Part shown: positions 1-64,000 of the stretch, piece after piece
How positions within the stretch are numbered: the stretch's first letter is position 1
Layout: each line of letters starts with the position of its first letter
Source: Nitrospirota bacterium
Lineage (GTDB): Bacteria > Nitrospirota > Thermodesulfovibrionia > Thermodesulfovibrionales > UBA9159
Direction of reading: 5' to 3'
NCBI GenBank assembly: GCA_963699545.1
Contig: CAVOUE010000012.1
Coordinates: 64,001 to 128,000, forward strand
Length of the DNA: 64,000 bases
Notes under the pieces: generated by a model
Database searches by the model: none
What the model was told of the DNA's origin: nothing
Seen by the model: only the letters and a program-made list of their open reading frames with translations
Position numbers and translations under genes: made by a program

Positions 1-600
1 TGCCCATCGCGGATTTCTTGCAAAGGGCTCATGTTTGAACCGGGCGTGCACCGTAAGCATATCAACGCCCTCACCTTCGAGCATGGAGCAGAACGTCTTT
101 AATTTCCCGCTGTCGGCGTCGCTGCCGAGGCGGATTTTCGCACTCAGGGGCAAGGCGGTGCGCTTTCTGGCCTCGGCCACGATGCGGCGGACCTCATCCG
201 GTTGTTCCATCAGCATGACGCCCGCGCCGAACTTGCTGACCGCCGGCGATGGGCAGCCCATGTTCAAATCAACAGCGTCAGCCTTAAATGCGTGAAGCGC
301 ATCAATGGCCCGGCCTATCTCTTTGTCAGTGGAAGTCAGGAGCTGATAGGAAAGCGGGCTTTCCCTTTCGGTCCTGATCAGATACGGGGAGATGCGGGGA
401 TTTTCCGTGGGCAGTCTTTTTGCCGAGAGCATTTCGGTCGACAACAGGCCGACCCCGCCGAAGCCGATCATAATCCGCCGGAGGGCGCTGTGGGTAAGGC
501 CCGCCATCGGCGCAAGGAGAAGCGGCGGATCGATCAGCAGATTGCGAATCTGTATCGCTTGCGGCTGTGTTTGCACGTTCGTTTCAGCTTTCATCGACAT
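1..600 (-). CDS. tRNA-dihydrouridine synthase family protein (3' end runs off window)
   Basis: Manual translation from ATG at 600: MSMKAE...LLLAPMAGLTHSALRR...LSTEMLS...VDLNMGCPSP...LSAKIRLG...DMLTVHAR, the Dus motifs. Not in ORF track because it is truncated. Confidence 0.9.
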   Translation of the reverse strand, partial: MSMKAETNVQTQPQAIQIRNLLIDPPLLLAPMAGLTHSALRRIMIGFGGVGLLSTEMLSAKRLPTENPRISPYLIRTERESPLSYQLLTSTDKEIGRAIDALHAFKADAVDLNMGCPSPAVSKFGAGVMLMEQPDEVRRIVAEARKRTALPLSAKIRLGSDADSGKLKTFCSMLEGEGVDMLTVHARFKHEPFARNPRWA

Positions 601-644
601 TAAGGGACACAGTCCCCGCAATAACCTCACTTGTTTGTTTCTTT

Positions 645-986
645 TCAGCAGGTGAGATGAAAGGAGCCTATCACTCTTTTGTCGGGAGGACGGTTGTTGA
701 AAAGCTCTACAGCCTTCCCGGTCTTTTCGATCTGGACCGTGATGCCGTGAGATACAAGGAAACTGACGGTCCCTTCAGGCACGTGCATAACACCCTCATT
801 TCCCGTTCCAACAATAAGGATGTCGGGCTTTGCCATGAGGATATCCTTCAGGTCTGCCTTCTGTAGAACATGGCCCTCCTGTCTCCACCAGGATGAATCG
901 ACCCTGCCGGGATAGATGATGACATCCGAAGTATAGTCTTTTCCGTCAACAGTGATCTTGCCAAAACTGTAATGGTCGATACGCAT
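645..986 (-). CDS. Mth938-like (DUF498) domain protein
   Basis: MRIDHYSFGKITVDGKDYTSDVII...ILIVGTG...FHLTC, with the family-typical HLTC end. Confidence 0.85.
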   Translation of the reverse strand: MRIDHYSFGKITVDGKDYTSDVIIYPGRVDSSWWRQEGHVLQKADLKDILMAKPDILIVGTGNEGVMHVPEGTVSFLVSHGITVQIEKTGKAVELFNNRPPDKRVIGSFHLTC

Positions 987-1083
987 GAGTTTATCCCTCC
1001 GCCTTGTGGACCTGGGCTTCATCCGCTTCGAGGCCCTGAACCCGTTTTCGATCAGTCATGTGCATTCCCCCACCCGACCTTCC

Positions 1084-3138
<2,055 letters not shown>

Positions 3139-3218
3139 TTATTTTTGCGGGCTATGGATAATATCCCTGCGCGAGCAAGGGCTTTCACAGGCTCTTTGTG
3201 CGTTCCTGAATTTCTCGT

Positions 3219-3698
3219 TCATATTGAACTCACAAGCTTCAGATCATGAAAATAGATTTTATAGACTCCAAGGTCCCGGGAAAGCAGGCAGTCGGCGTGC
3301 ACGAGGGCATGGGCGCCTATAAGGAAATCGCCGAGGACAAGTTGTCTTCTTGTCAGCACCGTTCTGCACTTAGGGCAGGCTGCCTCAAAAACGTTGCCGC
3401 AATTGCCGCAGGAGAAACGGTCTTTCTTACCCTTTCTGGCAAACCCGGCCCATCGCATTCCGGCCATGTGGAGCGACTTTTCACTCGACGGGACAAGTCT
3501 CATGCCGGTCTCCGCGAGGAACAGTTTAAGCTCCTGTTCCGAGGGAAATCGGGCTGCAAGCTCTGCGAAGACCACCTCACAGAGTATCAGTTTTCCGTTT
3601 GCCAGATGCCTGTCCAGAAGCCTCTTTGAAGATTCACTATGGGGCTCTCCCGGGATCAGGATATCAAGCAGAATATTCGTATCAACAGCGGTGATCAA
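3219..3698 (-). CDS. PIN-domain (VapC-like) toxin with CxxC-CxxC insert
   Basis: ITAVDTNILLD N-terminus, VFAE, DFLIGAHA, LLSRD. TTG start overlaps the antitoxin stop. Confidence 0.85.
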   Translation of the reverse strand: MITAVDTNILLDILIPGEPHSESSKRLLDRHLANGKLILCEVVFAELAARFPSEQELKLFLAETGMRLVPSSEKSLHMAGMRWAGFARKGKKDRFSCGNCGNVFEAACPKCRTVLTRRQLVLGDFLIGAHALVHADCLLSRDLGVYKIYFHDLKLVSSI

Positions 3699-3922
3699 TG
3701 GCCCCGAAGCTCCTTCACCAGGTCGTCGCTGCACTGCCCCTTGAGCTTCGTGAGCTTGCCCACCCATTTATCGAAAGGCGACTTTGTAACCGCCTTCTTT
3801 ATCATGATGACCCCTTCATTTTCCTCAAAACCCACATCCTCTCCCGGATGCACCCCGAGTTTATCTCTGACCTTCTTGGGCAGAGTTATCTGACCTTTGG
3901 ATGTAACTTTGGCGACTATCAT
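3695..3922 (-). CDS. AbrB/MazE/SpoVT-family antitoxin
   Basis: MIVAKVTSKGQITLPKKVRDKLGVHPGEDVGF; RBS CAGGAGG upstream. Confidence 0.9.
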   Translation of the reverse strand: MIVAKVTSKGQITLPKKVRDKLGVHPGEDVGFEENEGVIMIKKAVTKSPFDKWVGKLTKLKGQCSDDLVKELRGH

Positions 3923-3934
3923 CGCTGCCTCCTG

Positions 3935-3988
3935 GTAAGGAACTATTTTCCTTACTCTTAGTGTAAGGAAATGATCACCTCCTGTCAA
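3935..3988 (-). promoter_or_regulatory. Sigma70 promoter and inverted-repeat operator of the TA operon
   Basis: TTGACA (3988-3983), 17 nt, TACACT (3965-3960); alternating half-sites GTAAGGAA 3935-3942, TTCCTTAC 3948-3955, GTAAGGAA 3963-3970. Confidence 0.75.
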
Positions 3989-4368
3989 GGTTTACCCCAG
4001 TTCCCTTACAAGAGTGAAGCCGGTCGTTTCATTGCCTCTGCCCTAAGAGCCGTTGTAGCCGATACTCACTTTGAGAAATATGCAGTGTGGTGTACTTCAT
4101 CTTCTAAGTAATACCGCAGCCATTTCTTATAGAAGTTGCGCTGAGTGGAAGGAACAGCCCGCTTTTCCAGGAGTGAAATAAATCGCGTCAATGTCTCAGG
4201 CGGTATAGTGAGCATAGAATATTTCTCCGATAGGTGTATTCATTCCATTTGCGGTGTTAACCGACAAGTGAGTATAATTATATTCATGGGTTATGTCAAA
4301 TTTTGTTATACAAGAAAGCCTGTTTCTGCTATACTTGTTTTGTCGCTTAATAACATTGTTAGGTGCCT

Positions 4369-5292
4369 ATGACAAAGATGAAACGCACAACTCGAGTCGC
4401 GCAGCTCATTATGGCTCATTGGCTCGTCACTGTGATCGTGCTCCTTGCTGCTTTTCCACAGCGAGCGATGGCGCAGACGCCCGCAAGAGGCGACCAAGAC
4501 TGCGAGCAGCTTAAGGAAGATATCAAGACGCTCCAAGAGGAGCTTGTGAGCGAAGTCGCGTCAGTTACCAATCTTCAACAAAGCTTTGCGACAACAGATC
4601 GAAAGCTTCAGACCTTTGACGATAAATTTAAGGTTTACCTCAACAACACTTCTATTAATCCTGCTTTTGGTGAAGACGAGCGTGCAAAAATCCTTGAAGC
4701 TCGCCGACAAATAGTACTTCACCGCAGTAAGCTCAAAAATCAACTCGAGGAAGCCAAGCTTACAATCCAGGCCCTCAAGGACACCCTTGCCGATCTCTTA
4801 AACAAACTAGGCGACTGCGGCTCGAAAAAGTCAGAACCCAAGCCATCGCCTTCGCCCATCTCGGGTACGACCAAAGGCGCGATTGATTCCTGTCTCGTCG
4901 GCACATGGCGCTCCGAGTCGATCGTTTCGGAAGTCGGCTACAAAGGTGGCGCCGGTATCGTGTTGACCATCAAGCCCGATGGCTTGGAGACGATCGACTA
5001 CAACGGCATGAAGCCTATCGAAGGAAACGGCGAGACCCATTTATGGCGGGGAGTCGTCGAAGCGTACTTCACCACGAGTAACGGCACAGCCACGGTTACG
5101 AAGGCCGGAAAAACCGATTTGACCGTCAAAGAGACTTACCGAGACGGTCACACGACGGAGAAAAACACCAAGGCATTAGGTCTGGCCGCGTTGGGCAACT
5201 ATTCCACCGACCGGAGCTATACCTGCGACGGGACTACGCTCATATTCAAAAGCCCGCTACACACCGCCACATTCAAGCGAGAAAAGAAATAG
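4369..5292 (+). CDS. Hypothetical secreted protein (signal peptide, coiled coil, Pro/Ser linker, beta-rich C-terminal domain)
   Basis: Open frame of about 307 aa; AMA-Q cleavage-like site, heptad region, CLVGTW motif. Confidence 0.75.
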   Translation: MTKMKRTTRVAQLIMAHWLVTVIVLLAAFPQRAMAQTPARGDQDCEQLKEDIKTLQEELVSEVASVTNLQQSFATTDRKLQTFDDKFKVYLNNTSINPAFGEDERAKILEARRQIVLHRSKLKNQLEEAKLTIQALKDTLADLLNKLGDCGSKKSEPKPSPSPISGTTKGAIDSCLVGTWRSESIVSEVGYKGGAGIVLTIKPDGLETIDYNGMKPIEGNGETHLWRGVVEAYFTTSNGTATVTKAGKTDLTVKETYRDGHTTEKNTKALGLAALGNYSTDRSYTCDGTTLIFKSPLHTATFKREKK

Positions 5293-5306
5293 CAAAGGAG
5301 TCCATC

Positions 5307-6269
5307 ATGGAAAGAAAATATCTTGCCGCTGTCGTAATGACGTTGCTCGCCGCCGGCTTCACCGCTTCCGCCACCGCGCAGGACATCGCCGGAAGCTCCG
5401 ACCATCCGGTAGTCGCCCGCTACAAGGGCGCCACGATCCGCGCCCAGAACCGGCAGGAGTTCGAGGCCTTCACTGTGCCTCTCGGCCCGGCCGATAAGTC
5501 TGAAAAGAAATTCAAGAAAGAAGAGCAGCTCGAGGGCAAGGTGGTGAAGACGCTGTACCAGGCTCCCGCCGGCGCTTCGCCGCTCGCCGTTTCTCGCAGC
5601 TACGAAGACGCGCTCAAGCAGTCCGGCTTCGAAACCCTGTACGCCTGCTCGCCCAAACAGTGCAACGAGGAAGGGAGGGTAGCGGTCACCCTCGGGTATT
5701 CGGGGACCTATTTAACACAGCTCGGAGGGCGTTCGCCGGACGACGCGGGAACGTATCTGTTCACTGCGCGCCACCCTAAGAACAATGTCTACGTGGTCGT
5801 CGTCGCGTTCAATATTTATGGCGATCCTGCCAGGGTATTTTATACGGTGAATGTGGTCGAGGTGAAACCGATGCAAACAGAGATGGTGGTCGTGAAGGCT
5901 GAAGCGCTCGCCATCGACATCACCAAACTCGGCCACGCGTCCATCTACGGCATCTACTTCGACACAGGCAAATCGGTGATCAAGCCGGAGTCGAAGCAGG
6001 CGATCGAGGAAATCGCCAAGCTCTTAAACTCGCAGGCGACGCTCAAGCTCCACGTTGTGGGGCATACCGACAACGTTGGAACTCTCGCCTCAAACATGAC
6101 GCTTTCAAAGCAGCGGGCCGAAGCTGTGGTGAAGGCCTTAGTGAACGACCATCGCATCGCCGCGTCACGCCTGATTGCCAACGGCGTCGGCCCGCTGGCG
6201 CCGGTGGCCTCGAACGCCGCCGAAGAAGGACGGGCCAAGAATCGTCGCGTCGAACTGGTTGCGCAATAG
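5307..6269 (+). CDS. OmpA-family peptidoglycan-binding protein with DUF4892-like N-terminal domain
   Basis: Signal peptide, DIAGSSDHP, IYFDTGKS, GHTDN, LSKQRAEAV, GRAKNRRVE; RBS AAGGAG. Confidence 0.9.
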   Translation: MERKYLAAVVMTLLAAGFTASATAQDIAGSSDHPVVARYKGATIRAQNRQEFEAFTVPLGPADKSEKKFKKEEQLEGKVVKTLYQAPAGASPLAVSRSYEDALKQSGFETLYACSPKQCNEEGRVAVTLGYSGTYLTQLGGRSPDDAGTYLFTARHPKNNVYVVVVAFNIYGDPARVFYTVNVVEVKPMQTEMVVVKAEALAIDITKLGHASIYGIYFDTGKSVIKPESKQAIEEIAKLLNSQATLKLHVVGHTDNVGTLASNMTLSKQRAEAVVKALVNDHRIAASRLIANGVGPLAPVASNAAEEGRAKNRRVELVAQ

Positions 6270-6280
6270 TACAGACGATT

Positions 6281-6303
6281 AAGGGGAAGCCTCTTCTTTT
6301 TTT
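6281..6303 (+). terminator. Probable intrinsic terminator after the OmpA gene
   Basis: AAGGGG-AAG-CCTCTT short hairpin followed by a T tract. Confidence 0.45.
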
Positions 6304-6330
6304 GCTTAATGTAGGAAACGCAGGGACACT

Positions 6331-6463
6331 GAGCTTGTCTAAAAACTGGCATTCCCATAAAAAGTCGTCATTCTCGCGAAGGCGGGAATCCAGTCTTTTC
6401 AATACGTTCTGGATCCCCCGGTCAAGCCGGAGGATGACAAATACTGACTTTTTAGACAGGCTC
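6331..6463. mobile_element. 133-bp MITE with terminal inverted repeats and an internal REP-like palindrome pair
   Basis: TIR GAGCTTGTCTAAAAA / TTTTTAGACAGGCTC (14/15 match), flanked by CACT at 6327-6330 and 6464-6467; internal GTCATTCTCGCGAAGGCGGGAATCCAG...CTGGATCCCCCGGTCAAGCCGGAGGATGAC. Confidence 0.8.
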
Positions 6464-6533
6464 CACTTCCCATATTTGTCATGACTAGAAAAGGCAAGCA
6501 GGAAGACTGAAGAGATGAAGAGAAATGCAAACC

Positions 6534-6872
6534 CTACGGCGCTTTGTACAACAGCGTCCTTTTCCAGTAGTCGAGATGTTCAGAGAGCCCTGAGACGTCG
6601 ATATCGTCTTCTTTGATAGTGACAAGAAACTGGGTATTTTTCAGATACCTCAGAACGAGAACGTCGAGGGCCTTCTCGGTGCTGTGAAGTTCACCAACGC
6701 ACGTCACCCCGTTGACGAACCTGTCGATGTTCTCTTCCTCAGCGCTCATCAGGGCAAGGTTCTCGGCCTCACTCCTCATACACGAGCGCTGAATTGATGC
6801 CATCATGTTCTCATGGGAGATCATCCCCTTCATCACCTCGGCAACTTTCGTCAAAAAAGCGGTCTTATGCAC
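6534..6872 (-). CDS. Hypothetical protein
   Basis: 112-aa ORF with GTG start and GGAGG upstream, co-oriented with neighbours. Confidence 0.6.
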   Translation of the reverse strand: MHKTAFLTKVAEVMKGMISHENMMASIQRSCMRSEAENLALMSAEEENIDRFVNGVTCVGELHSTEKALDVLVLRYLKNTQFLVTIKEDDIDVSGLSEHLDYWKRTLLYKAP

Positions 6873-6923
6873 CTGTTCCCTTCCTCCTGTGGCCTGATTC
6901 TTATCACGCCAAATCTTTCTTGT

Positions 6924-7346
6924 TCATTTCGGCACCCACACCTTGCCTTTGTCAATGACATGCTCGACATGCCATCCCCTCCTGTGCAACTCCCTGGAGA
7001 TCCATTTCCTGTGGCATTTCCAGGGGAACCGCTCTGCGCAGATAATCACTGAAAGCTTCTGTGCGGCAATCGCTTCCAGTGCGTCGATCCCGCGCATAAA
7101 GTCGTCGGTGACAGTATAGGCGATGTATCCGCCCTTCCTCAGCCCGCCCAGCTCAGCGCCGAGATAATGATATTCCAACCCTTCGTTCTTTAGGAGGCCC
7201 TCAAGGTAGTTCCTGTTGAAGGTCGGGATCTTGCTCTTTGGGACACTCCTGACATCAATGAGGGACTCGATTGCGTATGCATGGAGGATTTCGACAAAAT
7301 CCTCTTCGCTTCTCCTGTTAGTTCCGAGGGTGAATATCCTCTTCAA
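6924..7346 (-). CDS. DUF488-family protein
   Basis: IFTLGT, LIDVRSVP, ELGG, CAERFPWKCHR motifs. Confidence 0.88.
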   Translation of the reverse strand: MKRIFTLGTNRRSEEDFVEILHAYAIESLIDVRSVPKSKIPTFNRNYLEGLLKNEGLEYHYLGAELGGLRKGGYIAYTVTDDFMRGIDALEAIAAQKLSVIICAERFPWKCHRKWISRELHRRGWHVEHVIDKGKVWVPK

Positions 7347-7385
7347 TCTTCTTCACCGGGCCGGGGGGCGCGTCACCGGGTCGCG

Positions 7386-8366
7386 TCAGCTGCTGATTTC
7401 GCCGTCAACCGGGGGTGCACATCTCCCATATACCTCATCCAGCACCTCTTTCGCGCCCTTGGACAGGATGTCTTCGGCAAGGGAAATACCGAGGGATTCC
7501 GCTTCATCCATGCGTCCTTTGATATGAGCTTTCACGATCCTGTCACCGCTCACTCTCCCCACCAGGCCGTCCATTATGACCATTCCGCCGGCGAGCTTGG
7601 CATGGGCGGCGATAGGGACCTGACACCCCCCCTCGAGTTTCTTCAGGAAAGCCCTTTCCGCCCTGACACACACTGAGGTATCGGAATGGTTCAGCGGCGC
7701 GATAAGATTGTTAACGAATTCATCGCCGGTCCTGCATTCGATACCGATGGCTCCCTGCCCTATGGCGGGAAGGCTGATCTCCATCGAAATGACCTCCGTT
7801 ATCCTGCCGGCCCATCCCAGCCTCTTCACGCCGGCAGCAGCAAGAATAATGGCATCGAACCGGCCCTCATCGAGCTTCCTGAGTCTGGTGTCAAGGTTCC
7901 CTCTCAGTTGCTCAATTTTCAGGTCGGGTCTGATACTGAGCAGTTGGCATGAACGCCTCAAACTGCTTGTTCCGATGGTCGCGCCATCGGGTAGCTCGCT
8001 GAAGCTCTTTATCTTCCATGTATTGTTTTCTTTTCTTGTGATGAGGGCATCCCGCGGGTCTTCCCTCTTGCATATGACCGGAAGGTACAGTCCTTCAGGA
8101 AAATCCGTAGGCACATCCTTCATGCTGTGAACGGCCAGATCAGCCCCTCCGCTGAGGAGCGCCTCTTCTATCTCTTTCACGAAAAGGCCCTTGCCCCCCA
8201 CCATAGCCAAGGGGACGTCCAGGATCTTGTCGCCGGTGGTCTTGATCTTGTTCAATTCCACCTCAAGACCGGGGTGGAGCCTCTGCAGTTCGGCCTTGAC
8301 CCATTCCGCCTGCCACAGGGCAAGCTTGCTTCCTCTGGTTCCGATAATGACCCTCTGCTTACCCAT
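7386..8366 (-). CDS. hemC: Hydroxymethylbilane synthase (porphobilinogen deaminase)
   Basis: [42 protein letters not shown]. Confidence 0.98.
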
Positions 8367-9639
8367 TTTTCTCCTCATCGTTCCCATTCAACTCATACAG
8401 CTTCCTCACCGCGGCGATGAGGACGTCTTTATCCTCAACGTCATCTTTCAGGGCGACTGTCGGCGGATGGATGAGCTTGTTCGTAATGGCAGTTGCCATG
8501 TACTCAATCGCCTTGCGTTCCTTTTCCCCCAGATCAGGGAATTTATTCATAAGCCGTTCCAGTTCCTCTCTCTTTATGCTCTCGGCCTTATTCCTCAGGG
8601 CGACCACCGTAGGCACGGAGTCGAGGGAGGTGACCCACCTTTGGAAGGAGTCGATCTCCTCCTCAACGATGTCCTCCGCTTTCTTAGCCTCCTTCTGCCG
8701 CTCCATGATATTGGAGTCCACAACACCCCGCAGGTCATCTACATCATAAAGATACACGTTATCGAGATCATTGATCGCCGGGTCGATATTCCTCGGCACC
8801 GAGATATCGATGATGAATACCGGCCGCTGCCTCCTCTCTTTCATCACCCGCTGCATCTCCTCTCTGTGGAGAACGTAGGTGGGCGCTCCCGTGGAGCAGA
8901 AGATGATATCAGAATGGACCATTTCTTCCAGAAAGTCCTCGAATTTGATCGCACGGCCATTGAACTCCGCCGCCAGTTCGCATCCCCGCTCAAACGTTCT
9001 GTTCGCAACGGTGACGCTCTTCACGCCGAAGCTCATCATGTGCTTTGCCGCCAGTTCGGCCATTTCACCTGCTCCCAGCAGCATAAAAGACTTTTCCGGC
9101 AGGTCGGTGAATATCTTCCTCGCCAGTTCCACCGCGGCAAAACTGATCGAGACAGCACTCTCCGCTATCTTTGTTTCCGTCCTCACCCGCTTTGCAACGG
9201 ATATGCTCTTCTTCATCAGGCGGTTCAGCAGAATGCCGGTGGTCTTCTTCTCGAGGGCGAACTCGAAGGCGTCCTTCACCTGACCGAGGATCTGTGGTTC
9301 ACCCACGACCATGGAGTCAAGACTCGACCCGACCCTGAACGTGTGCCTCACTGCGTCGCGATCCTTATGGAGGTACAGAGACCGGTCAAGAGCTGCCCTG
9401 TCCAACCCGTGGAAATCCGAGAGAAATGTCTTCATGGTAGCAAATGCCTTCTCAGGGTCGTTCACATTGGAGTATATTTCCACCCGGTTACAGGTTGAAA
9501 GCACTATGGCCTCATCAAAGCCGGGGAGCTGCCTTATCCTGAGCAGTCCCTGCTCCAGTTTCTCTCCGTTAAAGGCAAGCTTTTCCCTGACATCCACGTC
9601 AGCGGTCTTATGGTTTAATCCGATTACGATGATCTTCAT
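8359..9639 (-). CDS. hemA: Glutamyl-tRNA reductase
   Basis: [46 protein letters not shown]; start at 9639 overlaps the ccsA stop. Confidence 0.98.
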
Positions 9640-10451
9640 ACGAATGCATGCAAACCTTTCAGGAGAAGATTGACGCCGAAAAAGGTAAAGATCACGCTGA
9701 TGAATCCCACAATGGAGAGCACAGCGGCTTTCCTCCCCCGCCATCCCGCAGTCAACCGTGCGTGAAGAACCAGGACGTAGATGAACCACGTGATGAGGGA
9801 CCAGACCTCTTTGGGGTCCCACCTCCAGTAACTGCCCCAGGCACTCTCCGCCCAGATAGCCCCGGTGATGATGGCGAGGGTGAGAAGAGGAAACCCGAGG
9901 ATTATGAGCTTGTAGTTCACTTCATCCAGGATCTGCAGGTTCGGCAGCCGCTGGAAGAGCCCTCCCAGATGCTTTGTCTTAAGGTGATGTTCCTGGATGA
10001 GATACATGATGCTGATGCCGAAGGCCATGGCAAAGGCGGCATCCCCGAGAAAAGCAAGAAAGGTGTGAATGCCCAGCCAGTAACTCTGGAGCACGGGGCT
10101 CAATTCCTTTATTTCCCTCGGAAAGACGGACGACGAGAGCATGAGGACAAACACCACAGGCATGATAAAGGGACCGAGGAGATCAAGCCGGTACCGGTAT
10201 TCCAGAAAAAAGAAGATGAGGACGATGCACCAGGTATAAAACGAAGACGCCTCATGAAGACTGACGATGGGGAGATGCCCCGCAATCACGTATCGTGCGA
10301 TGATGTTTGCGGTATGGAAAGCGAACCCCACCACGGCAAAGATAAAGATCAATCGGGAAGTGGCCTTTGAGCCCCTGAAGAGCTCCACGATGCTGACAAT
10401 AGTGGCCGCAAAATAAAACGTGAGGCTGAGCTCAAAGAGAAGGACACCCAT
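9636..10451 (-). CDS. ccsA: Cytochrome c biogenesis protein CcsA/ResC family
   Basis: Multi-TM protein with WWD motif GAIWAESAWGSYWRWDPKEVW and conserved His residues. Confidence 0.92.
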   Translation of the reverse strand: MGVLLFELSLTFYFAATIVSIVELFRGSKATSRLIFIFAVVGFAFHTANIIARYVIAGHLPIVSLHEASSFYTWCIVLIFFFLEYRYRLDLLGPFIMPVVFVLMLSSSVFPREIKELSPVLQSYWLGIHTFLAFLGDAAFAMAFGISIMYLIQEHHLKTKHLGGLFQRLPNLQILDEVNYKLIILGFPLLTLAIITGAIWAESAWGSYWRWDPKEVWSLITWFIYVLVLHARLTAGWRGRKAAVLSIVGFISVIFTFFGVNLLLKGLHAFV

Positions 10452-10630
10452 CAGAAGCAACCGAGCTCGCAGTCCGTAATCTTTATCTTTAGCTCGTCAG
10501 CTGCGTCGCCCACTTCCTTGAAAGTGACAGAAAGTCTTTTTGCGATCTCCCTCGCACCGGGACAGGAGATCTTCCCGTCGGTCGAACCTTCCTTCAATGA
10601 TGCCCTTATCTTTTCCTTCTTGTCGATCAT
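10451..10630 (-). CDS. Small Cys-containing hypothetical protein (59 aa)
   Basis: MIDKKEKIRASLKEGSTDGKISCPVAREIAKRLSVTFKEVGDAADELKIKITDCELGCF; RBS AAAGGA; TGATG coupling to ccsA. Below the ORF-track cutoff. Confidence 0.8.
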   Translation of the reverse strand: MIDKKEKIRASLKEGSTDGKISCPGAREIAKRLSVTFKEVGDAADELKIKITDCELGCF

Positions 10631-10664
10631 TTCCTTTATATACCTGAGAAAGGAGTCAGAATCG

Positions 10665-11145
10665 TCAATACTGCTCCGGAATCTTCTGGCCTCCCCTTTT
10701 TGTCTCCAGGGAGAAATCTCTGTCGGCGACGACCACGTCGGCCCTTCTGAGGAGTCCCTTCGCGGTATCCTTTATCGTTGATGATTCGCTCCCAGATATG
10801 AATATTATAATATCCGGCCTTAAAAACTCAATTGCGCTGTTGCCTTCCACGATGATTCCCCTGAGGTCAGACAGCCTCTCCACTGCCGTGGGGAGAACGT
10901 CTTCAAGGCCTGAAGGAGGGGACTGGACCCAAAGGACCCTTTCAGCGCCGGCATCCAGCAGTTCTCCTTGTGTCCTTGCCCTCCTCCGAAAGGGTTTCCC
11001 TGTCATCAGTGATCGATGAATAGAGGCCGGTCTTCGTATATTTTATGGCTCCCCATCCCTTGAAGTGACGGAGAAGGAATGAGGCACACGTGGTCTTGCC
11101 GACACCGCTGTGGGCACCGCCGATGCCTATGATGATGGGACGCAT
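10665..11145 (-). CDS. Small P-loop NTPase, MobB-like (frameshift near 10980)
   Basis: IIIGIGGAHSGVGKTT Walker A, continuing in another frame as LLDAGAERVLW...IIVEGNS. Confidence 0.7.
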
Positions 11146-11164
11146 AGTCAGCGGCTACCCGGCA

Positions 11165-13471
11165 CTAACCGGACACGACAGCCGTGACAGCGTCTTCCGT
11201 CAGCAGTTTTTCCTGATAGCCGCACTCTTTCCTGTGGCAAAAGAGTATGGCCTGCCCTGTTTTGTCCCTCTTTGTGAGGAGAAAGCCAGCACCGCAGTTC
11301 GGGCACTTCTTCGGAACAGGCTTGCTCCACGTGGCGAATGTGCATTTCGGGTAATTGCCGCAGCTCCAGAATGACTTCCCCCTCTTGGTACGTCGCTCCA
11401 CGATATCGCCTCCATCCTCCGGACACTTCACTCCTGTGGAAAGGGGCTTTGTGGTCTTGCATTCAGGATAGCGGGAGCATGCAAGGAACTTCCCGAAACG
11501 GCCGGACTTGAGCACCATGGGCGAGCCGCATACCGGGCATTTCTCTTCAGTCACCTGCGCAGGGGGCTGCGGCTCCTGGCCTTCCAGCGGGCGGGTATTC
11601 TTGCAGCCCGGATATCCGGAACATGCCATGAATCTTCCGTGTCTTCCCCATTTTATCACCATGGGCATTCCGCATTTCTCGCATATGATATCCGTGGGGA
11701 TATCCGCAGGCTTTACCCTCTCCGTGGACTTTGTGGCTTCCGAAAGGTCGCGGCTGAAAGGTTTATAGAAATCCTTCACCACCTTAACCCACTTCATTCT
11801 GCCTTCCTCCACGCTGTCCAGTTCATCCTCCATTTTTGCGGTGAAACCGATATCGATAAGTTCGGGGAACTTATCAACAAGGAGGTCGTTGACCACCGCT
11901 CCCAGTTCAGTCGGCGAGAACCTTCCCTCCATCTTCTGCACATACTTCCTGTCCTGAACAGTCGAAAGGATTGCCGCATACGTGCTCGGTCTCCCGATAC
12001 CTTTTTCCTCTAGGACCTTCACAAGGGTAGCCTCTGTATAACGGGGCGGCGGCTGGGTAAAGTGCTGAGAGGGCTTTACCTCTATGAGTTTCAGCGCGTC
12101 GCCTGCCTTCAACTGGGGGAGTATCCCCCCTTCCTCTTCCTCTATCTCGTCCTTGCTTTCCGTGTAAAGGGCCATGAAACCGTCAAACCTCACCACAGTC
12201 CCGGATGCCCTGATCTCAAAGGTCTTCCCGGCATTTTCGACGATGAAGGAGGTCTGTTCAAGGCGGGCGTGTGACATCTGGCTCGCAATGAACCTGTTCC
12301 ATATGAGGGCGTACAGATTGTTTTGGTCCTTCGAGAGGAACTGCTTTATGGCCTCCGGCGGTCTGCTCATATCAGTGGGCCTTATCGCCTCGTGAGCCTC
12401 CTGGGCGCCGCTCCTGCTTTTATAGGCAGACGGCTTTTCAGGAACGTAGTCTTTACCAAACTTCTTTTCTATATATCCTCTGGCCCACTGCTGAGCTTCA
12501 GGTGCAACTCTGACGGCATCGGTACGCATATAGGTGATCAGGCCGACAGAACCCTCCGTTCCAAGTTCGATCCCCTCATAGAGCTGCTGGGCAAGCATCA
12601 TGGTCCTTTTTGCCGTAAATCTCAGTTTCCGTGCAGCCTCCTGCTGGAGCGTGCTGGTGGTGAAGGGAGGATACGGCGACCTTTTTCTCTCCTTCTTCTC
12701 CACCTTCGAGACGGAAAGGGCCTGTTGTCCGATCTCCTCCGCGATTCTCGCAGCGTCTTCCGAGGTCCTGATGAGAAAGCGTCCCTTTCCTTCAGCCTCC
12801 CGGTTTATGACAAGGGAGCCGTGATGGCGGTAAAGTCTCGCCGCGAACGGAGGAGGAACCGGACCCTCCATCCGGACGTTGATGTTCCAGTATTCTTCTT
12901 TCTGAAAGGCTTCGATCTCCCTCTCCCTGTCAACCACAAGCCTGACGGCAACGGACTGGACCCTTCCGGCGCTGAGCCCGCGCCGCACCTTCTTCCAGAG
13001 AAGGGGACTTAACCCATATCCGACCAGCCTGTCCAGAATCCTTCTTGCCTGCTGGGCGTCCACCTTATTGGTATTCAGCCTCCCCGGGTTCCTGATCGCT
13101 TCACGCACTGCGCGTTCCGTGATCTCGTTAAACGTGACCCTGTAAATCTTTTCATTCTTTCCCTTTGATTTGGGATCAGCGATCACCGCGGAGATGTGCC
13201 ATGCAATGGCTTCACCCTCCCTGTCGGGGTCAGGAGCAAGATAGACCGCATCGGCCTCCCTTGCCGCTTTCTTCAGCTCCCTGATCACCTTCTCCTTGCC
13301 CGGGATGACCACGTATTCGGGCTCAAAATTCTTCTCGATGTTGACGCCCATCTCCTTCTTGGGAAGATCCCTGATATGGCCGATGGATGCCTTTACGGAA
13401 AAATCCTTTCCGAGAATCTTATTTATCGTGTTCGCCTTCGCAGGCGATTCAACAATTACAAGGGATTTCAC
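11165..13471 (-). CDS. topA: DNA topoisomerase I with C-terminal zinc ribbons
   Basis: LVIVESPAKA, DPDREGE, SAGRVQS, ITYMRTD, GIGRPSTY. Confidence 0.98.
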   Translation of the reverse strand: MKSLVIVESPAKANTINKILGKDFSVKASIGHIRDLPKKEMGVNIEKNFEPEYVVIPGKEKVIRELKKAAREADAVYLAPDPDREGEAIAWHISAVIADPKSKGKNEKIYRVTFNEITERAVREAIRNPGRLNTNKVDAQQARRILDRLVGYGLSPLLWKKVRRGLSAGRVQSVAVRLVVDREREIEAFQKEEYWNINVRMEGPVPPPFAARLYRHHGSLVINREAEGKGRFLIRTSEDAARIAEEIGQQALSVSKVEKKERKRSPYPPFTTSTLQQEAARKLRFTAKRTMMLAQQLYEGIELGTEGSVGLITYMRTDAVRVAPEAQQWARGYIEKKFGKDYVPEKPSAYKSRSGAQEAHEAIRPTDMSRPPEAIKQFLSKDQNNLYALIWNRFIASQMSHARLEQTSFIVENAGKTFEIRASGTVVRFDGFMALYTESKDEIEEEEGGILPQLKAGDALKLIEVKPSQHFTQPPPRYTEATLVKVLEEKGIGRPSTYAAILSTVQDRKYVQKMEGRFSPTELGAVVNDLLVDKFPELIDIGFTAKMEDELDSVEEGRMKWVKVVKDFYKPFSRDLSEATKSTERVKPADIPTDIICEKCGMPMVIKWGRHGRFMACSGYPGCKNTRPLEGQEPQPPAQVTEEKCPVCGSPMVLKSGRFGKFLACSRYPECKTTKPLSTGVKCPEDGGDIVERRTKRGKSFWSCGNYPKCTFATWSKPVPKKCPNCGAGFLLTKRDKTGQAILFCHRKECGYQEKLLTEDAVTAVVSG

Positions 13472-13483
13472 AGACCACCTCCT

Positions 13484-13657
13484 TCAGTTCCAGACGATTT
13501 TCTTGCCTTCACCATATACATATGAGTATATCTCATCCCTGTCAAGGGGGGTATTTTTCATAAGAAGAGAGACGAGGAGCGCCTTAATGGCATCGAGCTC
13601 TTCGTCATCCGGATGCAATGGCTCGTTCTGAGACGGATTCACAAATCTATGCGCCAC
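13484..13657 (-). CDS. Small hypothetical protein between dprA and topA (57 aa)
   Basis: GTG-started MAHRFVNPSQNEPLHPDDEELDAIKALLVSLLMKNTPLDRDEIYSYVYGEGKKIVWN, at the position often held by smg/DUF494. Confidence 0.5.
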   Translation of the reverse strand: MAHRFVNPSQNEPLHPDDEELDAIKALLVSLLMKNTPLDRDEIYSYVYGEGKKIVWN

Positions 13658-13684
13658 AGGAATACGCCTTCTCTCTCTGAGTTC

Positions 13685-14773
13685 TCAATGCACAAGATAG
13701 AACCTCTTGCCATCAGCCTGTCTCACAATGCCCTTGATCTCCAGACCGAGCAGCGTGCTAAGGGTCGCCGCAGGAGAAAGGGAAAGCTCCCTTGAAAGCG
13801 CATCGATATGCACCGGCTCTCCTGATAGTATATTGCAGAGCTTTTTTTCTTCCTCGGTGACATCGACCCTCAGTTTCTCCTTTGTTTTGACGTAGCCCCT
13901 GAGCATAGGCGCCAGTTCTTCTATTATATCATCCGACTTCTGGATGAGTTTTGCTCCCCTTTTGATGAGCTCGTTCGTGCCCGCCGAGTTGGGAGAGGTG
14001 ATGTTGCCGGGGACAGCGAAAACCTCCCTGTTCTGCTCAAGGGCAGAGCCCGCCGTGATCAATGCGCCGCTTCCTGCTGCAGCCTCCACCACCACAACGC
14101 CCATGGACAACCCGCTTATTAACCTGTTCCTTCTGGGGAAATTCTCCTTGTTCGGTTCCGTCCCGCAGGGGAATTCGCTCACCACGTATCCTGATGAGGT
14201 GATCCGCTCCATGAGTCCCCGGTTTTCAGGGGGATACGCCCGGTCGATGCCGGAGCCGAGGACCGCAATAGTTCTTCCTCCCGCTGTGATGGAATTTGTG
14301 TGGGCAACAGTGTCAATGCCCCTGGCCATTCCGCTCACGATCGTAAATCCTGACCTGCTCAATTCAGAGGAGAGCCTCTCGGTCACAAGTTTTCCGTAGG
14401 GTGATAATTTCCTCGATCCGACGATGGCGATGGCAAACCTATCCTCCTCCTGTATGGACCCCTTCACATAGAGAAGGACCGGGGCATCCTCCGTCTGCCC
14501 GAGCATCGAAGGATAATCAGCGTCGCGGAATGTCACCACGCGGGCATCGCACAGGCTGAGCTGATCGACATGCTTCTCTACGTCCTTCCATCCGGAGAAA
14601 TCCCTGATGTTCTTCGCCTTCTTTCCACCCACCCCTTCAATGGCCGACAACTCCCTGAGCGACGCTTCAAAAACGGACGCCGGATCACTGTAAAGGGACA
14701 GGAGTTTCCTGAAAGTGACCGGGCCCACCTCCGGTACCATGGAAAGGGCGATCCATGCTCCAAGATCAGGCAT
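13685..14773 (-). CDS. dprA: DNA-processing protein DprA
   Basis: [35 protein letters not shown]-terminal wHTH. Confidence 0.96.
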
Positions 14774-15968
14774 GGGGCTCTCTTAAGAGCCTTCTCACCC
14801 TGAGACGGAGGGCATTCAGTTTTATAAACCCCTCTGCGTCTTTCTGATCGTAGATCTCCTCTTCCTCAAAGGTCGCAAGCTCCGGGTGGTAGAGGGACCT
14901 TTCGGACCGCCTCCCTGCAACAGAACAGCTTCCCTTGTAGAGTTTCAACCTCACATCTCCGGTGACGTCCTCCTGGATGCCGTCCGCCATGCCCTGGATC
15001 GCCTCTCTTTCAGGTGCGAACCAATATCCATAATAGACGAGCTCGGCATACCGGGATATCAGGGAATCCCGCAGGTGAAGGGTCTCCCTGTCAAGGGTTA
15101 TGGACTCCACTGCCCTGTGGGCAGTGTGGAGGATCGTGCCTCCCGGCGTTTCATACACGCCCCTGGATTTCATGCCCACGTACCGGTTCTCCACAAGGTC
15201 GACCCTGCCGATGCCGTTACTCCCCCCGATGGAATTCAGCGCCTCAAGAAGACGGGCGGGGCTCATGGGTCTCCCGTTGAGTGCAACAGGATTTCCTCCT
15301 TTATAGGATATTTCGGTATAGGTCGGCTTATCCGGAGCTTTTTCCGGAGGCACCATCATGGTGTACATGTCTGCCGGAGGTTCGGCCCACGGGTCTTCCA
15401 GTATCCCGCCTTCGTAACTTATATGGAGGAGGTTCCTATCGGTACTGTAAGGCTTTTCTTTGGTGGCGGTGACCGGAATGCCGTGAGATTCTGAGTATTC
15501 GATAAGCGACTGGCGGGATTTAAAGGGCCATTCCCTCCAGGGAGCTACCACCTTGATGTGAGGCTTGAGGGCATAATAGGTGAGTTCGAACCTCACCTGG
15601 TCATTGCCTTTGCCCGTCGCTCCATGGGCCACCGCGTCAGCGCCTTCCTTTTCCGCGATCTCTATCTGCCTTTTCGCTATAAGCGGCCTGGCGATCGAAG
15701 TTCCCAGGAGGTAGGAGCCCTCATAGACCGCATTTACCCTCAACATGGGAAATATATAGTCTGAAACGAACTCCTCTCTCAGGTCTTCCACATAGACCTT
15801 TGATGCCCCGGTCTTCAGGGCCTTGTCCCTGACCGCGTCCAGGTCTTCTCCCTGACCGAGGTCTGCGCAAAAGGCTATGATCTCGGCGCCATAGGTCTCC
15901 TTCAGCCACTCTATCGCCACTGACGTATCCAGTCCTCCTGAGTAGGCAAGGATTATCTTCTTTATCAT
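14766..15968 (-). CDS. argG: Argininosuccinate synthase
   Basis: [35 protein letters not shown]. Confidence 0.98.
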
Positions 15969-16076
15969 GTTGTTTTAAGGACCTCTCTTTCTTTGAACTC
16001 GCACCGTGCCGGATAGCCCATAGCTGTCTGTAAGGTATAAACCTTAGCACAAATTTCAGGGAAATATCAAAAAGCC

Positions 16077-16131
16077 TTGACCGGAAGACACTCCGTCATA
16101 TATAATCTAGTTGAGATTAAGTCTCAACTAG
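16077..16131 (+). promoter_or_regulatory. feoB promoter with palindromic Fur-like operator
   Basis: TTGACC 16077-16082, TATAAT 16101-16106, then CTAGTTGAGA-TTAAG-TCTCAACTAG (16107-16131) just before the ATG. Confidence 0.75.
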
Positions 16132-16132
16132 C

Positions 16133-18109
16133 ATGCACGAACGCAAGGTTGATCATACAGCAAAGGGAAGTCACTATGACCGGGTCGCCCTCATCGGCAA
16201 TCCCAACGTGGGGAAGAGTGTCATTTTCGGGCTTCTCACGGGCAAGTATGTGACCGTCTCCAACTATCCGGGAACCACGGTAGAGCTCTCTCACGGCAAC
16301 ATAGCCCTCGACAGCAAGAAATACCATATCGTTGACACTCCCGGGGTGAACAGCCTCATACCAATGAGTGAGGATGAGCGGGTAACAAGGGACATACTGC
16401 TCAAGGAGAGGCCTGCCCTCGTAGTTCAGGTGGCAGATTCGAAAAACCTTAAGCGGACCCTGGCGCTTACGCTCCAGATAGCGGAAATGGGGATCCCCAT
16501 GGTCCTTGACCTTAACATGGAGGACGAAGCAAGGGACCGGGGCATCATCATTAATATGCAGGAGCTCAGGGAAATCCTCGGCATTGAAGTGGTAACCACT
16601 ATTGCTCCGCAGAGAAAGGGGTTCAGGGAGCTGAGGAACTCCATTCTCAGTCCCTCTGTTCCAAAAGTGAATGTTACCTATGGCCCGGTGGTGGAAGAAT
16701 ACATAGATATGCTTTCCTCACTGTTGCCTCAAGGGAATATAGCAAAGAGATCCATCGCGGTGATGATACTTTCCGGGGATGAGAGCCTGAAAGAATGGCT
16801 GGCGGCGAATCTTTCCTGCGAGGGGATTAAAGAGGTGGAACGGTTAAGGGATGAATGCCAGGTAAAGATGCGCGGGACTTTGAGTGGGGCCATAAACCGG
16901 GCGAGGATGGATCTGGCCGGCCGGATCTCAGACAAGGTGATACGGTACATCCCTGCCGAGGGCGGGCGGCTTTTCTCATTCGTTGGCAAGGTGAGCATGC
17001 ACCCGATATGGGGGATCCCTATCCTGCTTCTGGTCCTCTTCGGACTCTATGAATTTGTGGGCATCTTCGGCGCCGGAACCCTCGTAAATCTTTTTGAGAA
17101 GACTATCTTCGGAGAATACCTCAACCCCATGGCCACAAAGGTCGTCAAGCTCCTTGTGCCTGTCGGTCTGCTCCAGGAGATGCTGGTGGGAGAGTACGGC
17201 CTCATCACGGTGGCCTTGACCTATGCCATCGCCATTATCCTGCCCATAACCGCGACCTTTTTTATCGCTTTTGCCGTGCTGGAGGACAGCGGGTATCTCC
17301 CGCGTCTTGCCATCATGAGCAACAGGGTGTTCAGCATCATGGGGTTGAACGGAAAGGCAGTGCTCCCCATGGTACTGGGCCTTGGCTGCGGGACCATGGC
17401 TGTTATGACTTCGCGGATTCTTGAGACGAGGAGGGACAGGATCATCATCACCTTTCTCCTCGCCCTCGCCATACCCTGTTCCGCTCAATTGGGAGTCGTA
17501 CTGGGCATGCTCAGCGCCCTCTCGTTCACCGGGACGATCATATGGGTGGCATGCATCCTCATTGTCCTTTTTGTCTCCGGCTATCTTGCATCCAGGGTGG
17601 TGAAAGGCGAGAGGACTGATTTTTTCCTGGAGATACCGCCCATCAGAAGACCTGCCTTGATGAACATACTGGCGAAGACAGCGGGAAGAGTTGAATGGTA
17701 TCTCAAGGAGGCCGTGCCCCTGTTCATCCTGGGTACCTTTATCCTGTTCCTTCTCCATAAGCTGAACCTCCTGGGTGTGCTGGAGAGGATTGCTTCGCCG
17801 GTCGTCGTAAACCTCCTCGGGCTCCCTGAAAAGACGACCGAGTCATTCATCCTGGGCTTTCTCAGGAGGGACTACGGCGCAGCAGGTCTTTTCACCATGG
17901 CAGAGAAAGGGTTGCTCACACACGTGCAGTCCCTGGTCAGCCTTGTGACGATCACGCTCTTCATCCCCTGTCTTGCCAACTTCTTCATGATCATCAAAGA
18001 GATGGGCATGAAGATAGCCATCGCCATGGTAGCCATTGTCTTCCCCCTGGCGTTCCTTGGGGGAGGACTTCTGAACTGGATATTGACAGCGTTTCATGTG
18101 ACGCTCTGA
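16133..18109 (+). CDS. feoB: Ferrous iron transporter B
   Basis: GNPNVGKS, NYPGTTV, DTPG, NMED GTPase motifs; LEDSGYLPR, IPCSAQ membrane motifs. Confidence 0.96.
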   Translation: MHERKVDHTAKGSHYDRVALIGNPNVGKSVIFGLLTGKYVTVSNYPGTTVELSHGNIALDSKKYHIVDTPGVNSLIPMSEDERVTRDILLKERPALVVQVADSKNLKRTLALTLQIAEMGIPMVLDLNMEDEARDRGIIINMQELREILGIEVVTTIAPQRKGFRELRNSILSPSVPKVNVTYGPVVEEYIDMLSSLLPQGNIAKRSIAVMILSGDESLKEWLAANLSCEGIKEVERLRDECQVKMRGTLSGAINRARMDLAGRISDKVIRYIPAEGGRLFSFVGKVSMHPIWGIPILLLVLFGLYEFVGIFGAGTLVNLFEKTIFGEYLNPMATKVVKLLVPVGLLQEMLVGEYGLITVALTYAIAIILPITATFFIAFAVLEDSGYLPRLAIMSNRVFSIMGLNGKAVLPMVLGLGCGTMAVMTSRILETRRDRIIITFLLALAIPCSAQLGVVLGMLSALSFTGTIIWVACILIVLFVSGYLASRVVKGERTDFFLEIPPIRRPALMNILAKTAGRVEWYLKEAVPLFILGTFILFLLHKLNLLGVLERIASPVVVNLLGLPEKTTESFILGFLRRDYGAAGLFTMAEKGLLTHVQSLVSLVTITLFIPCLANFFMIIKEMGMKIAIAMVAIVFPLAFLGGGLLNWILTAFHVTL

Positions 18110-18250
18110 CCTTTCTCTTGCTATCCCTCCATGTCTCTTACGATAATTCATATCACTGCCGGTCATGGGAAGAGGGGATCATGCGTGGCTTTCGTCTGAA
18201 AATGCTCCCGTCTTTACACCGGCGGCATAATGCATTTATAATGATATGAG

Positions 18251-18943
18251 ATGCCCATGAAAAAAGTGATCATTGCAGAGGATATCAAGGGAGTTCTTGC
18301 AGGGGAGAAGAGTTTCCTCAACAGGTCAGGCATCAGGATATTCACTGCTGCTTCGAACGAGAAGGCCCTTGCTCTCCACAGATCGATCAAGGCAGACCTC
18401 ATTATCGCAAAGCTCGACATGCCGGACATGAGCGGTGAAAGGTTTTGCACCCTCATACGCGATGATGAAGAACTGCGGGACGTCTCCCTCATCATCATCT
18501 GTTCCGATGCCGACTCGGACCTTGAGCGATGCGTTCAGTGCAGGGCGAATGTTTTCTTCTCCAGCCCGATTGACAGCACGCTCCTGCTGCAGGAACTGCA
18601 CAAGCTCCTTCATGTCTCTCCCCGGATGTCGTGCCGCATTCACATGAGCGTTAAACTCCGTGGAAAATCGAAGGCGACACCTTTCACCGGACATACAGAT
18701 AATATCAGCACATCGGGCATGCTGTTCAGGTCGCCGGCACTTCTTTTTGAAGGCGACGTCATCACCTGTTCCTTCTCTCTCCCCCAGTCCATCGAGATTA
18801 CCGCAAACGCTGAGATCGTGCGCTGTGTGGGGAAAGAGGCCGGACGTGACGGCAACAACTACGGCGTTCGGTTCATCGATCCGGGCCCCCGCGTTGTTTC
18901 GGCTCTGGCAGCCTTTATAAAAAACATTGATGAGGCGAGCTGA
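18251..18943 (+). CDS. Atypical receiver domain plus PilZ domain protein
   Basis: KKVIIAED...DLIIAKLDMP receiver fold; RMSCR and NISTSG PilZ motifs, YGVRF. Confidence 0.8.
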   Translation: MPMKKVIIAEDIKGVLAGEKSFLNRSGIRIFTAASNEKALALHRSIKADLIIAKLDMPDMSGERFCTLIRDDEELRDVSLIIICSDADSDLERCVQCRANVFFSSPIDSTLLLQELHKLLHVSPRMSCRIHMSVKLRGKSKATPFTGHTDNISTSGMLFRSPALLFEGDVITCSFSLPQSIEITANAEIVRCVGKEAGRDGNNYGVRFIDPGPRVVSALAAFIKNIDEAS

Positions 18944-19124
18944 GGCAGGTGGCAGGGATGAGCATCTTCAAGAAGGCGGTTTCAGCGTCGGGCCCGGTCA
19001 TGAGGGTTCTCATCGGGGCGGGAGCGTTCGTCTTGCTGATACTTGGGCTGAAAGAGAAGTCCGGGAAGGACGCGGGCCTGCAGCTCTTCGGAAAACAGCG
19101 CCTGAAGAGAAAAGAATAGAGTAG

Positions 19125-19974
19125 TTACTTCCGGCTTTTCTTCTTTTTATCGGTTACCTTTGATGCGGCGTCATCGATCATCTTTATGAGTTTGTCAGCC
19201 TCTGCGGGACCCTGGTAGAGCGAGCCGTCGGGGAATATCACGGTAGGGGTTCCTGATATCCCATTTTTGTCTGCGAACGCTATGGTCTTGTCCACATCAT
19301 CGCTCGTGCAATCGCTCTTCGGTATAGGCTTCTTTTCGAAATTGTCTTCCAGGAGCCGGATCGATTTGCTGCAGATGATGCTTTTTGATTTCCAGTGCGC
19401 ATCGGGATGTACCTTCAGAGGTAAGAGCTTCACGTAGAAAGCGATGTCCATTCTTTTTGCCACCACTTTTTTCATTTCCTGATGGAGCGCTGCACAGTAG
19501 GGACAATCGGGATCGGTAAAAACAATGACTTTTTTCGAAGCGGTGTTACTGCCCAGCACAAGGGCATCCTTGAGCGGTACGCTTGCCGGACCGATTCTTT
19601 TGTCTTTATTGAGTTCATCCAGCCTCTCTTTCGTCTTGTTCATGGCTGCATTGACCTCGACGATAGAGCCGGAGAACGACATATTTCTTCGAGAAGTCGA
19701 CATAAAAAAGTCCCCTCTGGCCTTTGTCCTCGATGGCCACCTCCCACAGTCCTTTTACCGGGCTCATCTGGGCCTTGAGGATCTTTGCATCATGGATCTT
19801 CAGTTTTTCGAGGACCAGTCTGATTTCCTGTTCGCTCAGGCTGTGGCACTTCTGGCAGTTCTCTTCGCACCCGCTGAAGGCATAACTGTACCGGAGAGGC
19901 TGGAACGTGATGACCATTGCAGCGCAGGCTATAAGCCCTGCGAGGATACTATAGTTCACTGTTTTGTTTGCCAT
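19125..19974 (-). CDS. DsbC-family thiol:disulfide interchange protein with N-terminal CxxCH (frameshift near 19675)
   Basis: Signal peptide, CEENCQKCH, SPVKGLWEV, FTDPDCPYC, GTPT; two ORF-track pieces join. Confidence 0.85.
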
Positions 19975-20024
19975 GCAGCTCCACGCCGTTTCAGGAGATT
20001 AACGTATTAGTATATCACAGGAGG

Positions 20025-22154
20025 TCAGCGTCTCACCCTCAGGACACCTTCCGTCTGAGCGATCTTCTGTACGAGGCCGCTCAGTTGCAGTTTATCCCGG
20101 ACTTCGAGGTTGAAATTGATGAACGCCTTCTTGTCCTGGGTGGTGATCGCCTCAAAATGGCTTATGTTCACATTCACCGACGAGATGAGGGCGCTCAGGT
20201 CTGCGATCACCCCGGGCCTGTCCACGGTCTCGACCATGAGCCGGGCAGTGGAGGTGGTCTCATTCCCGGGTTTCCAGTCCACATCGACCAGGCGTGCATC
20301 CTCAATGGCAAGACTTTCGAGGTTGGGACAGTCCCTCCGGTGGATCGTCACCCCCCTGCCCCTGGTGACGAATCCGACGAGAACATCTCCGGGAATAGGG
20401 AAACAGCACTTTGCCGTATGGTAGAGGATGTGGTCGATGCCTTTTATGCTGATGCCTTTCTGCTCCTTCTGGGGTCTCGGTTCCCTCGCATGTACATCTT
20501 CAAGAGGCTTTTCCGGAAGGAACCGGTTGATCACCTGATGAGGGGATACTTTGCCGTAACCGACGGACACAAGGAGATCTTCAAAGGACTGCATGCTGAA
20601 CTCCTTCGCTATGGAATCCATGTCTTCGGTTTTAAGAAGGGCGGGTTTGAGATGATGCTTCCTGAGTTCAACTTCCAGGAGCTTCATCCCCAGTTCGATG
20701 CTCTGTGTCCTTTCCTCTGACTTTATCCACTGCTTTATCCGGTTCTTTGCCCTCTGGGTAATGACGAACTTCAGCCAGTCCCTGCTTGGTCCATGGGAAG
20801 GCGAGGTGATGATCTCGATGGTATCCCCGTTCCTCAGCTGATACCGCAGAGGGACGATCCTGCCGTTTACCTTCGCCCCAACGCACTTGTGCCCCACCTG
20901 GGTATGCACATCGTATGCAAAATCCACAGGGGTGGAGCCTACAGGGAGTTCCTTTATCTCACCCGTAGGGGTAAAGACATATACGACCTCCGGGACGACC
21001 TCACCCTTCACCTCTTCAAGGAATTCCCTGGCATCCCGGAACTCCTTCTGGGACTGTATAAGCTCCCTGAGCCATGCAATGTACTTGGTGTCCCTGTCTT
21101 CCACGGCACCCTTTTCCTTATACTTCCAGTGGGAAGCGATCCCCTCCTCCGCAATATTGTGCATATCCTCAGTCCTGATCTGGAACTCCACCCTTTCGCC
21201 CTTCGGCCCGATCACGGAGGTGTGCAGCGACTGGTACATATTGGACTTGGGCATGGCGATGTAGTCCTTGAACCTCCCCGGTATGGGCGTCCAGAGAGAG
21301 TGGATAATGCCCATGATGGTATAACAGGTTGCATTGGTGTCGGTGATGATCCTGAGGCCAAGCACATCGTTCACCTGGTCAAAGGTAATCCCCTGACGCT
21401 GCATCTTCTGGTATATCCCGTAGTAGTGCTTCACCCTGCCCGAAACCCGCGCACGGAGGCCTTCTTCCTCGAGTTTCTCTTCCACGGTCTTCGCAACTTC
21501 CCTGAGATATCCCTCCTGCTCTTCTTTTCTCTTTGCAACCTTCCTGACCAGTTCATCATAGAGTTCAGGCATCAGGATCCTGAAACTCACATCTTCGAAT
21601 TCTATCTTTAACCAGGCGATGCCGAGCCTGTTCGCCAGAGGGGCATAGATTTCCAGGGTCTCGGTGGCGATACGGCGCTGTTTGTTTTCGGGGAGGAACT
21701 GAAGGGTCCTCATGTTATGGAGCCTGTCTGCGAACTTTATGATGATGACCCGGATATCCTCGGACATCGCAAGGAGCATCTTCCTGAAGTTCTCTGCCTG
21801 TGCCTCCTCCTTCGTCTTGAACTCTATCTTGCTCAATTTTGTAAGGGACTCAACAAGAAATGCGATTTCGTCCCCGAAGATGTCTTTGATGTCCCCGGGA
21901 GTTGTTCCTGTATCTTCGATGGTATCATGGAGGAGTCCTGCGGCGATGGTCGCCACATCCACTTTCATGTCGGCGAGGATGTCGGCAACGGAAAGAGGAT
22001 GGTTTATATAGGGCGTCCCTTCGATCCTCCTCTGGCTGCAGTGTGCCTCCCTCGAAAAAACGTACGCCTTCCTCAAGAGCTCCACATCTGCATCGGGATT
22101 ATAGGAGAGCACCTTTATCGTGAGAGAATCGATAGTTACGTCTTCTTCCGGCAT
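20025..22154 (-). CDS. relA: Bifunctional (p)ppGpp synthetase/hydrolase (long RSH)
   Basis: HD hydrolase (LLHDTIED), ADRLHNMRTL, YQSLHT, EFQIRT, TGS and ACT domains. Confidence 0.95.
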   Translation of the reverse strand: MPEEDVTIDSLTIKVLSYNPDADVELLRKAYVFSREAHCSQRRIEGTPYINHPLSVADILADMKVDVATIAAGLLHDTIEDTGTTPGDIKDIFGDEIAFLVESLTKLSKIEFKTKEEAQAENFRKMLLAMSEDIRVIIIKFADRLHNMRTLQFLPENKQRRIATETLEIYAPLANRLGIAWLKIEFEDVSFRILMPELYDELVRKVAKRKEEQEGYLREVAKTVEEKLEEEGLRARVSGRVKHYYGIYQKMQRQGITFDQVNDVLGLRIITDTNATCYTIMGIIHSLWTPIPGRFKDYIAMPKSNMYQSLHTSVIGPKGERVEFQIRTEDMHNIAEEGIASHWKYKEKGAVEDRDTKYIAWLRELIQSQKEFRDAREFLEEVKGEVVPEVVYVFTPTGEIKELPVGSTPVDFAYDVHTQVGHKCVGAKVNGRIVPLRYQLRNGDTIEIITSPSHGPSRDWLKFVITQRAKNRIKQWIKSEERTQSIELGMKLLEVELRKHHLKPALLKTEDMDSIAKEFSMQSFEDLLVSVGYGKVSPHQVINRFLPEKPLEDVHAREPRPQKEQKGISIKGIDHILYHTAKCCFPIPGDVLVGFVTRGRGVTIHRRDCPNLESLAIEDARLVDVDWKPGNETTSTARLMVETVDRPGVIADLSALISSVNVNISHFEAITTQDKKAFINFNLEVRDKLQLSGLVQKIAQTEGVLRVRR

Positions 22155-22245
22155 ATCCTATTATACACCTTTTATTTTCTCCCCATCACGGTTGCCATCA
22201 CGAGTGAAAAACCTGAGAAAGGATAAAGCACGGAGAGAGCTGGGG

Positions 22246-22920
22246 TCAGGAGAGCAGCTGCATCTTGGCGTCAAGGACCATGGTCCCTTTCGGATAAAGG
22301 GCTACGGGATTCAGGTCAATCTCCGCCACCATGCCTGTAGCCATCACCTCGGAAACGCTCACGATCAAGCCTGCAAGTCCCTGTTTATCAACGGGGGGCT
22401 TCCCCCTGTAGCCGTCCAGGAGCCCGTACCCTTTGACCTGCGTAATGAGCCAAGGGCATCTTCAGCGGAGAGGGGTGCCAGTCCAAAGGCCACGTCCTTG
22501 AACAATTCCACGAATATGCCCCCCAGACCGAACATCACCACGGAACCGAATTGGTCATCGTTGATGCCGCCGATGATCACCTCGACACCCCGGGGGGCCA
22601 TCTCTTCCACAAGCACTCCCTCTGCCGATTCTATCCGGGACAGCTCACGAAACGCCCTGTTCAGTTCGCCGGCATCCTGTATATCTGTCCTTACCCCTCC
22701 CACATTGGATTTCGAAATGACCTTTGAGGATGAGATCTTCGCCACAAGGGGATAGGTGAAGATCGACCCGGTCGGGAACTGCCTCGGCAACCCCGAAAAA
22801 TCTTCCCCTCGGCACGGAGAATCCCATCTCCCGCAACAGTCCTTTGACTTCGTGTTCATTCAAGACAGCGCGTCCGCTGTTTCTCTCTCTGAAATCGGTT
22901 ATGACTTCCGCTTCTCTCAT
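22246..22920 (-). CDS. ADP-forming acetate/acyl-CoA ligase beta (ATP-grasp) subunit, multiple frameshifts
   Basis: LNEHEVKGLL, YPLVAKISS..KSNVGGV, VLVEEMA, FGSVVMFGLGGIFVELFKDVAF, EIDLNPV..VLDAKM across three frames. Confidence 0.8.
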
Positions 22921-23266
22921 GGTGTAAGTATACCACGCAGGGTCCGTCTGATAAAGAACAGGTGAAATAGATATTCCGATCAGTTCGGGCACCTCATTGT
23001 TTGAACAAGACCACTACAAATGATATCGGGCTTCTGGCCGAACTATGCGGGGAGAACTCCTGGACTCTGCACTGTCGTGTTTTTGCCACAGGCGAGAGAT
23101 TTCTTTGAAAATAGATAGTCAATGGGAATCTGCCATATGAAGGCAACGTGTCGCACTTGCTACCGACTTGATCGCAATATCGAGGGCTCTTCGGCGGTCG
23201 ATAACACCCTCGAAAAAAAACTTCAGCGGAGAGTAAGTGATGTGGCTTCGCAGTTGAACCAGCAAC

Positions 23267-23296
23267 AAAAAAGGGCGAGCAATATTGCCTCGCCCC
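23267..23296 (-). terminator. Intrinsic terminator downstream of the IPTL-CTERM gene
   Basis: Minus strand GGGCGAG-GCAATATTG-CTCGCCC followed by a T tract. Confidence 0.75.
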
Positions 23297-23323
23297 TGAA
23301 GTGATTCTATCAGAGAGTTTGTC

Positions 23324-24136
23324 TTATCCCTGAGTCCTTCTCTGTCTCCTTAGATAATAGACAGAGTAGAGTCCTGCAAGCACCACAAAAATTATCATGC
23401 CCCATTCCGACATAGTTGGAACTGATGTGCTCTGCTGCCGAAATACCGCAACACTAGCAGGACCAAGCCCCTGGTTCGCTCCTACGCCGAAATCGCTCAG
23501 GAGCGTCCGTGCTCCGCTCACTGGGTCTACCCTGAACAGCGCCCCTTGACCACCTGTCCCGGCATTTGGATCAGTCACCAGGATCTGGCCGTTGGATTCA
23601 ACCGCAACACCAGTTGGATCAAACCCCTGGTTCGTTCCCACGCCGAAATCGCTCAGAAGCGTCCGTGCTCCGCTCACTGGGTCTACCCTGAACAACGCCC
23701 CTGTAAAACCTGTCCCGGCAATTGAATCAATAACCAGGATCTGGCCGTTGGATTCAACCGCAACACTAACTGGATCAGACCCCTGGTTTGCTCCTACGCC
23801 GAAATCGCTCAGAAGCGTCCGTGCTCCGCTCACTGGGTCTACCCTGAACAGCGCCCCTTGACCACCTGTCCCGACAACGTAATCGATCACCAGGATCTGG
23901 CCGTTGGATTCAACCGCAACACCAGTTGGATCAAACCCCTGGTTCGTTCCCACGCCGAAATCGCTCAGAAGCGTCCGTGCTCCGCTCACTGGGTCTACCC
24001 TGAACAGCGCCCCTTGAACACCTGTCCCGGCATTGTAATCGATAACAAATGTGTCATCTGCATGGCCTGCAACAGGCAGCCACAGGGCAAATATCAGGAG
24101 CAAAAGACCTAAGGAAAAGTTTTCTCTCAGCCCCAT
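23324..24136 (-). CDS. Secreted beta-propeller-like repeat protein with IPTL-CTERM sorting signal
   Basis: Signal peptide, four 52-aa repeats, C-terminal VPTMSEWGMII-TM-RRQRR. Confidence 0.85.
   Translation of the reverse strand: MGLRENFSLGLLLLIFALWLPVAGHADDTFVIDYNAGTGVQGALFRVDPVSGARTLLSDFGVGTNQGFDPTGVAVESNGQILVIDYVVGTGGQGALFRVDPVSGARTLLSDFGVGANQGSDPVSVAVESNGQILVIDSIAGTGFTGALFRVDPVSGARTLLSDFGVGTNQGFDPTGVAVESNGQILVTDPNAGTGGQGALFRVDPVSGARTLLSDFGVGANQGLGPASVAVFRQQSTSVPTMSEWGMIIFVVLAGLYSVYYLRRQRRTQG
23470..24045. repeat. Intragenic tandem repeat, 156-bp unit, about 4 copies
   Basis: CTGGGTCTACCCTGAAC recurs at 23521, 23677, 23833, 23989. Confidence 0.95.
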
Positions 24137-24966
24137 ATCCGTTCCCCTCCTTCTTGGAGTTTGTACTGAAATATAATACTAAGCAATATAATTGACTAAA
24201 TTATAGAAGTGCCACTCTTCATAAGTCAATCAGACGAAGAACAAAAAAAACGGACGGATGTTCATCTGCATTGATAATTTACACATCGACTCTACCCGGA
24301 TGAAATATGGATCACGGTCACCTATGAACAGCATAAAGTCCGGCCCACCGATTTCGTTTACCTGCGGATAACGATACGAACACTACAGATTCAATAGCTG
24401 CCTCGGTGTGCGGATTAGAAACGATATTTGTTACTGTGGCAGAATGGCTGCAGTGCAGTGTTGTCGGTGTTATCCTGTGTTTGGGGCTGATTGAGATGGG
24501 CTGCGAGGCCCACGACTTCTCACTCGGTCTCGTATCCGAGGCATTCCGGGATCGATGTCCGACCCCAACCGAATTTCCATGTACTCCTGCGGACAGGGGT
24601 CAGGTCTTGTTTCTTGCTGTCTGCACCTTGTCTGCGTAGCTGCTGTTGTAAAGATTTCCGTTCGTACTCCGTTGAACTCTCAAGATGCTCAACAATGTCG
24701 GTTTCTGTGTCCATATTACGGTACCTGAGCCACCTCGTTTTTACGACTTTGTCGGTGCAGACCGCAAAATGCCGGTGTGTGATACGGGGCGAAAGATGCA
24801 ATCCGTTATCCTATCGGTCCCGATACATGTCCCGGACCATTCCCGCCGCTCATTCCGGAACAAACCTGACACCCTGTAGAGTTGAGACGTCTCAGCCTTC
24901 GATGCATTATTTCAGACTCGTAGTTCATACTGGTGCATTCTGATGCAAAATGGTGTATACTAAAGT

Positions 24967-25226
24967 ATGGCCAACAATCGAAAAAACGGTTCGCCAAAGC
25001 GTCTCGCTCCCGTCTCCACTGGCCAAGCGAGTGAAGGCTTTGGCAAAAAGCCAAAAAGTCAGTTCTAATCGGATACTTGTAGATCTTGTCGAAACAGGGC
25101 TGCGATCAAAAGAAGAGGAGAAGCGCAGATTCTTTGAATTGGCTGATCGGTTAAGCACATCAACCAGACGCGAAAGAACAACAGGAATTGAAAGATCAAC
25201 TCGCCCGAATGACTTTCGGAGAATGA
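24967..25226 (+). CDS. Ribbon-helix-helix protein, putative antitoxin (two apparent +1 indels)
   Basis: Reconstructed MPTIEKTVRQSVSLPSPLAKRVKALAKSQKVSSNRILVDLVETGL...EQQELKDQLARMTFGE. Confidence 0.6.
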
Positions 25227-25470
25227 GTGCCGAAAATCCAGTGGACCAATCTGCCTCCTCGCTCTCCGCGACCATCTTTTTGATCGCCTACAACAACGCA
25301 AGATAACCGCTGAGGATGTCTACCAACTGAAACTCTGGCGGGAATCTGATCCCGAAGCCCCGGATGGAGATTGGTATAAAGATTTCGGCTCCTTCAAAAT
25401 CTGTGGCAGGGGAAAGTACCCCAAGACTTTTCTTCTTCGAGGGCAACCCGGCAAGGGCCAAGCATTGTAA
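25227..25470 (+). CDS. Small hypothetical protein, putative toxin partner (one +1 indel near 25260)
   Basis: Reconstructed 80 aa MPKIQWTNLPPALRDHLFDRLQQRKITAEDVYQLKLWRESDPEAPDGDWYKDFGSFKICGRGKYPKTFLLRGQPGKGQAL; GTG directly after the RHH stop. Confidence 0.6.
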
Positions 25471-25743
25471 TATTAATATCACAGCCGTTTCTGGCAGTAT
25501 ATTACCGGAATGGGTGGCAGGGTTGTGGTGGAACGAGCAGCAGTTTTCCCCGGAATAAGCACCCGAGGCAAAAATCCTTCCTGCTCTCCTGTTTTTGGGG
25601 CTGATTGATATGGTCTGCCAGGCCATAAGATAACCGCGACCTCTAAGTCGGTCTGGTGTCCGAAGTATTCCGGAATCGATGTCCGAACCCTTCCCGAATT
25701 TTCACCAAGAACACAAAAGAAAAAAATGTGATACTATTTCGCT

Positions 25744-26857
25744 ATGAGAACCGCCTTTCTCTATTCCCGGGAGTTCGAGAAGTTCGACTACGGGCCGTCC
25801 CATCCCCTCAAGACCCTCCGCCTGAAACTCACCCATGAGCTTATCAGGGCGTATGGCCTCCTCTCTCTCCCTCATACTCAGTACGTCGAAGCGGAGATGG
25901 CGGACGAGGACGATCTGCTTGTGTTTCACGACAGGGAATATATTGAGGTGCTGAAGGCGGCAAACAGGGGGATCAGCGTTGCCGGCGCAGGGTATTATGG
26001 TCTCGGTCCCGGAGAACAACCCCGTTTTTAAGGGGCTCTTCGACTGGTCCAGGCTTGTGACGGGCGCCTCCCTGCGCGCGGCCCACATCGTGGATTCAGG
26101 GGAGGCTGATATCGCCTTCAGCATATCCGGGGGACTTCATCACGCCATGCCCTCAAGGGCCTCCGGATTCTGCTATGTCAATGATGCGGTTGTTGCTATT
26201 ATGTCCCTCCTGAAAAAGGGCAGGAGGGTAGCATATATCGATATCGATGCCCACCATGGCGATGGAGTGCAGGAGGCTTTTTACGAGACGGACAGGGTGT
26301 TGACCATATCCATACATGAGACGGGCAGGATGCTCTTTCCCGGAACAGGGTTCGAGGGTGACCTCGGCAGAGGGGAAGGGGAAGGATACTCGGTAAATGT
26401 TCCGATGCCCCCTTCCTCGGACGATGAACTCTTCCTCCATGCATTCGACGAGATCGTTCCACCACTCATGGAAAAGTTCAGACCTGACGTTGTGGTGAGC
26501 CAGCTCGGAGTCGACTCCTTCCGAAATGACCCTCTCGCCCACCTGAACTATACCACCAACGGCTTTTGTGAAGTGGTAAAGAGACTAAGAGAGCTTTCCC
26601 CAAAATGGGTCGCTCTGGGCGGCGGCGGGTATGATGTTGCCGTCGTTGCAAGGGCATGGACACTTGCCTGGGCTGTCATGAACGATATTGAGGTTCCTGA
26701 CGAGATTCCCCGGGGTTTCCTTGCCGCATTTCCGGTGGAGGGATTCAGGAGCGGAAAGATCAGGGACGAGAGATATGTCGAAAAAGGCAGGGGAAAGGAG
26801 AGCATGAGGGAAGAGGTGGAACGGGTGGTAAAGTTCCTTAGAAAGAGGCTGCTTTAA
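25744..26857 (+). CDS. Histone-deacetylase-family / AcuC-like deacetylase (frameshift near 26010)
   Basis: SHPLKTLRL, GGLHHA, SGFCYVND, DIDAHHGDG, QLGVD, GGGGY. Confidence 0.9.
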
Positions 26858-26866
26858 TCGCAGGCA

Positions 26867-27898
26867 TCAGCTGTTTATTGAGTCAATGAGTCTTCTCAGC
26901 CTTCCGAAGTTCCTGCGGTCGAAATCCACGACAAGCCTTGGCAGGCCTGCGATCCCCGGCTCATCAGCCTCTGCAGGCAGCGCCGCCGAAAGATACATGT
27001 CCCCTCCGGGCGCCAGAATATCGCCAAAGTCTTCCCTCAGCTTCTGAAACGATGCCGCATCAGGAAACGATGTGAGCCGGATCACCAATCGTCCGTCCAC
27101 GTACCTCAGGCTGTGATAGCGACGGTAGAAATGGTCGATCTTATCCAAAACCTTTTCCACAGAATCAACCTGCTCAAAAAAGTAAAAATCAGAATCATTG
27201 ATATATCCCTGATCAAGGAGCTGTCCCCTGAAAAATTGAATGCATTGTGACCAGTATGTGCCGCCCGGTTCGTCCACAAGGATGAGGGGTATGGGATCAC
27301 GCTTCCCGGTTTGCACAAGGGTAAGAGTTTCCATGGCCTCGTCAAGAGTGCCGAACCCTCCGGGAAAAAGGACAACGGCATGAGCTTCCTTGAGGAAGGC
27401 TATCTTCCGGTTGAAGAAATACTTATAGACGATAAGGCGCGGGTGACCCTTGAGAACAGGATTTGCCTCTTGCTCGAAGGGAAGCCGGATGTTCACCCCG
27501 AAAGAGTGTTTTGGGCCGGCGCCTTCGTTCACCGCCTGCATGATCCCCGGCCCTCCGCCTGTGATCACCATATACTCTGCTTCAGCGATCTTCCTGCCGA
27601 GACTCATGGCCATCCGGTAAATCCTTTCCTCGGGCCGTGTCCTTGCAGAGCCAAAGACCGTGATCTTGCGCACGTCTTTGTAAGGGCCGAATACCTTGGA
27701 AGTGAACCTCATCTCCTTTAACGTGGAGTTCATGAGTTTCAGGTCCGCCTTGTTCCTCTTCTCTTCCTGCCCCGCCATCAGGGCCGCGAGGATCATCTCC
27801 CGGACGATCTCCGGACTCCGGATGCCGCCGGCAAGTTCAATAAGCCCGTCTATCGCCTCATCGGCCGTTTCATTTGTCCCCTTGAATCGCAGCTTCAT
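26867..27898 (-). CDS. LOG-family (TIGR00730) nucleotide phosphoribohydrolase-like protein
   Basis: TVFGSAR, ITGGGPGIM, YFFNRK, PGGFGTLDE. Confidence 0.9.
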   Translation of the reverse strand: MKLRFKGTNETADEAIDGLIELAGGIRSPEIVREMILAALMAGQEEKRNKADLKLMNSTLKEMRFTSKVFGPYKDVRKITVFGSARTRPEERIYRMAMSLGRKIAEAEYMVITGGGPGIMQAVNEGAGPKHSFGVNIRLPFEQEANPVLKGHPRLIVYKYFFNRKIAFLKEAHAVVLFPGGFGTLDEAMETLTLVQTGKRDPIPLILVDEPGGTYWSQCIQFFRGQLLDQGYINDSDFYFFEQVDSVEKVLDKIDHFYRRYHSLRYVDGRLVIRLTSFPDAASFQKLREDFGDILAPGGDMYLSAALPAEADEPGIAGLPRLVVDFDRRNFGRLRRLIDSINS

Positions 27899-28137
27899 AG
27901 AATTATACCTCCGCTTCCTTCATTGTAGCAGGAATGCCGTATCTGATACACACATCTCTTTATCCGTGTGACAGCGGATTTCACGCTCGAGCTTGCATTA
28001 TCGAAAAATGCGGGGGGTCAACGGCTCCGTCCAGAAACAAACGTTTCAGTGATGATGAGGCGCTGAAAAGACTGCTCACAGAACTCGCAACCATCAAACA
28101 ATCTGATCATTGCCCACACTACGAACGAAAGTCGCTA

Positions 28138-28758
28138 CTAAGAGCCAGCTAATGCTACACGTTCTACTACAATAAATGGACCCTGAATGTCACTGGTCTC
28201 ATAGACACAGAACGCCAGCTCCGTTACTGACAGTTGCTTGGTAGATACAGACCGAAACTCTCGAAGATGATTTGCTACCAGCAGCGTCTCAAAGGCTCCT
28301 TGATATACGCCCAGCGTGATATGAGGTTTATAATCGGCTGGATTATCTTCTTTAGAAATCATGGCCAGAATTGAACGAAGCTTATCGAGTGACCCATCCG
28401 GGTCTTCGACAGTTATGTATGGTGCAGATGCGAAACTGTCCAGCATGCCAGTCCTTAAGAAAAACGGCGGCACTTTCGCTTCATTCAGTGCAGTCGTCTG
28501 ACGTCTTTGAAGTTTGGTCGAAAAATGTTCTTCACTTAACAGACCGCAGGCAGCCACTGTAATGTGCGGTGCGCGCCGGTATCCTGGATGTATAAATCGC
28601 TCTACGTATGAACGTGCGGTTTCAATAAGTTCAAGCCAGCCTTGGTCATCGACCAAGACCGCCCAGAAGCCATAATGTGAAATACCTCTGTGCCATTCGG
28701 CAAAATCGTGCTCGCAGTGCGGAATTGTTTTGCTCACTGAGATAAATGTTTCATTCAT
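28138..28758 (-). CDS. 2H phosphoesterase (2'-5' RNA ligase-like) family protein
   Basis: Two HxT motifs (APHITV, KPHITL); visibly more AT-rich than its neighbours. Confidence 0.8.
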   Translation of the reverse strand: MNETFISVSKTIPHCEHDFAEWHRGISHYGFWAVLVDDQGWLELIETARSYVERFIHPGYRRAPHITVAACGLLSEEHFSTKLQRRQTTALNEAKVPPFFLRTGMLDSFASAPYITVEDPDGSLDKLRSILAMISKEDNPADYKPHITLGVYQGAFETLLVANHLREFRSVSTKQLSVTELAFCVYETSDIQGPFIVVERVALAGS

Positions 28759-29226
28759 TTAAGTGTACCCAGATTCTTTGCAGCCTCAATTATCATGTAC
28801 GCTGCTGCCTCTTAATGAGGATTATAAGAAGCACGGGATAATTAGTCAATGAAAACGCTGTGTTCGGCCAACAGCAGAGGGTTATCGTAACTTATCTTGT
28901 CTTAAATATACAATCTTCAAAACGTCTTATCAAGGGACATGGACAAAGGAAAGCTCTCAGCGAAAAAACAGTTTCTGAAAAGTGGAAAATACTGGGAAAC
29001 TAATTGGGGACACCTCCCGTTTTTCTTCTTTCCGCAGACTCTCAACAGTACTATCAGAAATAGAAACACTTAGAGAGATAGCGGACGATGCAGGTTATCA
29101 GGTGTATTCAAATCTCGGATGATGCATCTTCCTCTGTCAGCTCTGGGGGGGGAAGGCGTGATCGGTGGCGAAACTGGGGAACCACAGAGGCTATCTTCGC
29201 CGGCACAAAAAAGACGAGACGGAATT

Positions 29227-30060
29227 CTACTTTAGCCCCACGCGGAAGCGGTAGTTCTGGTAACTGAAGACGACCCCCTCGGAGGTTATCTCCTCTACCT
29301 TAAGTCCCGCGGTCAGGAATTGACCTTCCCTCAGAGACTGTCCGTTGATCCTCACCATGCGGGAAGAGGCATCGCTGGCGAACAGATGGGTGGAAATCGC
29401 AAAGTCCGGCAGACTCTGCCGTAACGACGTGGGAAGTTCCTGAAGACTGTAGAGCTTATTCGGCACGGGAGCAGGAAGAGTAGCTGGCTCGGATGCAGAA
29501 TCGGGGCGCTTTACTTCCGGCATCTGCTGCGGCGGAGCTGCGGCAACCCTGGAAGGACCTTTCTCATTCGTCGTCTGCGTCTGCGCCGGCTTGTCTTCTT
29601 TGTTCTTCTGCAGGCCGGCTTTCACCGGCTCCTGCACGGACTGACGGATACCATCCGCCTTGGGCACATCCTTTATTGCAGCAGGGCTCTTTGGTCCGGA
29701 CACAGGTTTGTTCTCTTCGGCAGACCTGGTCACCGGCTCACGATCACCCGACACTGCAGACTGCGGAATCGCAACCGATGATCCTGCACCAGCTGGGCGG
29801 TTCCCCTGATCAGGGGTCTTTGCGACACGCTGCTGAGTTGCAGCCGGCTGCGCAACGATGGGCGGCTTGCCTGAGCGCCATACCAGCCACCCTGCCAGAA
29901 AGCCCGCGTTCAGGACCAACGCTCCCACGAGCAGATAAGGCCAGAGGGGGCGCCTTTTCGGTATCTCTTCCATGACATCCTGCGTCGTCATCAGATCCGG
30001 AACCGTGCCCCTTTGCCGCTCTTTTTCCGATTTTTTCAGCGCATCAAGAATATAAGACAT
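29227..30060 (-). CDS. Type II secretion accessory protein GspB/ExeB-like
   Basis: MSYILDALKKSE start, single TM, Pro-rich linker, C-terminal GspB domain (HLFASDASSRMVRING). Confidence 0.85.
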   Translation of the reverse strand: MSYILDALKKSEKERQRGTVPDLMTTQDVMEEIPKRRPLWPYLLVGALVLNAGFLAGWLVWRSGKPPIVAQPAATQQRVAKTPDQGNRPAGAGSSVAIPQSAVSGDREPVTRSAEENKPVSGPKSPAAIKDVPKADGIRQSVQEPVKAGLQKNKEDKPAQTQTTNEKGPSRVAAAPPQQMPEVKRPDSASEPATLPAPVPNKLYSLQELPTSLRQSLPDFAISTHLFASDASSRMVRINGQSLREGQFLTAGLKVEEITSEGVVFSYQNYRFRVGLK

Positions 30061-30062
30061 CC

Positions 30063-31682
30063 CTACTTCTCCTCTTTCTTCGCGGATAGCAGCGGCTCAT
30101 TGCTGCCCGCCGCGGTGTTCAGATTGATCATGGTCTGGGGCCCGACCACGCCGTCAGGCTTCAATCCCTTTGAGAGCTGAAATTTCTTCACCTGAACGAC
30201 AAGGGCGTTGTCAAAGACAGGTTTTTCACGCTGTTGAACTTTTTGCCCGTTGATAAGCGCCAGCTGTTTCTCAAGCCATTGGACCTCAGCTCCCCTGACG
30301 CCGGGCCTGATGTCTCCCTGATAGTTCGGCGGCATTCGCCAGAACAGGGTACAATCCCCCATCCAGTGCCCTTCGACCTCACTGACGTCAACTTTCATTG
30401 TCTTGCCTCCCAGAACAAAGGTGGCTGTTTGCCCATCCATCGCGGTCAGTGCCCCATAAAATTCCTTGCCCCGGTCGTCAAAGAGCTTTAACACGGCCGG
30501 CCTGTTCAGCTGACGGAGCCCGCTCAAGCTGGAGGGCGTATCCAGGCATCCGAGTCCCCTCGCCCTCGCCTCCCGGCAGGGGGTTAGGTTATTCTTCGCT
30601 TTATAGGGCATGTCCCACAACCGAAAAAGCTCCTGGAATGCCGCCTCCCTGCTGAGATGAACCGGCTGGTCGGAGGGCCACTGCAATGTATCCAATTTGG
30701 GAGGCTCCGGCACAATGCTCCCCTTCACCGGAGCGGTCAGTACTTCCTGAGACGGCGGCAGGGTCTGCGACCGGTTATTATAAAGGGTTGCTGCCAGGGC
30801 AACGGCAGAGATCATGAGTATCATGCCTGCCAGCGCCCATCTCATCTTCGCCCTGGGGCGCCTCCGGACCTCAGATCTCCCGAACACCTCCCGTGCAGCT
30901 TTGTTCAGCGTGGATCTGTCAACCCGGTCCTGACCCTGGACATACGCTCCCAACAGGGCCCGGTCACAGATCACATTGATCAGCCTCGGGATGCCACCGC
31001 TCAGGCGGAACAGTCTGTCCATCGTGGAAGGAAGGAACAATCTGGTGTGAGCCCCGGCCACTGCGAGACGGTGGCTCACGTACTCGGCCACCTCTTTTCT
31101 TGACAACGCACCCAGATGATAGCGGGCCGTGACACGCTGCGCCAGCTGCCGCATTTCGGGTTTTTCCAGCTGGTCCTGGAGTTCCGGCTGACCCACCATG
31201 ATGATCTGGAGAAGCTTGCGCTGATTCGTCTCGAGATTCGTAAGCAGACGCAGTTGCTCCAGCACGTCCGTGCCTAGGTTCTGAGCCTCTTCAAGGATAA
31301 GCACGGTCCTGCGTCCTCTGGCATGGGCGTCAAGGAGGTATGCGTTGATGAGGTCTACATAGACTTTGACACTTGTGGATACCTCAGGATAACGGATGCC
31401 AAGCTCGTCACAGAGGGTTGCCAGCAACTCCTCGACGCTCAACTTCGGATTGAGCACGAAAGCGATATCGGTGTTTTCCGGCAACTGTTCCAGAAGACAG
31501 CGGCAGATCGTTGTTTTCCCTGTTCCGACCTCTCCGGTGAGCAGGACAAAGCCGCCATCGCTGGTGATCCCGTATACCAGATGAGCCAACGCCTCCCGGT
31601 GTTCTCGGCTCATGTAAAGATAGCGGGGATCGGGGGCAATGGAAAAGGGAAGTTCCTTTAGGCCGAAATATTCTCTGTACAT
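30063..31682 (-). CDS. ExeA/GspA-family AAA ATPase with peptidoglycan-binding domain
   Basis: MYREYFGLKELPFSIAPDP, GEVGTGKTT, LEEAQ, GQPEL, GIPRLIN, C-terminal KFQ..GL.PDGVVGPQT. Confidence 0.92.
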   Translation of the reverse strand: MYREYFGLKELPFSIAPDPRYLYMSREHREALAHLVYGITSDGGFVLLTGEVGTGKTTICRCLLEQLPENTDIAFVLNPKLSVEELLATLCDELGIRYPEVSTSVKVYVDLINAYLLDAHARGRRTVLILEEAQNLGTDVLEQLRLLTNLETNQRKLLQIIMVGQPELQDQLEKPEMRQLAQRVTARYHLGALSRKEVAEYVSHRLAVAGAHTRLFLPSTMDRLFRLSGGIPRLINVICDRALLGAYVQGQDRVDRSTLNKAAREVFGRSEVRRRPRAKMRWALAGMILMISAVALAATLYNNRSQTLPPSQEVLTAPVKGSIVPEPPKLDTLQWPSDQPVHLSREAAFQELFRLWDMPYKAKNNLTPCREARARGLGCLDTPSSLSGLRQLNRPAVLKLFDDRGKEFYGALTAMDGQTATFVLGGKTMKVDVSEVEGHWMGDCTLFWRMPPNYQGDIRPGVRGAEVQWLEKQLALINGQKVQQREKPVFDNALVVQVKKFQLSKGLKPDGVVGPQTMINLNTAAGSNEPLLSAKKEEK

Positions 31683-31885
31683 AAATGAAAAAACGCTTTT
31701 GTTGTCCTTTAGAATACTAATACAAGGATTGGAGAAAATACAATCGTTTTTTTTCATTCCCCCCCAGGCATGATCGCGCCTCGGAAGATGCCCGTGGACG
31801 GCATGTGGAACAAAAAGGATTTCTTTTATATACTGAGGAGTAGGATGGTTATCCTGGTCGTCATGATGATTACAGGTGCAGGGAC

Positions 31886-32302
31886 ATGAAGGGCCGGGGT
31901 CCACGCACTATTTTGACGGTCTCCTGCCTCGTTTTCTTTGCCGCGGTATTCCCCTGTCTGCCTCCGTCTGCAGTTTCCCTTGCAGCCGAGGAGTGTGAGA
32001 TAGTGAAAGCTGTTTTTTATGAGAGAAGACAGGGAGAGATCGTCACTGATATCGAATCCGTTATTCCGCACAGGAGGTTTCAGATCGTGACCTACCCCTG
32101 TGCTGCGTTGACAATCCGGGATAACTCCAGGCTCATGTACACAAAAGATATTGAAGTGGAGGCGACATTTGCCGATCGGAACACGATCGTGAAAAAAGCG
32201 TGGTGCGACAAAAAACAGACCGAGGACGGTGAGATCTATTCTTGCACCGTATGTTTCGAAAGCGACTCCCCGGTCTCAAAAGTGACCTGTGTGTTCAAAT
32301 AA
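31886..32302 (+). CDS. Hypothetical exported protein
   Basis: 138-aa ORF with hydrophobic N-terminus and several Cys. Confidence 0.6.
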   Translation: MKGRGPRTILTVSCLVFFAAVFPCLPPSAVSLAAEECEIVKAVFYERRQGEIVTDIESVIPHRRFQIVTYPCAALTIRDNSRLMYTKDIEVEATFADRNTIVKKAWCDKKQTEDGEIYSCTVCFESDSPVSKVTCVFK

Positions 32303-32419
32303 TCGATCACGGTTCCTCGCAGGCGTGACCTCTCAGTATCGTATATGCTTCCGCAGCGCCCTTCAGATCTTTCAGAAAAGAGGCCGTGATCTCCCCTGAG
32401 TATCGCAGGGCCTCCGATG

Positions 32420-32845
32420 TCAAAGGTCTGCCCCGCTGTTACAGGATTCCTCAGGAAGAAGCGCACTCTTTTCCACCACATGGAGATGGACCTTCTCGTC
32501 CTTCTCCGGAAGGGCGTTGAATGTGCTCTCTGCGATTTCTTCTATCCCCTTTCGGTCATCTGAAGCCAGGACCAGGCGAAAACGGTTAAAGCCCTTCCTG
32601 TCCCTCTCATCCCTTCCCGCTTTCACGAGTTCAGGCAGGGTCTCCTTCACGAAGGCGACGCTGTCCGCCGCGACCACGTATATGAGAAGACGGTTACCGA
32701 TGTTTATCCTGCTGCGAAGGACAATGCCGTTATCCAGTTGAATACTGCATGCGCTCTCGACATGTTTGAACACCTCATCTGGACACTCGCAGCCGAGGAC
32801 CTGCCTCACAAAATGTTTCATATGTTCCACATCGGCAATCTTCAC
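32420..32845 (-). CDS. Hypothetical protein
   Basis: 141 aa, LGCECPDEVF and GFNRFRLVL; follows the acyl-CoA ligase alpha gene. Confidence 0.65.
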   Translation of the reverse strand: MKIADVEHMKHFVRQVLGCECPDEVFKHVESACSIQLDNGIVLRSRINIGNRLLIYVVAADSVAFVKETLPELVKAGRDERDRKGFNRFRLVLASDDRKGIEEIAESTFNALPEKDEKVHLHVVEKSALLPEESCNSGADL

Positions 32846-32898
32846 TGCTCAAGTATGGGTGAAGCTGCCCTTCCCTCCTGGTCCTGCCACAGGGTGGT

Positions 32899-34266
32899 TC
32901 ATTGTCGTCGCAGAAGCGCGGTTAAACCCTTCACCGCCCTTTCGGGAGAGGAATAAACAGGGATCCGGGCTTTTTCGAGAAGGGTGATGATCTTTTTTGC
33001 GACCCCGTCCGTCGGGATATGAAAGACGAAGGGTTTAGGAACATTTTCCCTGAACTGCTTCATGAGTCCCGCAAGTCTTTCCGTAATCCCCAGGACATTG
33101 GGCAGGGCGATGACGACAAACCCGTCATAGTCGTCTTTTAATTCGTTCAGCACTGTCAGAAAATCATCGTCCTTCACCTGCGCCGTAAGATCGATCGGGT
33201 TATGGAGCACATAAAAGTTCGGGAACATCCCCTTGAGACGGTTCAGTCTGTCATCGGAAAGCTCCACCACATCAAGGCCCTGTCTCATGCACTCATCAGC
33301 GGCAAGAACACCGGAACCCCCGCCATTTGTCACGATGCAGACGCGGTTGCCCCTCCCCTCTGCAGCAAGGGAGAGTGTCCCTTGCGCTCCCTGATAGGAA
33401 AGGGCCTTTGTCGCATCCATCAGTCCGTCGAAATCCGTTGCTTCCCGTATTCGGAACTGCTTCAGGATCGAGTGGAAGACTTCGTATCTTCCGGCAAGCC
33501 TCCCTGTATGGGAGAAGGCAGCCGCAGAGCCGCCGGCGCCCTTGCCGGACTTCAGCACAACAAGCGACTTCTTCGCCGACAGCGCCCGCGCTTTCTCCAC
33601 GAACCTTCTCCCGTCACCCAGCGACTCGACATAAGAGACCACGACATCGGTTTCCCGGTCTTCAAGAAAATATTCGTAAAGGTCAGCTTCGTTGATATCA
33701 ACTGCATTCCCGTATCCCACCGCTTTTGATATGCCTGTGTTCGTAACCCTGATCGCTTCAAAGAGAGATGCCATGATGGCGCCGCTCTGGGACAGGATCG
33801 CCACATTCCCCCTCCTCGGCCTCTTCATCCGTTCATGGCTGATAAAGAATGTATCAAGCCTGTTGCCGGGACAAAAGACCCCCATGCAATTCGGCCCGAG
33901 CAGGCGTATCCCGGCTTCTTTCCCGATCCTCTGCACTTCGAACTGGAGCTCACGCTCTCCGATCTCCGCAAAGCCGGAACTCACAACAATGGCGCATTTC
34001 ACCTTGCCCGCAAGATGCCTCAGGATATCAGGCACTTCGGATGCAGGTCTCATGATGATCGCGAGGTCGGCAGAGGAAGGCAGATCTGCAATAGTACGAT
34101 ACGCCTTCACCCCCATGAGCTCATCATATTTCGGGTTCACGGGATAGACCCTCCCGCGGAAGGCGAGGAGGTTCTTCAGCACAATACCGCCCAGCTTTAT
34201 CTCGGTATGGGCAGCGCCGATCAGCACGATGGACGCGGGGTTGAAGAGATAATCCAGAGAACTCAT
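32899..34266 (-). CDS. ADP-forming acetate/acyl-CoA ligase alpha (CoA-binding) subunit
   Basis: LFNPASIVLIGA, VYPVNP, LLGPNCMG, SQSGA, SHTG phospho-His, NPIDLT. Confidence 0.9.
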   Translation of the reverse strand: MSSLDYLFNPASIVLIGAAHTEIKLGGIVLKNLLAFRGRVYPVNPKYDELMGVKAYRTIADLPSSADLAIIMRPASEVPDILRHLAGKVKCAIVVSSGFAEIGERELQFEVQRIGKEAGIRLLGPNCMGVFCPGNRLDTFFISHERMKRPRRGNVAILSQSGAIMASLFEAIRVTNTGISKAVGYGNAVDINEADLYEYFLEDRETDVVVSYVESLGDGRRFVEKARALSAKKSLVVLKSGKGAGGSAAAFSHTGRLAGRYEVFHSILKQFRIREATDFDGLMDATKALSYQGAQGTLSLAAEGRGNRVCIVTNGGGSGVLAADECMRQGLDVVELSDDRLNRLKGMFPNFYVLHNPIDLTAQVKDDDFLTVLNELKDDYDGFVVIALPNVLGITERLAGLMKQFRENVPKPFVFHIPTDGVAKKIITLLEKARIPVYSSPERAVKGLTALLRRQ

Positions 34267-35445
34267 GCGCTTTCTATGAATAGAAGAGCAGGGTCCTCGA
34301 TATAGTTAACGATCCTTGTAAGGAACTTCGTTGCCTCGACCCCGTCCGTCACCCTGTGATCAAACGTCAGGGAGAGGGGCAGTATCCTCCTGATAACGAT
34401 CTGACCGTCCTTAACCCACGGTTTTTCCGAAATATTTCCTGTTCCCAGTATCGCCACATCAGGATAATTGATGATGGGGGTGGCAAAGGTCCCGCCGAAG
34501 TGTCCGTAATTGGTGATGGTGAAAGTGCTTCCCCTCATCTCTTCCAGCTTGATCTTCCTGTCCCTGGCCTTCTGACCCAGATCCTGAAGCTCTACCGCAA
34601 GTTCATGGATCGTCTTTCTCACGGCCTCCCGTATGACCGGGACCATGAGACCGTCCGGGGTGTCCACGGCAACTCCGATGTTGAAGTATTTCTTGACGAT
34701 TATTTCCTCCCGTCCCTCATCAACCGAAGCATTCAGCATGGGGTGATCGGCAAGGGCATGATACACCGCCTTGATGAAGAAGGGCATGAACGTCAGATGG
34801 ACACCCTTTTCAAGGAGCCCCTTTTTCTCCTTCTCGCGGAGGTTCCACAACTCGGTGATATCGGCCTCCTCCATGCCGGTCACAAAGGCAGTGGTCTTCT
34901 GGGAAAGGATGAGGTTTTTCGCGATGGTCCTTCTCAGCCCTCTCAGGGGTATTCTCTCCACCGGACCGTACTGGTCTTCAGCTTTCTTCTCCTGCGGGGC
35001 CGCCTTCATTACATCTTCTTTTGTGATGCTTCCTCCGGGGCCCGAGCCTTTCACTGATCCGAGATCGACCCCGAGGTCCTTTGCCAGCGCCCTGACCGCA
35101 GGGAGCGCAAGGATCCTCCTCTTCCTCATCCGGCAGAACGCCCACGACGGAAACGGACTTCGGTCTCTCTTTCGTCTCCGGCTTCTCCTCCTTCGGCGCA
35201 GCTTCCCCTTCAAGGGCGATGGTGACCAATACCTCTCCCACCTTGACGATCTCTCCAACGTCCCTGTGGATTTTCGTTACCGTTCCCTTTTTCGGGGAAG
35301 GCACCTCCACCACCGCCTTGTCCGTCTCTATCTCCAGAACGGTCTGGTGCTCATCAATGGCATCGCCTTCTCTGATGACCCATTTCCTTACTTCCCCTTC
35401 CGTCGTTCCCTCGCCCAGGTCCGGCAACACAAAGTCGAATGGCAT
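34263..35445 (-). CDS. pdhC: 2-oxoacid (pyruvate) dehydrogenase E2 dihydrolipoamide acyltransferase (frameshift near 35115)
   Basis: Lipoyl domain (ETDKAVVEVPSP), E3-binding PAVRALA, catalytic FDHRVTDG. Confidence 0.88.
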
Positions 35446-35592
35446 GGTTCCTCCCCATAGAACGTTCTGTCATAATTGCTGATACGTTCTCAGGTAAAGG
35501 ATAGCACGCAGGGGAGACGCAGTCAATCGCGCCTGGCTCCCCGTTCGGGGAGATGATATAATGAGGTCAGCAAGAATTGCGGGAGGAGAGAG

Positions 35593-35928
35593 GTGAAACA
35601 AAAGCCTAAAGGGCCCTTTGTCCCTGCGGAGCGGCATGAAACTGTCCGCCGCGAGATCACCGAGAGGCTGAAGGGTCAAACACTCTCGCCGATGGATATA
35701 TCCGCTGCAGTGCATATCCCGGTGAAGGAAGTATATGAGCACCTCGAACATATCAGGAGGTCCCTTATCAAGCGGGAACATCACCTGACCATAACGCCGG
35801 CAGAGTGCAAGAAATGCGGTTTCATCTTCAAAAAAAGAGAGAGATTGACGAAACCGGGGAAGTGTCCTGTCTGCAGGGGCGAGACCATTGAAGAGCCGCT
35901 GTTTTCTCTCGGCGAACGACCTACCTGA
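35593..35928 (+). CDS. Predicted transcriptional regulator, HTH plus zinc ribbon
   Basis: KEVYEHLEHIRRS, CKKCGFIF, PGKCPVC. Confidence 0.8.
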   Translation: MKQKPKGPFVPAERHETVRREITERLKGQTLSPMDISAAVHIPVKEVYEHLEHIRRSLIKREHHLTITPAECKKCGFIFKKRERLTKPGKCPVCRGETIEEPLFSLGERPT

Positions 35929-36364
35929 GTCCGAGTTTCGTCAGGATGGTCCCGAGGAATCTGTTGACGGGGTTGCTCCTCTTCAGAAATGAGACCACCG
36001 GAGGCTTCCTGGAGGTCAGTTTGTCAAGTTCGTCAATGATCGCCTGGTCTTTTTCATGGCTCAGTCCCTCCCTGAAGGTTCTTATGGCGTCATCTGTTTT
36101 CCCTGCATAGAGGTAAACCTTGCCCAGATTCAGATAGTGGAGGGGGTTTTGAGGCTCCCGCGCCTTTGCTTTTTCGCAGAGCGTAACCGCGAGCTGGAAT
36201 TGTCCCCGTTCCTTTGCAATGCAGAGGGCCAGGTAACAGCAGTAGGCAGGTTTTTCATCTCTCTGGACCGCCTTCTCAAAAAGGGTAAGGGCGGTAAGGG
36301 TATCCCCCTGCGCAAGGGCCTTCAAACCGCTGGTGAAGAATTTTTCTGCCTCAGTCTCCTGCAT
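35921..36364 (-). CDS. Tetratricopeptide repeat protein
   Basis: TPR-like helices (HYLNLGKVYL...AIRTFREGL), C-terminal FLKRSNPVNRFLG. Confidence 0.8.
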   Translation of the reverse strand: MQETEAEKFFTSGLKALAQGDTLTALTLFEKAVQRDEKPAYCCYLALCIAKERGQFQLAVTLCEKAKAREPQNPLHYLNLGKVYLYAGKTDDAIRTFREGLSHEKDQAIIDELDKLTSRKPPVVSFLKRSNPVNRFLGTILTKLGLR

Positions 36365-36439
36365 ACAATCATTCAACTGCAGAGCGAGATATGCGCCACC
36401 CATTTCTTGAGACGATTATTTCCGCCTTTCCCGTCCGCA

Positions 36440-37414
36440 TCAATACTTCATGATGTCGGTAAGGGCTTTTCTTATCCTCTCCACGGTGGGCATGTAATGG
36501 TCCTCAAGTCTCGGAAGGGGAAGGACCACATCATAGCTTGCCACCCGCGCCACGGGCGCCTTGAGAAAGAACATGGCATCCTCCGCGATGGTGGCCGCGA
36601 GTTCCGAGGCAAAACTTCCCACCTTGGGCGCCTCATTCACGATCACGACCCTCCCGGTCTTCTTCGCTGACCCGAGGACCGTCTCTTCATCATATGGATT
36701 GAGGGTCATCAGGTCGATCACCTCAGCGTCAAACCCTTCCACTGCCTCCAGAGTCCTGTGAAACATGAACCCCCAGGAGATCACGGTCACATCCTTTCCT
36801 TCCTGGACTATCCGCGCCTTTTCGAGGGGTACGGCGTATTCTCCTTCAGGCACGTCCTCCTTTACCAGACGGTAGAGCCTCGTGGACTCCAGAAATAACA
36901 CAGGGTCGGGGTCTCTAATGGACGACAAGAGAAGCCCTTTTGCGTAATACGGCGATGACGGCATCACAACCTTTATGCCGGGCATGTGACAGAAGAGCGC
37001 TTCATTGCTTTCCGAGTGGTGTTCGGGGGCTTTAATACCCGCCCCGTAGGGCGTCCTTATGACCAGGGGGCAAGTATATCTTCCCCTTGAGCGCGAGCGT
37101 ATCCTCGCAGCGTGGTTCGCTATCTGGTCCATGGCAGGATAAATGAACCCCTCGAACTGTATCTCGGCAACGGGCTTTAGACCATACACCGCCATACCTA
37201 TTGCAGCGCCCACGATGACCGACTCTGCAAGGGGGGTATCAATGATACGCTCCGGTCCGAATTGGTTCAGAAGCCCTTCGGTGATCCTGAATACCCCGCC
37301 GTCTCTTCCCACGTCCTCACCGAGGATGACCACATCCTTGTCCCTCTGCATCTCTTCTTTCAGCGCAAGGTTGATCGCCTGCACCATGTTCATTTTTTGG
37401 GAGTTCTGGGGCAT
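36440..37414 (-). CDS. pdhB: 2-oxoacid (pyruvate) dehydrogenase E1 beta
   Basis: LGEDVG..GGVFR, DTPLAE, PVAEIQF, PEHHS. Confidence 0.92.
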   Translation of the reverse strand: MPQNSQKMNMVQAINLALKEEMQRDKDVVILGEDVGRDGGVFRITEGLLNQFGPERIIDTPLAESVIVGAAIGMAVYGLKPVAEIQFEGFIYPAMDQIANHAARIRSRSRGRYTCPLVIRTPYGAGIKAPEHHSESNEALFCHMPGIKVVMPSSPYYAKGLLLSSIRDPDPVLFLESTRLYRLVKEDVPEGEYAVPLEKARIVQEGKDVTVISWGFMFHRTLEAVEGFDAEVIDLMTLNPYDEETVLGSAKKTGRVVIVNEAPKVGSFASELAATIAEDAMFFLKAPVARVASYDVVLPLPRLEDHYMPTVERIRKALTDIMKY

Positions 37415-37415
37415 A

Positions 37416-38471
37416 TCAGAAATCCTTTATCTCTTTCTGCTGTCTCTGGGTAAGCGTAAGGTATGTGTAGGTGAACATATCACGGGGGTCCGGAGGTTCG
37501 ATGGATTCTGCCTTTTTCTCCGCATCGTCCACAGCAGCCTTCGCCCCTGTCTCAATCTCATTCTGATACTGCTCAGACCATATCCCTTTCTTCTCCATGA
37601 AGAGCTTCAACCTCAGAATGGGGTCTTTTTCTTTCCATGCCTCCACCTCTTCTTCTGTTCTGTAACGAGATGCATCATCGGCAGTGGTGTGGTCCGCCAT
37701 TCTGTATGTGAAGCATTCAATGAGGGTCGGACCGTTGCCCTGCTTCGCTTTGTTAAGGGCATCTTTTGTTGCCTTGTATACTGCAAAAATATCATTCCCG
37801 TCCACTTGCACGCCTTCGAAGCCATAGGCAAATGCCTTCTGCGCGATGGTTCCTGCAGCGGTCTGCTTCTCCCTTGGTACCGAGATCGCCCACTGATTAT
37901 TCTGGCAGATAAAGACAACGGGCAGCTTGAATACACCGGCGAAATTGAGTCCCTCGTGAAAGTCGCCCTCGGATGTGCCGCCGTCACCGAAATAGGCTGC
38001 TGCAGCGATTTTGTCCCCCCTGTATTTTGCAGCCATGGCAACCCCTACCGCATGGGGAATATGGCTCGCCACCGGAATGGAGACAGGGAGGATGTTTATA
38101 TCCTTTGCCATCCTGAGCCCTCTTTCGTCTCCTCCCCAGTATTGAAGGATCATATGCAGGGGATGACCGACAGCGAGGTAAACGCCGTTCTCCCTGAAGG
38201 AGGGGAATATCCAGTCGGTCTTTTCCAGGGCAAGGGCGCTTCCGATCTGTGCCGCTTCCTGCCCCCGGATTGGGGCATAGGTGCCGATCCTTCCTTCTCT
38301 TTGAAGGTCTAAGGCGCGTTGGTCAAAGGTCCTCGCAAGGACCATGAGCTCATACATCCTCTTTATCTCATCATCCGTGAGGGAAGGCATAAGAGACTCG
38401 TCCACATTTCCCTTCTCATCGAGGACATCGAGACGCTTCACATTAAAGGATTCTATGACTTTCTCAGGCAT
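37416..38471 (-). CDS. pdhA: 2-oxoacid (pyruvate) dehydrogenase E1 alpha
   Basis: GQEAAQ, FGDGGTSEGDFHE TPP motif, NNQWAIS, YRMADHTTADD. Confidence 0.92.
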   Translation of the reverse strand: MPEKVIESFNVKRLDVLDEKGNVDESLMPSLTDDEIKRMYELMVLARTFDQRALDLQREGRIGTYAPIRGQEAAQIGSALALEKTDWIFPSFRENGVYLAVGHPLHMILQYWGGDERGLRMAKDINILPVSIPVASHIPHAVGVAMAAKYRGDKIAAAAYFGDGGTSEGDFHEGLNFAGVFKLPVVFICQNNQWAISVPREKQTAAGTIAQKAFAYGFEGVQVDGNDIFAVYKATKDALNKAKQGNGPTLIECFTYRMADHTTADDASRYRTEEEVEAWKEKDPILRLKLFMEKKGIWSEQYQNEIETGAKAAVDDAEKKAESIEPPDPRDMFTYTYLTLTQRQQKEIKDF

Positions 38472-38616
38472 TAATAGAAGGATAGCATGCGAACGGTGAA
38501 CAGTCAATTCTTTATCATGGTTTCCCCGTTTCTCATTGCAGGCGTTTATTGATAAGAAGTAAGATACGGATGCGATCCATGTGCCTGAAATGTGATGGTG
38601 CAGGCAGGGACAATGA

Positions 38617-39417
38617 TCAATCAGCCGGTCTCAGTTTTTCAATCGGCACACGCGCAGGGTCGCTTCCGGTTCCAGACGAAGGACCGCCCTCTCCGGTGAC
38701 TTCTTTATATTCAGGGACAACGATCCCCCGCTTCACCATGATGCTGTAAATGAGGTTTGACCGGTTCACCACATAACGCTGATCCCCCGTCGGATCATAT
38801 TTCCTCGGGTTCGGGAGAACCGCTGCAAGCCTGGCAGCTTCTTCAGCGGAAAGATCGGACGCGGATTTCCCGAAGTACTGCCGTGATGCCGCTTCAACGC
38901 CGAAAACCCCCTCTCCCCACTCGATGACATTCAGATAAAGCTCCAGTATTCGTTTCTTGGAGAGGACCTTCTCCATCCTCCATGTAATGAGCGCTTCTGC
39001 AACTTTTCTGAACGGGTTCTTCGAAGGGGAGAGATAGAGGTTCTTTGCCAGCTGCTGGCTTATGGTGCTTCCCCCCAGCTTGAACTTCTTCGCCTTGATG
39101 TCCTTTTCCATGGCCTTCTGTATCGCCTCGTAATCAAAGCCCTCATGCTTCCAGAACTTGTCGTCCTCCGCAATAAGCACGGCCTTGATGATATACGGCG
39201 AGAGCCGGGAGATGGGCACCCATGTCTGGGAGATCCGATACTTCTTCCCTGTCCTCTCCCATTCCTTTTCGCGGTATTTCATAAAAGCGGTCTTTGCAGG
39301 ATTCTCTTTTTGAAGTTTTGAAACATCGGGCATGAGGAATAGGGAGGAGAGGGCAAAAAGGAGCAGGCAGGCAATGGCAAAGAACAGTATCTTACTGAAC
39401 AACTTCCCTTTACGCAT
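38617..39417 (-). CDS. mtgA: Monofunctional peptidoglycan transglycosylase
   Basis: AEDDKFWKHEG, GGSTISQQLAKNLYL, RK..E, LYLNVIEWG. Confidence 0.92.
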   Translation of the reverse strand: MRKGKLFSKILFFAIACLLLFALSSLFLMPDVSKLQKENPAKTAFMKYREKEWERTGKKYRISQTWVPISRLSPYIIKAVLIAEDDKFWKHEGFDYEAIQKAMEKDIKAKKFKLGGSTISQQLAKNLYLSPSKNPFRKVAEALITWRMEKVLSKKRILELYLNVIEWGEGVFGVEAASRQYFGKSASDLSAEEAARLAAVLPNPRKYDPTGDQRYVVNRSNLIYSIMVKRGIVVPEYKEVTGEGGPSSGTGSDPARVPIEKLRPAD

Positions 39418-39437
39418 CCCCAAAGAGAATATCCGTT

Positions 39438-39959
39438 TTACTGTAAAGGCCCCTTCAAAAGGCGGATATCATCGATCCAGACCGTGCCCTTGCCGTCGAC
39501 CACGAGGTTGAGTTTTATGAGGTCGGGTCTTTCCCCCTGTTTCAGGAAGAAGGGTGCCTCGGCAGTTATCCAGTTCATGGTGCCGGTTACAGGGTTCTGA
39601 AGGCCCCTGGAGAAGAACTCGCCCTTCCCGGGGAAGCGGCACCACATCTCAAGGTACGCCTGCCCCTGGAGTTCTGCCGAGCGAAGCTTCGCCCGGTACG
39701 TCAGACGTGCATTTTCAGCTTCGGTGTCGCTGACCTCGAATAGCCTTACCACTGTCGGTCCCGTTGCATGAATACGCAAAGAGCCCTTGCCGTCGCTTGA
39801 AGTTTCCTTGTCCAGCTCTGCCCCGGATTGGGTGATGATGCCGTCAAGACTGTCCACGGGAAACCGCTTGAGTTCCACTTCCTGCTGTGCCGTCTTTGAA
39901 CATCCCACCGCAAAGAACAACGTCAAGGCTGCAAGGCAATATACACATTTCTTGAACAT
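39438..39959 (-). CDS. Hypothetical lipoprotein (carbohydrate-binding-like beta sandwich)
   Basis: Lipobox AVGC; C-terminal GTVWIDDIRL; RBS AAGGAG. Confidence 0.7.
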   Translation of the reverse strand: MFKKCVYCLAALTLFFAVGCSKTAQQEVELKRFPVDSLDGIITQSGAELDKETSSDGKGSLRIHATGPTVVRLFEVSDTEAENARLTYRAKLRSAELQGQAYLEMWCRFPGKGEFFSRGLQNPVTGTMNWITAEAPFFLKQGERPDLIKLNLVVDGKGTVWIDDIRLLKGPLQ

Positions 39960-39997
39960 TTCATGCTCCTTATGTTTATCAATGTCTGGCTGCAACA

Positions 39998-40876
39998 CTA
40001 GCCTACGATCTCCGTTCCGATCCCCTCCTTCGTAAAGATCTCCAGAAGGAGGCAGTGAGCCACCCGGCCATCAACGATATGCGTCTTCTTCACCCCTCCC
40101 TCAAGGGCACGGGTGCATGCCTGGACCTTGGGCAGCATGCCACCTGAGACCGTGCCGTCGTCGATGATCTTCTTCACGCCCTTTTTCGTCACCGTAGAGA
40201 TCACGTTCCCCTTTTTGTCCTTGATCCCTGGCACATCGGTGAGCAGTATCAGCTTCTCAGCCTTCAGCGAAGATGCCACCGCAGACGCAACGTAATCCGC
40301 GTTGATATTGAACGTCTCTCCGGCCTTGCCCGCACCGATAGGCGAAATCACCGGGATAAACCCGTCCTTCTGGAGGGAGTCAAGGATCGCCGGATCCACT
40401 GATTCGACCTCCCCTACCAGCCCGATGTCGATGACTTCTTCTTCTCCTGTCTCAGCCGCCTTCTTTATGAGCTTCTTCTTCGCCCTGATGAGCCCTCCGT
40501 CCTTTCCGCTCAGTCCCGCAGCCTTGCCTCCGTGGCTGTTGATCAGCGCCACGATCTCTTTATTCACAAGGCCCCCCAGGACCATCTCAACAATGTCCAT
40601 GGTCTCTTTGTCTGTCACCCGCTGGCCATGGATAAAGGCCGGTTCCTTCCCCATCTTCTTCATGGTCTCGCTGATCTTCGGTCCCCCGCCGTGAACAATG
40701 ACAGGCCTGATACCGATGAAGTTCAGGAGCACCACATCCTGCGCAAAGGAGTTCTTCAGCGCAGCCTCGACCTGCGCAGCGCCACCGTATTTTATCACAA
40801 ACGTCTTCCCATAGAAATTACGGATATACGGCAGGGAATCGACTAAGACCTGTGCCTTCTCAAGCAGCTTCTCCAT
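39998..40876 (-). CDS. argB: Acetylglutamate kinase
   Basis: VIKYGG, VHGGGP, RVTD, NINAD, LTDVPG, GGMLPK. Confidence 0.97.
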
Positions 40877-40897
40877 CTCTTATGTCCCTCGAAGAAC

Positions 40898-41503
40898 CTA
40901 TGAATTATGCTTTACCCTGTCCGTTTCAAAACAGGGGATACAGACGATCTTCCCTTCTCTTATCCTGGCCCTCGGTTCAGCCATCTTCTCGCCACACGTC
41001 CGACACGAGAGACTCTGATAGATCTTTGCCTCCTGAGGCAAAGGGATCCTCACCTTCGTGATCTTCAGCAGCTCTTTCTCGGGTGACTCAAGGATGGCCT
41101 TCGTCTTCTTCGTCCTGCGGTTATGGACCGCCCGGGTCACCTCTTCAGAGCGGTCACCCCTCTCGTAACGTCTCCATAATTCTTTTTCCCTTTCTGTTTC
41201 CTCGGGAGCGATAAAGTCTATGGCTATCCGGACCCCGTTTCCCGAAGGCCTGTTCAAAAAGGTGTACGCCTGTTTTCCGTAGTCCTTAAAGACCAGGTTC
41301 CCTTTCCCAAAAGTACATCCGGTGACAACCTGAATCGCATCAACAGCACATGAGTCATTCTCGACGATCGCAACCAGCTCTTCATCTTCAGAGATGTCTT
41401 CCCTTTTCATGGCCTTCAATGCCGCCACCGCGACCCGGTACCCCAGGGCGAGCCCGGGACAGCTGTGACCGTGAAAATCAATGACTTCCTTAAAGCGTTT
41501 CAT
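40898..41503 (-). CDS. FmdE-family protein with C-terminal zinc finger
   Basis: FHGHSCPGLALG, CAVDAIQVVTGCTFGKGNL, CRTCGE...CIPC. Confidence 0.9.
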   Translation of the reverse strand: MKRFKEVIDFHGHSCPGLALGYRVAVAALKAMKREDISEDEELVAIVENDSCAVDAIQVVTGCTFGKGNLVFKDYGKQAYTFLNRPSGNGVRIAIDFIAPEETEREKELWRRYERGDRSEEVTRAVHNRRTKKTKAILESPEKELLKITKVRIPLPQEAKIYQSLSCRTCGEKMAEPRARIREGKIVCIPCFETDRVKHNS

Positions 41504-41603
41504 AGACAGGATTTTACCTCAAAAGGACAGTTTTTGCAAAAGGACCGGGAATCACTTTCAATCCGGCCCAGGAATGCCGATCACACTGACCGGGTAGCAT
41601 TAC

Positions 41604-41693
<90 letters not shown>

Positions 41694-41802
41694 ATCGAAG
41701 CGATCAGCAGATAGTTTAAACCAAAAGAGGGTAATTTAGGAATATAAGCAAGAGGGCTATTGTAGCTTGCCGTGGGCGGTCGAGCCTCACCTCGGCTCAA
41801 CC

Positions 41803-42264
41803 CTATCTCCTGTCCTTAAAGAACGTCTTCAGTATCTCAGCGCACTCTTCCTCGAGGATACCGGATACGACCTCCACCTGATGGTTCAATCTCGGATCGC
41901 TGAGCACGGCATAGAGGCTTTCCACAGCCCCGCCTTTGCTGTCCGGACAGCCATAGACGAGCCTGCCCAACCGTGCGTTCACCATGGTGCCGGCGCACAT
42001 GATGCATGGCTCCTTGGTCACATAGAGGGTTGCATCTGATAACCGCCAGCTGCCGATGATTCTCGCACCCTCACGTAGTGCAATGACTTCCGCATGGGCA
42101 GAGGGGTCGTTCAACCTTTCCCTCTGGTTGTGCGCCCTCGTGATGATGTTCCCCTCAATAACGAGCACAGCACCCACCGGCACTTCCCCCGCGGAAGAAG
42201 CGAGCCCGGCTTCTTCCATGGCCACCTTCATGAAATGGAGATCCTCTTCTTTGTTGTTGTCCAC
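41803..42264 (-). CDS. tadA: tRNA adenosine(34) deaminase
   Basis: GEVPVGAV, AHAEV, EPCIMC, RLNH. Confidence 0.95.
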   Translation of the reverse strand: MDNNKEEDLHFMKVAMEEAGLASSAGEVPVGAVLVIEGNIITRAHNQRERLNDPSAHAEVIALREGARIIGSWRLSDATLYVTKEPCIMCAGTMVNARLGRLVYGCPDSKGGAVESLYAVLSDPRLNHQVEVVSGILEEECAEILKTFFKDRR

Positions 42265-42314
42265 AGAGATCCTCGCCTTCTTCAGTTCAAGACACGCGTC
42301 CCCGGCGTCATGCT

Positions 42315-43704
42315 TCAGCGCAGATCATTCAGGAGCCTCTGGAATTCCTTGGACTCTGCAAGTATGCGGTGAGCCGCATCCCGCAATTTATCCACTTCCT
42401 GCGGTTCCAGACTGAAGGATGTGGGAAGCCTCTTGAAATACCACCGCTCGTGCTCGTCCTTCAGGGCATCGAACTTCACTTCGATGATGTAAAATTCAAT
42501 ATCGCCGCATGACCCGGGCACGGTGGATACTTTCCCGTCAGGGCATCTCTGCCTCCGCACCTGTGCAGTCCACCCCTTCAGGCTTTCCTTCAGCAGCGCC
42601 ACCGTTTCGACATTGTACCGTTCGATGGCTATGGACGAATAGGATTCCAGCATTGCAGCAAATGCCGGAGGGCTCTCCATACGATCCCAGAAGGAATCGG
42701 GTTGGGTCTCGGCGTTCACCACAATAATCGCAACCTTGTGCACATTCTTATGATGGGTATCTTTGATGGTTCTCCCAGAAATCTCCCCTGAAAATTATTC
42801 TGTCAAGGATACCCCTGAGACCGAGGTTGTCCGCAATTCCCCCGTCCAGAAGATGAAGGTAGGGTTTCTTCTCCGGGTTCAGATAAGGCGCAATGTTGCT
42901 CGCGAGAAAGAACTGACGTTCCGAAATCTCACCCTTCTGCAGGACCCTTTGCAGGGCATCCGGCATCCGGTAGTCGCACGCGCCGGCAAAATTCCGCACG
43001 GTAATGGGGGTCAGAAGGAGAGGGACCGCGGACGAGGCGGCCACCGCTCTCGCCACCGGAAAAGTTGACAGGTCTGAGCAGAGGATGTCGAACATGTCCT
43101 GGGTGAACTGAACCCTTATGCCGTAGGTCATATCAGTGGCGTTCATGATGATCATCGGCCCTTTTCTGGCTGCGATGTCACCGAAGGTGCCGCCTTCGAA
43201 GATATACCTGTCATAGTACTCGGCTGCCAGATCGCTCCGGTCAAAATGAGGGGAGAAGAGCCGGACCCAGTTAAGAGGATTAAAGAACGTTCTTGAGATA
43301 AGAGCCCCCTGAATATTCTGCTTCAGGAACTTCGCCTCAAAGTCCTCAAAAATGCGCTCGCCGAAGAGGCCGTAATACCCGGCGGTGAAACTCCCGCCAG
43401 ATACACTCGATATGGCGTCCACCTCATCCAGAAGCCGCCGTTTCTTCCCGTCGATCATAATATCTGTCTTTGCCAGTTCTTCAAGGACACCGTACGAGAA
43501 TGCTGCGGCACGCGTTCCTCCACCGGAGAAGGTCACAAAAAGGAGCATGTCATCGGATTTCCCCGGCACCCTCATGTTCTTGCCCCTGTATCCTTCGTCA
43601 GGATCATAGTGCCTGAGCCTCTCATTGACCGGGTAATGTGCACAGCCCTGAACAAACAGGACAGCCGCCACAAGACCTGTGCAGAGCCATTTGAGCACGT
43701 TCAT
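42315..43704 (-). CDS. Patatin-like phospholipase lipoprotein (frameshift near 42770)
   Basis: Lipobox VQGC, SGGGTRAA, SVSGGS, DGG; second ORF piece continues to LPTSFSL. Confidence 0.85.
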
Positions 43705-43884
43705 CCGCTCCTTCCGAAAGAAGTACGCACACTGACTATCATCAATGACGCTCGTTTTTTCAGTATATCACAGTGTGTCTGATGGAGGGATTAGGGAACG
43801 GGTACAATTACTGCACAGCGAAAGGGGCCTGGTCATCCAGGCCCCTCTTTTTCGATCAGCCTTTCGGGCAAAGAGATGTCAATT

Positions 43885-44310
43885 CTACCTGTTCACAACC
43901 TCAAGAAGGTTTTGTGCTGTCTCATTGTTCAGCGCCGTCTTTTCCCCCGCAATTTCAGGCCACCTCTTGTTCAGTTCGCCTGCCGAAGAGAAAAGAACAC
44001 TGTCTTGCAACTCCCTGAGAGTACCCTTCAGGAATTTGTTCTCCTCTTTCAGCTTCTCATTCTCCTCAAGGGCCTTTTCGTGCCTCGTGCGTGGGACAAA
44101 ACCGAGGATGATATAAAAATCGATCAGCTTTTCGAATATCTCGGGTGCTTTAGGGATCAAGAAATCTCTGCCGTAAGACAAGCTCCAGTAATTCTTTGCC
44201 GATGCGATGCCTCCCTCCTGCATATCCCTGAAAAACTTGAGGAGCCCCATTTTGAAAAGAGGCATCCCAAAGAGATGGTCGATGTCATTGATGTCTTCTT
44301 CTTTTAACAT
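43885..44310 (-). CDS. Hypothetical protein with coiled coil, downstream of a GEMM riboswitch
   Basis: 141-aa ORF, RBS GGGGGAAG, ALEENEKLKEENKFLK heptads. Confidence 0.75.
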   Translation of the reverse strand: MLKEEDINDIDHLFGMPLFKMGLLKFFRDMQEGGIASAKNYWSLSYGRDFLIPKAPEIFEKLIDFYIILGFVPRTRHEKALEENEKLKEENKFLKGTLRELQDSVLFSSAGELNKRWPEIAGEKTALNNETAQNLLEVVNR

Positions 44311-44394
44311 TTCTTCCCCCCATTCACCCGTACGGTTTACTGCGGTGGTCTTTTATCAGGCAATCCCCCGAAAAAAGGCCGAACATACCCAAGG

Positions 44395-44480
44395 TTCTTC
44401 CTTCGGCAGCCCAGCCATCTTCCTTTAAGACCTGTTGCTTTCCGTCCCCTTCTCACGAAGGGTTTGGTTTTATCGGGAAA
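44395..44480 (-). ncRNA. GEMM-I cyclic dinucleotide riboswitch, probable c-AMP-GMP (GEMM-Ib) variant
   Basis: Minus strand CCCGATAAAACCAAACCCTTCGTGAGAAGGGGACGGAAAGCAACAGGTCTTAAAGGAAGATGGCTGGGCTGCCGAAGG: AAACC..GNRA..GGGACGGAAAG P2, P3 receptor stem, GCCG 3' end. Confidence 0.88.
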
Positions 44481-44608
44481 CACCCCTTACCACCTTTTAT
44501 CATGGAAAAGTATACCTGTCAAGGGGTAATTCCAGGGCTCTGGAAGACGATGGAAGGCATTTTTTTCAGAGTATTGATAGCGCCGTGTCAAGGAATCAAG
44601 TCAACAAA

Positions 44609-44725
44609 AAAGGGGGCTGCAAGCCATGTATAGCACTCGCACCCCCCGTTGTAACTCTTCGAATCTCTTACGAAAAGTACTGGCGCGCCCTGAGGGATTC
44701 GAACCCCGCCCCGCGGATTCGTAGT
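44609..44725 (-). pseudogene. Degenerate duplicate of the tRNA-Arg 3' half plus downstream terminator (att-like)
   Basis: Direct repeat of 46959-47076, ending just past the ACG anticodon. Confidence 0.85.
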
Positions 44726-44773
44726 TTCATCCGTGTGCACCTGACCGCTCAAAGATCCAGCCTGTGATTTCCG

Positions 44774-46267
44774 CTAACGCTTTATTTCCCCCGAGGCCGG
44801 CACCGCGCGCTTGAAGGCCCAGGCCTCGATGCTTGTTATCTGTTCATTCATGGTCACCGAAAGAGGGACGGTCCTGCTCAGAGTTGCCAGGAAATCCTGT
44901 TCGCCCACGGGACGCTTCTCGGCAAGGGCCTCGAACGCCGCTGACTTGACGACCTGCTCGATCTCAGCCCCGGAAAGGCGTTTGGCCAATCGCGCCAGAA
45001 GCAGGATATCAATCCCGGAAGGATCGATATCCTGCTTCTTCATATGAATGCGGAATATCTCTGCCCGCGCCTTCTCATCGGGAAGTCCCATGTAAAATAT
45101 CTCGTCGAAGCGTCCCTTGCGCAGCACTTCCGCGGGAAGCATCTCGATGGCATTGGCGGTGGCGGCCACAAAAACAGGCGCCTTCTTTTCCTGCATCCAC
45201 GTCAGGAAAGACCCGAGGACCCGGGAAGCGGCGCCTCCTTCAGCCTTGAACCCCTCCGATGAAATGCCGGCCTCGATCTCGTCTATCCAGAGGACACAGG
45301 GCGCGATCGCCTCTGCAATCCTGAACGCCTTGAGCAGGCTGGTCTCCGGGGATCCGAACGCCCCCCCATACACAACCCCCATATCCAGACGGACAAGGGG
45401 GAGACGCCACCGAGTGGCGATCACCTTGACGAACAGCGATTTGCCGCAGCCGGATATCCCCATGATCAACACCCCCTTCGGCATCTTTGCACCGCTGGAG
45501 ATGTTATCCAGGCCGAAGGCCGTTTCACGACGCTCCAGCCATTTCTTGAGGTTTTCTATCCCGCCCAGATGGTCCAGAGTGGCATCATTGGCGACAAAGC
45601 CCATGATGCCGCTTTTTCTGATGATCTGCTGTTTGGTCTCGAAGAACGCCCGAACGATTTCGCTGTCCCTGCTGACCTGAGATTGATTAAGAGTGCGGAT
45701 GGTACGTTCGATGTCTTCAAGATAAAGCCCCTGGGCCGCCACTACCAACCTCCCCACCAGCTCCGGATCAGCGGCACAGGCCTGCGCCAGCAGCGGAACA
45801 CGTCCTTTCAGGAGCTCCAGATGCGCCTTGATCTCTGCTATGGCAGGAAGCCCCTGGTAGAGGATAACGAGGTCTCCTCTCAACGGTTCCGGCACAGCAT
45901 CCTCTTCACTAATGACAATCAGTACCTTTGATCGGGCCCGCACGGCAAATTCTTTCAGCTTTCTGATAATGAACGGGTTATTTCCCCAAAATCTGTATAG
46001 GTCCTTGAAAAGAAAGATGGCGGGTCCCGGCTGCGCGATCGCGAAATCGAGCGCCGGCAGAGGCTCTACCGTCCCATTGACCGATGCTTCCTCCCGGACG
46101 AAACCTTCGGTGCAGGTCCATACATAGGGGCTCCCCGCCCCCTTCACGCGCGCGGCGGCCTGTGCCACAATTCCTTCCGTGTACCGCTCGTTATCGGTAA
46201 CCACATAAAATAAGGTGGTTCCGGCCTCGATCATTCTCAGCAAATCCTGGACATTCAGGCTTTCCAT
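44774..46267 (-). CDS. AAA+ ATPase, Ycf46-like
   Basis: [45 protein letters not shown]. Confidence 0.85.
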
Positions 46268-46958
46268 TATCCTCCCGTTAAGGCAAGCTCACTATTGGCA
46301 TTACTTTCTCGTTGTACCATGCACCATTATATCAGGTTTCAAAGGTGTCACGTTTCAGGAAGAAGTGGAAAGAACTTCTTTATCAACGTTAATGATCCTT
46401 CATCCCTTCCTTTTCGGAACCCTGGTTCCTGAACTTCAATGCGGATTGCGAATTTCGGATTGTGATGACACCGGGCGACCTCGATCGGGCCGGGCTGGAT
46501 GAGCTTGGCCGGAAATGGGAGTGAAAGTCTTTGTCTCTGGTAGCTATCACATAGGCTTCAAACCCCGCAATGAAAGCCGAGTGTTCTTTCTTTTACCGTA
46601 ACCGGTTGAATATATTAGCAAGCTCATATGCCTTTAGAGGTTTAATATGCTGTCTGACACGAAACCTCGAAGAAGGATCAAATTTCCCGGCTGTGAGCGC
46701 TGCGACTTTAATCATAGAGTGTTTGAGAAGTTATCATAGCCTCACTTGTCGCAATCGCCGCTGCCCTTGTTCTGCATTACCTGAGGTCTTCTTAAGTTTC
46801 TTACATTGCCTCCCTGAAGTTTGTTCCTCTTGGAAGCGGGAATACCTGATATCTTTCGACAACAGACATCCGCGTTTTTGGGCGCTTCCTTAAGAAGTCT
46901 TTACATAAGCAAGTTCACAGTAATCCTCATGTGAATCAATCAAAACACAATCTCGTAT

Positions 46959-47000
46959 AAAGGGGGCTGCAAGCCATGTATAGCGCTTGCAGCCCCCTTT
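46959..47000. terminator. Hairpin terminator downstream of tRNA-Arg
   Basis: AAAGGGGGCTGCAAGC-N10-GCTTGCAGCCCCCTTT. Confidence 0.8.
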
Positions 47001-47030
47001 ATACCTCTTCGAATCTCTTACGAAAAATAC

Positions 47031-47107
47031 TGGCGCGCCCTGAGGGATTCGAACCCCCGACCTGCGGATTCGTAGTCCGACGCTCTATCCAGCTGAGCTA
47101 AGGGCGC
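47031..47107 (-). tRNA. tRNA-Arg(ACG)
   Basis: GCGCCCTTAGCTCAGCTGGATAGAGCGTCGGACT-ACG-AATCCGCAGGTCGGGGGTTCGAATCCCTCAGGGCGCGCCA. Confidence 0.97.
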
Positions 47108-47114
47108 TCCCGGG

Positions 47115-47693
47115 TTACCCCTTCTTGACCCCTTCCTTCAGGCCAAGACCATATTTCGGATGCTCGAAGGGATGGATCGTCGGGAACTTCGAGTAGAGCC
47201 AACCCTTGAATATCTCCTTGTCGCCTTCGAACACCTTCACCCTCACCGCCGGATTCTTCGGCTCGTTGGAGGAAGAGGTGATCGTCTGGGCATCCATCCT
47301 GAACTCAGGGAGGAAATCACCCACCGCGATCTTAAGGTTCGAGTTCGGTATCTTGAGCTCGCTGTTCAGGTTCACGGTATACTCCTGTTTCTTCTTCGTT
47401 GTTTTGTCTTCCACCACCAGCTTTACCGCTGACCATTTGCCCTTTACGCTGTCAGGAACGGTAATGGACAACTCTCCCTTGGGAACGTTCATGCCCGCGC
47501 CGGGCTGTCCGTGAGGCATCTGCCCTCCTGGAGGCATCGCGCCTGGGGGCATCGCACCGGGAGGCATTTGCCCTCCGGGCGTCATCTGCGGGGCCTGAGG
47601 AACAGGCTGCTGCTCCTTTTTCTTACATCCACCAATACCGAGGGAGAACGTTAAAAGAACTCCCACGCTAACCGCTAAGAACTTCTTCATCAC
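47115..47693 (-). CDS. Lipoprotein with Pro/Gly/Met-rich repeats, DUF2155-like C-terminus
   Basis: Lipobox IGGC, PPGAM/PGGQM repeats, NPAVRV..IFKGWLY..HPFEHPKY. Confidence 0.78.
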   Translation of the reverse strand: MMKKFLAVSVGVLLTFSLGIGGCKKKEQQPVPQAPQMTPGGQMPPGAMPPGAMPPGGQMPHGQPGAGMNVPKGELSITVPDSVKGKWSAVKLVVEDKTTKKKQEYTVNLNSELKIPNSNLKIAVGDFLPEFRMDAQTITSSSNEPKNPAVRVKVFEGDKEIFKGWLYSKFPTIHPFEHPKYGLGLKEGVKKG

Positions 47694-47750
47694 ACGACCT
47701 CCTTGCTTCAGTTTGATTCTTCATAACGAATCGTTATTTCACCCTCTCCA

Positions 47751-47843
47751 TGGCGGAGAGGCAGGGATTCGAACCCTGGGTGGGGTGTTACCCCCACAAC
47801 CGCTTAGCAGGCGGCTGCCTTCGACCAGCTCGGCCACCTCTCC
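47751..47843 (-). tRNA. tRNA-Ser(GCT)
   Basis: GGAGAGGTGGCCGAGCTGGTCGAAGGCAGCCGCCT-GCT-AAGCGG...GTTCGAATCC...CTCTCCGCCA. Confidence 0.96.
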
Positions 47844-47896
47844 ACAAACGGCATATTGTAACAGCTTGCTTTCGCTTTTGTAAATGAGGGGCAAGG

Positions 47897-48273
47897 TTAC
47901 TGCGCAGGGTGTTTTGACTCTTGTAGTCTTCTATAGCCTTCTTAAGGGCGTCAGCGCCGAGATTGGAGCAGTGCATCTTCTGGGGCGGCAAGCCGTCCAG
48001 TTCCTCGGCCACGGACTCCTTCGTAATTGCAAGGGCCTCTTCAAGCGTTTTGCCCTTGACCATCTCGGTCACCATGCTGCTCACCGCAATGGCTGCACCG
48101 CACCCGAAGGTCTTGAACTTTGCGTCAACGATCTTCCCGTTTTCGACCTTGATGGATATCTTCATCACATCTCCGCACGTCGGATTCCCCTCCGTGCCGA
48201 CTCCATCGGCGTCGGCAATCTCTCCGACATTCCTCGGGTTGGTGAAATGATCCATCACCTTCTCGCTATACAT
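47897..48273 (-). CDS. iscU: Fe-S cluster scaffold IscU/NifU (3' end probably frameshifted; stop inferred)
   Basis: MYSEKVMDHFTNPRNVG, NPTCGD, FGCG, LPPQKMHCS. The called ORF reads on into tRNA-Ser, so a TAA at 47897-47899 is more plausible. Confidence 0.88.
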
Positions 48274-48313
48274 GGTACCTCCTCCTGTGTTGACTCTTGT
48301 CTCATCGTGTTTC

Positions 48314-49521
48314 CTATTCCGATGATGTCGTATAACATTTGTCCCCCTGGTCCTTCTCATCCCAGCCCCCGGCAAAAGGAGATATCTCCCTTAACCTCTT
48401 TATGATAGGCGGGAATTCCACAAGGAGATAATCAATATCGTCATCGGTATTCTCCCTCCCAAGGGTGAAGACGATGGATCCCTGGGCAAGGCTTGAGGGT
48501 ATTCCCATGGAAAGCAGGACCGGAGAAGCCTTCAGCGCCTTGGAAGAGCATGCGGAGCCGCTTGCGACATACATACCCTTGGATGCAAGGAGGAGGAGCA
48601 TGGATTCCCCTTCGATGTACTCCACCGTAAAGCTCGCGTGTCCGGGAAGCCTGTCAGCGGGATGACCGGTGAGATACACATTGTCCACGGACAGGACGCC
48701 GCTGATCAGCCTGTCCCTCAGTTTTTTCACTTGCTCCATCCTTTCCTTCATCTCCTGCTGAGCAAGCTCGGCCGCCTTTCCCATTCCCACGATGGCGGGA
48801 ACGTTCTCGGTGCCTGCCCTCCGCCCGCTTTCCTGAATGCCTCCGTAGATCAGGGGGACGATCCGTAATCCTTCCCTGACATACAAGGCCCCTGCGCCCT
48901 TGGGTCCATAGAACTGGTGAGCTGCCATGCTCAGGAGGTCAACCCCCAGTTCCTTCACGTCCAGGGGGATGTTCCCCGTGGAAGCGACTGCATCGGTATG
49001 GACGATCACGTTGTGCTCTCTTGCAATGTTCGCTATCTCTTTCAGGGGCTCTATAGTCCCGACCTCGGTGCTGGCATGGATCACTGAAAGAAGGATCGTC
49101 TCTTTCGTAATCGGCTTTCTTCACCGCATCGGGTTCTACCATACCATGCTTGTCAGCAGGGAGATAGGTAACGACAAATCCGGACTTTTCGAGGAACCGT
49201 GCAGAATTGAGGATCGAGTGGTGTTCCATTCTCGAGACGATAATGTGTTTTCCCTCATTCTGCCTCGCCAGGGCGATTCCCCTCAAGGCGAAATTATTGG
49301 CCTCAGCTCCGTTGCTGGTAAAGATAATTTCCGAGGGCTTCGCATGAATGAGGGCCGCTGTCTGGCCCCTCGCATTTTCTATCGCATTTCTCGCCTTCAT
49401 CCCTGCTTCGTAGAGGCTGAGGGGATTGCCGAACTCTTCCTTGAAATAGGGCAGCATGGCCTCGAAGCACCTGGGGATGCAGCGGGTTCGTTGCAACATA
49501 GTCGAAATAGCATTTTCTCAT
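48314..49521 (-). CDS. iscS: Cysteine desulfurase (two frameshifts, near 49470 and 49115)
   Basis: YFDYVATNP, FGNP, HTDAV, AHQFYGPKG, RAGTEN, SGSAC across three frames. Confidence 0.88.
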
Positions 49522-49524
49522 GGG

Positions 49525-49779
49525 TTACCTCACTTTCTTTATATAAAGCTTGTAGAAGTCCTCTGTCTCCTCGATCCCGAGGAATTCATTGCCCGTCTTT
49601 TCACACCAGCCGGGGATATCCTCCAGCGCCCCGTCATAGTCGGTGAGGATCTCCAATATCTGTCCTTTATCCAGTTCCTTCATCTTCTCTTCCAGTTTTA
49701 ACAGGTGCATGGGGCACATCATGTACACAATATCGGTAGTAACGTCGGCTTTTATCTTTTCAACAAATTTCAGCGTCAT
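49525..49779 (-). CDS. TusA/SirA-family sulfurtransferase
   Basis: DIVYMMCPMH, GQILEILTD, DIPGWCEKTGN. Confidence 0.85.
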   Translation of the reverse strand: MTLKFVEKIKADVTTDIVYMMCPMHLLKLEEKMKELDKGQILEILTDYDGALEDIPGWCEKTGNEFLGIEETEDFYKLYIKKVR

Positions 49780-50239
49780 GCCACGCCGAACCTGTACAGC
49801 GTATCGTCGAGGCCAGTTCCCTTCAGAAGAGGCTCTTTTTCCAGGAGGTCCCTCAGGGTAATGGTCTCCAGAAAGGCCTCAATCTTTGCACCAAGAGACC
49901 TCCAGAGCAGATGGGTGACGCAGCCTTCGACCCGTGAGCAGCCCTCTTCAGGATCGAGACAGGATGTGATAGCAACGGGCCCTTCAAGCTCCTTCAGAAT
50001 CGATCGGCGATGGTGACTCTGCCAGGGTCTCTTGTGAGGAGATATCCTCCACCGGGACCCTTCACGCTCCGTACGAGACCGGCCTTTCTCAGCTTGTTCA
50101 GTATCTGCTCCAGATAGGCAACCGACACATCCTGCCGTTCCGAGATTTCCTTTATCGTTACAGGGCTTTCCGGATAGCCTCGGGCGATTTCGAACATCGC
50201 CCTCACTCCGTACTGTCCCCTGGTGGACAACTTCAGCAT
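49776..50239 (-). CDS. iscR: Rrf2-family regulator, IscR-like (frameshift near 50003)
   Basis: LSTRGQYGVRAM, YLEQILNKL, KGPGGGY, three Cys plus His (SCLDPEEGCSRVEGCVTH). Confidence 0.85.
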
Positions 50240-50255
50240 GATACAAAAATATAAA

Positions 50256-50280
50256 ATACTTTACTAATTTTGTCAAGTAT
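50256..50280 (-). promoter_or_regulatory. IscR type-1-like operator upstream of the isc operon
   Basis: Minus strand ATACTTGAC-AAAATTA-GTAAAGTAT imperfect palindrome containing TTGACA. Confidence 0.7.
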
Positions 50281-50293
50281 TACCCCGCCAACA

Positions 50294-50737
50294 TCAAATC
50301 TCCAGCATCATGATAACCGCGTCTTCATTGGGGGCGACATAATAGTTCTTTCGCGTGCCCACAAGAACGAACCCAAAGCTCCGATAAAGCCTCTTTGCTG
50401 CGAAGTTTGATGCCCGCACCTCCAGGTAGAGGAATCTGCACGCCCTCACCTTGAGGTCCTCAAGGATATTCTCCACAAGTGCCGTGGCAATCCCCCTTTT
50501 CCTATGCTGTGGATGAATGCCGAGGTTCAGGATATGCCCTTCGTCCATCACGCTCTCGGCACAGATGTACCCCACCACTGTGTCATTGAACACCGCAACC
50601 CTGGAAATTGCATGCTGTTTATGCAGCTCGTTTAAGAAAGACGTTTCTGACCATGGGAGGGAAAAAGAGGTTTTCTCTATGGCGACCACTGATGGGACGT
50701 CTTCTTCATTCATGCTCCTGATAAGAATCTCTTTCAT
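50294..50737 (-). CDS. rimI: Ribosomal protein alanine N-acetyltransferase
   Basis: SFSLPWS, HILNLGI..RKRGIA, LEVRASN, RKNYY..EDAVIM. Confidence 0.92.
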   Translation of the reverse strand: MKEILIRSMNEEDVPSVVAIEKTSFSLPWSETSFLNELHKQHAISRVAVFNDTVVGYICAESVMDEGHILNLGIHPQHRKRGIATALVENILEDLKVRACRFLYLEVRASNFAAKRLYRSFGFVLVGTRKNYYVAPNEDAVIMMLEI

Positions 50738-50810
50738 CTTTTTCGGTATCTGCGAAAAGAGACCGTGTCAAATAGAATGACCCATCAAAAGAGAACAAAG
50801 GGACCGACCG

Positions 50811-51500
50811 TTACCGGTTTCCCATCTTGACCTCCGCCTCTGATCTCCTTATGTAGTGTGGCACGAGGCTTACCGGCTCTGAGAAATCCGCCTTTAAGGC
50901 CTTCTTCAGCCCGAGACAGGCAACGTTCGAGGGAGAAGGGACCATGGACTGAGCAGCGGGAAAGAGGGCGTTTTCTCCGGCGATCTCCGCTATGGTCTCA
51001 CGGTAGATGAGCGCCCCTTCCCCGGCAAATATCACCTTTCCTTTGAGGGAGCTGACAAGGTCAGCCGGCTTTATGGATGCCTCATCCACCACCCTTTCGA
51101 ACCCGATGTCCCTCCATCTGAAAACCGCTGCATATACTTCGTTCTTCCTCGCGTCAAACATGGTGCAGACGAGATGTTCGCTGTAAGGGAAATTCCATGC
51201 GAAGGCCTCAAGACTGGGGACAGAGACAATGGGCTTGCCTGTGGCATAGGAGAACCCCTTCACTGCACTCAGTCCTATTCTCAGGCCCGTGAATGAACCC
51301 GGCCCCACGGCAACCCCGAAGACATCAATGTCGGCGATATGCAATCCGGCCTTTTTCAACGCGTGGTTGATCTCGGTCATCAGCCTTTCAGAATGGGCGG
51401 TCTTCACATTGAGCCTTGTCTCAATAATAAGGCCCGCTGTCTCGTCCATGATCGCGACGCCGCCAAGCATGGTGGAGGTTTCAATGGCGAGTATCCTCAT
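50811..51500 (-). CDS. tsaB: t6A biosynthesis protein TsaB
   Basis: ILAIETS, HSERL, GPGSFTGLRIG, DARKNEVY. Confidence 0.95.
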   Translation of the reverse strand: MRILAIETSTMLGGVAIMDETAGLIIETRLNVKTAHSERLMTEINHALKKAGLHIADIDVFGVAVGPGSFTGLRIGLSAVKGFSYATGKPIVSVPSLEAFAWNFPYSEHLVCTMFDARKNEVYAAVFRWRDIGFERVVDEASIKPADLVSSLKGKVIFAGEGALIYRETIAEIAGENALFPAAQSMVPSPSNVACLGLKKALKADFSEPVSLVPHYIRRSEAEVKMGNR

Positions 51501-51539
51501 GTTGGAAAGCCTAATATATCGGGAGATGTTTTGCAAGAC

Positions 51540-52814
51540 TCAGGTAAGACGTGAATCCTCTCTATCCATGGCCCGCAGGTGTTTTGAAGAGAGCAGCACC
51601 GCCAGCAGACAGAGGGACGCGCCGAGGGATATGGCCCTGCCGGTACCTGCGACATGCGCAAGGGAACCCATCACCGCGTTGCCGATGGGGGCTACGCCGA
51701 GAAAGACGAGGGCGTACACGCTCATCACCCTTCCCCTGAGCACGTCCGGGGTCCTCAACTGAATGAAGCTGTTGGCCACTGCGAGAAAACTCACCACACC
51801 CCACCCCGCAAAAACAAGTATCATGCTCGAGGCAAGATAGTCACGGGATAGGGAGAAGACGAGCAGCGCGGCGCCGAAGGTCATCCCAGCCCAGATCATC
51901 AGCCGTCCCTTCCTTTCGATCTCTCCCCTGAACGCGATAAAAAGCGCCGCAGTCAGGGCTCCGATACCTGATGATCCTGCCAGGACCCCGAGGCCCTTGG
52001 GCCCCACCTTCAAAATGTCCTCTGCAAACACAGGGAGGAGGGTGACAAAGGGGATTCCCAGGAGGCTGAGCGTGGCAACAAGAAGGAGTATCCTGAGAAT
52101 ATTCCGTTCTCCCTTCACAAAACTGAGCCCCTCCCTGAGGTCCTGAAACAGAGCGGTCAGACCTCCTTCCGTGAAAATCTCCGGCGAGGGCCTGGCCGAG
52201 AACCCTTTCCCTTCCCCGCTTCGGGTCCTTATCATGAGGAGCGCTATCACGGCAGCGAGAAAGCTCACCGCGTTCACATAGAAACAGGCGGCGACACCTA
52301 TGGAGGCTATGGTGATCCCCGCGATGAAAGGGCCGATGATGCGCGCCCCGTTAAAGGCCGCTGAATTCAGCGCAATGGCGTTCAACAGGCGTCCCTTCTG
52401 TACCATCTCAACGAGAAAGGACTGCCGGGCCGGCACATCAAAGGCATTGATCGTCCCGAGGAGAGTCGCAAACACCATGATCTGCCAGACAGTGACCATC
52501 TTGAGGTCGATCAAAACAGCAAGGGCCAGGGCCGGGACCATAGACAGGGTCTGGGTGATCACAAGGAGTTTTCTTTTCATCAGTCGGTCGGCCGCAACTC
52601 CGCCGATAAGGGTGAAAAAGAGGACCGGGAGGGACGCGGCAGTGGCCACAAGGCCGAGATAGAAGGGTGATTTCGTGAGGGAATAGACAAGCCATCCCTG
52701 CGCAGTTGACTGCATCCAGGTTCCTGAAAGAGAGATCAGCTGGCCTATCCAGAAGATCCGGAAATCCCTCACATAGAGTGCAGGAAATCTGTCATGAGTG
52801 CGGGGACCCTCCAT
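51540..52814 (-). CDS. MFS transporter
   Basis: About 12 TM; GQLISLSGTWMQ, GGVAADR, PDVLRGRVMS. Confidence 0.9.
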   Translation of the reverse strand: MEGPRTHDRFPALYVRDFRIFWIGQLISLSGTWMQSTAQGWLVYSLTKSPFYLGLVATAASLPVLFFTLIGGVAADRLMKRKLLVITQTLSMVPALALAVLIDLKMVTVWQIMVFATLLGTINAFDVPARQSFLVEMVQKGRLLNAIALNSAAFNGARIIGPFIAGITIASIGVAACFYVNAVSFLAAVIALLMIRTRSGEGKGFSARPSPEIFTEGGLTALFQDLREGLSFVKGERNILRILLLVATLSLLGIPFVTLLPVFAEDILKVGPKGLGVLAGSSGIGALTAALFIAFRGEIERKGRLMIWAGMTFGAALLVFSLSRDYLASSMILVFAGWGVVSFLAVANSFIQLRTPDVLRGRVMSVYALVFLGVAPIGNAVMGSLAHVAGTGRAISLGASLCLLAVLLSSKHLRAMDREDSRLT

Positions 52815-52818
52815 CGGG

Positions 52819-53261
52819 TTACCTTCTTGACTCTATAAGAAATGTGACGGGACCGTCATTGATGAGAGCGACTTTCATATATGCGCCGAACTGTCCGGTT
52901 GAGACGGGGATGCCTGATTCAACAAGCCTTCTGATAAAGCCGGCATAAAGCTGCTCCGCCCTCTCAGGGGCTTCGGCATTGTCAAAGGAAGGGCGATTCC
53001 CCTTTTTGCAGTCAGCAGAAAGGGTGAATTGAGAGACCACAAGGATGCTTCCGCCCGCGTCCTTCACCGGGAGGTTCATCTTTTCCTCGGGTCTTCAAAT
53101 ATCCTGAGATTGACGACTTTCCTGACGAGGTAGTCAATGTCTTTCTCATCGTCACCTTTTTCCACACCCAGAAAGAGCAGCATTCCTGTGCCAATACTTC
53201 CCACAGTATCGCCGTTCACCTCTACCGATGCCTCCGAAACCCGTTGAATCAGCACTTTCAT
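52819..53261 (-). CDS. dtd: D-aminoacyl-tRNA deacylase (frameshift near 53080)
   Basis: [32 protein letters not shown]. Confidence 0.92.
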
Positions 53262-53516
53262 ATATATTCGCCTTGCTTGCGGTACGTTGCCGCATCGGCA
53301 TATTCAGCCACGCGGTCAAACGGCATTCCTCCTATTATATAGAACATATCGATATTTACCACACAACGCGCGCTTTGAAGGCACATTCCTTGGCAGGCGA
53401 TGCAGAATGGTTGAGACCGCGCCTCAAGATCGGTAACCTCAGATTGAAAAAGCTCTCTTTCGTGTGCTACTCTTGTCATGCTGCAAAAGCATTTTCTGTC
53501 GGTAAGGAGAAGGGAC

Positions 53517-54212
53517 ATGAAAAAAATTGCCTTGTGGGTTTCCGTATTCATTATGACAGTGGCAAGCGCGTCGTGTGCCAAGCCAGATTATAAGAAGATT
53601 GCGAATGACTTCATAACAAACACAACCCCTATCAGGAACTTTACGATCAGGGAAGTGGCAGATACGAGCTCTTCCAACTGGAAAGCTGTCATTGTATATG
53701 TGAAGCAGGGGATGGCAAATACGCCCGTTCTGCTCTTTGTATCGAGCGACGGCAAGGCGGTGGTGCCGGATTCGATGGTCTATGTTGACAATAAGCCGAT
53801 CTTTACAAGAAAACTTGAGCCGGAATTTGGCCGTATAGATTTTAAGCTGACAGAGAAAGACAGGATCATTTACAACCCATCGGGCAAGAAGGTGGCGTTC
53901 ATGTTCTATGATCCTGATTGCCCGTTCTGCAATAAGGCCATGGAGAAAATCCGGAACAACAGCGGAGAATACAGGGTTATCGTTAAGTATTTCCCGTTAG
54001 AGCAGATTCATCCAGGGGCAACCAAGAAGGCCATTGGGCAGCAGGCGGAGTGGCTGAAGAAGAACAGAAAAGACCTCACAAAGAATGAAGATATTCTTAA
54101 AGAAGCTAAGCGAATGGTTGAAGAGGACATTATGGAGGGCAAGAAAGCCGGGATTGGGGGAGTTCCATCATATGTAATGGAAGATGGGACCTTGAAGCAG
54201 GGACTGTTCTAG
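53517..54212 (+). CDS. DsbC/thioredoxin-fold lipoprotein
   Basis: Lipobox-like ASASC, FYDPDCPFC, FPLEQIHP, GVP. Confidence 0.8.
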   Translation: MKKIALWVSVFIMTVASASCAKPDYKKIANDFITNTTPIRNFTIREVADTSSSNWKAVIVYVKQGMANTPVLLFVSSDGKAVVPDSMVYVDNKPIFTRKLEPEFGRIDFKLTEKDRIIYNPSGKKVAFMFYDPDCPFCNKAMEKIRNNSGEYRVIVKYFPLEQIHPGATKKAIGQQAEWLKKNRKDLTKNEDILKEAKRMVEEDIMEGKKAGIGGVPSYVMEDGTLKQGLF

Positions 54213-54240
54213 CTGACCTGGTCAGCTGACGGCAACTCCT

Positions 54241-56866
54241 TTAACCCCTCAGCCGCCTGACCCTCTCCCTCACTTCATCCGCGAAGAACTGATACTCATC
54301 CGTGCCTTCAGGCTTCCGGGAAAGATCGATCTCGTCCGGATAAAGAGGTTTCCCGATGGTGAAGCGTATCTTAGAAAACTTTGGCCGGAGCGTGCCCCGG
54401 GGCAAGGCTTCAAAGGTCCCCTCTATCAACACAGGTACAACGGGAATTTTGTGTTCCATCGCAAGGATCCCAATACCTTTCTTGAACTCCAGGAGACCCC
54501 CGTCAATCGACCTTCCTCCTTCGGGGAATATACAGAGTGCACGGTCCTTCTTCAGCACATAGGAAGAGAGTTGAAGGGCTTTGCTCAGGAAGGTTTCGGG
54601 ATCGATGGGTATGACATGGGCAAGTCTCGCAAACAGGGAAGGCAGCCATCCCTGGAAGTATGTCTGGTAGCCCTGAAAATAGAGGTTCCTGTAGACAGCA
54701 AGGGGGACTGCCGCGCCAACCACAAATCCGTCCATATTGCTGCAATGATTCGGGGCGATGATAAACGGAAAAGCGGGTAGGTTCCCGATGCCCCTGGCTT
54801 CAAGCCTGAAGAACACCCTGAGGAATAATTTGAGAAGCTTGAGACATACGGCGCTGAATATCCATTCCACCCTCCCCTGATATAGCCCTATCTTCTTCCT
54901 TTCTTCCTCGGGTATCTCTGCAGCGAAAATATCTTCCCAGAGGGGCTTCCCGATGCCGGAGATCCCCAGTGCCTTGAACTCCTTTATCCTCTCAACAAGC
55001 TCTCCCACGGTCTGGACTTCTGATGCAAAGGTCTCGGGGAGTTTGAGGGAGAACGCTTTCTCCAGAGCGACAACAAGCTCTATCCTCTGGAGGGAATCGA
55101 GGCCCAGGTCAAGCTCGAGATTGTCTGATGAATGGACGGGCAACTCTTCCGACAAAAGAGACGTTATGCACCCCGCAACCACCCTCCCTGTTTTATCGCC
55201 GGTCAGGGTTTTATCTTCACCCCTTGCCCGCCGGCCTTCCCCTGCCATCCGACGTATGAGATCGCTGACCACATACCTCTTCAGCTTTCCCAGGGGTGTC
55301 CTCGGCAGAGGCTCCGACGAGAGGGTGAACCCCTTAAGTCTCATATAAGGAGGTAATTTCAGGGCAACACGGTTCATTGCCCATTTAAGGGAATCGGATA
55401 TGTTGCCTATTCGCTCTTTCCTTGCACGGTCAATGTTCGGAACGATCAGACCGCGAAGGGATTCCACGACCCCTTCCTTTTCGATCCCGGTAACACATAT
55501 TTCTTTGATCAGGGGAATCTTCAGGTATTCATTCTCCACCTCTTCAGGATAAATGTTCTTCCCGGAGCTGAGAACGATCACTTCCTTCGCCCTGCCCGTG
55601 ATGAAAAGATACTGTTCGTCATCCAGATATCCGAGGTCCCCGCTCATAAACCACCCGTCCTGCATCACCTGAGCAGTAGCCTCAGTTTTCCTGTAATAGC
55701 CCTTCATCACCATAGGCCCCTTAATGGCGATCTCTCCCTCTCCCGACTCGGACGGACGTACTATTTTGATCCCCACTGACGGGAGGGGTTTCCCGGCCGA
55801 GCCCGGCTTCCTTTTGTTCATGGGATTGAAGGTGACCACAGGAGCGGTCTCTGTCAGGCCATATCCCTCAAGAACGGTAAATCCCAGGGCCTCAAGGTCC
55901 GTCATCAGTTGGGGGACAAGCCGCGCTCCGCCGCTGGCAAAGAATCTGAACTGTTCTCCAAAGGCCCTGTGTGCGGAACGGAATATGAGCTTTCCGGCAT
56001 TCATACCTGTCCTCTTTCTTGCGCCGCCGCACATTTTTAACAGAAGGAACAGAACTGACGAAACAACCGCCTGGCAGCTCCTTGAACTTTCTCAGAATAC
56101 CGTTCCGTATGAGTTCAAGGAGCTGAGGCACCGCCACCAGAACGGTCACTCCTTTTTCCTTCATGGTGGAAATAAGATCAGGGCCTTTCATCCCCATGGG
56201 ATAGGTTATGGTTGCGCCGAGGAAGAGGGGAACAAGAAATGTGCACATGAAGGCATACGTATGATGAAGGGGGAGGATGGACAATACACTGTCTTCATGG
56301 GTCAGCAGTCCTGTATCTATTAAGGCCTCCGCGTCGGAGCAGAAATTCCTGTGAGTGAGCATCACTCCCTTTGGTGCGCCCGTAGTGCCGGAGGTATATA
56401 CGATGGATGCCAGGTCATCGTCCGAGAGCTCCGGAAAGTGTTCAGCTTCCGGGGTAGCGCAGATCTCCTCAAACCCGGGGGAGTCAAAGTTGACCTTCCC
56501 CGCAGATCCTTTTATGTTCAGCCCCGTCTTTTCACTGTGGAATACAAGAACCGTGTCCGAATCGTCGAGAAGAACCTCTATTTCATCAGGGCCCAGCTGT
56601 GCGTCTATGGGAACAGCTATACCTCCAGCCATGACTGCTGCAAGATACGATGCGCACCACTCGTATCTGTTTTCAGAGACAACGGCGACCCTGTCTCCTT
56701 TCTTTATTCCCGAGTTCATTAAGTGGGCCGCGATGCCTTCCGTCTTTCGAAGGAACTCGCCATAGGTCATTGTTCGCCATGATTGGTCAAAGTAATTGAA
56801 GGCGGTGTTGTCCCTGTATTTCTTTGCAGCAGCCAGGAACAAGCTGATGATTGTGTTATTTGTCAT
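54241..56866 (-). CDS. Long-chain acyl-CoA synthetase / acyl carrier / acyltransferase multidomain protein (frameshift near 56050)
   Basis: YTSGTTGAPKG, EGYGLTE, SGDLG; LGLDSL phosphopantetheine site; NHCSNMD and FPEG PlsC motifs. Confidence 0.88.
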
Positions 56867-57114
56867 GGTATTTCTTTAACCAACGTTATTCATGCGTTTC
56901 TTTCGGGAGAGGTGTCCGTCTCTCGGCAAGACAATAGCCCTCCTTGAAAATACAAAGGTCTGCACATCTAACGAACGTTCTGTTCCTATGTGTTGTTAAG
57001 GTCCGCTCTTGCGGACCGCCACATAACCCGGGGGCTTGCCCTTCGAGCCGGACACCTCTCCAAATTTGCGAATTGTCATGGTCAGAGGTCGAAGAATATC
57101 GTAGCAAGCGAAAG

Positions 57115-57528
57115 TCAGTTCTGCTCATCAAGGCCCGCTTTCTTTTCGATCTCTTCTACCGCCTCTTTCGCAATTTCCCTAACACTGCGATTTTCATCCT
57201 TTAGCGCTTCCCTCAGCCAAGGGATGGCATCGAGATGACCGATGATCTCGAGGAGGTAGGCAGCGTCACCCCTGATGGTAGGGTTTTCATTTCTCAGGAG
57301 GGCAGTAATCCCGGGAACTGCCCCTGCAAGCGCGTCGGCATCTTCTTTCACCAGCGTCTCGACAAGTGCAGAAATCCCCAATCTTACCCGCATTCGCTCG
57401 TCCTTCATCAGGTCCCCGATGAGCGGATAGAGGCCCCTGTCATGTCTGAACATGTCGATGATGTTTTCGAGAAACCCTTTTTCCATATAATCAGAGATCA
57501 TGGACTTTATATCGAAATCGTCAGCCAT
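57115..57528 (-). CDS. HEAT-repeat protein
   Basis: DERMRVRLG, ENPTIRGDAAYLL, DENRSVREIA. Confidence 0.8.
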   Translation of the reverse strand: MADDFDIKSMISDYMEKGFLENIIDMFRHDRGLYPLIGDLMKDERMRVRLGISALVETLVKEDADALAGAVPGITALLRNENPTIRGDAAYLLEIIGHLDAIPWLREALKDENRSVREIAKEAVEEIEKKAGLDEQN

Positions 57529-57686
57529 TTTAAAAATATGATACCATAATCAAAATAACCACCAGAAACAACGAGATACTGATGCACCGGGCGCAACAAA
57601 AGAGAAAAGCTCTTGACACAGAGCCGTCGGGCGATGTGATATTGGGTAATACATTGTCATTCAATACATGTCAGAAAGGGAAACAA

Positions 57687-57946
57687 ATGCCAACGCTTCA
57701 AAAAAGCATCAGAATTCAAGAAAGAACAACTAGGGAAATCGAGAAGATAGCCAAAGGTACGGCAAAGAGTTCTCTGCTGTGGCAAATGAGTTATTTGAAG
57801 AGGCGGTAAGGATGCAGCGATGCCCCGGTATCATTTTCTCTGAAGGGATGACTGGACGCCGGGCACGAGTTGCCGGTACAGCCATAGAGGTCTGGGAGGT
57901 TATCGCAACCGGCAAAAACGAGGGTCAAGTAGTCTGTCCCCTTTAG
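57687..57946 (+). pseudogene. Truncated RHH plus DUF433-like antitoxin remnant
   Basis: MPTLQKSIRI...(frameshift)...EEAVRMQRCPGIIFSEGMTGRRARVAGTAIEVWEVI, then the similarity ends abruptly; no toxin gene follows. Confidence 0.65.
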
Positions 57947-58101
57947 CTTCCCCCTGCTTCCCCGCTCCCCGCTTGAGCGGCGTTCTTATCGGTATCCTTT
58001 GCAGCTGCTGGAGTACCGCACTTGGGGCACACAGCGAACGCAACCATGTAAGCAGTATAAATGTGCCCGCACTTCCCGCAGTTGATCGTAATAGGGTTCA
58101 T
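57943..58101 (-). CDS. Small zinc-ribbon protein (52 aa)
   Basis: MNPITINCGKCGHIYTAYMVAFAVCPKCGTPAAAK...; purine-rich GAGATAAGGA upstream. Confidence 0.6.
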   Translation of the reverse strand: MNPITINCGKCGHIYTAYMVAFAVCPKCGTPAAAKDTDKNAAQAGSGEAGGS

Positions 58102-58144
58102 TCCTTATCTCGATTGCTTTAATGTTTAGGGTGGGGACTCCCCT

Positions 58145-58345
58145 TTAAGTTTTCCTATTATTCTCCCCCAGATATTCCTTCACGGCCAAATATATTCTCG
58201 CCCGCTCGATAAAGTACTTCTTATTCCGTTTCCAATAATCTTCATGTGAATAGAGCAGCTCCGATTCTTTCTTTGAACGGGTATTCTTGCACAGCTCTAA
58301 ATGGGCACTTTCAGATAGTTTTCTTGCTATGTCTTCGACCGTCAC
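58145..58345 (-). CDS. Hypothetical protein (start uncertain)
   Basis: GTG at 58345 with GAGGA upstream, downstream of a consensus-like promoter. Confidence 0.5.
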   Translation of the reverse strand: MTVEDIARKLSESAHLELCKNTRSKKESELLYSHEDYWKRNKKYFIERARIYLAVKEYLGENNRKT

Positions 58346-58417
58346 GGATAGTTGTTTCCTCAGTCTAAGCTTTGCTTCCCAGTTCTTCCCCTTTGCTCTA
58401 TCTTCCTCTCGAAATAG

Positions 58418-58446
58418 GTTATAGCACAGTGCAATATGGTTGTCAA
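58418..58446 (-). promoter_or_regulatory. Sigma70 promoter with overlapping palindrome, divergent from the XRE gene
   Basis: TTGACA-17-TATAAC; near-palindrome TATAGCAC-A-GTGCAATA over the spacer and -10. Confidence 0.65.
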
Positions 58447-58503
58447 GCAAATATTCCACCTTGGAATTGAATTGGAATTACAGGGTGCTTTAGGATAACT
58501 CTC

Positions 58504-58878
58504 ATGACAAGAAAGAATATCGTCGGGGACAATATCAGGAGGTTGCGGTTGAAGGCCGGGCTCACGCAGGAAAAGCTTGCCTTGAAAAGCGGACTTTCAC
58601 AGGGCTATATCAACCAACTGGAAAGCGGCAAGAGAAAGTATACCCAAAAATCCATTGAAATGATCGCAGACGCCCTGTCCGTTCCCGTGGCAGGTTTTTT
58701 TCGGGATGGAGAAACCGGGCATGTTCCTGCGGTCGCAGAAAAGATCGAAAAATACGGAAAAAAGCCTTTCAACAAGAAAGAGTTGTTGTCCCTGCTGAAG
58801 GAGTTGCCCGATGACGTTGCGGAGCACTACCTTATCCTCCTGAAATTGGAGAGGGAAATTTGGAGGAAAAAACTCTAA
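58504..58878 (+). CDS. XRE-family HTH transcriptional regulator
   Basis: IRRLRLKAGLTQEKLA...SQGYINQLESG...IADAL. Confidence 0.9.
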   Translation: MTRKNIVGDNIRRLRLKAGLTQEKLALKSGLSQGYINQLESGKRKYTQKSIEMIADALSVPVAGFFRDGETGHVPAVAEKIEKYGKKPFNKKELLSLLKELPDDVAEHYLILLKLEREIWRKKL

Positions 58879-59165
58879 ATTTCTTCCAGGCAAAATGCAA
58901 AGATTTTTTTGAAAAGCAAAACCATCCCTCACAAACGCATCCTTCAGCAGCTTGCTCTGCCGTTCGAACGCCTGTCTGGGGTTCTTTGGGTTCTTCATGA
59001 GGGCGATTTCCTGCGTGATGAGCCTCGCCATATTCAGGATTTGGATGCACCACTGATACCTCCTTGCTCCATATTCTCTTTCACCTTCCCCGGCTGGCCG
59101 GCAAGGCAAATGTCCATAAGCGTCAACTATGATACAACGCATTTTGGTGTATAATACCCTTTACT

Positions 59166-61289
59166 ATGAGCTTCTGGAGCGCGATACAGAGAGATTATAA
59201 GGCCGTTTTCAGGAACGACCCTGCGGCGCGGAACGGAGTGGAGGTGGTCCTTGCCTATCCGGGCTTCCATGCCATCTTCCTCCACAGGATCAACCATGTC
59301 CTCTGGAACCTCGGGATACCGTTCGTCCCCCGGCTTTTCTCCCATATCGCGCGGTTCCTTACGGGTATCGAAATCCATCCTGCAGCGAAGATCGCGCCCG
59401 GTTTTTTCATTGACCACGGCATGGGTGTCGTGATAGGAGAAACCTCAGAGATCGGAGAGGACTGCCTCCTGTATCAGGGGGTTACCCTTGGAGGAACAGG
59501 GAAGGAAAAAGGGAAGCGTCACCCCACCCTCGGCAAGAACGTCGTGGTCGGTACCGGCGCCAAGATCCTGGGCGCGATCACCATCGGGAACTCTGCCAAG
59601 ATAGGGGCTAACGCCGTTGTTCTTGATTCCGTGCCCGACTACGCCATTGTGGTGGGTGTTCCGGGAAAGGTCATCAAGAAGAAGGTTCTCCGGATGATGG
59701 ACGAAGGTGCGGTCGAAAGCCTTTCCCGCGTGCACCTTCCGGACCCTGTGGAAGAAAAGTTCAGGGAAATGGAAAAATATATCGCCGGACTCGAAAAGAG
59801 GATGGAGACACTGGAAGGAAAGGGAGGGAGGATGCGAGTCTACAACACCCTGAAAGGGAACAAGGAAGAACTGATTCCCCTCAGTACGGGCAGGATCGGG
59901 ATGTATGCCTGCGGGGTCACGGTGTATGATCTCTGCCACATCGGTCATGCCCGCAGCGCCATCGTCTTCGACGTGATGCGGAGATACCTTGCTTTCAAAG
60001 GCTTTGAGGTCAAGTATATAAGGAATTTCACCGACATTGACGACAAGATTATCAACAGGGCCAAACAGGAAGGTATTTCCTGGGATGAGGTTGCGAGGAA
60101 ATACACGGCGGAATATTACCTGGATATGGACCGGCTCGGCGTGGGAAGAGCGGATATGGAGCCAAAGGCCACGGAGCATATACCGGAGATTATAAACATC
60201 GTCAAAGGTCTTGTGGAGAAGGGATATGCGTATGCCGTCGATGGCGATGTCTACTTCGAGGTCAGGAAATTCTCAGATTACGGAAAGCTCTCGAAGAGGG
60301 ATATAGAGGATATGCTGGCCGGTGCCCGGGTGGAAGTTGATGAGAGGAAACAGAATCCCATGGACTTTGCCCTCTGGAAGGCATCAAAAGAAGGGGAGCC
60401 GTCGTGGAACAGCCCGTGGGGTCCGGGAAGGCCGGGATGGCATATCGAATGCACTGCCATGTCCATAAAGCATCTCGGTGAAAGCTTCGATATTCACGGA
60501 GGAGGGGCGGATCTGATCTTCCCTCACCATGAGAACGAGCTGGCCCAATCCGAAGCGTATACCGGTAAGCCATTTGTGAGATACTGGATTCACAATGGCT
60601 TCATCACCATCGATAAAGAGAAGATGTCAAAGTCCCTCGGGAATTTCTTTACCATCCGGGAGATCCTGGACACGTTCGACCCCGAAGTGGTGAGGTTCTT
60701 TCTCCTCTCGACACATTACCGGAGCCCTATCGAATTTTCGGACGAGTCCCTGAGGGAGGCGGAACTGTCCATCGACCGGTATTATTCCACGGTGGTGAGG
60801 ATGGAAGATTTCCTGAAAGAAGCGCAGAACAGGGAGAAACAGACCGGGGAAGAACGATCACTGGAGGAGACCCTTGGCGCGTTCATGAACAGATTTCAGG
60901 AAGCGATGGATGACGATTTCAATACCGCCCTTGCCCTTGGTCACCTCTTTGAGCTGATCCGGGAGGTGAACAGGTATCTGGATTCCAAACCTTCAGGCCA
61001 GAATGCGAAGGAGTTCATAGCAAAAGCAAAAGACCTGCTGCGGAAGGCAGGGGGCATTCTCAATATCTTCAACAAGCTGCCCGAAGAATGGAACGACGCC
61101 CTGATGCAGACCAAGAAGATCCCCTACACGAAGCCCGAGATCCTTGACAAGATCAGACAGAGGCAGGAAGCAAGGCAGAAAAAGGACTGGTCAGCTGCGG
61201 ATGCCGTAAGAAAAGAACTGGAGGCACAGGGGGTAATCCTTGAAGACAAAAGGGACGGCACCTCCTGGAAGGTGAAAATCGGCAAGTAG
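59166..61289 (+). CDS. cysS: Serine O-acetyltransferase (CysE) fused in frame to cysteine-tRNA ligase (CysS)
   Basis: N-terminal DPAAR, TGIEIHPAA, IDHGMGV, KRHPT; CysS from M at 59832 with CGVTVY, HIGH, GWHIEC, KMSKS. Confidence 0.92.
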   Translation: MSFWSAIQRDYKAVFRNDPAARNGVEVVLAYPGFHAIFLHRINHVLWNLGIPFVPRLFSHIARFLTGIEIHPAAKIAPGFFIDHGMGVVIGETSEIGEDCLLYQGVTLGGTGKEKGKRHPTLGKNVVVGTGAKILGAITIGNSAKIGANAVVLDSVPDYAIVVGVPGKVIKKKVLRMMDEGAVESLSRVHLPDPVEEKFREMEKYIAGLEKRMETLEGKGGRMRVYNTLKGNKEELIPLSTGRIGMYACGVTVYDLCHIGHARSAIVFDVMRRYLAFKGFEVKYIRNFTDIDDKIINRAKQEGISWDEVARKYTAEYYLDMDRLGVGRADMEPKATEHIPEIINIVKGLVEKGYAYAVDGDVYFEVRKFSDYGKLSKRDIEDMLAGARVEVDERKQNPMDFALWKASKEGEPSWNSPWGPGRPGWHIECTAMSIKHLGESFDIHGGGADLIFPHHENELAQSEAYTGKPFVRYWIHNGFITIDKEKMSKSLGNFFTIREILDTFDPEVVRFFLLSTHYRSPIEFSDESLREAELSIDRYYSTVVRMEDFLKEAQNREKQTGEERSLEETLGAFMNRFQEAMDDDFNTALALGHLFELIREVNRYLDSKPSGQNAKEFIAKAKDLLRKAGGILNIFNKLPEEWNDALMQTKKIPYTKPEILDKIRQRQEARQKKDWSAADAVRKELEAQGVILEDKRDGTSWKVKIGK

Positions 61290-61363
61290 GGGGCTTCGAT
61301 TCCCATCGGTTTGTTTTTGTTGAAATACCCTGAAATGCTCTCCGCATACGCAATAGCTGCAAT

Positions 61364-61570
61364 TCAAAATACCGTCGAAACAAACTGGTCCATCCTCGTC
61401 GCCGAACCCGTTCGTATCGACTTCCCCACTTCAACTGCCATTATAATTTCCTGCTCATCAATCCCATTTTCGCGGGCCCTGCCCACGTGGTGTTCCACTC
61501 ACCCCTGACAGTTTGAAGCAACAGATGCTCCGACAGCGATCAATGACTTGATTTTTTCATCAAGACCCAT
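61364..61570 (-). CDS. AhpD/carboxymuconolactone-decarboxylase-like selenoprotein (CxxU)
   Basis: MGLDEKIKSLIAVGASVASNCQG-U-VEHHVGRARENGIDEQEIIMAVEVGKSIRTGSATRMDQFVSTVF; TGA 61499-61501; hairpin CGTGGGC-AGG-GCCCGCG 11 nt downstream; RBS GGAGG. Confidence 0.85.
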
Positions 61571-61639
61571 AATGTATTCCTCCTTCCAGGCTTGGGGACA
61601 TTAATGTGCGATCAACCATACCGATAAACTATCGGCACG

Positions 61640-61858
61640 TTACAGTGTTCATGAACCTCCGTATCCAATTGTCACCTTGTCTCCTTCCACGATGACCGGA
61701 ACCCTTGCAGCGCCTTTCGTGTATTCAAGCATCTCCTTCAGTTTTGCCCTGTCCGACAAGACCTCGATATAGACTGCGGTATCGCCAAAGGCCGACCTGG
61801 CCGCTTGACTGAAGGGTCATCCCTTCTTGCCAAAGATTTTTATCACTGTTTCCGTCAT
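61640..61858 (-). CDS. Glutaredoxin-like UXX-star-type selenoprotein, two Sec
   Basis: MTETVIKIFGKKG-U-PFSQAARSAF...RVPVIVEGDKVTIGYGGS-U-TL; TGA 61817-61819 and 61649-61651; hairpins GGCC-AGGTC-GGCC and CCGATA-GTT-TATCGG. Confidence 0.85.
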
Positions 61859-61909
61859 CCCATTACCTCCCTTTCAGTTTATAGCTATGGCGCAAGGCCC
61901 GATACTACG

Positions 61910-62446
61910 TTACTCTATAAGGAGAAGTGCGAAGTAGTTCCATTTGCCGTATGTCTCTTTTTTCGTGTCGACCTCAAAGCCGTTGGCCCGCGCTGTTTTG
62001 AAGACATCTATGCCGCAGGCTTCCATAAGGGGCCTGATCCTGAGTTTTTTCTGGTCACCAGTCTGAGACTCACCCTGAGTCTCCGCCTCACCAGAGGGTC
62101 ACGTTGCCCCTTCGGGCCCTGAAGAGAGAGCAGTCATCGCGAATGCCTTGTAAAAGCCCATCTGGTATGCCTCGCCTTCAAGCCTCACGGCGGTCTCGGT
62201 GAGGGTCTTCCCCTTGGAGCCGTTCATGAGGATCGCTTTGCTGTATTCCTTCATCATCTTTTTTGTGCTGTCCGCATCGGGAGCACAGGGGGGATGATAG
62301 GCGTCCTTACCATGGAATGCACAGCCGTAAACGCACTTCCACCTCACCCACTCCTCTACGACAACAGCACTGGTATTTATGACCCTGGCTTTCTCGGCCC
62401 CAAGCTCAAGGGACCTTTTTAAGAGCTGGTCTGTTTTATCTTCCAT
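61910..62446 (-). CDS. DUF2284-like metal-binding protein with in-frame Sec
   Basis: WVRWKCVYGC...PP..., TGA 62099-62101, then the frame continues to the family motif RPLMEACGIDVFKTAR...LLLIE; hairpin GAGACTCA-GGG-TGAGTCTC; RBS AAGGAGGTG. Confidence 0.82.
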
Positions 62447-62474
62447 TCCATCACCTCCTTCACGTGTGGTGGCT

Positions 62475-63410
62475 TCATTTATGTTTAAGCGTATACTCTC
62501 TGCCGTCCCGGTTACGACCTCGGCAGGATGTCCGTCCTCCTGAAAAATACGGACACCGTTCTTCCCTGCACCCGTGGGGATGCTTGACGCCATGATTGCA
62601 AATTATTGATTGGCTTAGGGGCAGCACGAGTCCGAGGCTTTCCCCAAGGTAATTCACCGCCGCATCAAGGGATGTCCTGACATACGCCTTACAGCAGCTC
62701 GGGCCTGTGAGATCGGTTATCGCCCTCGCAACCCTTGTCACCGCCTCCATGGTGATCCTCTGCTCCTCATCTTTACCGCATTTCGAACCCGTGAGGACTG
62801 CAAAACAGGCCCCCATGGCCGGGGCGATGCCGCAGACGCCGCTCAGGCCGCAATAGCCGCCGTGGGCCTGCTTCCTTGTGCGTTTAAAGACCTCCTTGAT
62901 CTCTTCATCCGTCATGCCCTTCACGCCTTCGTTCTTTATCGCGGCCATAAGTGCCCCGCCGGCAATGTACGCATGCTGGCAGCCGAGCATCGGAAGTCCC
63001 GGGAAACTCATGGCAATTTCGGCTATCTCGAAGGGATTGCTTGATGACGTCGAAAATATAGTATCTTCTATGATCCTCATCGAATCCCTGTTGTGACAGA
63101 GGTCGCAGATATAGTGGCCGCTTAGGCAACTTATATGGCCGTGCTCAAGCTTGCCACAGTATATGCACTTCAGCTCCTCTGCCTTGTCGTGATACGTCAG
63201 GGGCGTGCCGCAGACCATACAGTGCTCGGTTGCTTTAGTCTGAACTTCTACGACAGGTTTATCCCCCTGGTTCCCGCTTTCGCAAAGCCCTTCTATGGTC
63301 CCGGTTAACGACTTTGAAGCGCTGTTTTGATGCCCACCAGCATCATCGCCCGGCTCTCAATCTCAGCTGCCATCTTCTCTCAATTCTTTCCTCTCTTTTT
63401 CCTCTGCCAT
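62475..63410 (-). CDS. DUF5714-like Cys-rich protein with probable N-terminal UxU motif
   Basis: RBS AAGGAGG, MAEEKERKELREDGS-U-D-U-EPG... in frame with CMVCG, CIYCG, HYICDLCH, GCQH, YCGLSGVCG, GPSCCK; TGA 63363-63365 and 63357-63359; hairpin TGATGCT-GGTG-GGCATCA. Confidence 0.75.
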
Positions 63411-63422
63411 TGTTTCCTCCTT

Positions 63423-63716
63423 TCATCGGAACAAGAGGGTGTATCCCACCAGCCCCAGGCTCAAGGCAGTCGTCACGTAGAGCATTCTCTTTCCCCACGG
63501 GTCGGCAGATCCCCTCTTCCGGAAAAATGTCCTGTGGTACGCCATTCCCAAAAAAGCAAGGGTTACGAGCACGAAAATCCATCGGTAGCTCACCATCCAG
63601 ACGCCTAGGGTCAGGCTTCCCAGGCCCAAACTGGCCAGGATCAGGGGAAGCTGTCAGGCGAAAAAAGCTACCGCTGAAGAAATGACAGCACCGCTCTTAA
63701 AAAATGACGCCTTCAT
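63423..63716 (-). CDS. MerT-like 3-TM transporter with Sec in TM1
   Basis: MKASFFKSGAVISSAVAFFA-U-QLPLILASLGLG...YRWIFVLVTLAFLGMAYHRTF...; TGA 63654-63656; stems CTTCCC/GGGAAG and GGCC-AGTTTG-GGCC. Confidence 0.75.
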
Positions 63717-63757
63717 GAAATTCTCCCTTCACCACTTGAAACAATTACTCGAATCTC

Positions 63758-64000
63758 TTATGTGCGCTTTCGGGTTTCTTTTCTCGGTCCCCACGCCTGC
63801 ATCTTTATCTTTCCCTCCCGAGCGAGTTTGCCAAGGATAAAGAGGACGCTCTCACGATTCAGCTTAAAGTATGAAGCTACCTCGTCAGGGTCCACTTTTT
63901 CTCTGTCGGTGAGAAATACGACTATCTCATTCTCGATCTCTCTCATCCAGTCATTAAAGAGTCCCCGCAGCTCCGGGGTCGAGTACGTGGCCAGCTCATA
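63758..64000 (-). CDS. Hypothetical protein with winged-helix-like C-terminus (5' end off window)
   Basis: YELATYSTPELRGLFNDWMREIENE...VLFILGKLAREGKI, open to the window edge. Confidence 0.7.
   Translation of the reverse strand, partial: YELATYSTPELRGLFNDWMREIENEIVVFLTDREKVDPDEVASYFKLNRESVLFILGKLAREGKIKMQAWGPRKETRKRT

Follow-up and report, generated by a model that had tools for sequence, protein, structure and literature searches.

The window analyzed here, a stretch of 64,000 nucleotides from a Nitrospirota bacterium (contig CAVOUE010000012.1, positions 64,001 to 128,000), carries on its minus strand a short gene preceded by a structured leader (Table 1). The initial annotation had placed an open reading frame at 43885-44310 and a GEMM-I aptamer upstream of it; the frame has exactly these coordinates, and the quoted letters of the aptamer are found at this site on the minus strand. 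The gene and its leader belong to an accessory islet, which sits between a gene that we take to be tadA-like and tRNA-Arg(ACG). In four of the five relatives searched, the islet is missing from this site and its flanks are 24-194 nt apart. At 44678-44725 (minus strand), 2.3 kb downstream of the tRNA gene, the 3' part of tRNA-Arg(ACG) is repeated, joined to a degenerate 5' part; repeat and tRNA gene enclose one AAA ATPase gene (44774-46267), and the copy looks like an att repeat without an integrase. It should be noted that the reading frames of several genes are broken in two, both in the window (42315-43704 and 48314-49499) and elsewhere in the source genome (G000:C3:726780-727254, C7:74221-74716, C3:190917-192800). 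The split genes encode a patatin, a cysteine desulfurase, a GGDEF, an HD-GYP and a CBS protein; such splits suggest that the assembly contains indel errors.

Table 1. Features of the riboswitch locus and of the candidate cyclase gene (coordinates refer to the window unless a contig of the source genome, G000, is given).
Feature	Position	Strand	Basis
GEMM-I / c-di-GMP-I aptamer (P1, P2 with GUGA loop, P3)	44401..44478	-	RF03167 and RF01051 scores
A20 specificity nucleotide (= Gs1761 A14)	44468	-	Rfam alignment; Gs1761 numbering checked base by base
Partners of A20: A47, C92, pair C21:G46	44441, 44406, 44467:44442	-	Rfam alignment; Gs1761 numbering
Predicted sigma70-type promoter: -35 TTGACA (44522-44517), 17-nt spacer, TG-extended -10 TAAAAG (44499-44494)	44494..44522	-	read from sequence
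Intrinsic terminator hairpin, 16 bp; 5' arm = aptamer P3 3' strand and P1 3' strand	44377..44416	-	folding energy, orthologous leaders
Terminator U6 tract	44371..44376	-	sequence
Gene of 141-aa all-helical protein	43885..44310	-	predicted model; 22 homologues
Accessory islet, ~4.8 kb: patatin, gene, riboswitch, tRNA-Arg 3' repeat, AAA ATPase	42252..47027	.	flank comparison
tRNA-Arg(ACG)	47031-47107	-	
Candidate Hypr GGDEF domain	G000:C5:389611-390084		Ser348, GGDEF, Ser at cross-dimer position 304
GAF-Hypr GGDEF gene (L012)	G000:C5:388700-390105		single-copy; orthologues L103-L117, L178-L191

The aptamer (44478-44401, minus strand) is a genuine GEMM-I (c-di-GMP-I) riboswitch aptamer. It scored 66.9 bits against RF03167 (gathering cut-off 59, E = 1.2e-13) and 61.4 bits against RF01051 of clan CL00126 (gathering cut-off 35, E = 1.6e-11), the latter being the c-di-GMP-I covariance-model match that had been proposed as a check, and none of 14 control genomes passed the Rfam cut-off. 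In the Rfam alignment, A44468 falls on the first G of GGCAAACC in the consensus. All 12 named positions of the Geobacter riboswitch Gs1761 (G8, A9, A11, A12, A14, C15, G40, A41, A42, G74, C75 and C76) are identical in the window, in the numbering given in the consulted part of PMC6274999. The A14 of Gs1761 corresponds to G20 of Vc2 (PMC6140456, in the part consulted), and thus the two placements agree with the earlier claim that A44468 is the equivalent of Vc2 G20. The pocket is that of GEMM-Ib, i.e., A20 with A47 and C92 kept. We take 21 and 46 to be the Vc2 numbers of the pair 44467:44442, the window having been placed via Rfam and Gs1761 rather than by alignment to Vc2. Membership in the c-di-GMP-I-GGC variant (RF03167) was considered and rejected: the pocket reads A20/A47/C92, with A at the two positions that are G in the model consensus. 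The name "GGC" presumably denotes the pocket triad G20/G47/C92, which is also visible in that consensus; therefore, the top score on RF03167 reflects likeness of scaffold only.

The 115-nt leader is more stable than expected (z = -3.42), and none of 200 shuffles was as stable. A promoter-like site lies upstream, the terminator overlaps the aptamer, and the open reading frame begins 91 nt downstream. A simple consensus scan called neither promoter nor terminator in the leader; the pattern TTGAC-N15/16-TGnTA occurs in the 62 nt preceding the aptamer in 22 of the 76 host-family copies, compared to 0.055% of random 62-nt windows. The initial annotation had described an ON switch in which GCCGAA of the aptamer pairs with TTCGGC (44383-44378) before a U run. 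The TTCGGC and the U6 tract (44376-44371) are indeed there and the ON logic holds; however, the pairing register has to be replaced. The GCCGAA/UUCGGC hairpin reaches only -8.0 kcal/mol with a pair probability of ~0, compared to -22.9 kcal/mol and ~1.0 for the hairpin 44416-44400/44394-44377. The strand before the U run favors the P3 3' strand over the GCCGAA strand in 38 of the 41 aptamers that have a U-rich tail among the 78 host-family copies, and the opposite was seen in one. Among 13 orthologous leaders, 97.6% of 208 cells are paired in the 16-bp register, with 10 one-sided and no two-sided changes; the GCCGAA register reaches 93.6% and shuffles were uninformative, so pair counts cannot separate the two registers. 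The terminator and the aptamer are mutually exclusive, and the terminator pairs the ligand-pairing C44406. Since this nucleotide is sequestered in both registers, the ON logic does not depend on the choice between them. Thus, the leader is a transcriptional ON switch with its terminator in the P3/P1 register 44416-44400/44394-44377. The riboswitch of pilM behaves alike, as an ON switch whose terminator excludes the aptamer and sequesters the ligand-pairing C (PMC9262584, in the part consulted).

The regulated protein has 22 homologues, and 49 representatives were collected by profile. Neither it nor its homologues matched a Pfam or NCBIfam family at cut-off, and none of them matched a phasin profile. 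The AF2 model is all-helical at low confidence (pLDDT 68.5), a Foldseek search with this model yielded no PDB fold match, hhalign of the family to PhaE gave nothing, and the best match in the ESM Atlas (0.85) is a lead only. The initial annotation called it an uncharacterized coiled-coil gene; the gene is not a blank, its family being linked to operons of class III PHA synthase. Relatives of the gene occur at 14 GTDB loci, all from Nitrospirota and several from Thermodesulfovibrionales. In 11 of them, the family heads the order gene-neighbor-phaE-phaC, and a twelfth has the neighbor gene with a thiolase and a reductase, i.e., a PHA context in 12 of 14. The operon identities rest on TIGR01836 (499 bits, cut-off 365) and PF09712. 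The neighbor protein stays below the Phasin_2 cut-off (22.6 versus 24.9 bits), and this Phasin_2-like protein aligns to the C-terminal helix of the 141-aa family (hhalign 84%, E = 7.4e-6). All six host-family genomes with a class III phaC are among the eight that carry the family; the source genome and G006 have the gene and no phaC match. As class III phaC was not found in the source genome (3.04 Mb, 87% complete), the link of this particular copy to granules is indirect. The genomic context of the family suggests that the protein is phasin-like and probably PHA-granule-associated, and that the gene may have left a phaE/phaC operon and come under riboswitch control. The family resembles known PhaE/PhaC operons in preceding a Phasin_2-like gene, phaE and phaC; unlike phasins, the 141-aa protein has no Pfam phasin match, and its clade stands alone behind a riboswitch.

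Several further arrangements involving this family were observed. The domain of the regulated protein is fused to a CRP-type regulator in the source genome (G000:C10:63909-64805), next to a gene for a reductase that shares 62% identity with a reductase of the PHA clusters. In two other proteins (P0032 and P0034), it is joined to PilZ or to CZB-PilZ. At Thermodesulfovibrionia loci (L123-L134 and L148-L172), class III PHA synthase clusters include small helical genes, two or three of them, and a possible small DNA-binding gene; a literature search found no description of such Thermodesulfovibrionia clusters.

We compared position 20 among orthologues and across the class. Relatives of the gene occur at 43 metagenome loci, of which 40 were scanned with Rfam (L175-L177 were left out). 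A GEMM-I aptamer over the cut-off is present in 12 of the 13 closest loci and in none of the other 27, so that the leader is shared by the nearest homologues. Of 13 full leaders, that of the window among them, nine have A and four have G at position 20. The closest orthologue (L135) has G20 in a leader that otherwise agrees closely with that of the window. The proteins encoded behind such leaders group on a single branch (99/97), and at least two A/G changes are forced by starred branches inside it. Consequently, the earlier proposal that cGAMP signaling in this lineage turns the gene on is not borne out as a property of the lineage, since four of 13 orthologous leaders, the closest included, carry G20. 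The 78 host-family aptamers comprise 58 with G and 20 with A at position 20, and none with a pyrimidine; position 19 is about as variable (59 A, 17 G, 2 U). On a tree of 67 host-family cassettes, the A/G state shows no clustering (14 changes, compared to a mean of 14.5 after shuffling); this tree has poor resolution, with 8 of 64 branches starred, and forces only three changes. The source genome has five A20 copies among its nine GEMM-I copies over the cut-off, compared to 15 of 69 copies elsewhere in the host family (p = 0.043, the copies not being independent).

Class-wide, sequence patterns yielded 48 A and 334 G matches, i.e., an A20 share of ~13% (48/382). It should be noted that these patterns recover about half of the known aptamers (10 of 20 A, 29 of 58 G), that reversed-pattern controls gave six and five matches, and that none of the 10 doubtful A matches passed Rfam, G matches being taken unfiltered. 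The A20 share is 39/310 in families with a Hypr-type cyclase and 7/68 (7 A, 61 G) in family f5, which gave no Hypr match (Fisher p = 0.69); five of the seven A matches in f5 were kept and all five pass Rfam. A20 was therefore rejected as a marker of Hypr presence, and the test for a dedicated regulon failed, A20 being neither constant in the 13 orthologous leaders nor tied to Hypr presence. For comparison, 12 of 17 GEMM-I riboswitches of G. sulfurreducens bind cGAMP, as reported in the consulted part of PMC8835794.

Other A20 elements were noted in the course of this survey. In family f5, A20 GEMM-I is conserved before secreted fibronectin-like repeat proteins, with no Hypr match (L204, L205, L207 and L208). 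In three genera, an A20-G21-C22 subtype with a separate downstream terminator precedes a receiver-domain gene (L023, L024 and L025); unlike in the cassette of the window, A20 is stable in this subtype. A chaperone-usher operon of the source genome has paralogous SCPU pilin genes preceded by A20 and G20 aptamers, which are arranged in series (G000:C3:707278-708836; L001 and L008). OmcS-like hexahaem cytochrome genes follow A20 GEMM-I in the Hypr-positive family f13 (L225:1493-2832, L226, L228 and L229; E = 1.4e-98 to 6EF8) and G20 GEMM-I in another genome (L055 and L063, G007). The f13 leaders, a close parallel to Geobacter omcS, are perhaps better cGAMP candidates than the switch of the window.

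A GacA-like Hypr-GGDEF gene, which the initial annotation suggested searching for, is present in the source genome with complete signatures. Among eleven GGDEF matches in ten genes, one has Ser348 with GGDEF, eight have Asp and one is degenerate. Hypr enzymes are characterized by Ser or Thr at 348 with GGDE[F/Y], and a non-Arg residue at 304 goes with mostly cGAMP production (PMC6456294, in the part consulted); the candidate has all three signatures, and hence the GAF-GGDEF protein is likely a cGAMP synthase. Its best PDB match is the GacA domain of G. metallireducens (6D9M, 172 bits; next structure 111), a lead of 61 bits. The candidate thus resembles GacA (Gmet_1914 in G. metallireducens, GSU1658 in G. 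sulfurreducens) in Ser348, GGDEF and non-Arg 304, and differs from it in an N-terminal part made of an unassigned domain and a GAF domain, in its location, and in being frameshifted in the assembly. The gene lies between what are presumably secA and a small-GTPase-like gene. The frameshift is a 1-nt insertion, a single extra T; as other genes are split likewise and the GAF-GGDEF protein is full-length in 14 of 15 orthologues, it is likely an assembly error.

A similar Hypr domain was detected in 237 of the 390 class genomes, nearly always once; Ser348 with GGDEF was present in all 30 of the 237 genomes in which the residues were read. The domain is absent from families f5 (0/68), f9 (0/22) and f11 (0/21). 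In eight Hypr-negative genomes, no Ser348 was seen, all 41 inspected GGDEFs having Asp (41 of 47 matches at E <= 1e-25, six from G103 being excluded; a distant GGDDF-type enzyme could escape this search). Four host-family genomes have Hypr and no GEMM-I at all, and hence cGAMP may also have a receptor that is a protein. A CD-NTase was rejected as a source of cGAMP, as the source genome has no SMODS match. The cGAMP-specific HD-GYP enzymes of the PmxA type are recognized by an RxxQ/N motif (10.1101/600031, in the part consulted), which was not found among the eight HD_5 matches in the source genome: by pattern, four have RxxR or RxxK and one RxxS; among the remaining matches, one was read as RPYR by eye, one has no motif and one comes from a split gene, of which it is the front half. 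A large kinase-receiver-GGDEF hybrid with Asn348 and a degenerate GGDAF (L019, G000:C10:142166-145261) adjoins an HD-GYP gene.

What an A at position 20 means for ligand choice differs among published cases, which range, in the consulted parts of the papers, from ~1200-fold selectivity for cGAMP to a 15-fold preference for c-di-GMP. The initial annotation took G20A variants to prefer cGAMP. This is true of Gs1761 and Gm0970, and untrue of Vc2 G20A (c-di-GMP 53 nM, cGAMP 120 nM) and of Clostridium beijerinckii Cbe 1-2 (30 nM and 463 nM, a 15-fold preference for c-di-GMP), as given in the same portion of PMC6140456. In Desulfobacca acetoxidans, the A-bearing paralogue binds cGAMP much better and c-di-GMP perhaps slightly less well (PMC9481103, in the part consulted). 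The Geobacter switches (Gs1761 before pgcA, Gm0970 and pilM) resemble that of the window in fold, in A20 and at the 12 positions named in the sources, and their genomes have a Hypr cyclase, for which the source genome has a candidate; unlike them, the window is from Nitrospirota, its A20 is a minority state of the class that toggles among orthologues, and its target is a cytoplasmic phasin-like gene rather than a cytochrome or pilus gene. Vc2 G20A, Cbe 1-2 and the cluster-3 aptamer of Desulfobacca share with the window an A20 on a scaffold that is shared with G20 siblings; in the consulted part of the report, Desulfobacca has one A paralogue among near-identical G paralogues. Unlike these bispecific RNAs, the genome of the window combines a candidate Hypr enzyme with five A20 aptamers, and the switch of the window lacks a tandem AdoCbl riboswitch.

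The reading that we prefer, at a probability of roughly 45%, is that of a transcriptional GEMM-I ON riboswitch with an A20 pocket that answers to cGAMP and c-di-GMP, not to cGAMP alone. Relatives with either A or G at position 20 make a dual response likelier than one to cGAMP alone; the dual reading is also suggested by the bispecificity of published A20 RNAs that are from outside Geobacter or made by mutation, and by the similar A20 share with and without Hypr. Transcription would start ~10 nt before the aptamer. In silico, without ligand, the segment 44394-44377 is predicted to capture the P3 and P1 3' strands, C44406 included, and to form the 16-bp terminator before U6. A dinucleotide bound in time would lock the aptamer and let the polymerase read into the gene, by analogy with the pilM riboswitch. 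Judging from signatures, cGAMP would be supplied by the secA-linked GAF-Hypr GGDEF, and c-di-GMP by the eight Asp-type GGDEF genes. Position 20 would be labile and serve for G/A tuning, having switched repeatedly on a single cassette of promoter, aptamer and terminator, and the output would be a phasin-like, probably PHA-granule-associated protein.

Against a dual response, the A-rich state of the source genome could reflect selection for cGAMP here, and the match of all Gs1761 contacts together with the weak natural P1 may favor cGAMP, since a P1 of this kind is described as possibly favoring it in the consulted part of PMC6140456. The rival closest to the initial annotation is a GEMM-Ib switch with more than 10-fold selectivity for cGAMP over c-di-GMP, driven by Hypr within a five-member cGAMP regulon. 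Such a switch is conceivable, though on the whole somewhat unlikely. The complete Hypr signatures, with a similar domain in most genomes of the class, the majority of A20 among the copies of the source genome and the 12 matched positions argue for it, as do the A20 leaders before OmcS-like cytochromes in another Hypr-positive family, an arrangement known from Geobacter omcS; however, omcS, itself a GEMM-Ib target, has a riboswitch that is reported as dual in the consulted source. The G20 of L135 and three further orthologues speaks against selectivity, and so do the five f5 genomes that have A20 aptamers over the Rfam cut-off, no Hypr match and Asp in all inspected GGDEFs. Two genomes of the same family with A20 copies also gave no Hypr match; an HD-GYP with RxxQ/N is lacking among the five pattern-read matches and not evident in the other three; and the A20 share of ~13% across the class is far from the 12 of 17 cGAMP binders reported for G. 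sulfurreducens.

Conversely, the switch could respond in practice to c-di-GMP, with G20A as tolerated drift, c-di-GMP bound via a protonated A20 and cGAMP acting through other receptors. We consider this unlikely. The preference of Cbe 1-2 for c-di-GMP in the consulted report, the comparable A/G variation at position 19, the four host-family genomes that have Hypr without GEMM-I, the frameshifted Hypr gene and the PilZ fusions among relatives of the regulated protein are all in its favor; on the other hand, A20 confers real cGAMP affinity in each measured case in the published sources consulted, the frameshift is a single extra T in an assembly where other genes are split likewise and nearly all orthologues are full-length, and A is enriched in the source genome. 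That the element is a non-functional relic, or A44468 an assembly error in an A-run, is highly improbable. Frameshifts in the assembly, the location on an accessory islet and the missing phaC could be cited for it; however, promoter, aptamer, terminator and open reading frame are all intact, A also occurs in eight other orthologous leaders from separate metagenome contigs, and three other A20 copies in the source genome follow G rather than an A-run.

GEMM-Ib riboswitches, bispecific A20 RNAs and Hypr enzymes have already been described, and, as the riboswitch class and its A20 variant are known also outside Geobacter, a single RNA of this kind is ordinary. Among the titles and abstract beginnings searched, we found no report joining cGAMP riboswitches or Hypr with Nitrospirota or with phasins and PHA. 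The string "Nitrospir" is absent from the main text of PMC6456294, 10.1101/600031, PMC9140294, PMC9481103 and PMC5473149, and from eight supplements of PMC6456294; Nitrospirota entries in Kellenberger 2015, Nelson 2015 and Hallberg 2016 are possible, as these papers lay outside the search.

As a Hypr-signature cyclase is conserved over most of an anaerobic class, Nitrospirota may also have the cGAMP pathway. Leaders with different bases at position 20, such as those of the window and L135, provide ready pairs for the question of selective versus bispecific A20. The target family, with its PilZ and CRP fusions, ties cyclic-dinucleotide control to PHA storage and gives an unannotated family a testable role. 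A bolder and quite unlikely proposal is that Thermodesulfovibrionia run a Hypr-cGAMP pathway via the single-copy, secA-linked GAF-GGDEF that most of the class retains, that single G/A changes in a mobile cassette re-assign genes between c-di-GMP and cGAMP, and that cGAMP here selectively switches on a PHA-granule protein. If true, it would link cGAMP to carbon storage and would offer a natural series of near-identical aptamers for the study of selectivity beyond A20.

Follow-up and report, generated by a model that had tools for sequence, protein, structure and literature searches.

In a Nitrospirota MAG, we describe a real operon that is densely coded for selenocysteine (Sec) and composed of already catalogued families: MbdU, UXX-star, AhpD-like, TsoA-like and MerT-like proteins. 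The window (the whole 64,000-nucleotide stretch of DNA analysed) very probably carries the downstream part of this single operon, with MbdU, a metal-binding double selenoprotein, split by an extra base in the assembly. In order, the operon encodes an ArsR/SmtB (TsoR-like) regulator followed by TsoA-like, MerT-like, MbdU, UXX-star and AhpD-like selenoproteins, and eight UGA-Sec codons fall within about 3.3 kb. The locus is a clear case of selenoproteins being missed or truncated by standard gene callers, and it shows that assembly indels can mimic the splitting of a gene.

Operon organization

Five consecutive minus-strand frames (g1 to g5, Table 1) had been proposed, in a sequence-only reading of the window, to be selenoprotein genes with seven in-frame TGAs, each preceded by a purine-rich ribosome-binding site and all missed or truncated by the ORF track. 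The seven codons lie where that reading placed them, a purine-rich Shine-Dalgarno-like stretch precedes every one of the five frames, and the table-11 ORF list indeed truncates g1, g2 and g3 and reduces g4 and g5 to pieces of 36 and 44 amino acids. The count of five genes is not supported, as g2 and g3 very probably form one MbdU gene cut by a single extra base. The prediction that the operon runs on beyond the window was correct: upstream lie the TsoA-like gene, which contains the eighth Sec codon, and the gene for the ArsR/SmtB (TsoR-like) regulator. MbdU is absent from two genomes of the same genus, and the operon is thus accessory. Directly upstream of arsR is a TTGACA-18-TACACT site, a hint only; scanning for promoters and terminators gave no more sites than shuffled sequences did.

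Table 1. Features of the selenoprotein operon (window positions unless a locus is named).
Feature	Position	Strand	Details
TsoA-like selenoprotein, whole gene	L003 3265..2759		about 168 aa; Sec codon L003 3079-3077, off window
TsoA-like selenoprotein, C-terminal part	63758..64000	-	rest beyond window end
MerT-like membrane selenoprotein (g1)	63423..63716	-	97 aa; Sec at residue 21
MerT-like Sec codon	63654..63656	-	motif F-C-U-Q
SECIS-like hairpin, MerT-like Sec codon	63618..63640	-	-11.7 kcal/mol
MbdU N-terminal half (g2)	62475..63410	-	Sec tail, Cys-rich zinc-ribbon-like motifs, DUF5714
MbdU Sec codons U16 and U18	63357..63365	-	motif U-D-U; TGAs at 63365-63363 and 63359-63357
SECIS-like hairpin after U16/U18	63328..63345	-	loop GGUG; 17 nt after U16, 11 nt after U18
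Extra G in GG run	62536..62537	-	shifts frame, splits MbdU into g2 and g3
MbdU linker and C-terminal half (DUF2284)	61910..62593	-	frame open from 62593
g3 as proposed from the sequence	61910..62446	-	ATG at 62446
g3 Sec codon	62099..62101	-	loop G-A-T-U-P-S-G-E
SECIS hairpin, g3 Sec codon	62065..62083	-	7-bp stem, 5-nt loop, 15 nt after TGA
UXX-star family 1 glutaredoxin-like selenoprotein (g4)	61640..61858	-	72 aa; Sec residues 14 (TGA at 61819-61817) and 70 (TGA at 61651-61649)
SECIS-like hairpin, UXX-star U14	61784..61808	-	-13.4 kcal/mol
SECIS-like hairpin, UXX-star C-terminal Sec	61617..61639	-	10-bp stem, GUU loop, -12.5 kcal/mol; just past TAA stop
AhpD/CMD-domain selenoprotein (g5)	61364..61570	-	68 aa; motif C-Q-G-U; Sec at residue 24 (TGA at 61501-61499)
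SECIS-like hairpin, AhpD-like Sec codon	61472..61486	-	-13.8 kcal/mol

Selenocysteine at the in-frame TGAs

Conservation, RNA structure and the gene content of the genome support the decoding of these TGAs as Sec. In related loci, every site carries TGA, or TGT (Cys) in one case, and the codon recurs in independent assemblies in 17/17 aligned homologs of the TsoA-like protein, 5/5 of the MerT-like protein, 8/8 and 7/7 homologs at UXX-star U14 and U70, respectively, and 7/7 of the AhpD-like protein; at the g3 site, 74 aligned homologs have TGA (69), Cys (3) or Ile (2). The expectation that Sec would occupy Cys-equivalent positions, and that homologs would pair Cys with TGA, is borne out: MbdU residue 16 is encoded by TGT in L045, whose MbdU is 96% identical, and by TGA in L146, the Cys residues at the g3 site belong to three distant DUF2284 relatives, and Sec is placed as in known redox motifs in the AhpD-like (C-x-x-U) and glutaredoxin-like (U-P-F-S, in the CxxC place) proteins.

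Each TGA has, 11-17 nt downstream, a hairpin whose loop contains G, as noted earlier; folding energies are -10.4 to -15.6 kcal/mol (vs. a background of -8.0 ± 3.5 kcal/mol for 1500 in-frame positions drawn at random from long ORFs). Single hairpins are unremarkable, with equally good folds at a fraction of 0.02 to 0.24 of background positions; the mean energy of the seven independent sites surpasses the background, being reached in about 0.0005 of 20,000 resamplings. For the g3 hairpin, the 7-bp stem is kept in 38 homologous sequences (91.7% of cells paired vs. 15-47% with the partner slid), compensatory changes are seen in six of its seven pairs, and the observed covariation score was reached in none of 500 shuffles.

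The Sec machinery that the sequence-only reading had called for was found in part: the genome encodes selA (607 bits), selB (302 bits) and a tRNA-Sec with anticodon TCA, but selD was not found in the assembly, which is 87% complete and where a ThiL-like protein gave the highest score (66.9 bits). Among the genomes of the relatives search, 19 of 21 contain selD. Given the error-prone assembly and the failure to find selD in it, one could take the TGAs for normal stops, sequencing mistakes in base calling or marks of pseudogenes, in genes that are short or dead; we consider this very improbable, as TGA occupies the same codon in independent assemblies, protein-like frames matching curated selenoprotein models continue past each TGA, the g3 hairpin covaries, and selA, selB and tRNA-Sec are present. 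Still less credible is a genetic code in which TGA is read throughout as a standard amino acid (Trp or Gly, cf. NCBI tables 4 or 25): the frames are open under such a code, and nothing further speaks for it, whereas g1, g2 (as assembled) and g5 terminate with TGA, homologs have Cys rather than Trp or Gly at these sites, and the genome carries the TCA-anticodon tRNA-Sec along with selA and selB.

MbdU is probably one gene interrupted by an extra base

g2 and g3 are the halves of one protein, MbdU (NCBIfam NF045648), a family defined by DUF5714 and DUF2284 in one polypeptide with a cut-off of 600 bits. g2 matches profile positions 5-270 of 468 (409.8 bits; 160 bits against Pfam DUF5714) and g3 positions 292-468 (333.7 bits; 95.5 bits against Pfam DUF2284), so that each half taken singly falls below the cut-off, and the L045 ortholog, a single 499-aa frame, exceeds it at 751.6 bits. 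The two ORFs of MbdU result from a single surplus base in the assembly, a G that shifts the frame and makes the last ∼19 codons of g2, before its TGA stop (62477-62475), an out-of-frame read-on; once it is removed, C-P-Y-F-S-G-D-G-H-P... continues directly into g3. Relatives encode MbdU as one protein: of the loci covering the junction, 22/26 from metagenomes and 19/20 from genomes have both halves in one frame.

The frame break is likely an assembly artefact. The extra G is absent from the contigs of four of four sequencing runs (from four studies; each shares ≤0.38 of sampled words, and these are hence relatives rather than the source sample) and from L045, five near-identical metagenome sequences in all. 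Alternatively, the split could be real in this strain, the product of a recent fission after which translation of the DUF2284 half starts at a separate ATG; that codon is preceded by GAAGGAGGTGAT, a strong Shine-Dalgarno sequence, many fused homologs have Met in its place, and the halves lie in different frames in 5/53 junction-covering loci, all from distant relatives. We judge such a fission improbable, given that none of the five near relatives examined has the extra base, that the 32 codons before this ATG still read as linker in the g3 frame and match in length the linker of a fused homolog (L015), and that the same assembly contains frame breaks in essential genes. Elsewhere it breaks rpoB, both tuf copies and selB.

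Like other members of its family, this MbdU places DUF2284 after DUF5714 and has Sec both in its N-terminal tail and in a G-x-x-U-P-S-G loop, the latter with a covarying SECIS hairpin and TGA in most homologs. U18 corresponds to the Sec column of the family's C-U motif; since BLAST placement at this N-terminal pair is off by one residue in some rows, the motif was taken from the printed sequences and a MAFFT alignment. In contrast to the C-U of the family, the tail here is U-D-U, giving three Sec per protein, with Asp replacing the Cys next to the N-terminal Sec, and the window gene is in two frames as assembled. U-D-U is found in L146 as well, and L045 has C-D-U.

MbdU contains many invariant Cys, which could hold Fe-S clusters or zinc. 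An AlphaFold2 model of the L045 ortholog is of middling confidence (mean pLDDT 62.3, pTM 0.47), with the Sec tail, linker and Sec loop all below 50. Comparison of this model with the PDB using Foldseek returned no match at E ≤ 0.001 (best E 0.61), and the best hit in a profile search of PDB sequences had an E value of 0.56; the model therefore gives no help with mechanism.

Small selenoproteins and the regulator

g4, which ends at a TAA (61642-61640), belongs to UXX-star family 1, scoring 91.5 bits against NF041114 (cut-off 72) and 31.8 against Pfam Glutaredoxin (22.9). In addition to U-P-F-S, it carries a terminal U-T-L-stop, and the Sec three residues before the stop and the SECIS-like hairpin beyond the stop codon are as in that family, with no difference seen. 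g5 is a member of the AhpD-like TIGR00778 (32.4 vs. 27.8) and Pfam CMD (PF02627; 48.5 vs. 23) families, with the full redox motif C-Q-G-U-V-E-H-H.

The MerT-like protein has three hydrophobic segments, a predicted three-span topology. It matches the merT_RC607 profile NF033560 collinearly over its full length (residues 9-95 to profile positions 8-94 of 97; E 4e-8), and, as in MerT of mer operons, the first of the three hydrophobic spans would hold a reactive residue. At the position of this Sec, canonical MerT carries two vicinal Cys. The scores are, however, far below every MerT cut-off (NF033560, 33.5 vs. 130 bits; PF02411, 17.8 vs. 32.9; NF010314, 17.5 vs. 150), Sec stands where relatives have C-U, and merA, merP and merR are absent from the vicinity of the gene; because all cut-offs are missed, we file the protein only as MerT-like. 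In L045 and in two of the sequencing runs, half of the gene has been deleted, and it is thus not essential to the system.

As with the tso genes, an ArsR-type regulator precedes a small protein that contains U-x-x-x-C and whose C-terminus is winged-helix-like. The small protein spans the whole NF045695 profile (positions 1-144 of 144) but scores 99.2 bits against a cut-off of 170, and its motif is E-U-I-K-E-C where TsoA has L-U-L-A-x-C, with the same U-to-C spacing; having missed both cut-off and motif, it is filed as TsoA-like. The regulator is a member of the ArsR/SmtB family (NF033788; 72.8 bits vs. a cut-off of 55) but lies below the cut-off of the TsoR equivalog (NF045707; 89.1 vs. 115).

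Relation to described families

The claim that this is not a described combination does not hold, since NCBIfam models exist for MbdU, UXX-star family 1, TsoA and TsoR. In the table of a 2026 review (PMC13188914), the MbdU, UXX-star and Tso families are credited to Haft and Tolstoy 2025 (mSystems 10:e0141724), a work also cited in the reference list of PMC13326102. As far as the accessible full text extends, only PMC13188914 brings up TsoA, MbdU, DUF2284 or DUF5714 in connection with selenoproteins, and Haft and Tolstoy 2025 could itself bear on novelty. The locus opens no new category; it extends the family set by an MbdU with three Sec (U-x-U) and by a small selenoprotein that is MerT-like.

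Gene neighbourhoods and proposed function

Among fused-MbdU loci with enough flanking sequence, a TsoA-like gene lies upstream in 20/30, ArsR is found in 15/21, a MerT-like gene in 7/30, and UXX-star or AhpD-like genes lie downstream in 11/30; one locus (L049) has the full operon gene order. The L045 version of the operon also includes a ResA/TlpA-like selenoprotein.

AhpD-Sec, DUF2284-Sec and UXX-star are counterparts of Sec modules for which NCBIfam lists fusions to arsenite methyltransferase-type enzymes. The DUF2284-Sec domain is common to the operon and the arsenite methyltransferase/DUF2284 selenoprotein (NF041536; g3, 307.7 bits), and the AhpD C-x-x-U module to its AhpD counterpart (NF041537; g5, 30.6 bits), whereas the operon itself is without a methyltransferase domain, DUF5714 standing in ArsM's place. 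An ArsM-like ORF adjoins the DUF2284 match in 32 of 113 loci, in 25 of these 32 as one read-through frame, and one such protein (L074) scores 786.7 bits against NF041536 (cut-off 575). These fusions offer a testable lead to arsenic chemistry in sediment and groundwater Nitrospirota.

We infer that the operon would serve to handle a soft metal or metalloid under the control of ArsR. The link to such ions that was suggested earlier is plausible in view of the ArsR-type regulator, the MerT-like protein and the Sec domains fused elsewhere to arsenite methyltransferase. Because DUF2284-Sec and AhpD-Sec modules also occur in those fusions, the domain content points toward arsenic as the leading candidate ligand, with mercury, selenium and tellurium as other possible ones. 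An ArsR-type repressor would free the operon in the presence of a thiophilic metal or metalloid, and each UGA-Sec codon would be read through with the help of the SECIS hairpin just downstream. The MerT-like protein might then carry the ion through the membrane on the Sec of its first span, and MbdU might receive it on its flexible Sec tail (U-D-U) and DUF2284 Sec loop, while UXX-star (U-P-F-S...U-x-x-stop) and the AhpD-like protein (C-x-x-U) could maintain the selenols in reduced form or resolve bonds of the selenenyl-sulfide type.

The operon might instead serve thiol/selenol redox chemistry or cofactor maturation (responses to peroxide or disulfide stress and the handling of Fe-S or corrinoids are examples) and not act as a metal or metalloid carrier or detoxifier. 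This would accord with the glutaredoxin and AhpD folds of two members, the possible Fe-S or zinc ligands of MbdU, and the ResA/TlpA-like selenoprotein of L045. Such a role is conceivable, yet we think it unlikely, as the regulator is of the ArsR/SmtB type, the membrane protein is MerT-like, and fusions to arsenite methyltransferase are recurrent for both DUF2284-Sec and AhpD-Sec modules.

Within the favoured role in metal or metalloid handling, a bolder set of proposals, doubtful when taken jointly, can be considered. As DUF5714 occupies the place of ArsM beside DUF2284-Sec, AhpD-Sec and UXX-star, it may act as a so far unrecognised partner in catalysis or substrate binding, and the operon may transform a metalloid or organometal (As, Hg, Se, Te) instead of merely binding it, in a reaction of undescribed type in anaerobic Nitrospirota. 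Likewise, the TGT/TGA difference at residue 16 between strains with 96%-identical proteins might represent a strain-level switch from Cys to Sec under a SECIS already in place, in which case the U16/U18 hairpin would serve two UGA codons 6 nt apart.

In one locus (L056), a transporter gene lies between those for MbdU and UXX-star; its product was rejected as an arsenite pump (ACR3, 59.6 bits vs. a cut-off of 282.8) and is a member of the SBF/BASS superfamily.

Selenoprotein genes of the operon

Five minus-strand frames, each preceded by a purine-rich ribosome-binding stretch, occupy 61364-63716 of the window, and the seven in-frame TGAs placed there by an earlier sequence-only reading all match the window sequence. 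As that reading had noted, the ORF track truncates three of the genes and misses two: translation table 11 cuts g1, g2 and g3 short, and of g4 and g5 only pieces of 36 aa and 44 aa remain. Product identities were taken from NCBIfam and Pfam scans. g1 is MerT-like, matching merT_RC607 over nearly its full length (E 4e-8; 33.5 bits, far below the cut-off of 130), with a Pfam MerT score also below threshold. g2 and g3 match NF045648 ('metal-binding double selenoprotein MbdU', 468 positions) at positions 5-270 (409.8 bits) and 292-468 (333.7 bits), respectively; Pfam DUF5714 lies within g2, and g3 is Pfam DUF2284. g4 belongs to UXX-star selenoprotein family 1 (91.5 bits vs. a cut-off of 72), while g5 exceeds both cut-offs for an AhpD/CMD core domain and carries the motif C-x-x-U.

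The operon does run off the window, as had been proposed: the frame left open at the window end encodes a TsoA-like C-terminus, and the gene it belongs to is one of two further genes upstream, the other being a preceding ArsR/SmtB regulator. The TsoA-like protein scores 99.2 bits across the whole NF045695 profile (below the cut-off of 170), and its gene contains an in-frame TGA of its own, within E-U-I-K-E-C, with a GGGG-looped hairpin 3' of it. The operon therefore contains eight Sec codons, seven in the window and one in this upstream gene. The regulator matches NF033788 (72.8 bits; cut-off 55), and among equivalogs TsoR scores best (89.1 bits, below the 115 required). Downstream of g5 the operon is ended by a convergent gene. 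Also in the window, as assembled, a single ORF joins a CysE-type serine O-acetyltransferase (TIGR01172, 237 bits, residues 7-168) to a CysS cysteine-tRNA ligase (TIGR00435, 587 bits, residues 223-703).

Features of the window, of other parts of the same genome (contigs C3, C5, C11, C12) and of related loci (L numbers). Sec residues assume TGA read as Sec; the homologs counted were retrieved with the window's own proteins and are close kin, not independent.
Feature	Position	Strand	Product	Sec	TGA in aligned homologs
TsoA-like gene	upstream, entering window		~168 aa		17/17
g1	window 63716..63423	minus	membrane protein, 97 aa	U21	5/5
g2	window 63410..62475	minus	Cys-rich protein, 311 aa	U16, U18	
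g3	window 62446..61910	minus	178 aa	U116	69/74 (3 Cys, 2 Ile, in distant relatives)
g4	window 61858..61640	minus	72 aa	U14, U70	8/8 (U14), 7/7 (U70)
g5	window 61570..61364	minus	68 aa	U24	7/7
MerT-like replaced segment	window 63519-63784				
CysE-CysS ORF	window 59166-61289	plus	707 aa		
rpoB	C12:38396-42287				
tuf copies	C12:45999-47200; C11:13355-14557				
selB	C3:318143-319991				
Methyltransferase-like frames	C5:391352-392125; C3:680437-680931				
Insert between arsR and TsoA-like gene	L045 897-1611				
Stretch downstream of MbdU	L126 5616-9033				
Tandem Sec loops	L100 6346-6642; L079 3744-3887				

Decoding of TGA as Sec

The Sec machinery sought in the genome was found in part: selA (607 bits), selB (302 bits, plus its C-terminal part) and a tRNA-Sec (anticodon TCA) are present, while selD was not found in this assembly (13 contigs, 3.04 Mb, 87% complete; the window is C12:64001-128000), where a ThiL-like protein scores highest. 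Of the 21 genomes in the relatives search, 19 have selD above its cut-off, both same-genus genomes among them, so its absence here may be explained by incomplete assembly; in these relatives selD invariably contains an in-frame TGA itself.

At every site, 11-17 nt 3' of the TGA, lies a hairpin whose loop contains G, in agreement with the sequence-only reading. U16 and U18 share a single hairpin, and that of U70 in the UXX-star gene is located just 3' of the real TAA stop, where this family requires it. No single hairpin energy is more than moderately unusual (equalled at a fraction of 0.02 to 0.24 of background positions); the whole set together is unlikely (about 0.0005). At the DUF2284 site, 38 homologous 60-mers retain a stem of 7 bp located 15 nt 3' of the TGA, with 91.7% of cells paired and compensatory changes in six of seven pairs; the covariation score is reached by 0/500 shuffles, in a region that is also protein-coding and hence constrained.

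The expected Cys/TGA pairing in homologs was observed at U16 and in the DUF2284 loop, TGA being dominant at aligned sites. The N-terminal motif of the MbdU family is C-U (S-U in two loci); the tail of the window's MbdU is U-D-U, in which U18 occupies the family's Sec column. The U16 codon is TGT (Cys) in the metagenome contig L045 and TGA in L146, a MAG locus of 80-87% identity whose MbdU is fused and contains three Sec, which makes U16 a direct Cys/Sec pair. Separately, L100 and L079 contain the Sec loop G-A-T-U-P-S-G-E two or three times in tandem, with hairpin-like sequence downstream of each copy; L079 also contains an ArsM-like ORF.

A probable single MbdU gene and its frame break

The proposed count of five genes very probably does not stand, as g2 and g3 read as halves of one MbdU, with an extra G between them that near relatives lack. 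The g3 frame is open for 147 nt 5' of its ATG, overlapping the last part of g2; a variable linker joins both domains in full-length MbdU homologs, and the 32 residues preceding the ATG in the g3 frame equal in length the linker of a related locus, L015. L045 (4.25 kb, 96.3% identity to the window over 2077 nt) differs by a sole indel, the missing G at 62537, and encodes MbdU as a single 499-aa frame (C-P-Y-F-S-G-D-G-H-P...; 751.6 bits vs. a cut-off of 600). In contigs from four public metagenome runs (four studies) aligned to the window at >= 85% likeness, base 62536 is missing in all four runs. Both halves share one read-through frame in 22/26 metagenome loci and 19/20 genome loci covering the junction; the five loci with halves out of frame (L087, L090, L091, L095, L155) are all distant relatives.

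Less probably, MbdU is split in this strain by a frameshift private to it or by a genuine fission; a fission could use the ATG at 62446 and the strong Shine-Dalgarno sequence before it. In the same assembly, rpoB and selB each lie in two frames and both tuf copies are in pieces, none above cut-off, which suggests frequent indel errors. Given these frame breaks and the base missing in relatives, the extra G is very probably an assembly error. The locus is a real selenoprotein operon with one probable assembly artefact.

Known families and distribution

The sequence-only reading had held the combination to be undescribed, a claim that fails at the level of families because the review PMC13188914 already lists them. 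Its predicted selenoproteins include MbdU (motif CU, two Sec), ArsM/DUF2284, ArsM/AhpD, TsoA/B/C/X/Y, the UXX-star families, CMD-like proteins and a putative mercuric transport protein, most of them credited there to Haft and Tolstoy 2025. What appears new from the sequences is small: an MbdU with a U-D-U three-Sec tail, a predicted small MerT-like selenoprotein below all MerT models, and putative TsoA-like and TsoR-like genes below equivalog cut-offs.

By record titles, the relatives come mostly from Nitrospirota MAGs, with some from Desulfobacterota and Desulfosporosinus. Full-length MbdU exceeds its cut-off in 7 of 401 sampled genomes of the phylum, and many more encode a protein with DUF5714 alone, in some cases with an N-terminal TGA and in others lacking one. 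The operon is accessory, since MbdU is missing from the two same-genus genomes examined. At fused-MbdU loci with enough flank, the upstream neighbors include a TsoA-like gene (20/30), ArsR (15/21) and a MerT-like gene (7/30), and a UXX-star or AhpD-like gene lies downstream in 11/30. The window's complete gene order recurs in L049 and, minus MerT, in L056 and L146. In L045 and two metagenome runs (X1, X5), the MerT-like gene lacks its N-terminal half, Sec codon included, together with the preceding spacer; 40 nt stand in their place, and a C-terminal remnant persists.

Between arsR and the TsoA-like gene, L045 encodes an 81-aa membrane protein and a ResA/TlpA-like selenoprotein (motif W-U-P-E-C); the window has neither, its ArsR having a long C-terminal tail instead, and L146 keeps a fused remnant of this insert. 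In L126, a Nitrospiraceae MAG, the ∼3.5 kb that follow MbdU and UXX-star harbor a second ArsR-like gene, a rhodanese-like protein, selD (321.8 bits) and a membrane protein that is TauE-like by sequence reading, its only family match being a weak hypothetical-protein model.

Predicted function

Several features point to metals or metalloids: the ArsR/SmtB-type regulator, the MerT-like g1 with Sec apparently in its first span, and the fusion of DUF2284-Sec to arsenite methyltransferase in many loci. An ArsM-like ORF adjoins DUF2284-Sec in 32/113 loci, in one frame in 25 of these 32, and L074 scores 786.7 bits on NF041536. NCBIfam models also exist for an ArsM-AhpD-Sec fusion and for a methyltransferase with a U-x-P-K-stop tail; the operon therefore gathers three Sec modules (DUF2284-Sec, AhpD-Sec, UXX-star) whose counterparts occur fused to such methyltransferases. 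In contrast to those fusions, DUF5714 occupies the methyltransferase's place in the window's MbdU. An AlphaFold2 model of the L045 ortholog has low confidence at the Sec tail, linker and Sec loop, consistent with flexible arms, and Foldseek returned no fold match in PDB.

We propose that an ArsR-controlled relay would bind a thiophilic metal(loid) and pass it on, and that both small redox proteins would recycle the selenols. Metal(loid) handling is a fairly probable function on this evidence; arsenic specifically is a doubtful ligand. Elsewhere in the genome, two arsenite-methyltransferase-like frames with in-frame TGAs match the methyltransferase part of NF041536 (247.9 bits on C5, 150.8 bits on C3) and likely represent further selenoproteins.

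Follow-up and report, generated by a model that had tools for sequence, protein, structure and literature searches.

Two in-frame UGA codons and one SECIS-type hairpin in an MbdU-family gene of a Nitrospirota bacterium: a probable Sec-Asp-Sec variant

On the minus strand of the DNA analysed here, a stretch of 64,000 nucleotides from a Nitrospirota genome (contig CAVOUE010000012.1, hereafter the window), a gene opens with two in-frame TGA codons that are separated by a single codon and followed by one hairpin. Bacterial SECIS elements are thought to sit right after their UGA at a fairly fixed distance, so bacterial proteins with several selenocysteine (Sec) residues are expected to need one SECIS for each UGA. 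The question raised by this locus is whether both UGAs are read as Sec and, if so, whether a single hairpin could serve the two. A preliminary description of the sequence had proposed a strong ribosome binding site and an ATG at 63410, with the two TGAs in frame with a Cys-rich body, and its coordinates and counts all proved correct. The features of this part of the gene are given below, where L105 denotes a closely related metagenome contig and G012 a genome of the same taxonomic family from another genus.

63416..63421, minus strand: Shine-Dalgarno sequence AGGAGG, 5-nt spacer to the ATG; the same in L105, GAGGAGG at that place in G012
63366..63410, minus strand: ATG (63410-63408) and 15-codon Lys/Glu-rich leader MAEEKERKELREDGS, from translation
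63363..63365, minus strand: UGA1, codon 16, putative Sec; stands where the family CU motif has its Cys; TGT in L105, TGA in G012
63360..63362, minus strand: GAT, Asp17; one-codon insertion relative to CU-type relatives (alignment A1); synonymous GAC in G012
63357..63359, minus strand: UGA2, codon 18, canonical Sec codon of the family; opposite the U of CU when aligned to 53 relatives
63328..63345, minus strand: SECIS-type hairpin UGAUGCU/GGUG/GGCAUCA (stems 63345-63339 and 63334-63328, loop GGUG 63338-63335), encoding D-A-G-G-H-Q
63156..63221, minus strand: zinc-ribbon-like CxxC...CxxC (C64, C67, C82, C85); weak match to Pfam Zn_ribbon_PriA
62544..63071, minus strand: DUF5714 domain, residues 114-289 (Pfam PF18978, E = 5.3e-47), with many invariant Cys and His residues

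Translation from ATG 63410 reads MAEEKERKELREDGS-TGA-GAT-TGA-EPGDDAGGHQ... and encounters no TAA or TAG before the Cys-rich body. The AGGAGG sits a few bases past the TGA stop (63425-63423) of an upstream MerT-like ORF on the same strand. A leader of 15 codons is found in the window copy, L105 and G012, variable in sequence and with its Lys/Glu-rich character kept. From UGA2 up to ATG 63218, the only table-11 start, the frame contains neither ATG nor GTG nor TTG, and C64, the first Cys of the ribbon, lies upstream of this ATG. Across 38 sequences C67, C82 and C85 never vary, and conservation of C64 is 90% or higher. Initiation at 63218 would lose C64 of the conserved CxxC, and production of the complete protein therefore requires that both UGAs be passed. 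Judged from the reading frame, a ribosome that makes complete protein, or that reaches the codon for Sec18, must have decoded UGA1. The earlier proposal that translation starts at 63410 is thus borne out, in that no later in-frame start keeps the zinc ribbon.

The body had been described as DUF5714-like, which agrees with the match of the first ORF to the full PF18978 profile (positions 1-173) at the E value listed above. The first ORF also matched NCBIfam model NF045648 (MbdU, "metal-binding double selenoprotein", 468 positions) at positions 5-270, with residues 13-293 and 410.2 bits, and a second ORF containing a DUF2284 domain matched positions 292-468 with 333.7 bits. As the match of the first ORF begins at residue 13, it takes in the U-D-U stretch. 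The curated cut-off of NF045648, 600 bits, applies to the whole protein; each window half lies below it owing to a split between the two ORFs, and the fused proteins of L105 and G012 score 704.9 and 740.8 bits respectively. These profile matches establish that the gene is mbdU, encoding a selenoprotein in which DUF5714 and DUF2284 are as a rule fused and whose N-terminal arm usually bears a vicinal Cys-Sec pair. In a table of a 2026 review (PMC13188914), which refers to Haft & Tolstoy 2025 for it, MbdU is entered as having 2 Sec and the motif CU. With this listed form the window gene shares both domains, a Sec in the N-terminal arm followed by a hairpin that is conserved, another Sec in the DUF2284 half and other selenoprotein genes nearby. 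It differs in that the window copy and G012 carry U-D-U, which would bring the total to 3 Sec: Sec would take the place of the Cys, an extra residue is present, and UGA1 stands 6 nt farther from the hairpin. The window gene as assembled is in addition split by one extra base. A profile search against solved structures returned only chance-level matches (E at least 0.47).

The split and the second half of the gene comprise the following features.

62536..62537, minus strand: extra G, TCAGGAGGAC versus TCAGGA-GAC; the resulting frameshift divides MbdU into two ORFs
62475..62535, minus strand: out-of-frame tail of the first ORF, GRTSCRGRNRDGREYTLKHK and then a TGA stop; no counterpart in relatives
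61909..62535, minus strand: linker and DUF2284 half (Pfam DUF2284, E = 3.7e-27); the ORF as assembled runs from ATG 62446, with SD-like AAGGAGG
62101-62099, minus strand: Sec codon of the DUF2284 half, a TGA inside the NF045648 match
~62083-62065, minus strand: hairpin of the DUF2284 half, GAGACUCA/GGG/UGAGUCUC, 8 bp, -9.8 kcal/mol, UGA-to-loop distance 23 nt

The extra G near 62537 is the sole indel in the 1639-nt alignment of the window with L105, and without it both ORFs form one protein. Given that the base is absent from L105, from G012, where the gene is fused, and from all three of the sequencing runs that cover the site (from three studies), and that selB in the same 13-contig assembly is likewise interrupted, at a conserved motif, by a single surplus G within a G-run, the split of mbdU is probably an assembly indel. 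A real strain-specific frameshift at 62537 is possible. The closest database proteins are 84-95% identical, and all six of those examined are fused; four of the six begin at MVCG, which cuts the zinc-ribbon motif, and every one of the best 120 public protein matches covers just 72-87% of the query. Because public gene calls of the MbdU family are shortened at both ends, the arm and any U-D-U-like variants of it are invisible in protein databases.

The arm was compared among relatives drawn from one genome per species. The best 80 of 148 relatives were used and, together with the window copy and L007, gave 82 sequences. The N-terminal state was CU in 53 of these, UxU in two (the window copy and L025, the gene of G012) and GU in one (L069), while two sequences were cut at a contig end and two were unusable. 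No Cys-Cys form was seen at the arm motif among the 82 sequences. A further 22 have no arm and start just before the zinc ribbon; 15 of them are without an upstream TGA, and in the other seven the sole upstream TGA lies, by inspection, outside any homologous arm. Homologs starting downstream of the UGAs had been named in the preliminary description as the observation that would count against it. Such armless starts do occur in 22 of the 80 relatives, but the 56 arm-bearing sequences show the opposite.

Alignment A1 places the Cys of CU opposite U16 and its Sec opposite U18, with D17 as an insertion. The gap of four codons between U18 and the hairpin-coded (D/G)AGGHQ is identical to that which follows the U of the CU motif. 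Taken literally, the CU motif is not present in the window copy, which has no Cys directly before the Sec and instead carries TGA for TGY and an inserted Asp codon. The correspondence of both positions to Sec or Cys in relatives is thereby established by alignment, and this part of the earlier claim that both TGAs encode Sec stands: relatives have Cys at U16 and Sec at U18. For the other part, the decoding of UGA1 itself, we infer Sec from this correspondence.

The closest sequence, L105, is 94.6% identical to the window copy over 1040 nt and reads TGT-GAT-TGA, that is C-D-U. In G012 the gene is a fused, open frame of 496 codons with TGA at codon 16. A tree was built from the window copy and 37 of 42 extracted sequences, leaving out L027, L029, L044, L063 and L099; within the set, L071 and L077 are truly armless and L037 and L083 are cut at contig ends. 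The window copy, G012 and L105 formed one clade (support 98/95) nested among CU forms, with L105 as sister to the window copy. This topology calls for a single change from Sec to Cys in L105 or for two changes from Cys to Sec. By this comparison codon 16 forms a Cys/Sec pair in nearly identical sequences, and such pairs are the classical comparative mark of a Sec codon. As to the origin of U-D-U, a 6-nt tandem duplication (TGAGAT|TGAGAG) was considered and is less parsimonious given the TGT-GAT-TGA of L105. The more parsimonious route would lead from CU to C-D-U through a 3-nt insertion, followed by a Cys/Sec exchange.

Conservation between the window copy and G012 is concentrated around the two UGAs. 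Codons 16-28 comprise 10 identical and three synonymous codons (including the change of GAT to GAC between the UGAs) and no nonsynonymous ones, against three identical, two synonymous and 10 nonsynonymous in leader codons 1-15 and 19 identical, four synonymous and 12 nonsynonymous in arm codons 29-63. Flanking leader and arm together are identical at 22 of 50 codons. In the body, 23 synonymous versus 12 nonsynonymous changes separate the window copy from L105. Among the sequencing runs, X2 shares eight of the differences of L105 and covers UGA1; its tally includes no T>A, and its sole T>G lies elsewhere. Without T>A or T>G at the site, codon 16 in X2 cannot be TGT or TGC, and one unplaced T>C leaves TGG possible; X2 is, on this tally, probably also U-D-U. 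At UGA1 no difference is among those listed for runs X2 and X4, and run X1 covers neither UGA1 nor the 62537 site. U-D-U is certain in two sequences, those of the window and G012. The search of sequencing runs listed no RNA run containing the stretch.

The preliminary description had placed a single hairpin at 63328-63345, 17 and 11 nt from the two UGAs, and this element proved to be the sole consensus-compliant SECIS candidate for both. It consists of 7 bp including a closing U.G pair (-8.2 kcal/mol) and begins 17 nt past UGA1 and 11 nt past UGA2, which places the loop at 24 and 18 nt respectively. The bSECIS consensus, as set out in section 5 of PMC13188914, comprises a loop of 3-9 nt with a G within its leading two positions, an upper stem of 4-16 bp and an energy of -7.5 kcal/mol or below. 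For UGA2 and UGA1 alike the hairpin lies within the consensus in every respect, with the loop 18 and 24 nt away respectively. The only other candidate that might serve UGA1 separately, at -4.6 kcal/mol and 13 nt, is outside the consensus range and was rejected.

Covariation was assessed in 35 sequences that align without gaps, namely the class with a loop at 17-19 nt and five whose hairpin is unclear; this set excludes the 20 members of the 21-nt class and a duplicate. All seven pairs show double-sided changes and 81% of the cells are paired, in sequences that are related and in columns that are also coding. None of 500 shuffles reached any of the observed measures, and slid partners paired in just 23-49%. 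Pairing persists while the encoded peptide varies (DAGGHQ, PAGEQE, PASGQD, ESGGHP), and the His-to-Tyr change of L105 retains a G.U pair. The minimum free energy fold of the 71-nt region is unexceptional (z = -0.38). Because the folding energy is unremarkable, it is conservation and covariation that argue for the hairpin and make it a candidate SECIS that would bind SelB and direct Sec insertion.

The distance from UGA to loop among the 56 arm-bearing genes is 17-19 nt in 31 (mainly Nitrospirota), 21 nt in 20 (mainly Desulfobacterota) and unclear in five. In the other selenoprotein genes of the window the best predicted consensus hairpins stand 18, 18, 19, 21 and 23 nt from their UGA, so that the 24 nt of UGA1 is 1 nt beyond these predicted spacings. 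As a chance control, a consensus-type hairpin at least as stable was found 16-37 nt downstream of 54 of the 2551 TGAs in the window (2.1%). The arrangement TGAnnnTGA occurs 55 times in the window, and only in mbdU does a hairpin lie in range of both TGAs.

The comparisons above make it probable that the gene encodes a variant of MbdU with three Sec residues, in which a U-D-U arm is produced by reading both UGAs as Sec with one shared SECIS. The spacing of the hairpin can also be taken to mean that UGA2 is the only true Sec codon, as the hairpin stands at the family-canonical distance from UGA2 and not from UGA1, whose spacing lies outside the 17-21 nt of the family. UGA1 would then be passed through low-efficiency, SECIS-independent read-through by a near-cognate Trp, Cys or Arg tRNA, and either residue 16 would not be Sec or few ribosomes would get through. 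This reading is unlikely given that UGA1 persists in two genera whose leaders differ at 10 of 15 codons, and that it replaces a Cys which is conserved in 53 relatives and encoded by TGT in the 94.6%-identical L105. Sec would preserve Cys-type chemistry at this position, which Trp or Arg would not, and the hairpin is within the consensus range for UGA1 too. The same TGT of L105 could suggest that the window copy is a decaying pseudogene, with UGA1 a nonsense mutation of TGT and the 62537 frameshift a second lesion, since the closest relative has neither difference and the window copy has both. Decay is nevertheless quite improbable: the same TGA is found in G012, whose fused frame of 496 codons is open, and run X2, which is like L105 at eight shared differences, is without T>A at 63363. 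In this assembly the essential selB, too, has an extra G of this kind, which points to assembly indels, and the 23 synonymous versus 12 nonsynonymous changes of the body relative to L105 also argue against decay.

An error of base calling or assembly at codon 16, with TGT (C-D-U) as the true codon, would accord with the TGT of L105 and with an assembly known to contain indel errors. The errors seen are, however, indels and not substitutions, the independent assembly of G012 has TGA as well, and run X2 is without a change to TGT or TGC, which leaves such an error very improbable. It is scarcely credible that TGA is an ordinary sense codon genome-wide under a variant genetic code and that no Sec is made, although many in-frame TGAs do occur within the 2.7-kb gene cluster. 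Each of these has a hairpin after it and occupies a site of Cys/Sec type in a catalogued selenoprotein family, and TGA ends the MerT-like ORF and, as assembled, also the CMD ORF and the first mbdU ORF. Both selB and tRNA-Sec are moreover present: selB matched TIGR00475 with 302.1 bits (cut-off 242) and is split by a frameshift as assembled, and tRNA-Sec matched RF01852 with 72.9 bits (gathering score 47).

If both UGAs are read as Sec, the Sec-Asp-Sec sequence would derive from the CU of the family, with one Asp codon inserted and the Cys position encoded by UGA. Translation would begin at ATG 63410, and the single hairpin at 63345-63328 would recruit SelB with Sec-tRNA(Sec). The first Sec would be inserted at UGA1 with the hairpin 17 nt off, i.e. 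with 6 nt of slack. Two codons and translocations on, Sec would be inserted at UGA2 with the canonical spacing of 11 nt, for which a second SelB ternary complex would be needed. Together with the Sec of the DUF2284 half, the product would contain three Sec residues. By analogy with the CU pair, the U-x-U may, on a swinging acidic arm that serves the Cys/His-rich body, bind soft metal(loid)s or form a redox-active dichalcogenide, and it most likely acts as the CU pair does elsewhere in the family.

On balance the evidence leans towards one bacterial SECIS hairpin driving two Sec insertions 6 nt apart, with SelB working with spacers of 17 and 11 nt on the same mRNA. Against this reading, small displacements of the stem-loop sharply cut Sec insertion in E. 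coli. The functional stem-loop of E. coli is described in a passage of a review as lying 11 nt from the UGA, and a passage of PMC4513850 gives the efficiency of a single Sec event in E. coli as 30-40%. Were each event in the window gene as efficient as in E. coli, at 30-40%, the yield would be roughly 10-15% of initiations. Two recoding events in a row would be costly, which counts against the shared-SECIS reading; such a cost would also argue that the second Sec is selected for. The preliminary description had also suggested that the Sec codons act as a selenium-dependent gate for translation of the rest of the protein, in favour of which nothing specific was found beyond what holds for any N-terminal Sec codon.

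Mammalian thioredoxin reductase carries Gly-Cys-Sec-Gly on a C-terminal arm, and selenoprotein L has a UxxU diselenide. Both recall the window gene in placing vicinal or near-vicinal Cys/Sec or Sec/Sec residues on a flexible stretch at one end of the chain, as a mobile centre for redox or ligand binding. They differ in being eukaryotic proteins whose SECIS lies in the 3' UTR, where spacing is no issue, and in their unrelated folds, and the likeness is a lead only. A bacterial precedent is the rhodanese-related sulfurtransferase of Olavius symbionts, in which "a second Sec evolved" to give a UxU motif (Zhang & Gladyshev 2007, PMC1976440). It resembles the window gene as a bacterial selenoprotein with UxU arising from a second Sec, but belongs to an unrelated protein family, and its SECIS arrangement is not given in the passages compared. 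TsoB (NF045694), a rhodanese/DsbD fusion-like selenoprotein with UxxxxU, is entered in the table of PMC13188914 and likewise has two Sec close together in one bacterial protein; its UGAs are 15 nt apart as opposed to 6, and its family is different. A search of the source genome did not find TsoB.

The MbdU family and its N-terminal Sec, a bacterial UxU in a rhodanese family (2007) and a UxxxxU protein are already known from the sources cited. The literature searches returned no paper describing one bacterial SECIS that serves two UGAs. Within the reach of these searches a U-D-U MbdU, as a three-Sec protein, appears to be new, although the primary MbdU paper (Haft & Tolstoy 2025) may mention such forms. 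The explicit case for two UGAs 6 nt apart that share one covariation-supported hairpin, and the Cys/Sec alternation at the partner position among near-identical strains, likewise appear to be new.

The genes around mbdU encode a MerT-like Sec protein, a UXX-star glutaredoxin-like selenoprotein and an AhpD/CMD CxxU protein, and one of the neighbours is TsoA-like. A fusion of DUF2284 to an arsenite methyltransferase occurs in another catalogued family. This gene context fits metal(loid) handling but falls short of proof, and the earlier suggestion that the arm could act as a soft-metal chelator fits both the name of MbdU and the neighbouring genes.

Should one hairpin indeed serve both codons, SelB would be reloaded within two elongation cycles, and the arm of this three-Sec MbdU would bear a U-x-U site that is a diselenide or a chelating one. 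The locus would then lend itself, as a natural system, to measurements of SelB turnover and of the spacing that is tolerated. A conserved U-x-U with a single hairpin in range amounts to a natural test of the slack of SelB, and also of hairpin reuse on the same ribosome pass. For the family itself, because the Cys partner of CU switches between Cys and Sec among near-identical strains, the sequence comparison would mark both positions as the working chalcogen pair of MbdU.

The gene neighbourhood of mbdU, the minus-strand gene encoding the DUF5714 and DUF2284 domains, contains several further reading frames with in-frame TGA codons, and the features described here are as follows.

63758–64000, minus strand: TsoA-like gene, by a profile match under the cut-off, extending past the end of the window (2736–3209 of L001, the window locus plus flank)
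63423–63716, minus strand: small MerT-like membrane protein of 97 aa, with weak matches to MerT models
62536–62537, minus strand: extra G at the DUF5714/DUF2284 junction of mbdU, breaking the frame
61640–61858, minus strand: glutaredoxin-like UXX-star family 1 selenoprotein (NF041114, 91.5 bits, above the cut-off)
61364–61570, minus strand: short protein of the CMD/AhpD-domain type, carrying the CxxU motif CQGU
59166–61289, plus strand: ORF of 707 aa
Contig 3 of the source assembly, about position 319100: extra G in selB (L022), within the conserved stretch ...VVALSG/DRFIVRRFSPVLTIGGG..., breaking the frame

The upstream gene scored 96.5 bits against the model for the LULAXC motif selenoprotein TsoA, under its cut-off of 170. 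An in-frame TGA lies within ...VDE-U-IKEC..., and the same TGA is present in both L027, a relative of the mbdU locus, and L105, a metagenome contig 94.6% identical to the window locus. Given this recurrence, the TsoA-like gene probably encodes another selenoprotein, with a UxxxC motif. The translated MerT-like ORF, which is mostly absent from L105, likewise contains an in-frame TGA (63656–63654) in the context FFA-U-QLPL, and also weakly matches the model for a ‘MerT/CopZ fusion-like heavy metal transport selenoprotein’.

Downstream of mbdU, the UXX-star gene carries two Sec codons, the first close to the N-terminus (G-U-PFS). The second, in S-U-T-L-stop, lies three codons ahead of the stop and is followed by a 10-bp hairpin. 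In the CMD/AhpD gene a 7-bp hairpin is positioned 18 nt past the UGA. In the 707-aa ORF, judged by eye, an N-terminal part resembling hexapeptide-repeat serine acetyltransferases appears to be joined to a cysteinyl-tRNA synthetase, and HIGH-like and KMSKS motifs are seen in the translation of this ORF.

Within the 13-contig assembly, mbdU and selB are each disrupted by a single surplus G, which suggests that assembly indel errors are responsible. Matches to the MbdU family at E ≤ 1e-20 number 692 database proteins. Among the best 120 of these, the public gene calls are shortened at both ends, beginning at MVCG within the zinc ribbon (4 of the 6 inspected) and ending at the DUF2284 Sec codon; most are unnamed, the names that are given are ‘hypothetical protein’ or a DUF label, and no selenoprotein name was found.

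Among the arm-bearing genes of the best 80 of 148 relatives of mbdU, wherever the hairpin is clear, the SECIS lies at one of two discrete distances from the UGA that differ by one codon: 17–19 nt, mostly in Nitrospirota and with GGUG or GGGG loops, or 21 nt, mostly in Desulfobacterota and with a GGUC loop. In L105 (positions 1501–1560), TGT at codon 16, the site of the first UGA of the U-D-U motif, co-occurs with a CAT to TAT change in the hairpin, by which one G-C pair becomes a weaker G.U pair. In one relative, L069, the residue ahead of Sec is Gly in place of Cys (A-A-G-U-A-P), so not every arm-bearing MbdU form has Cys as the partner.
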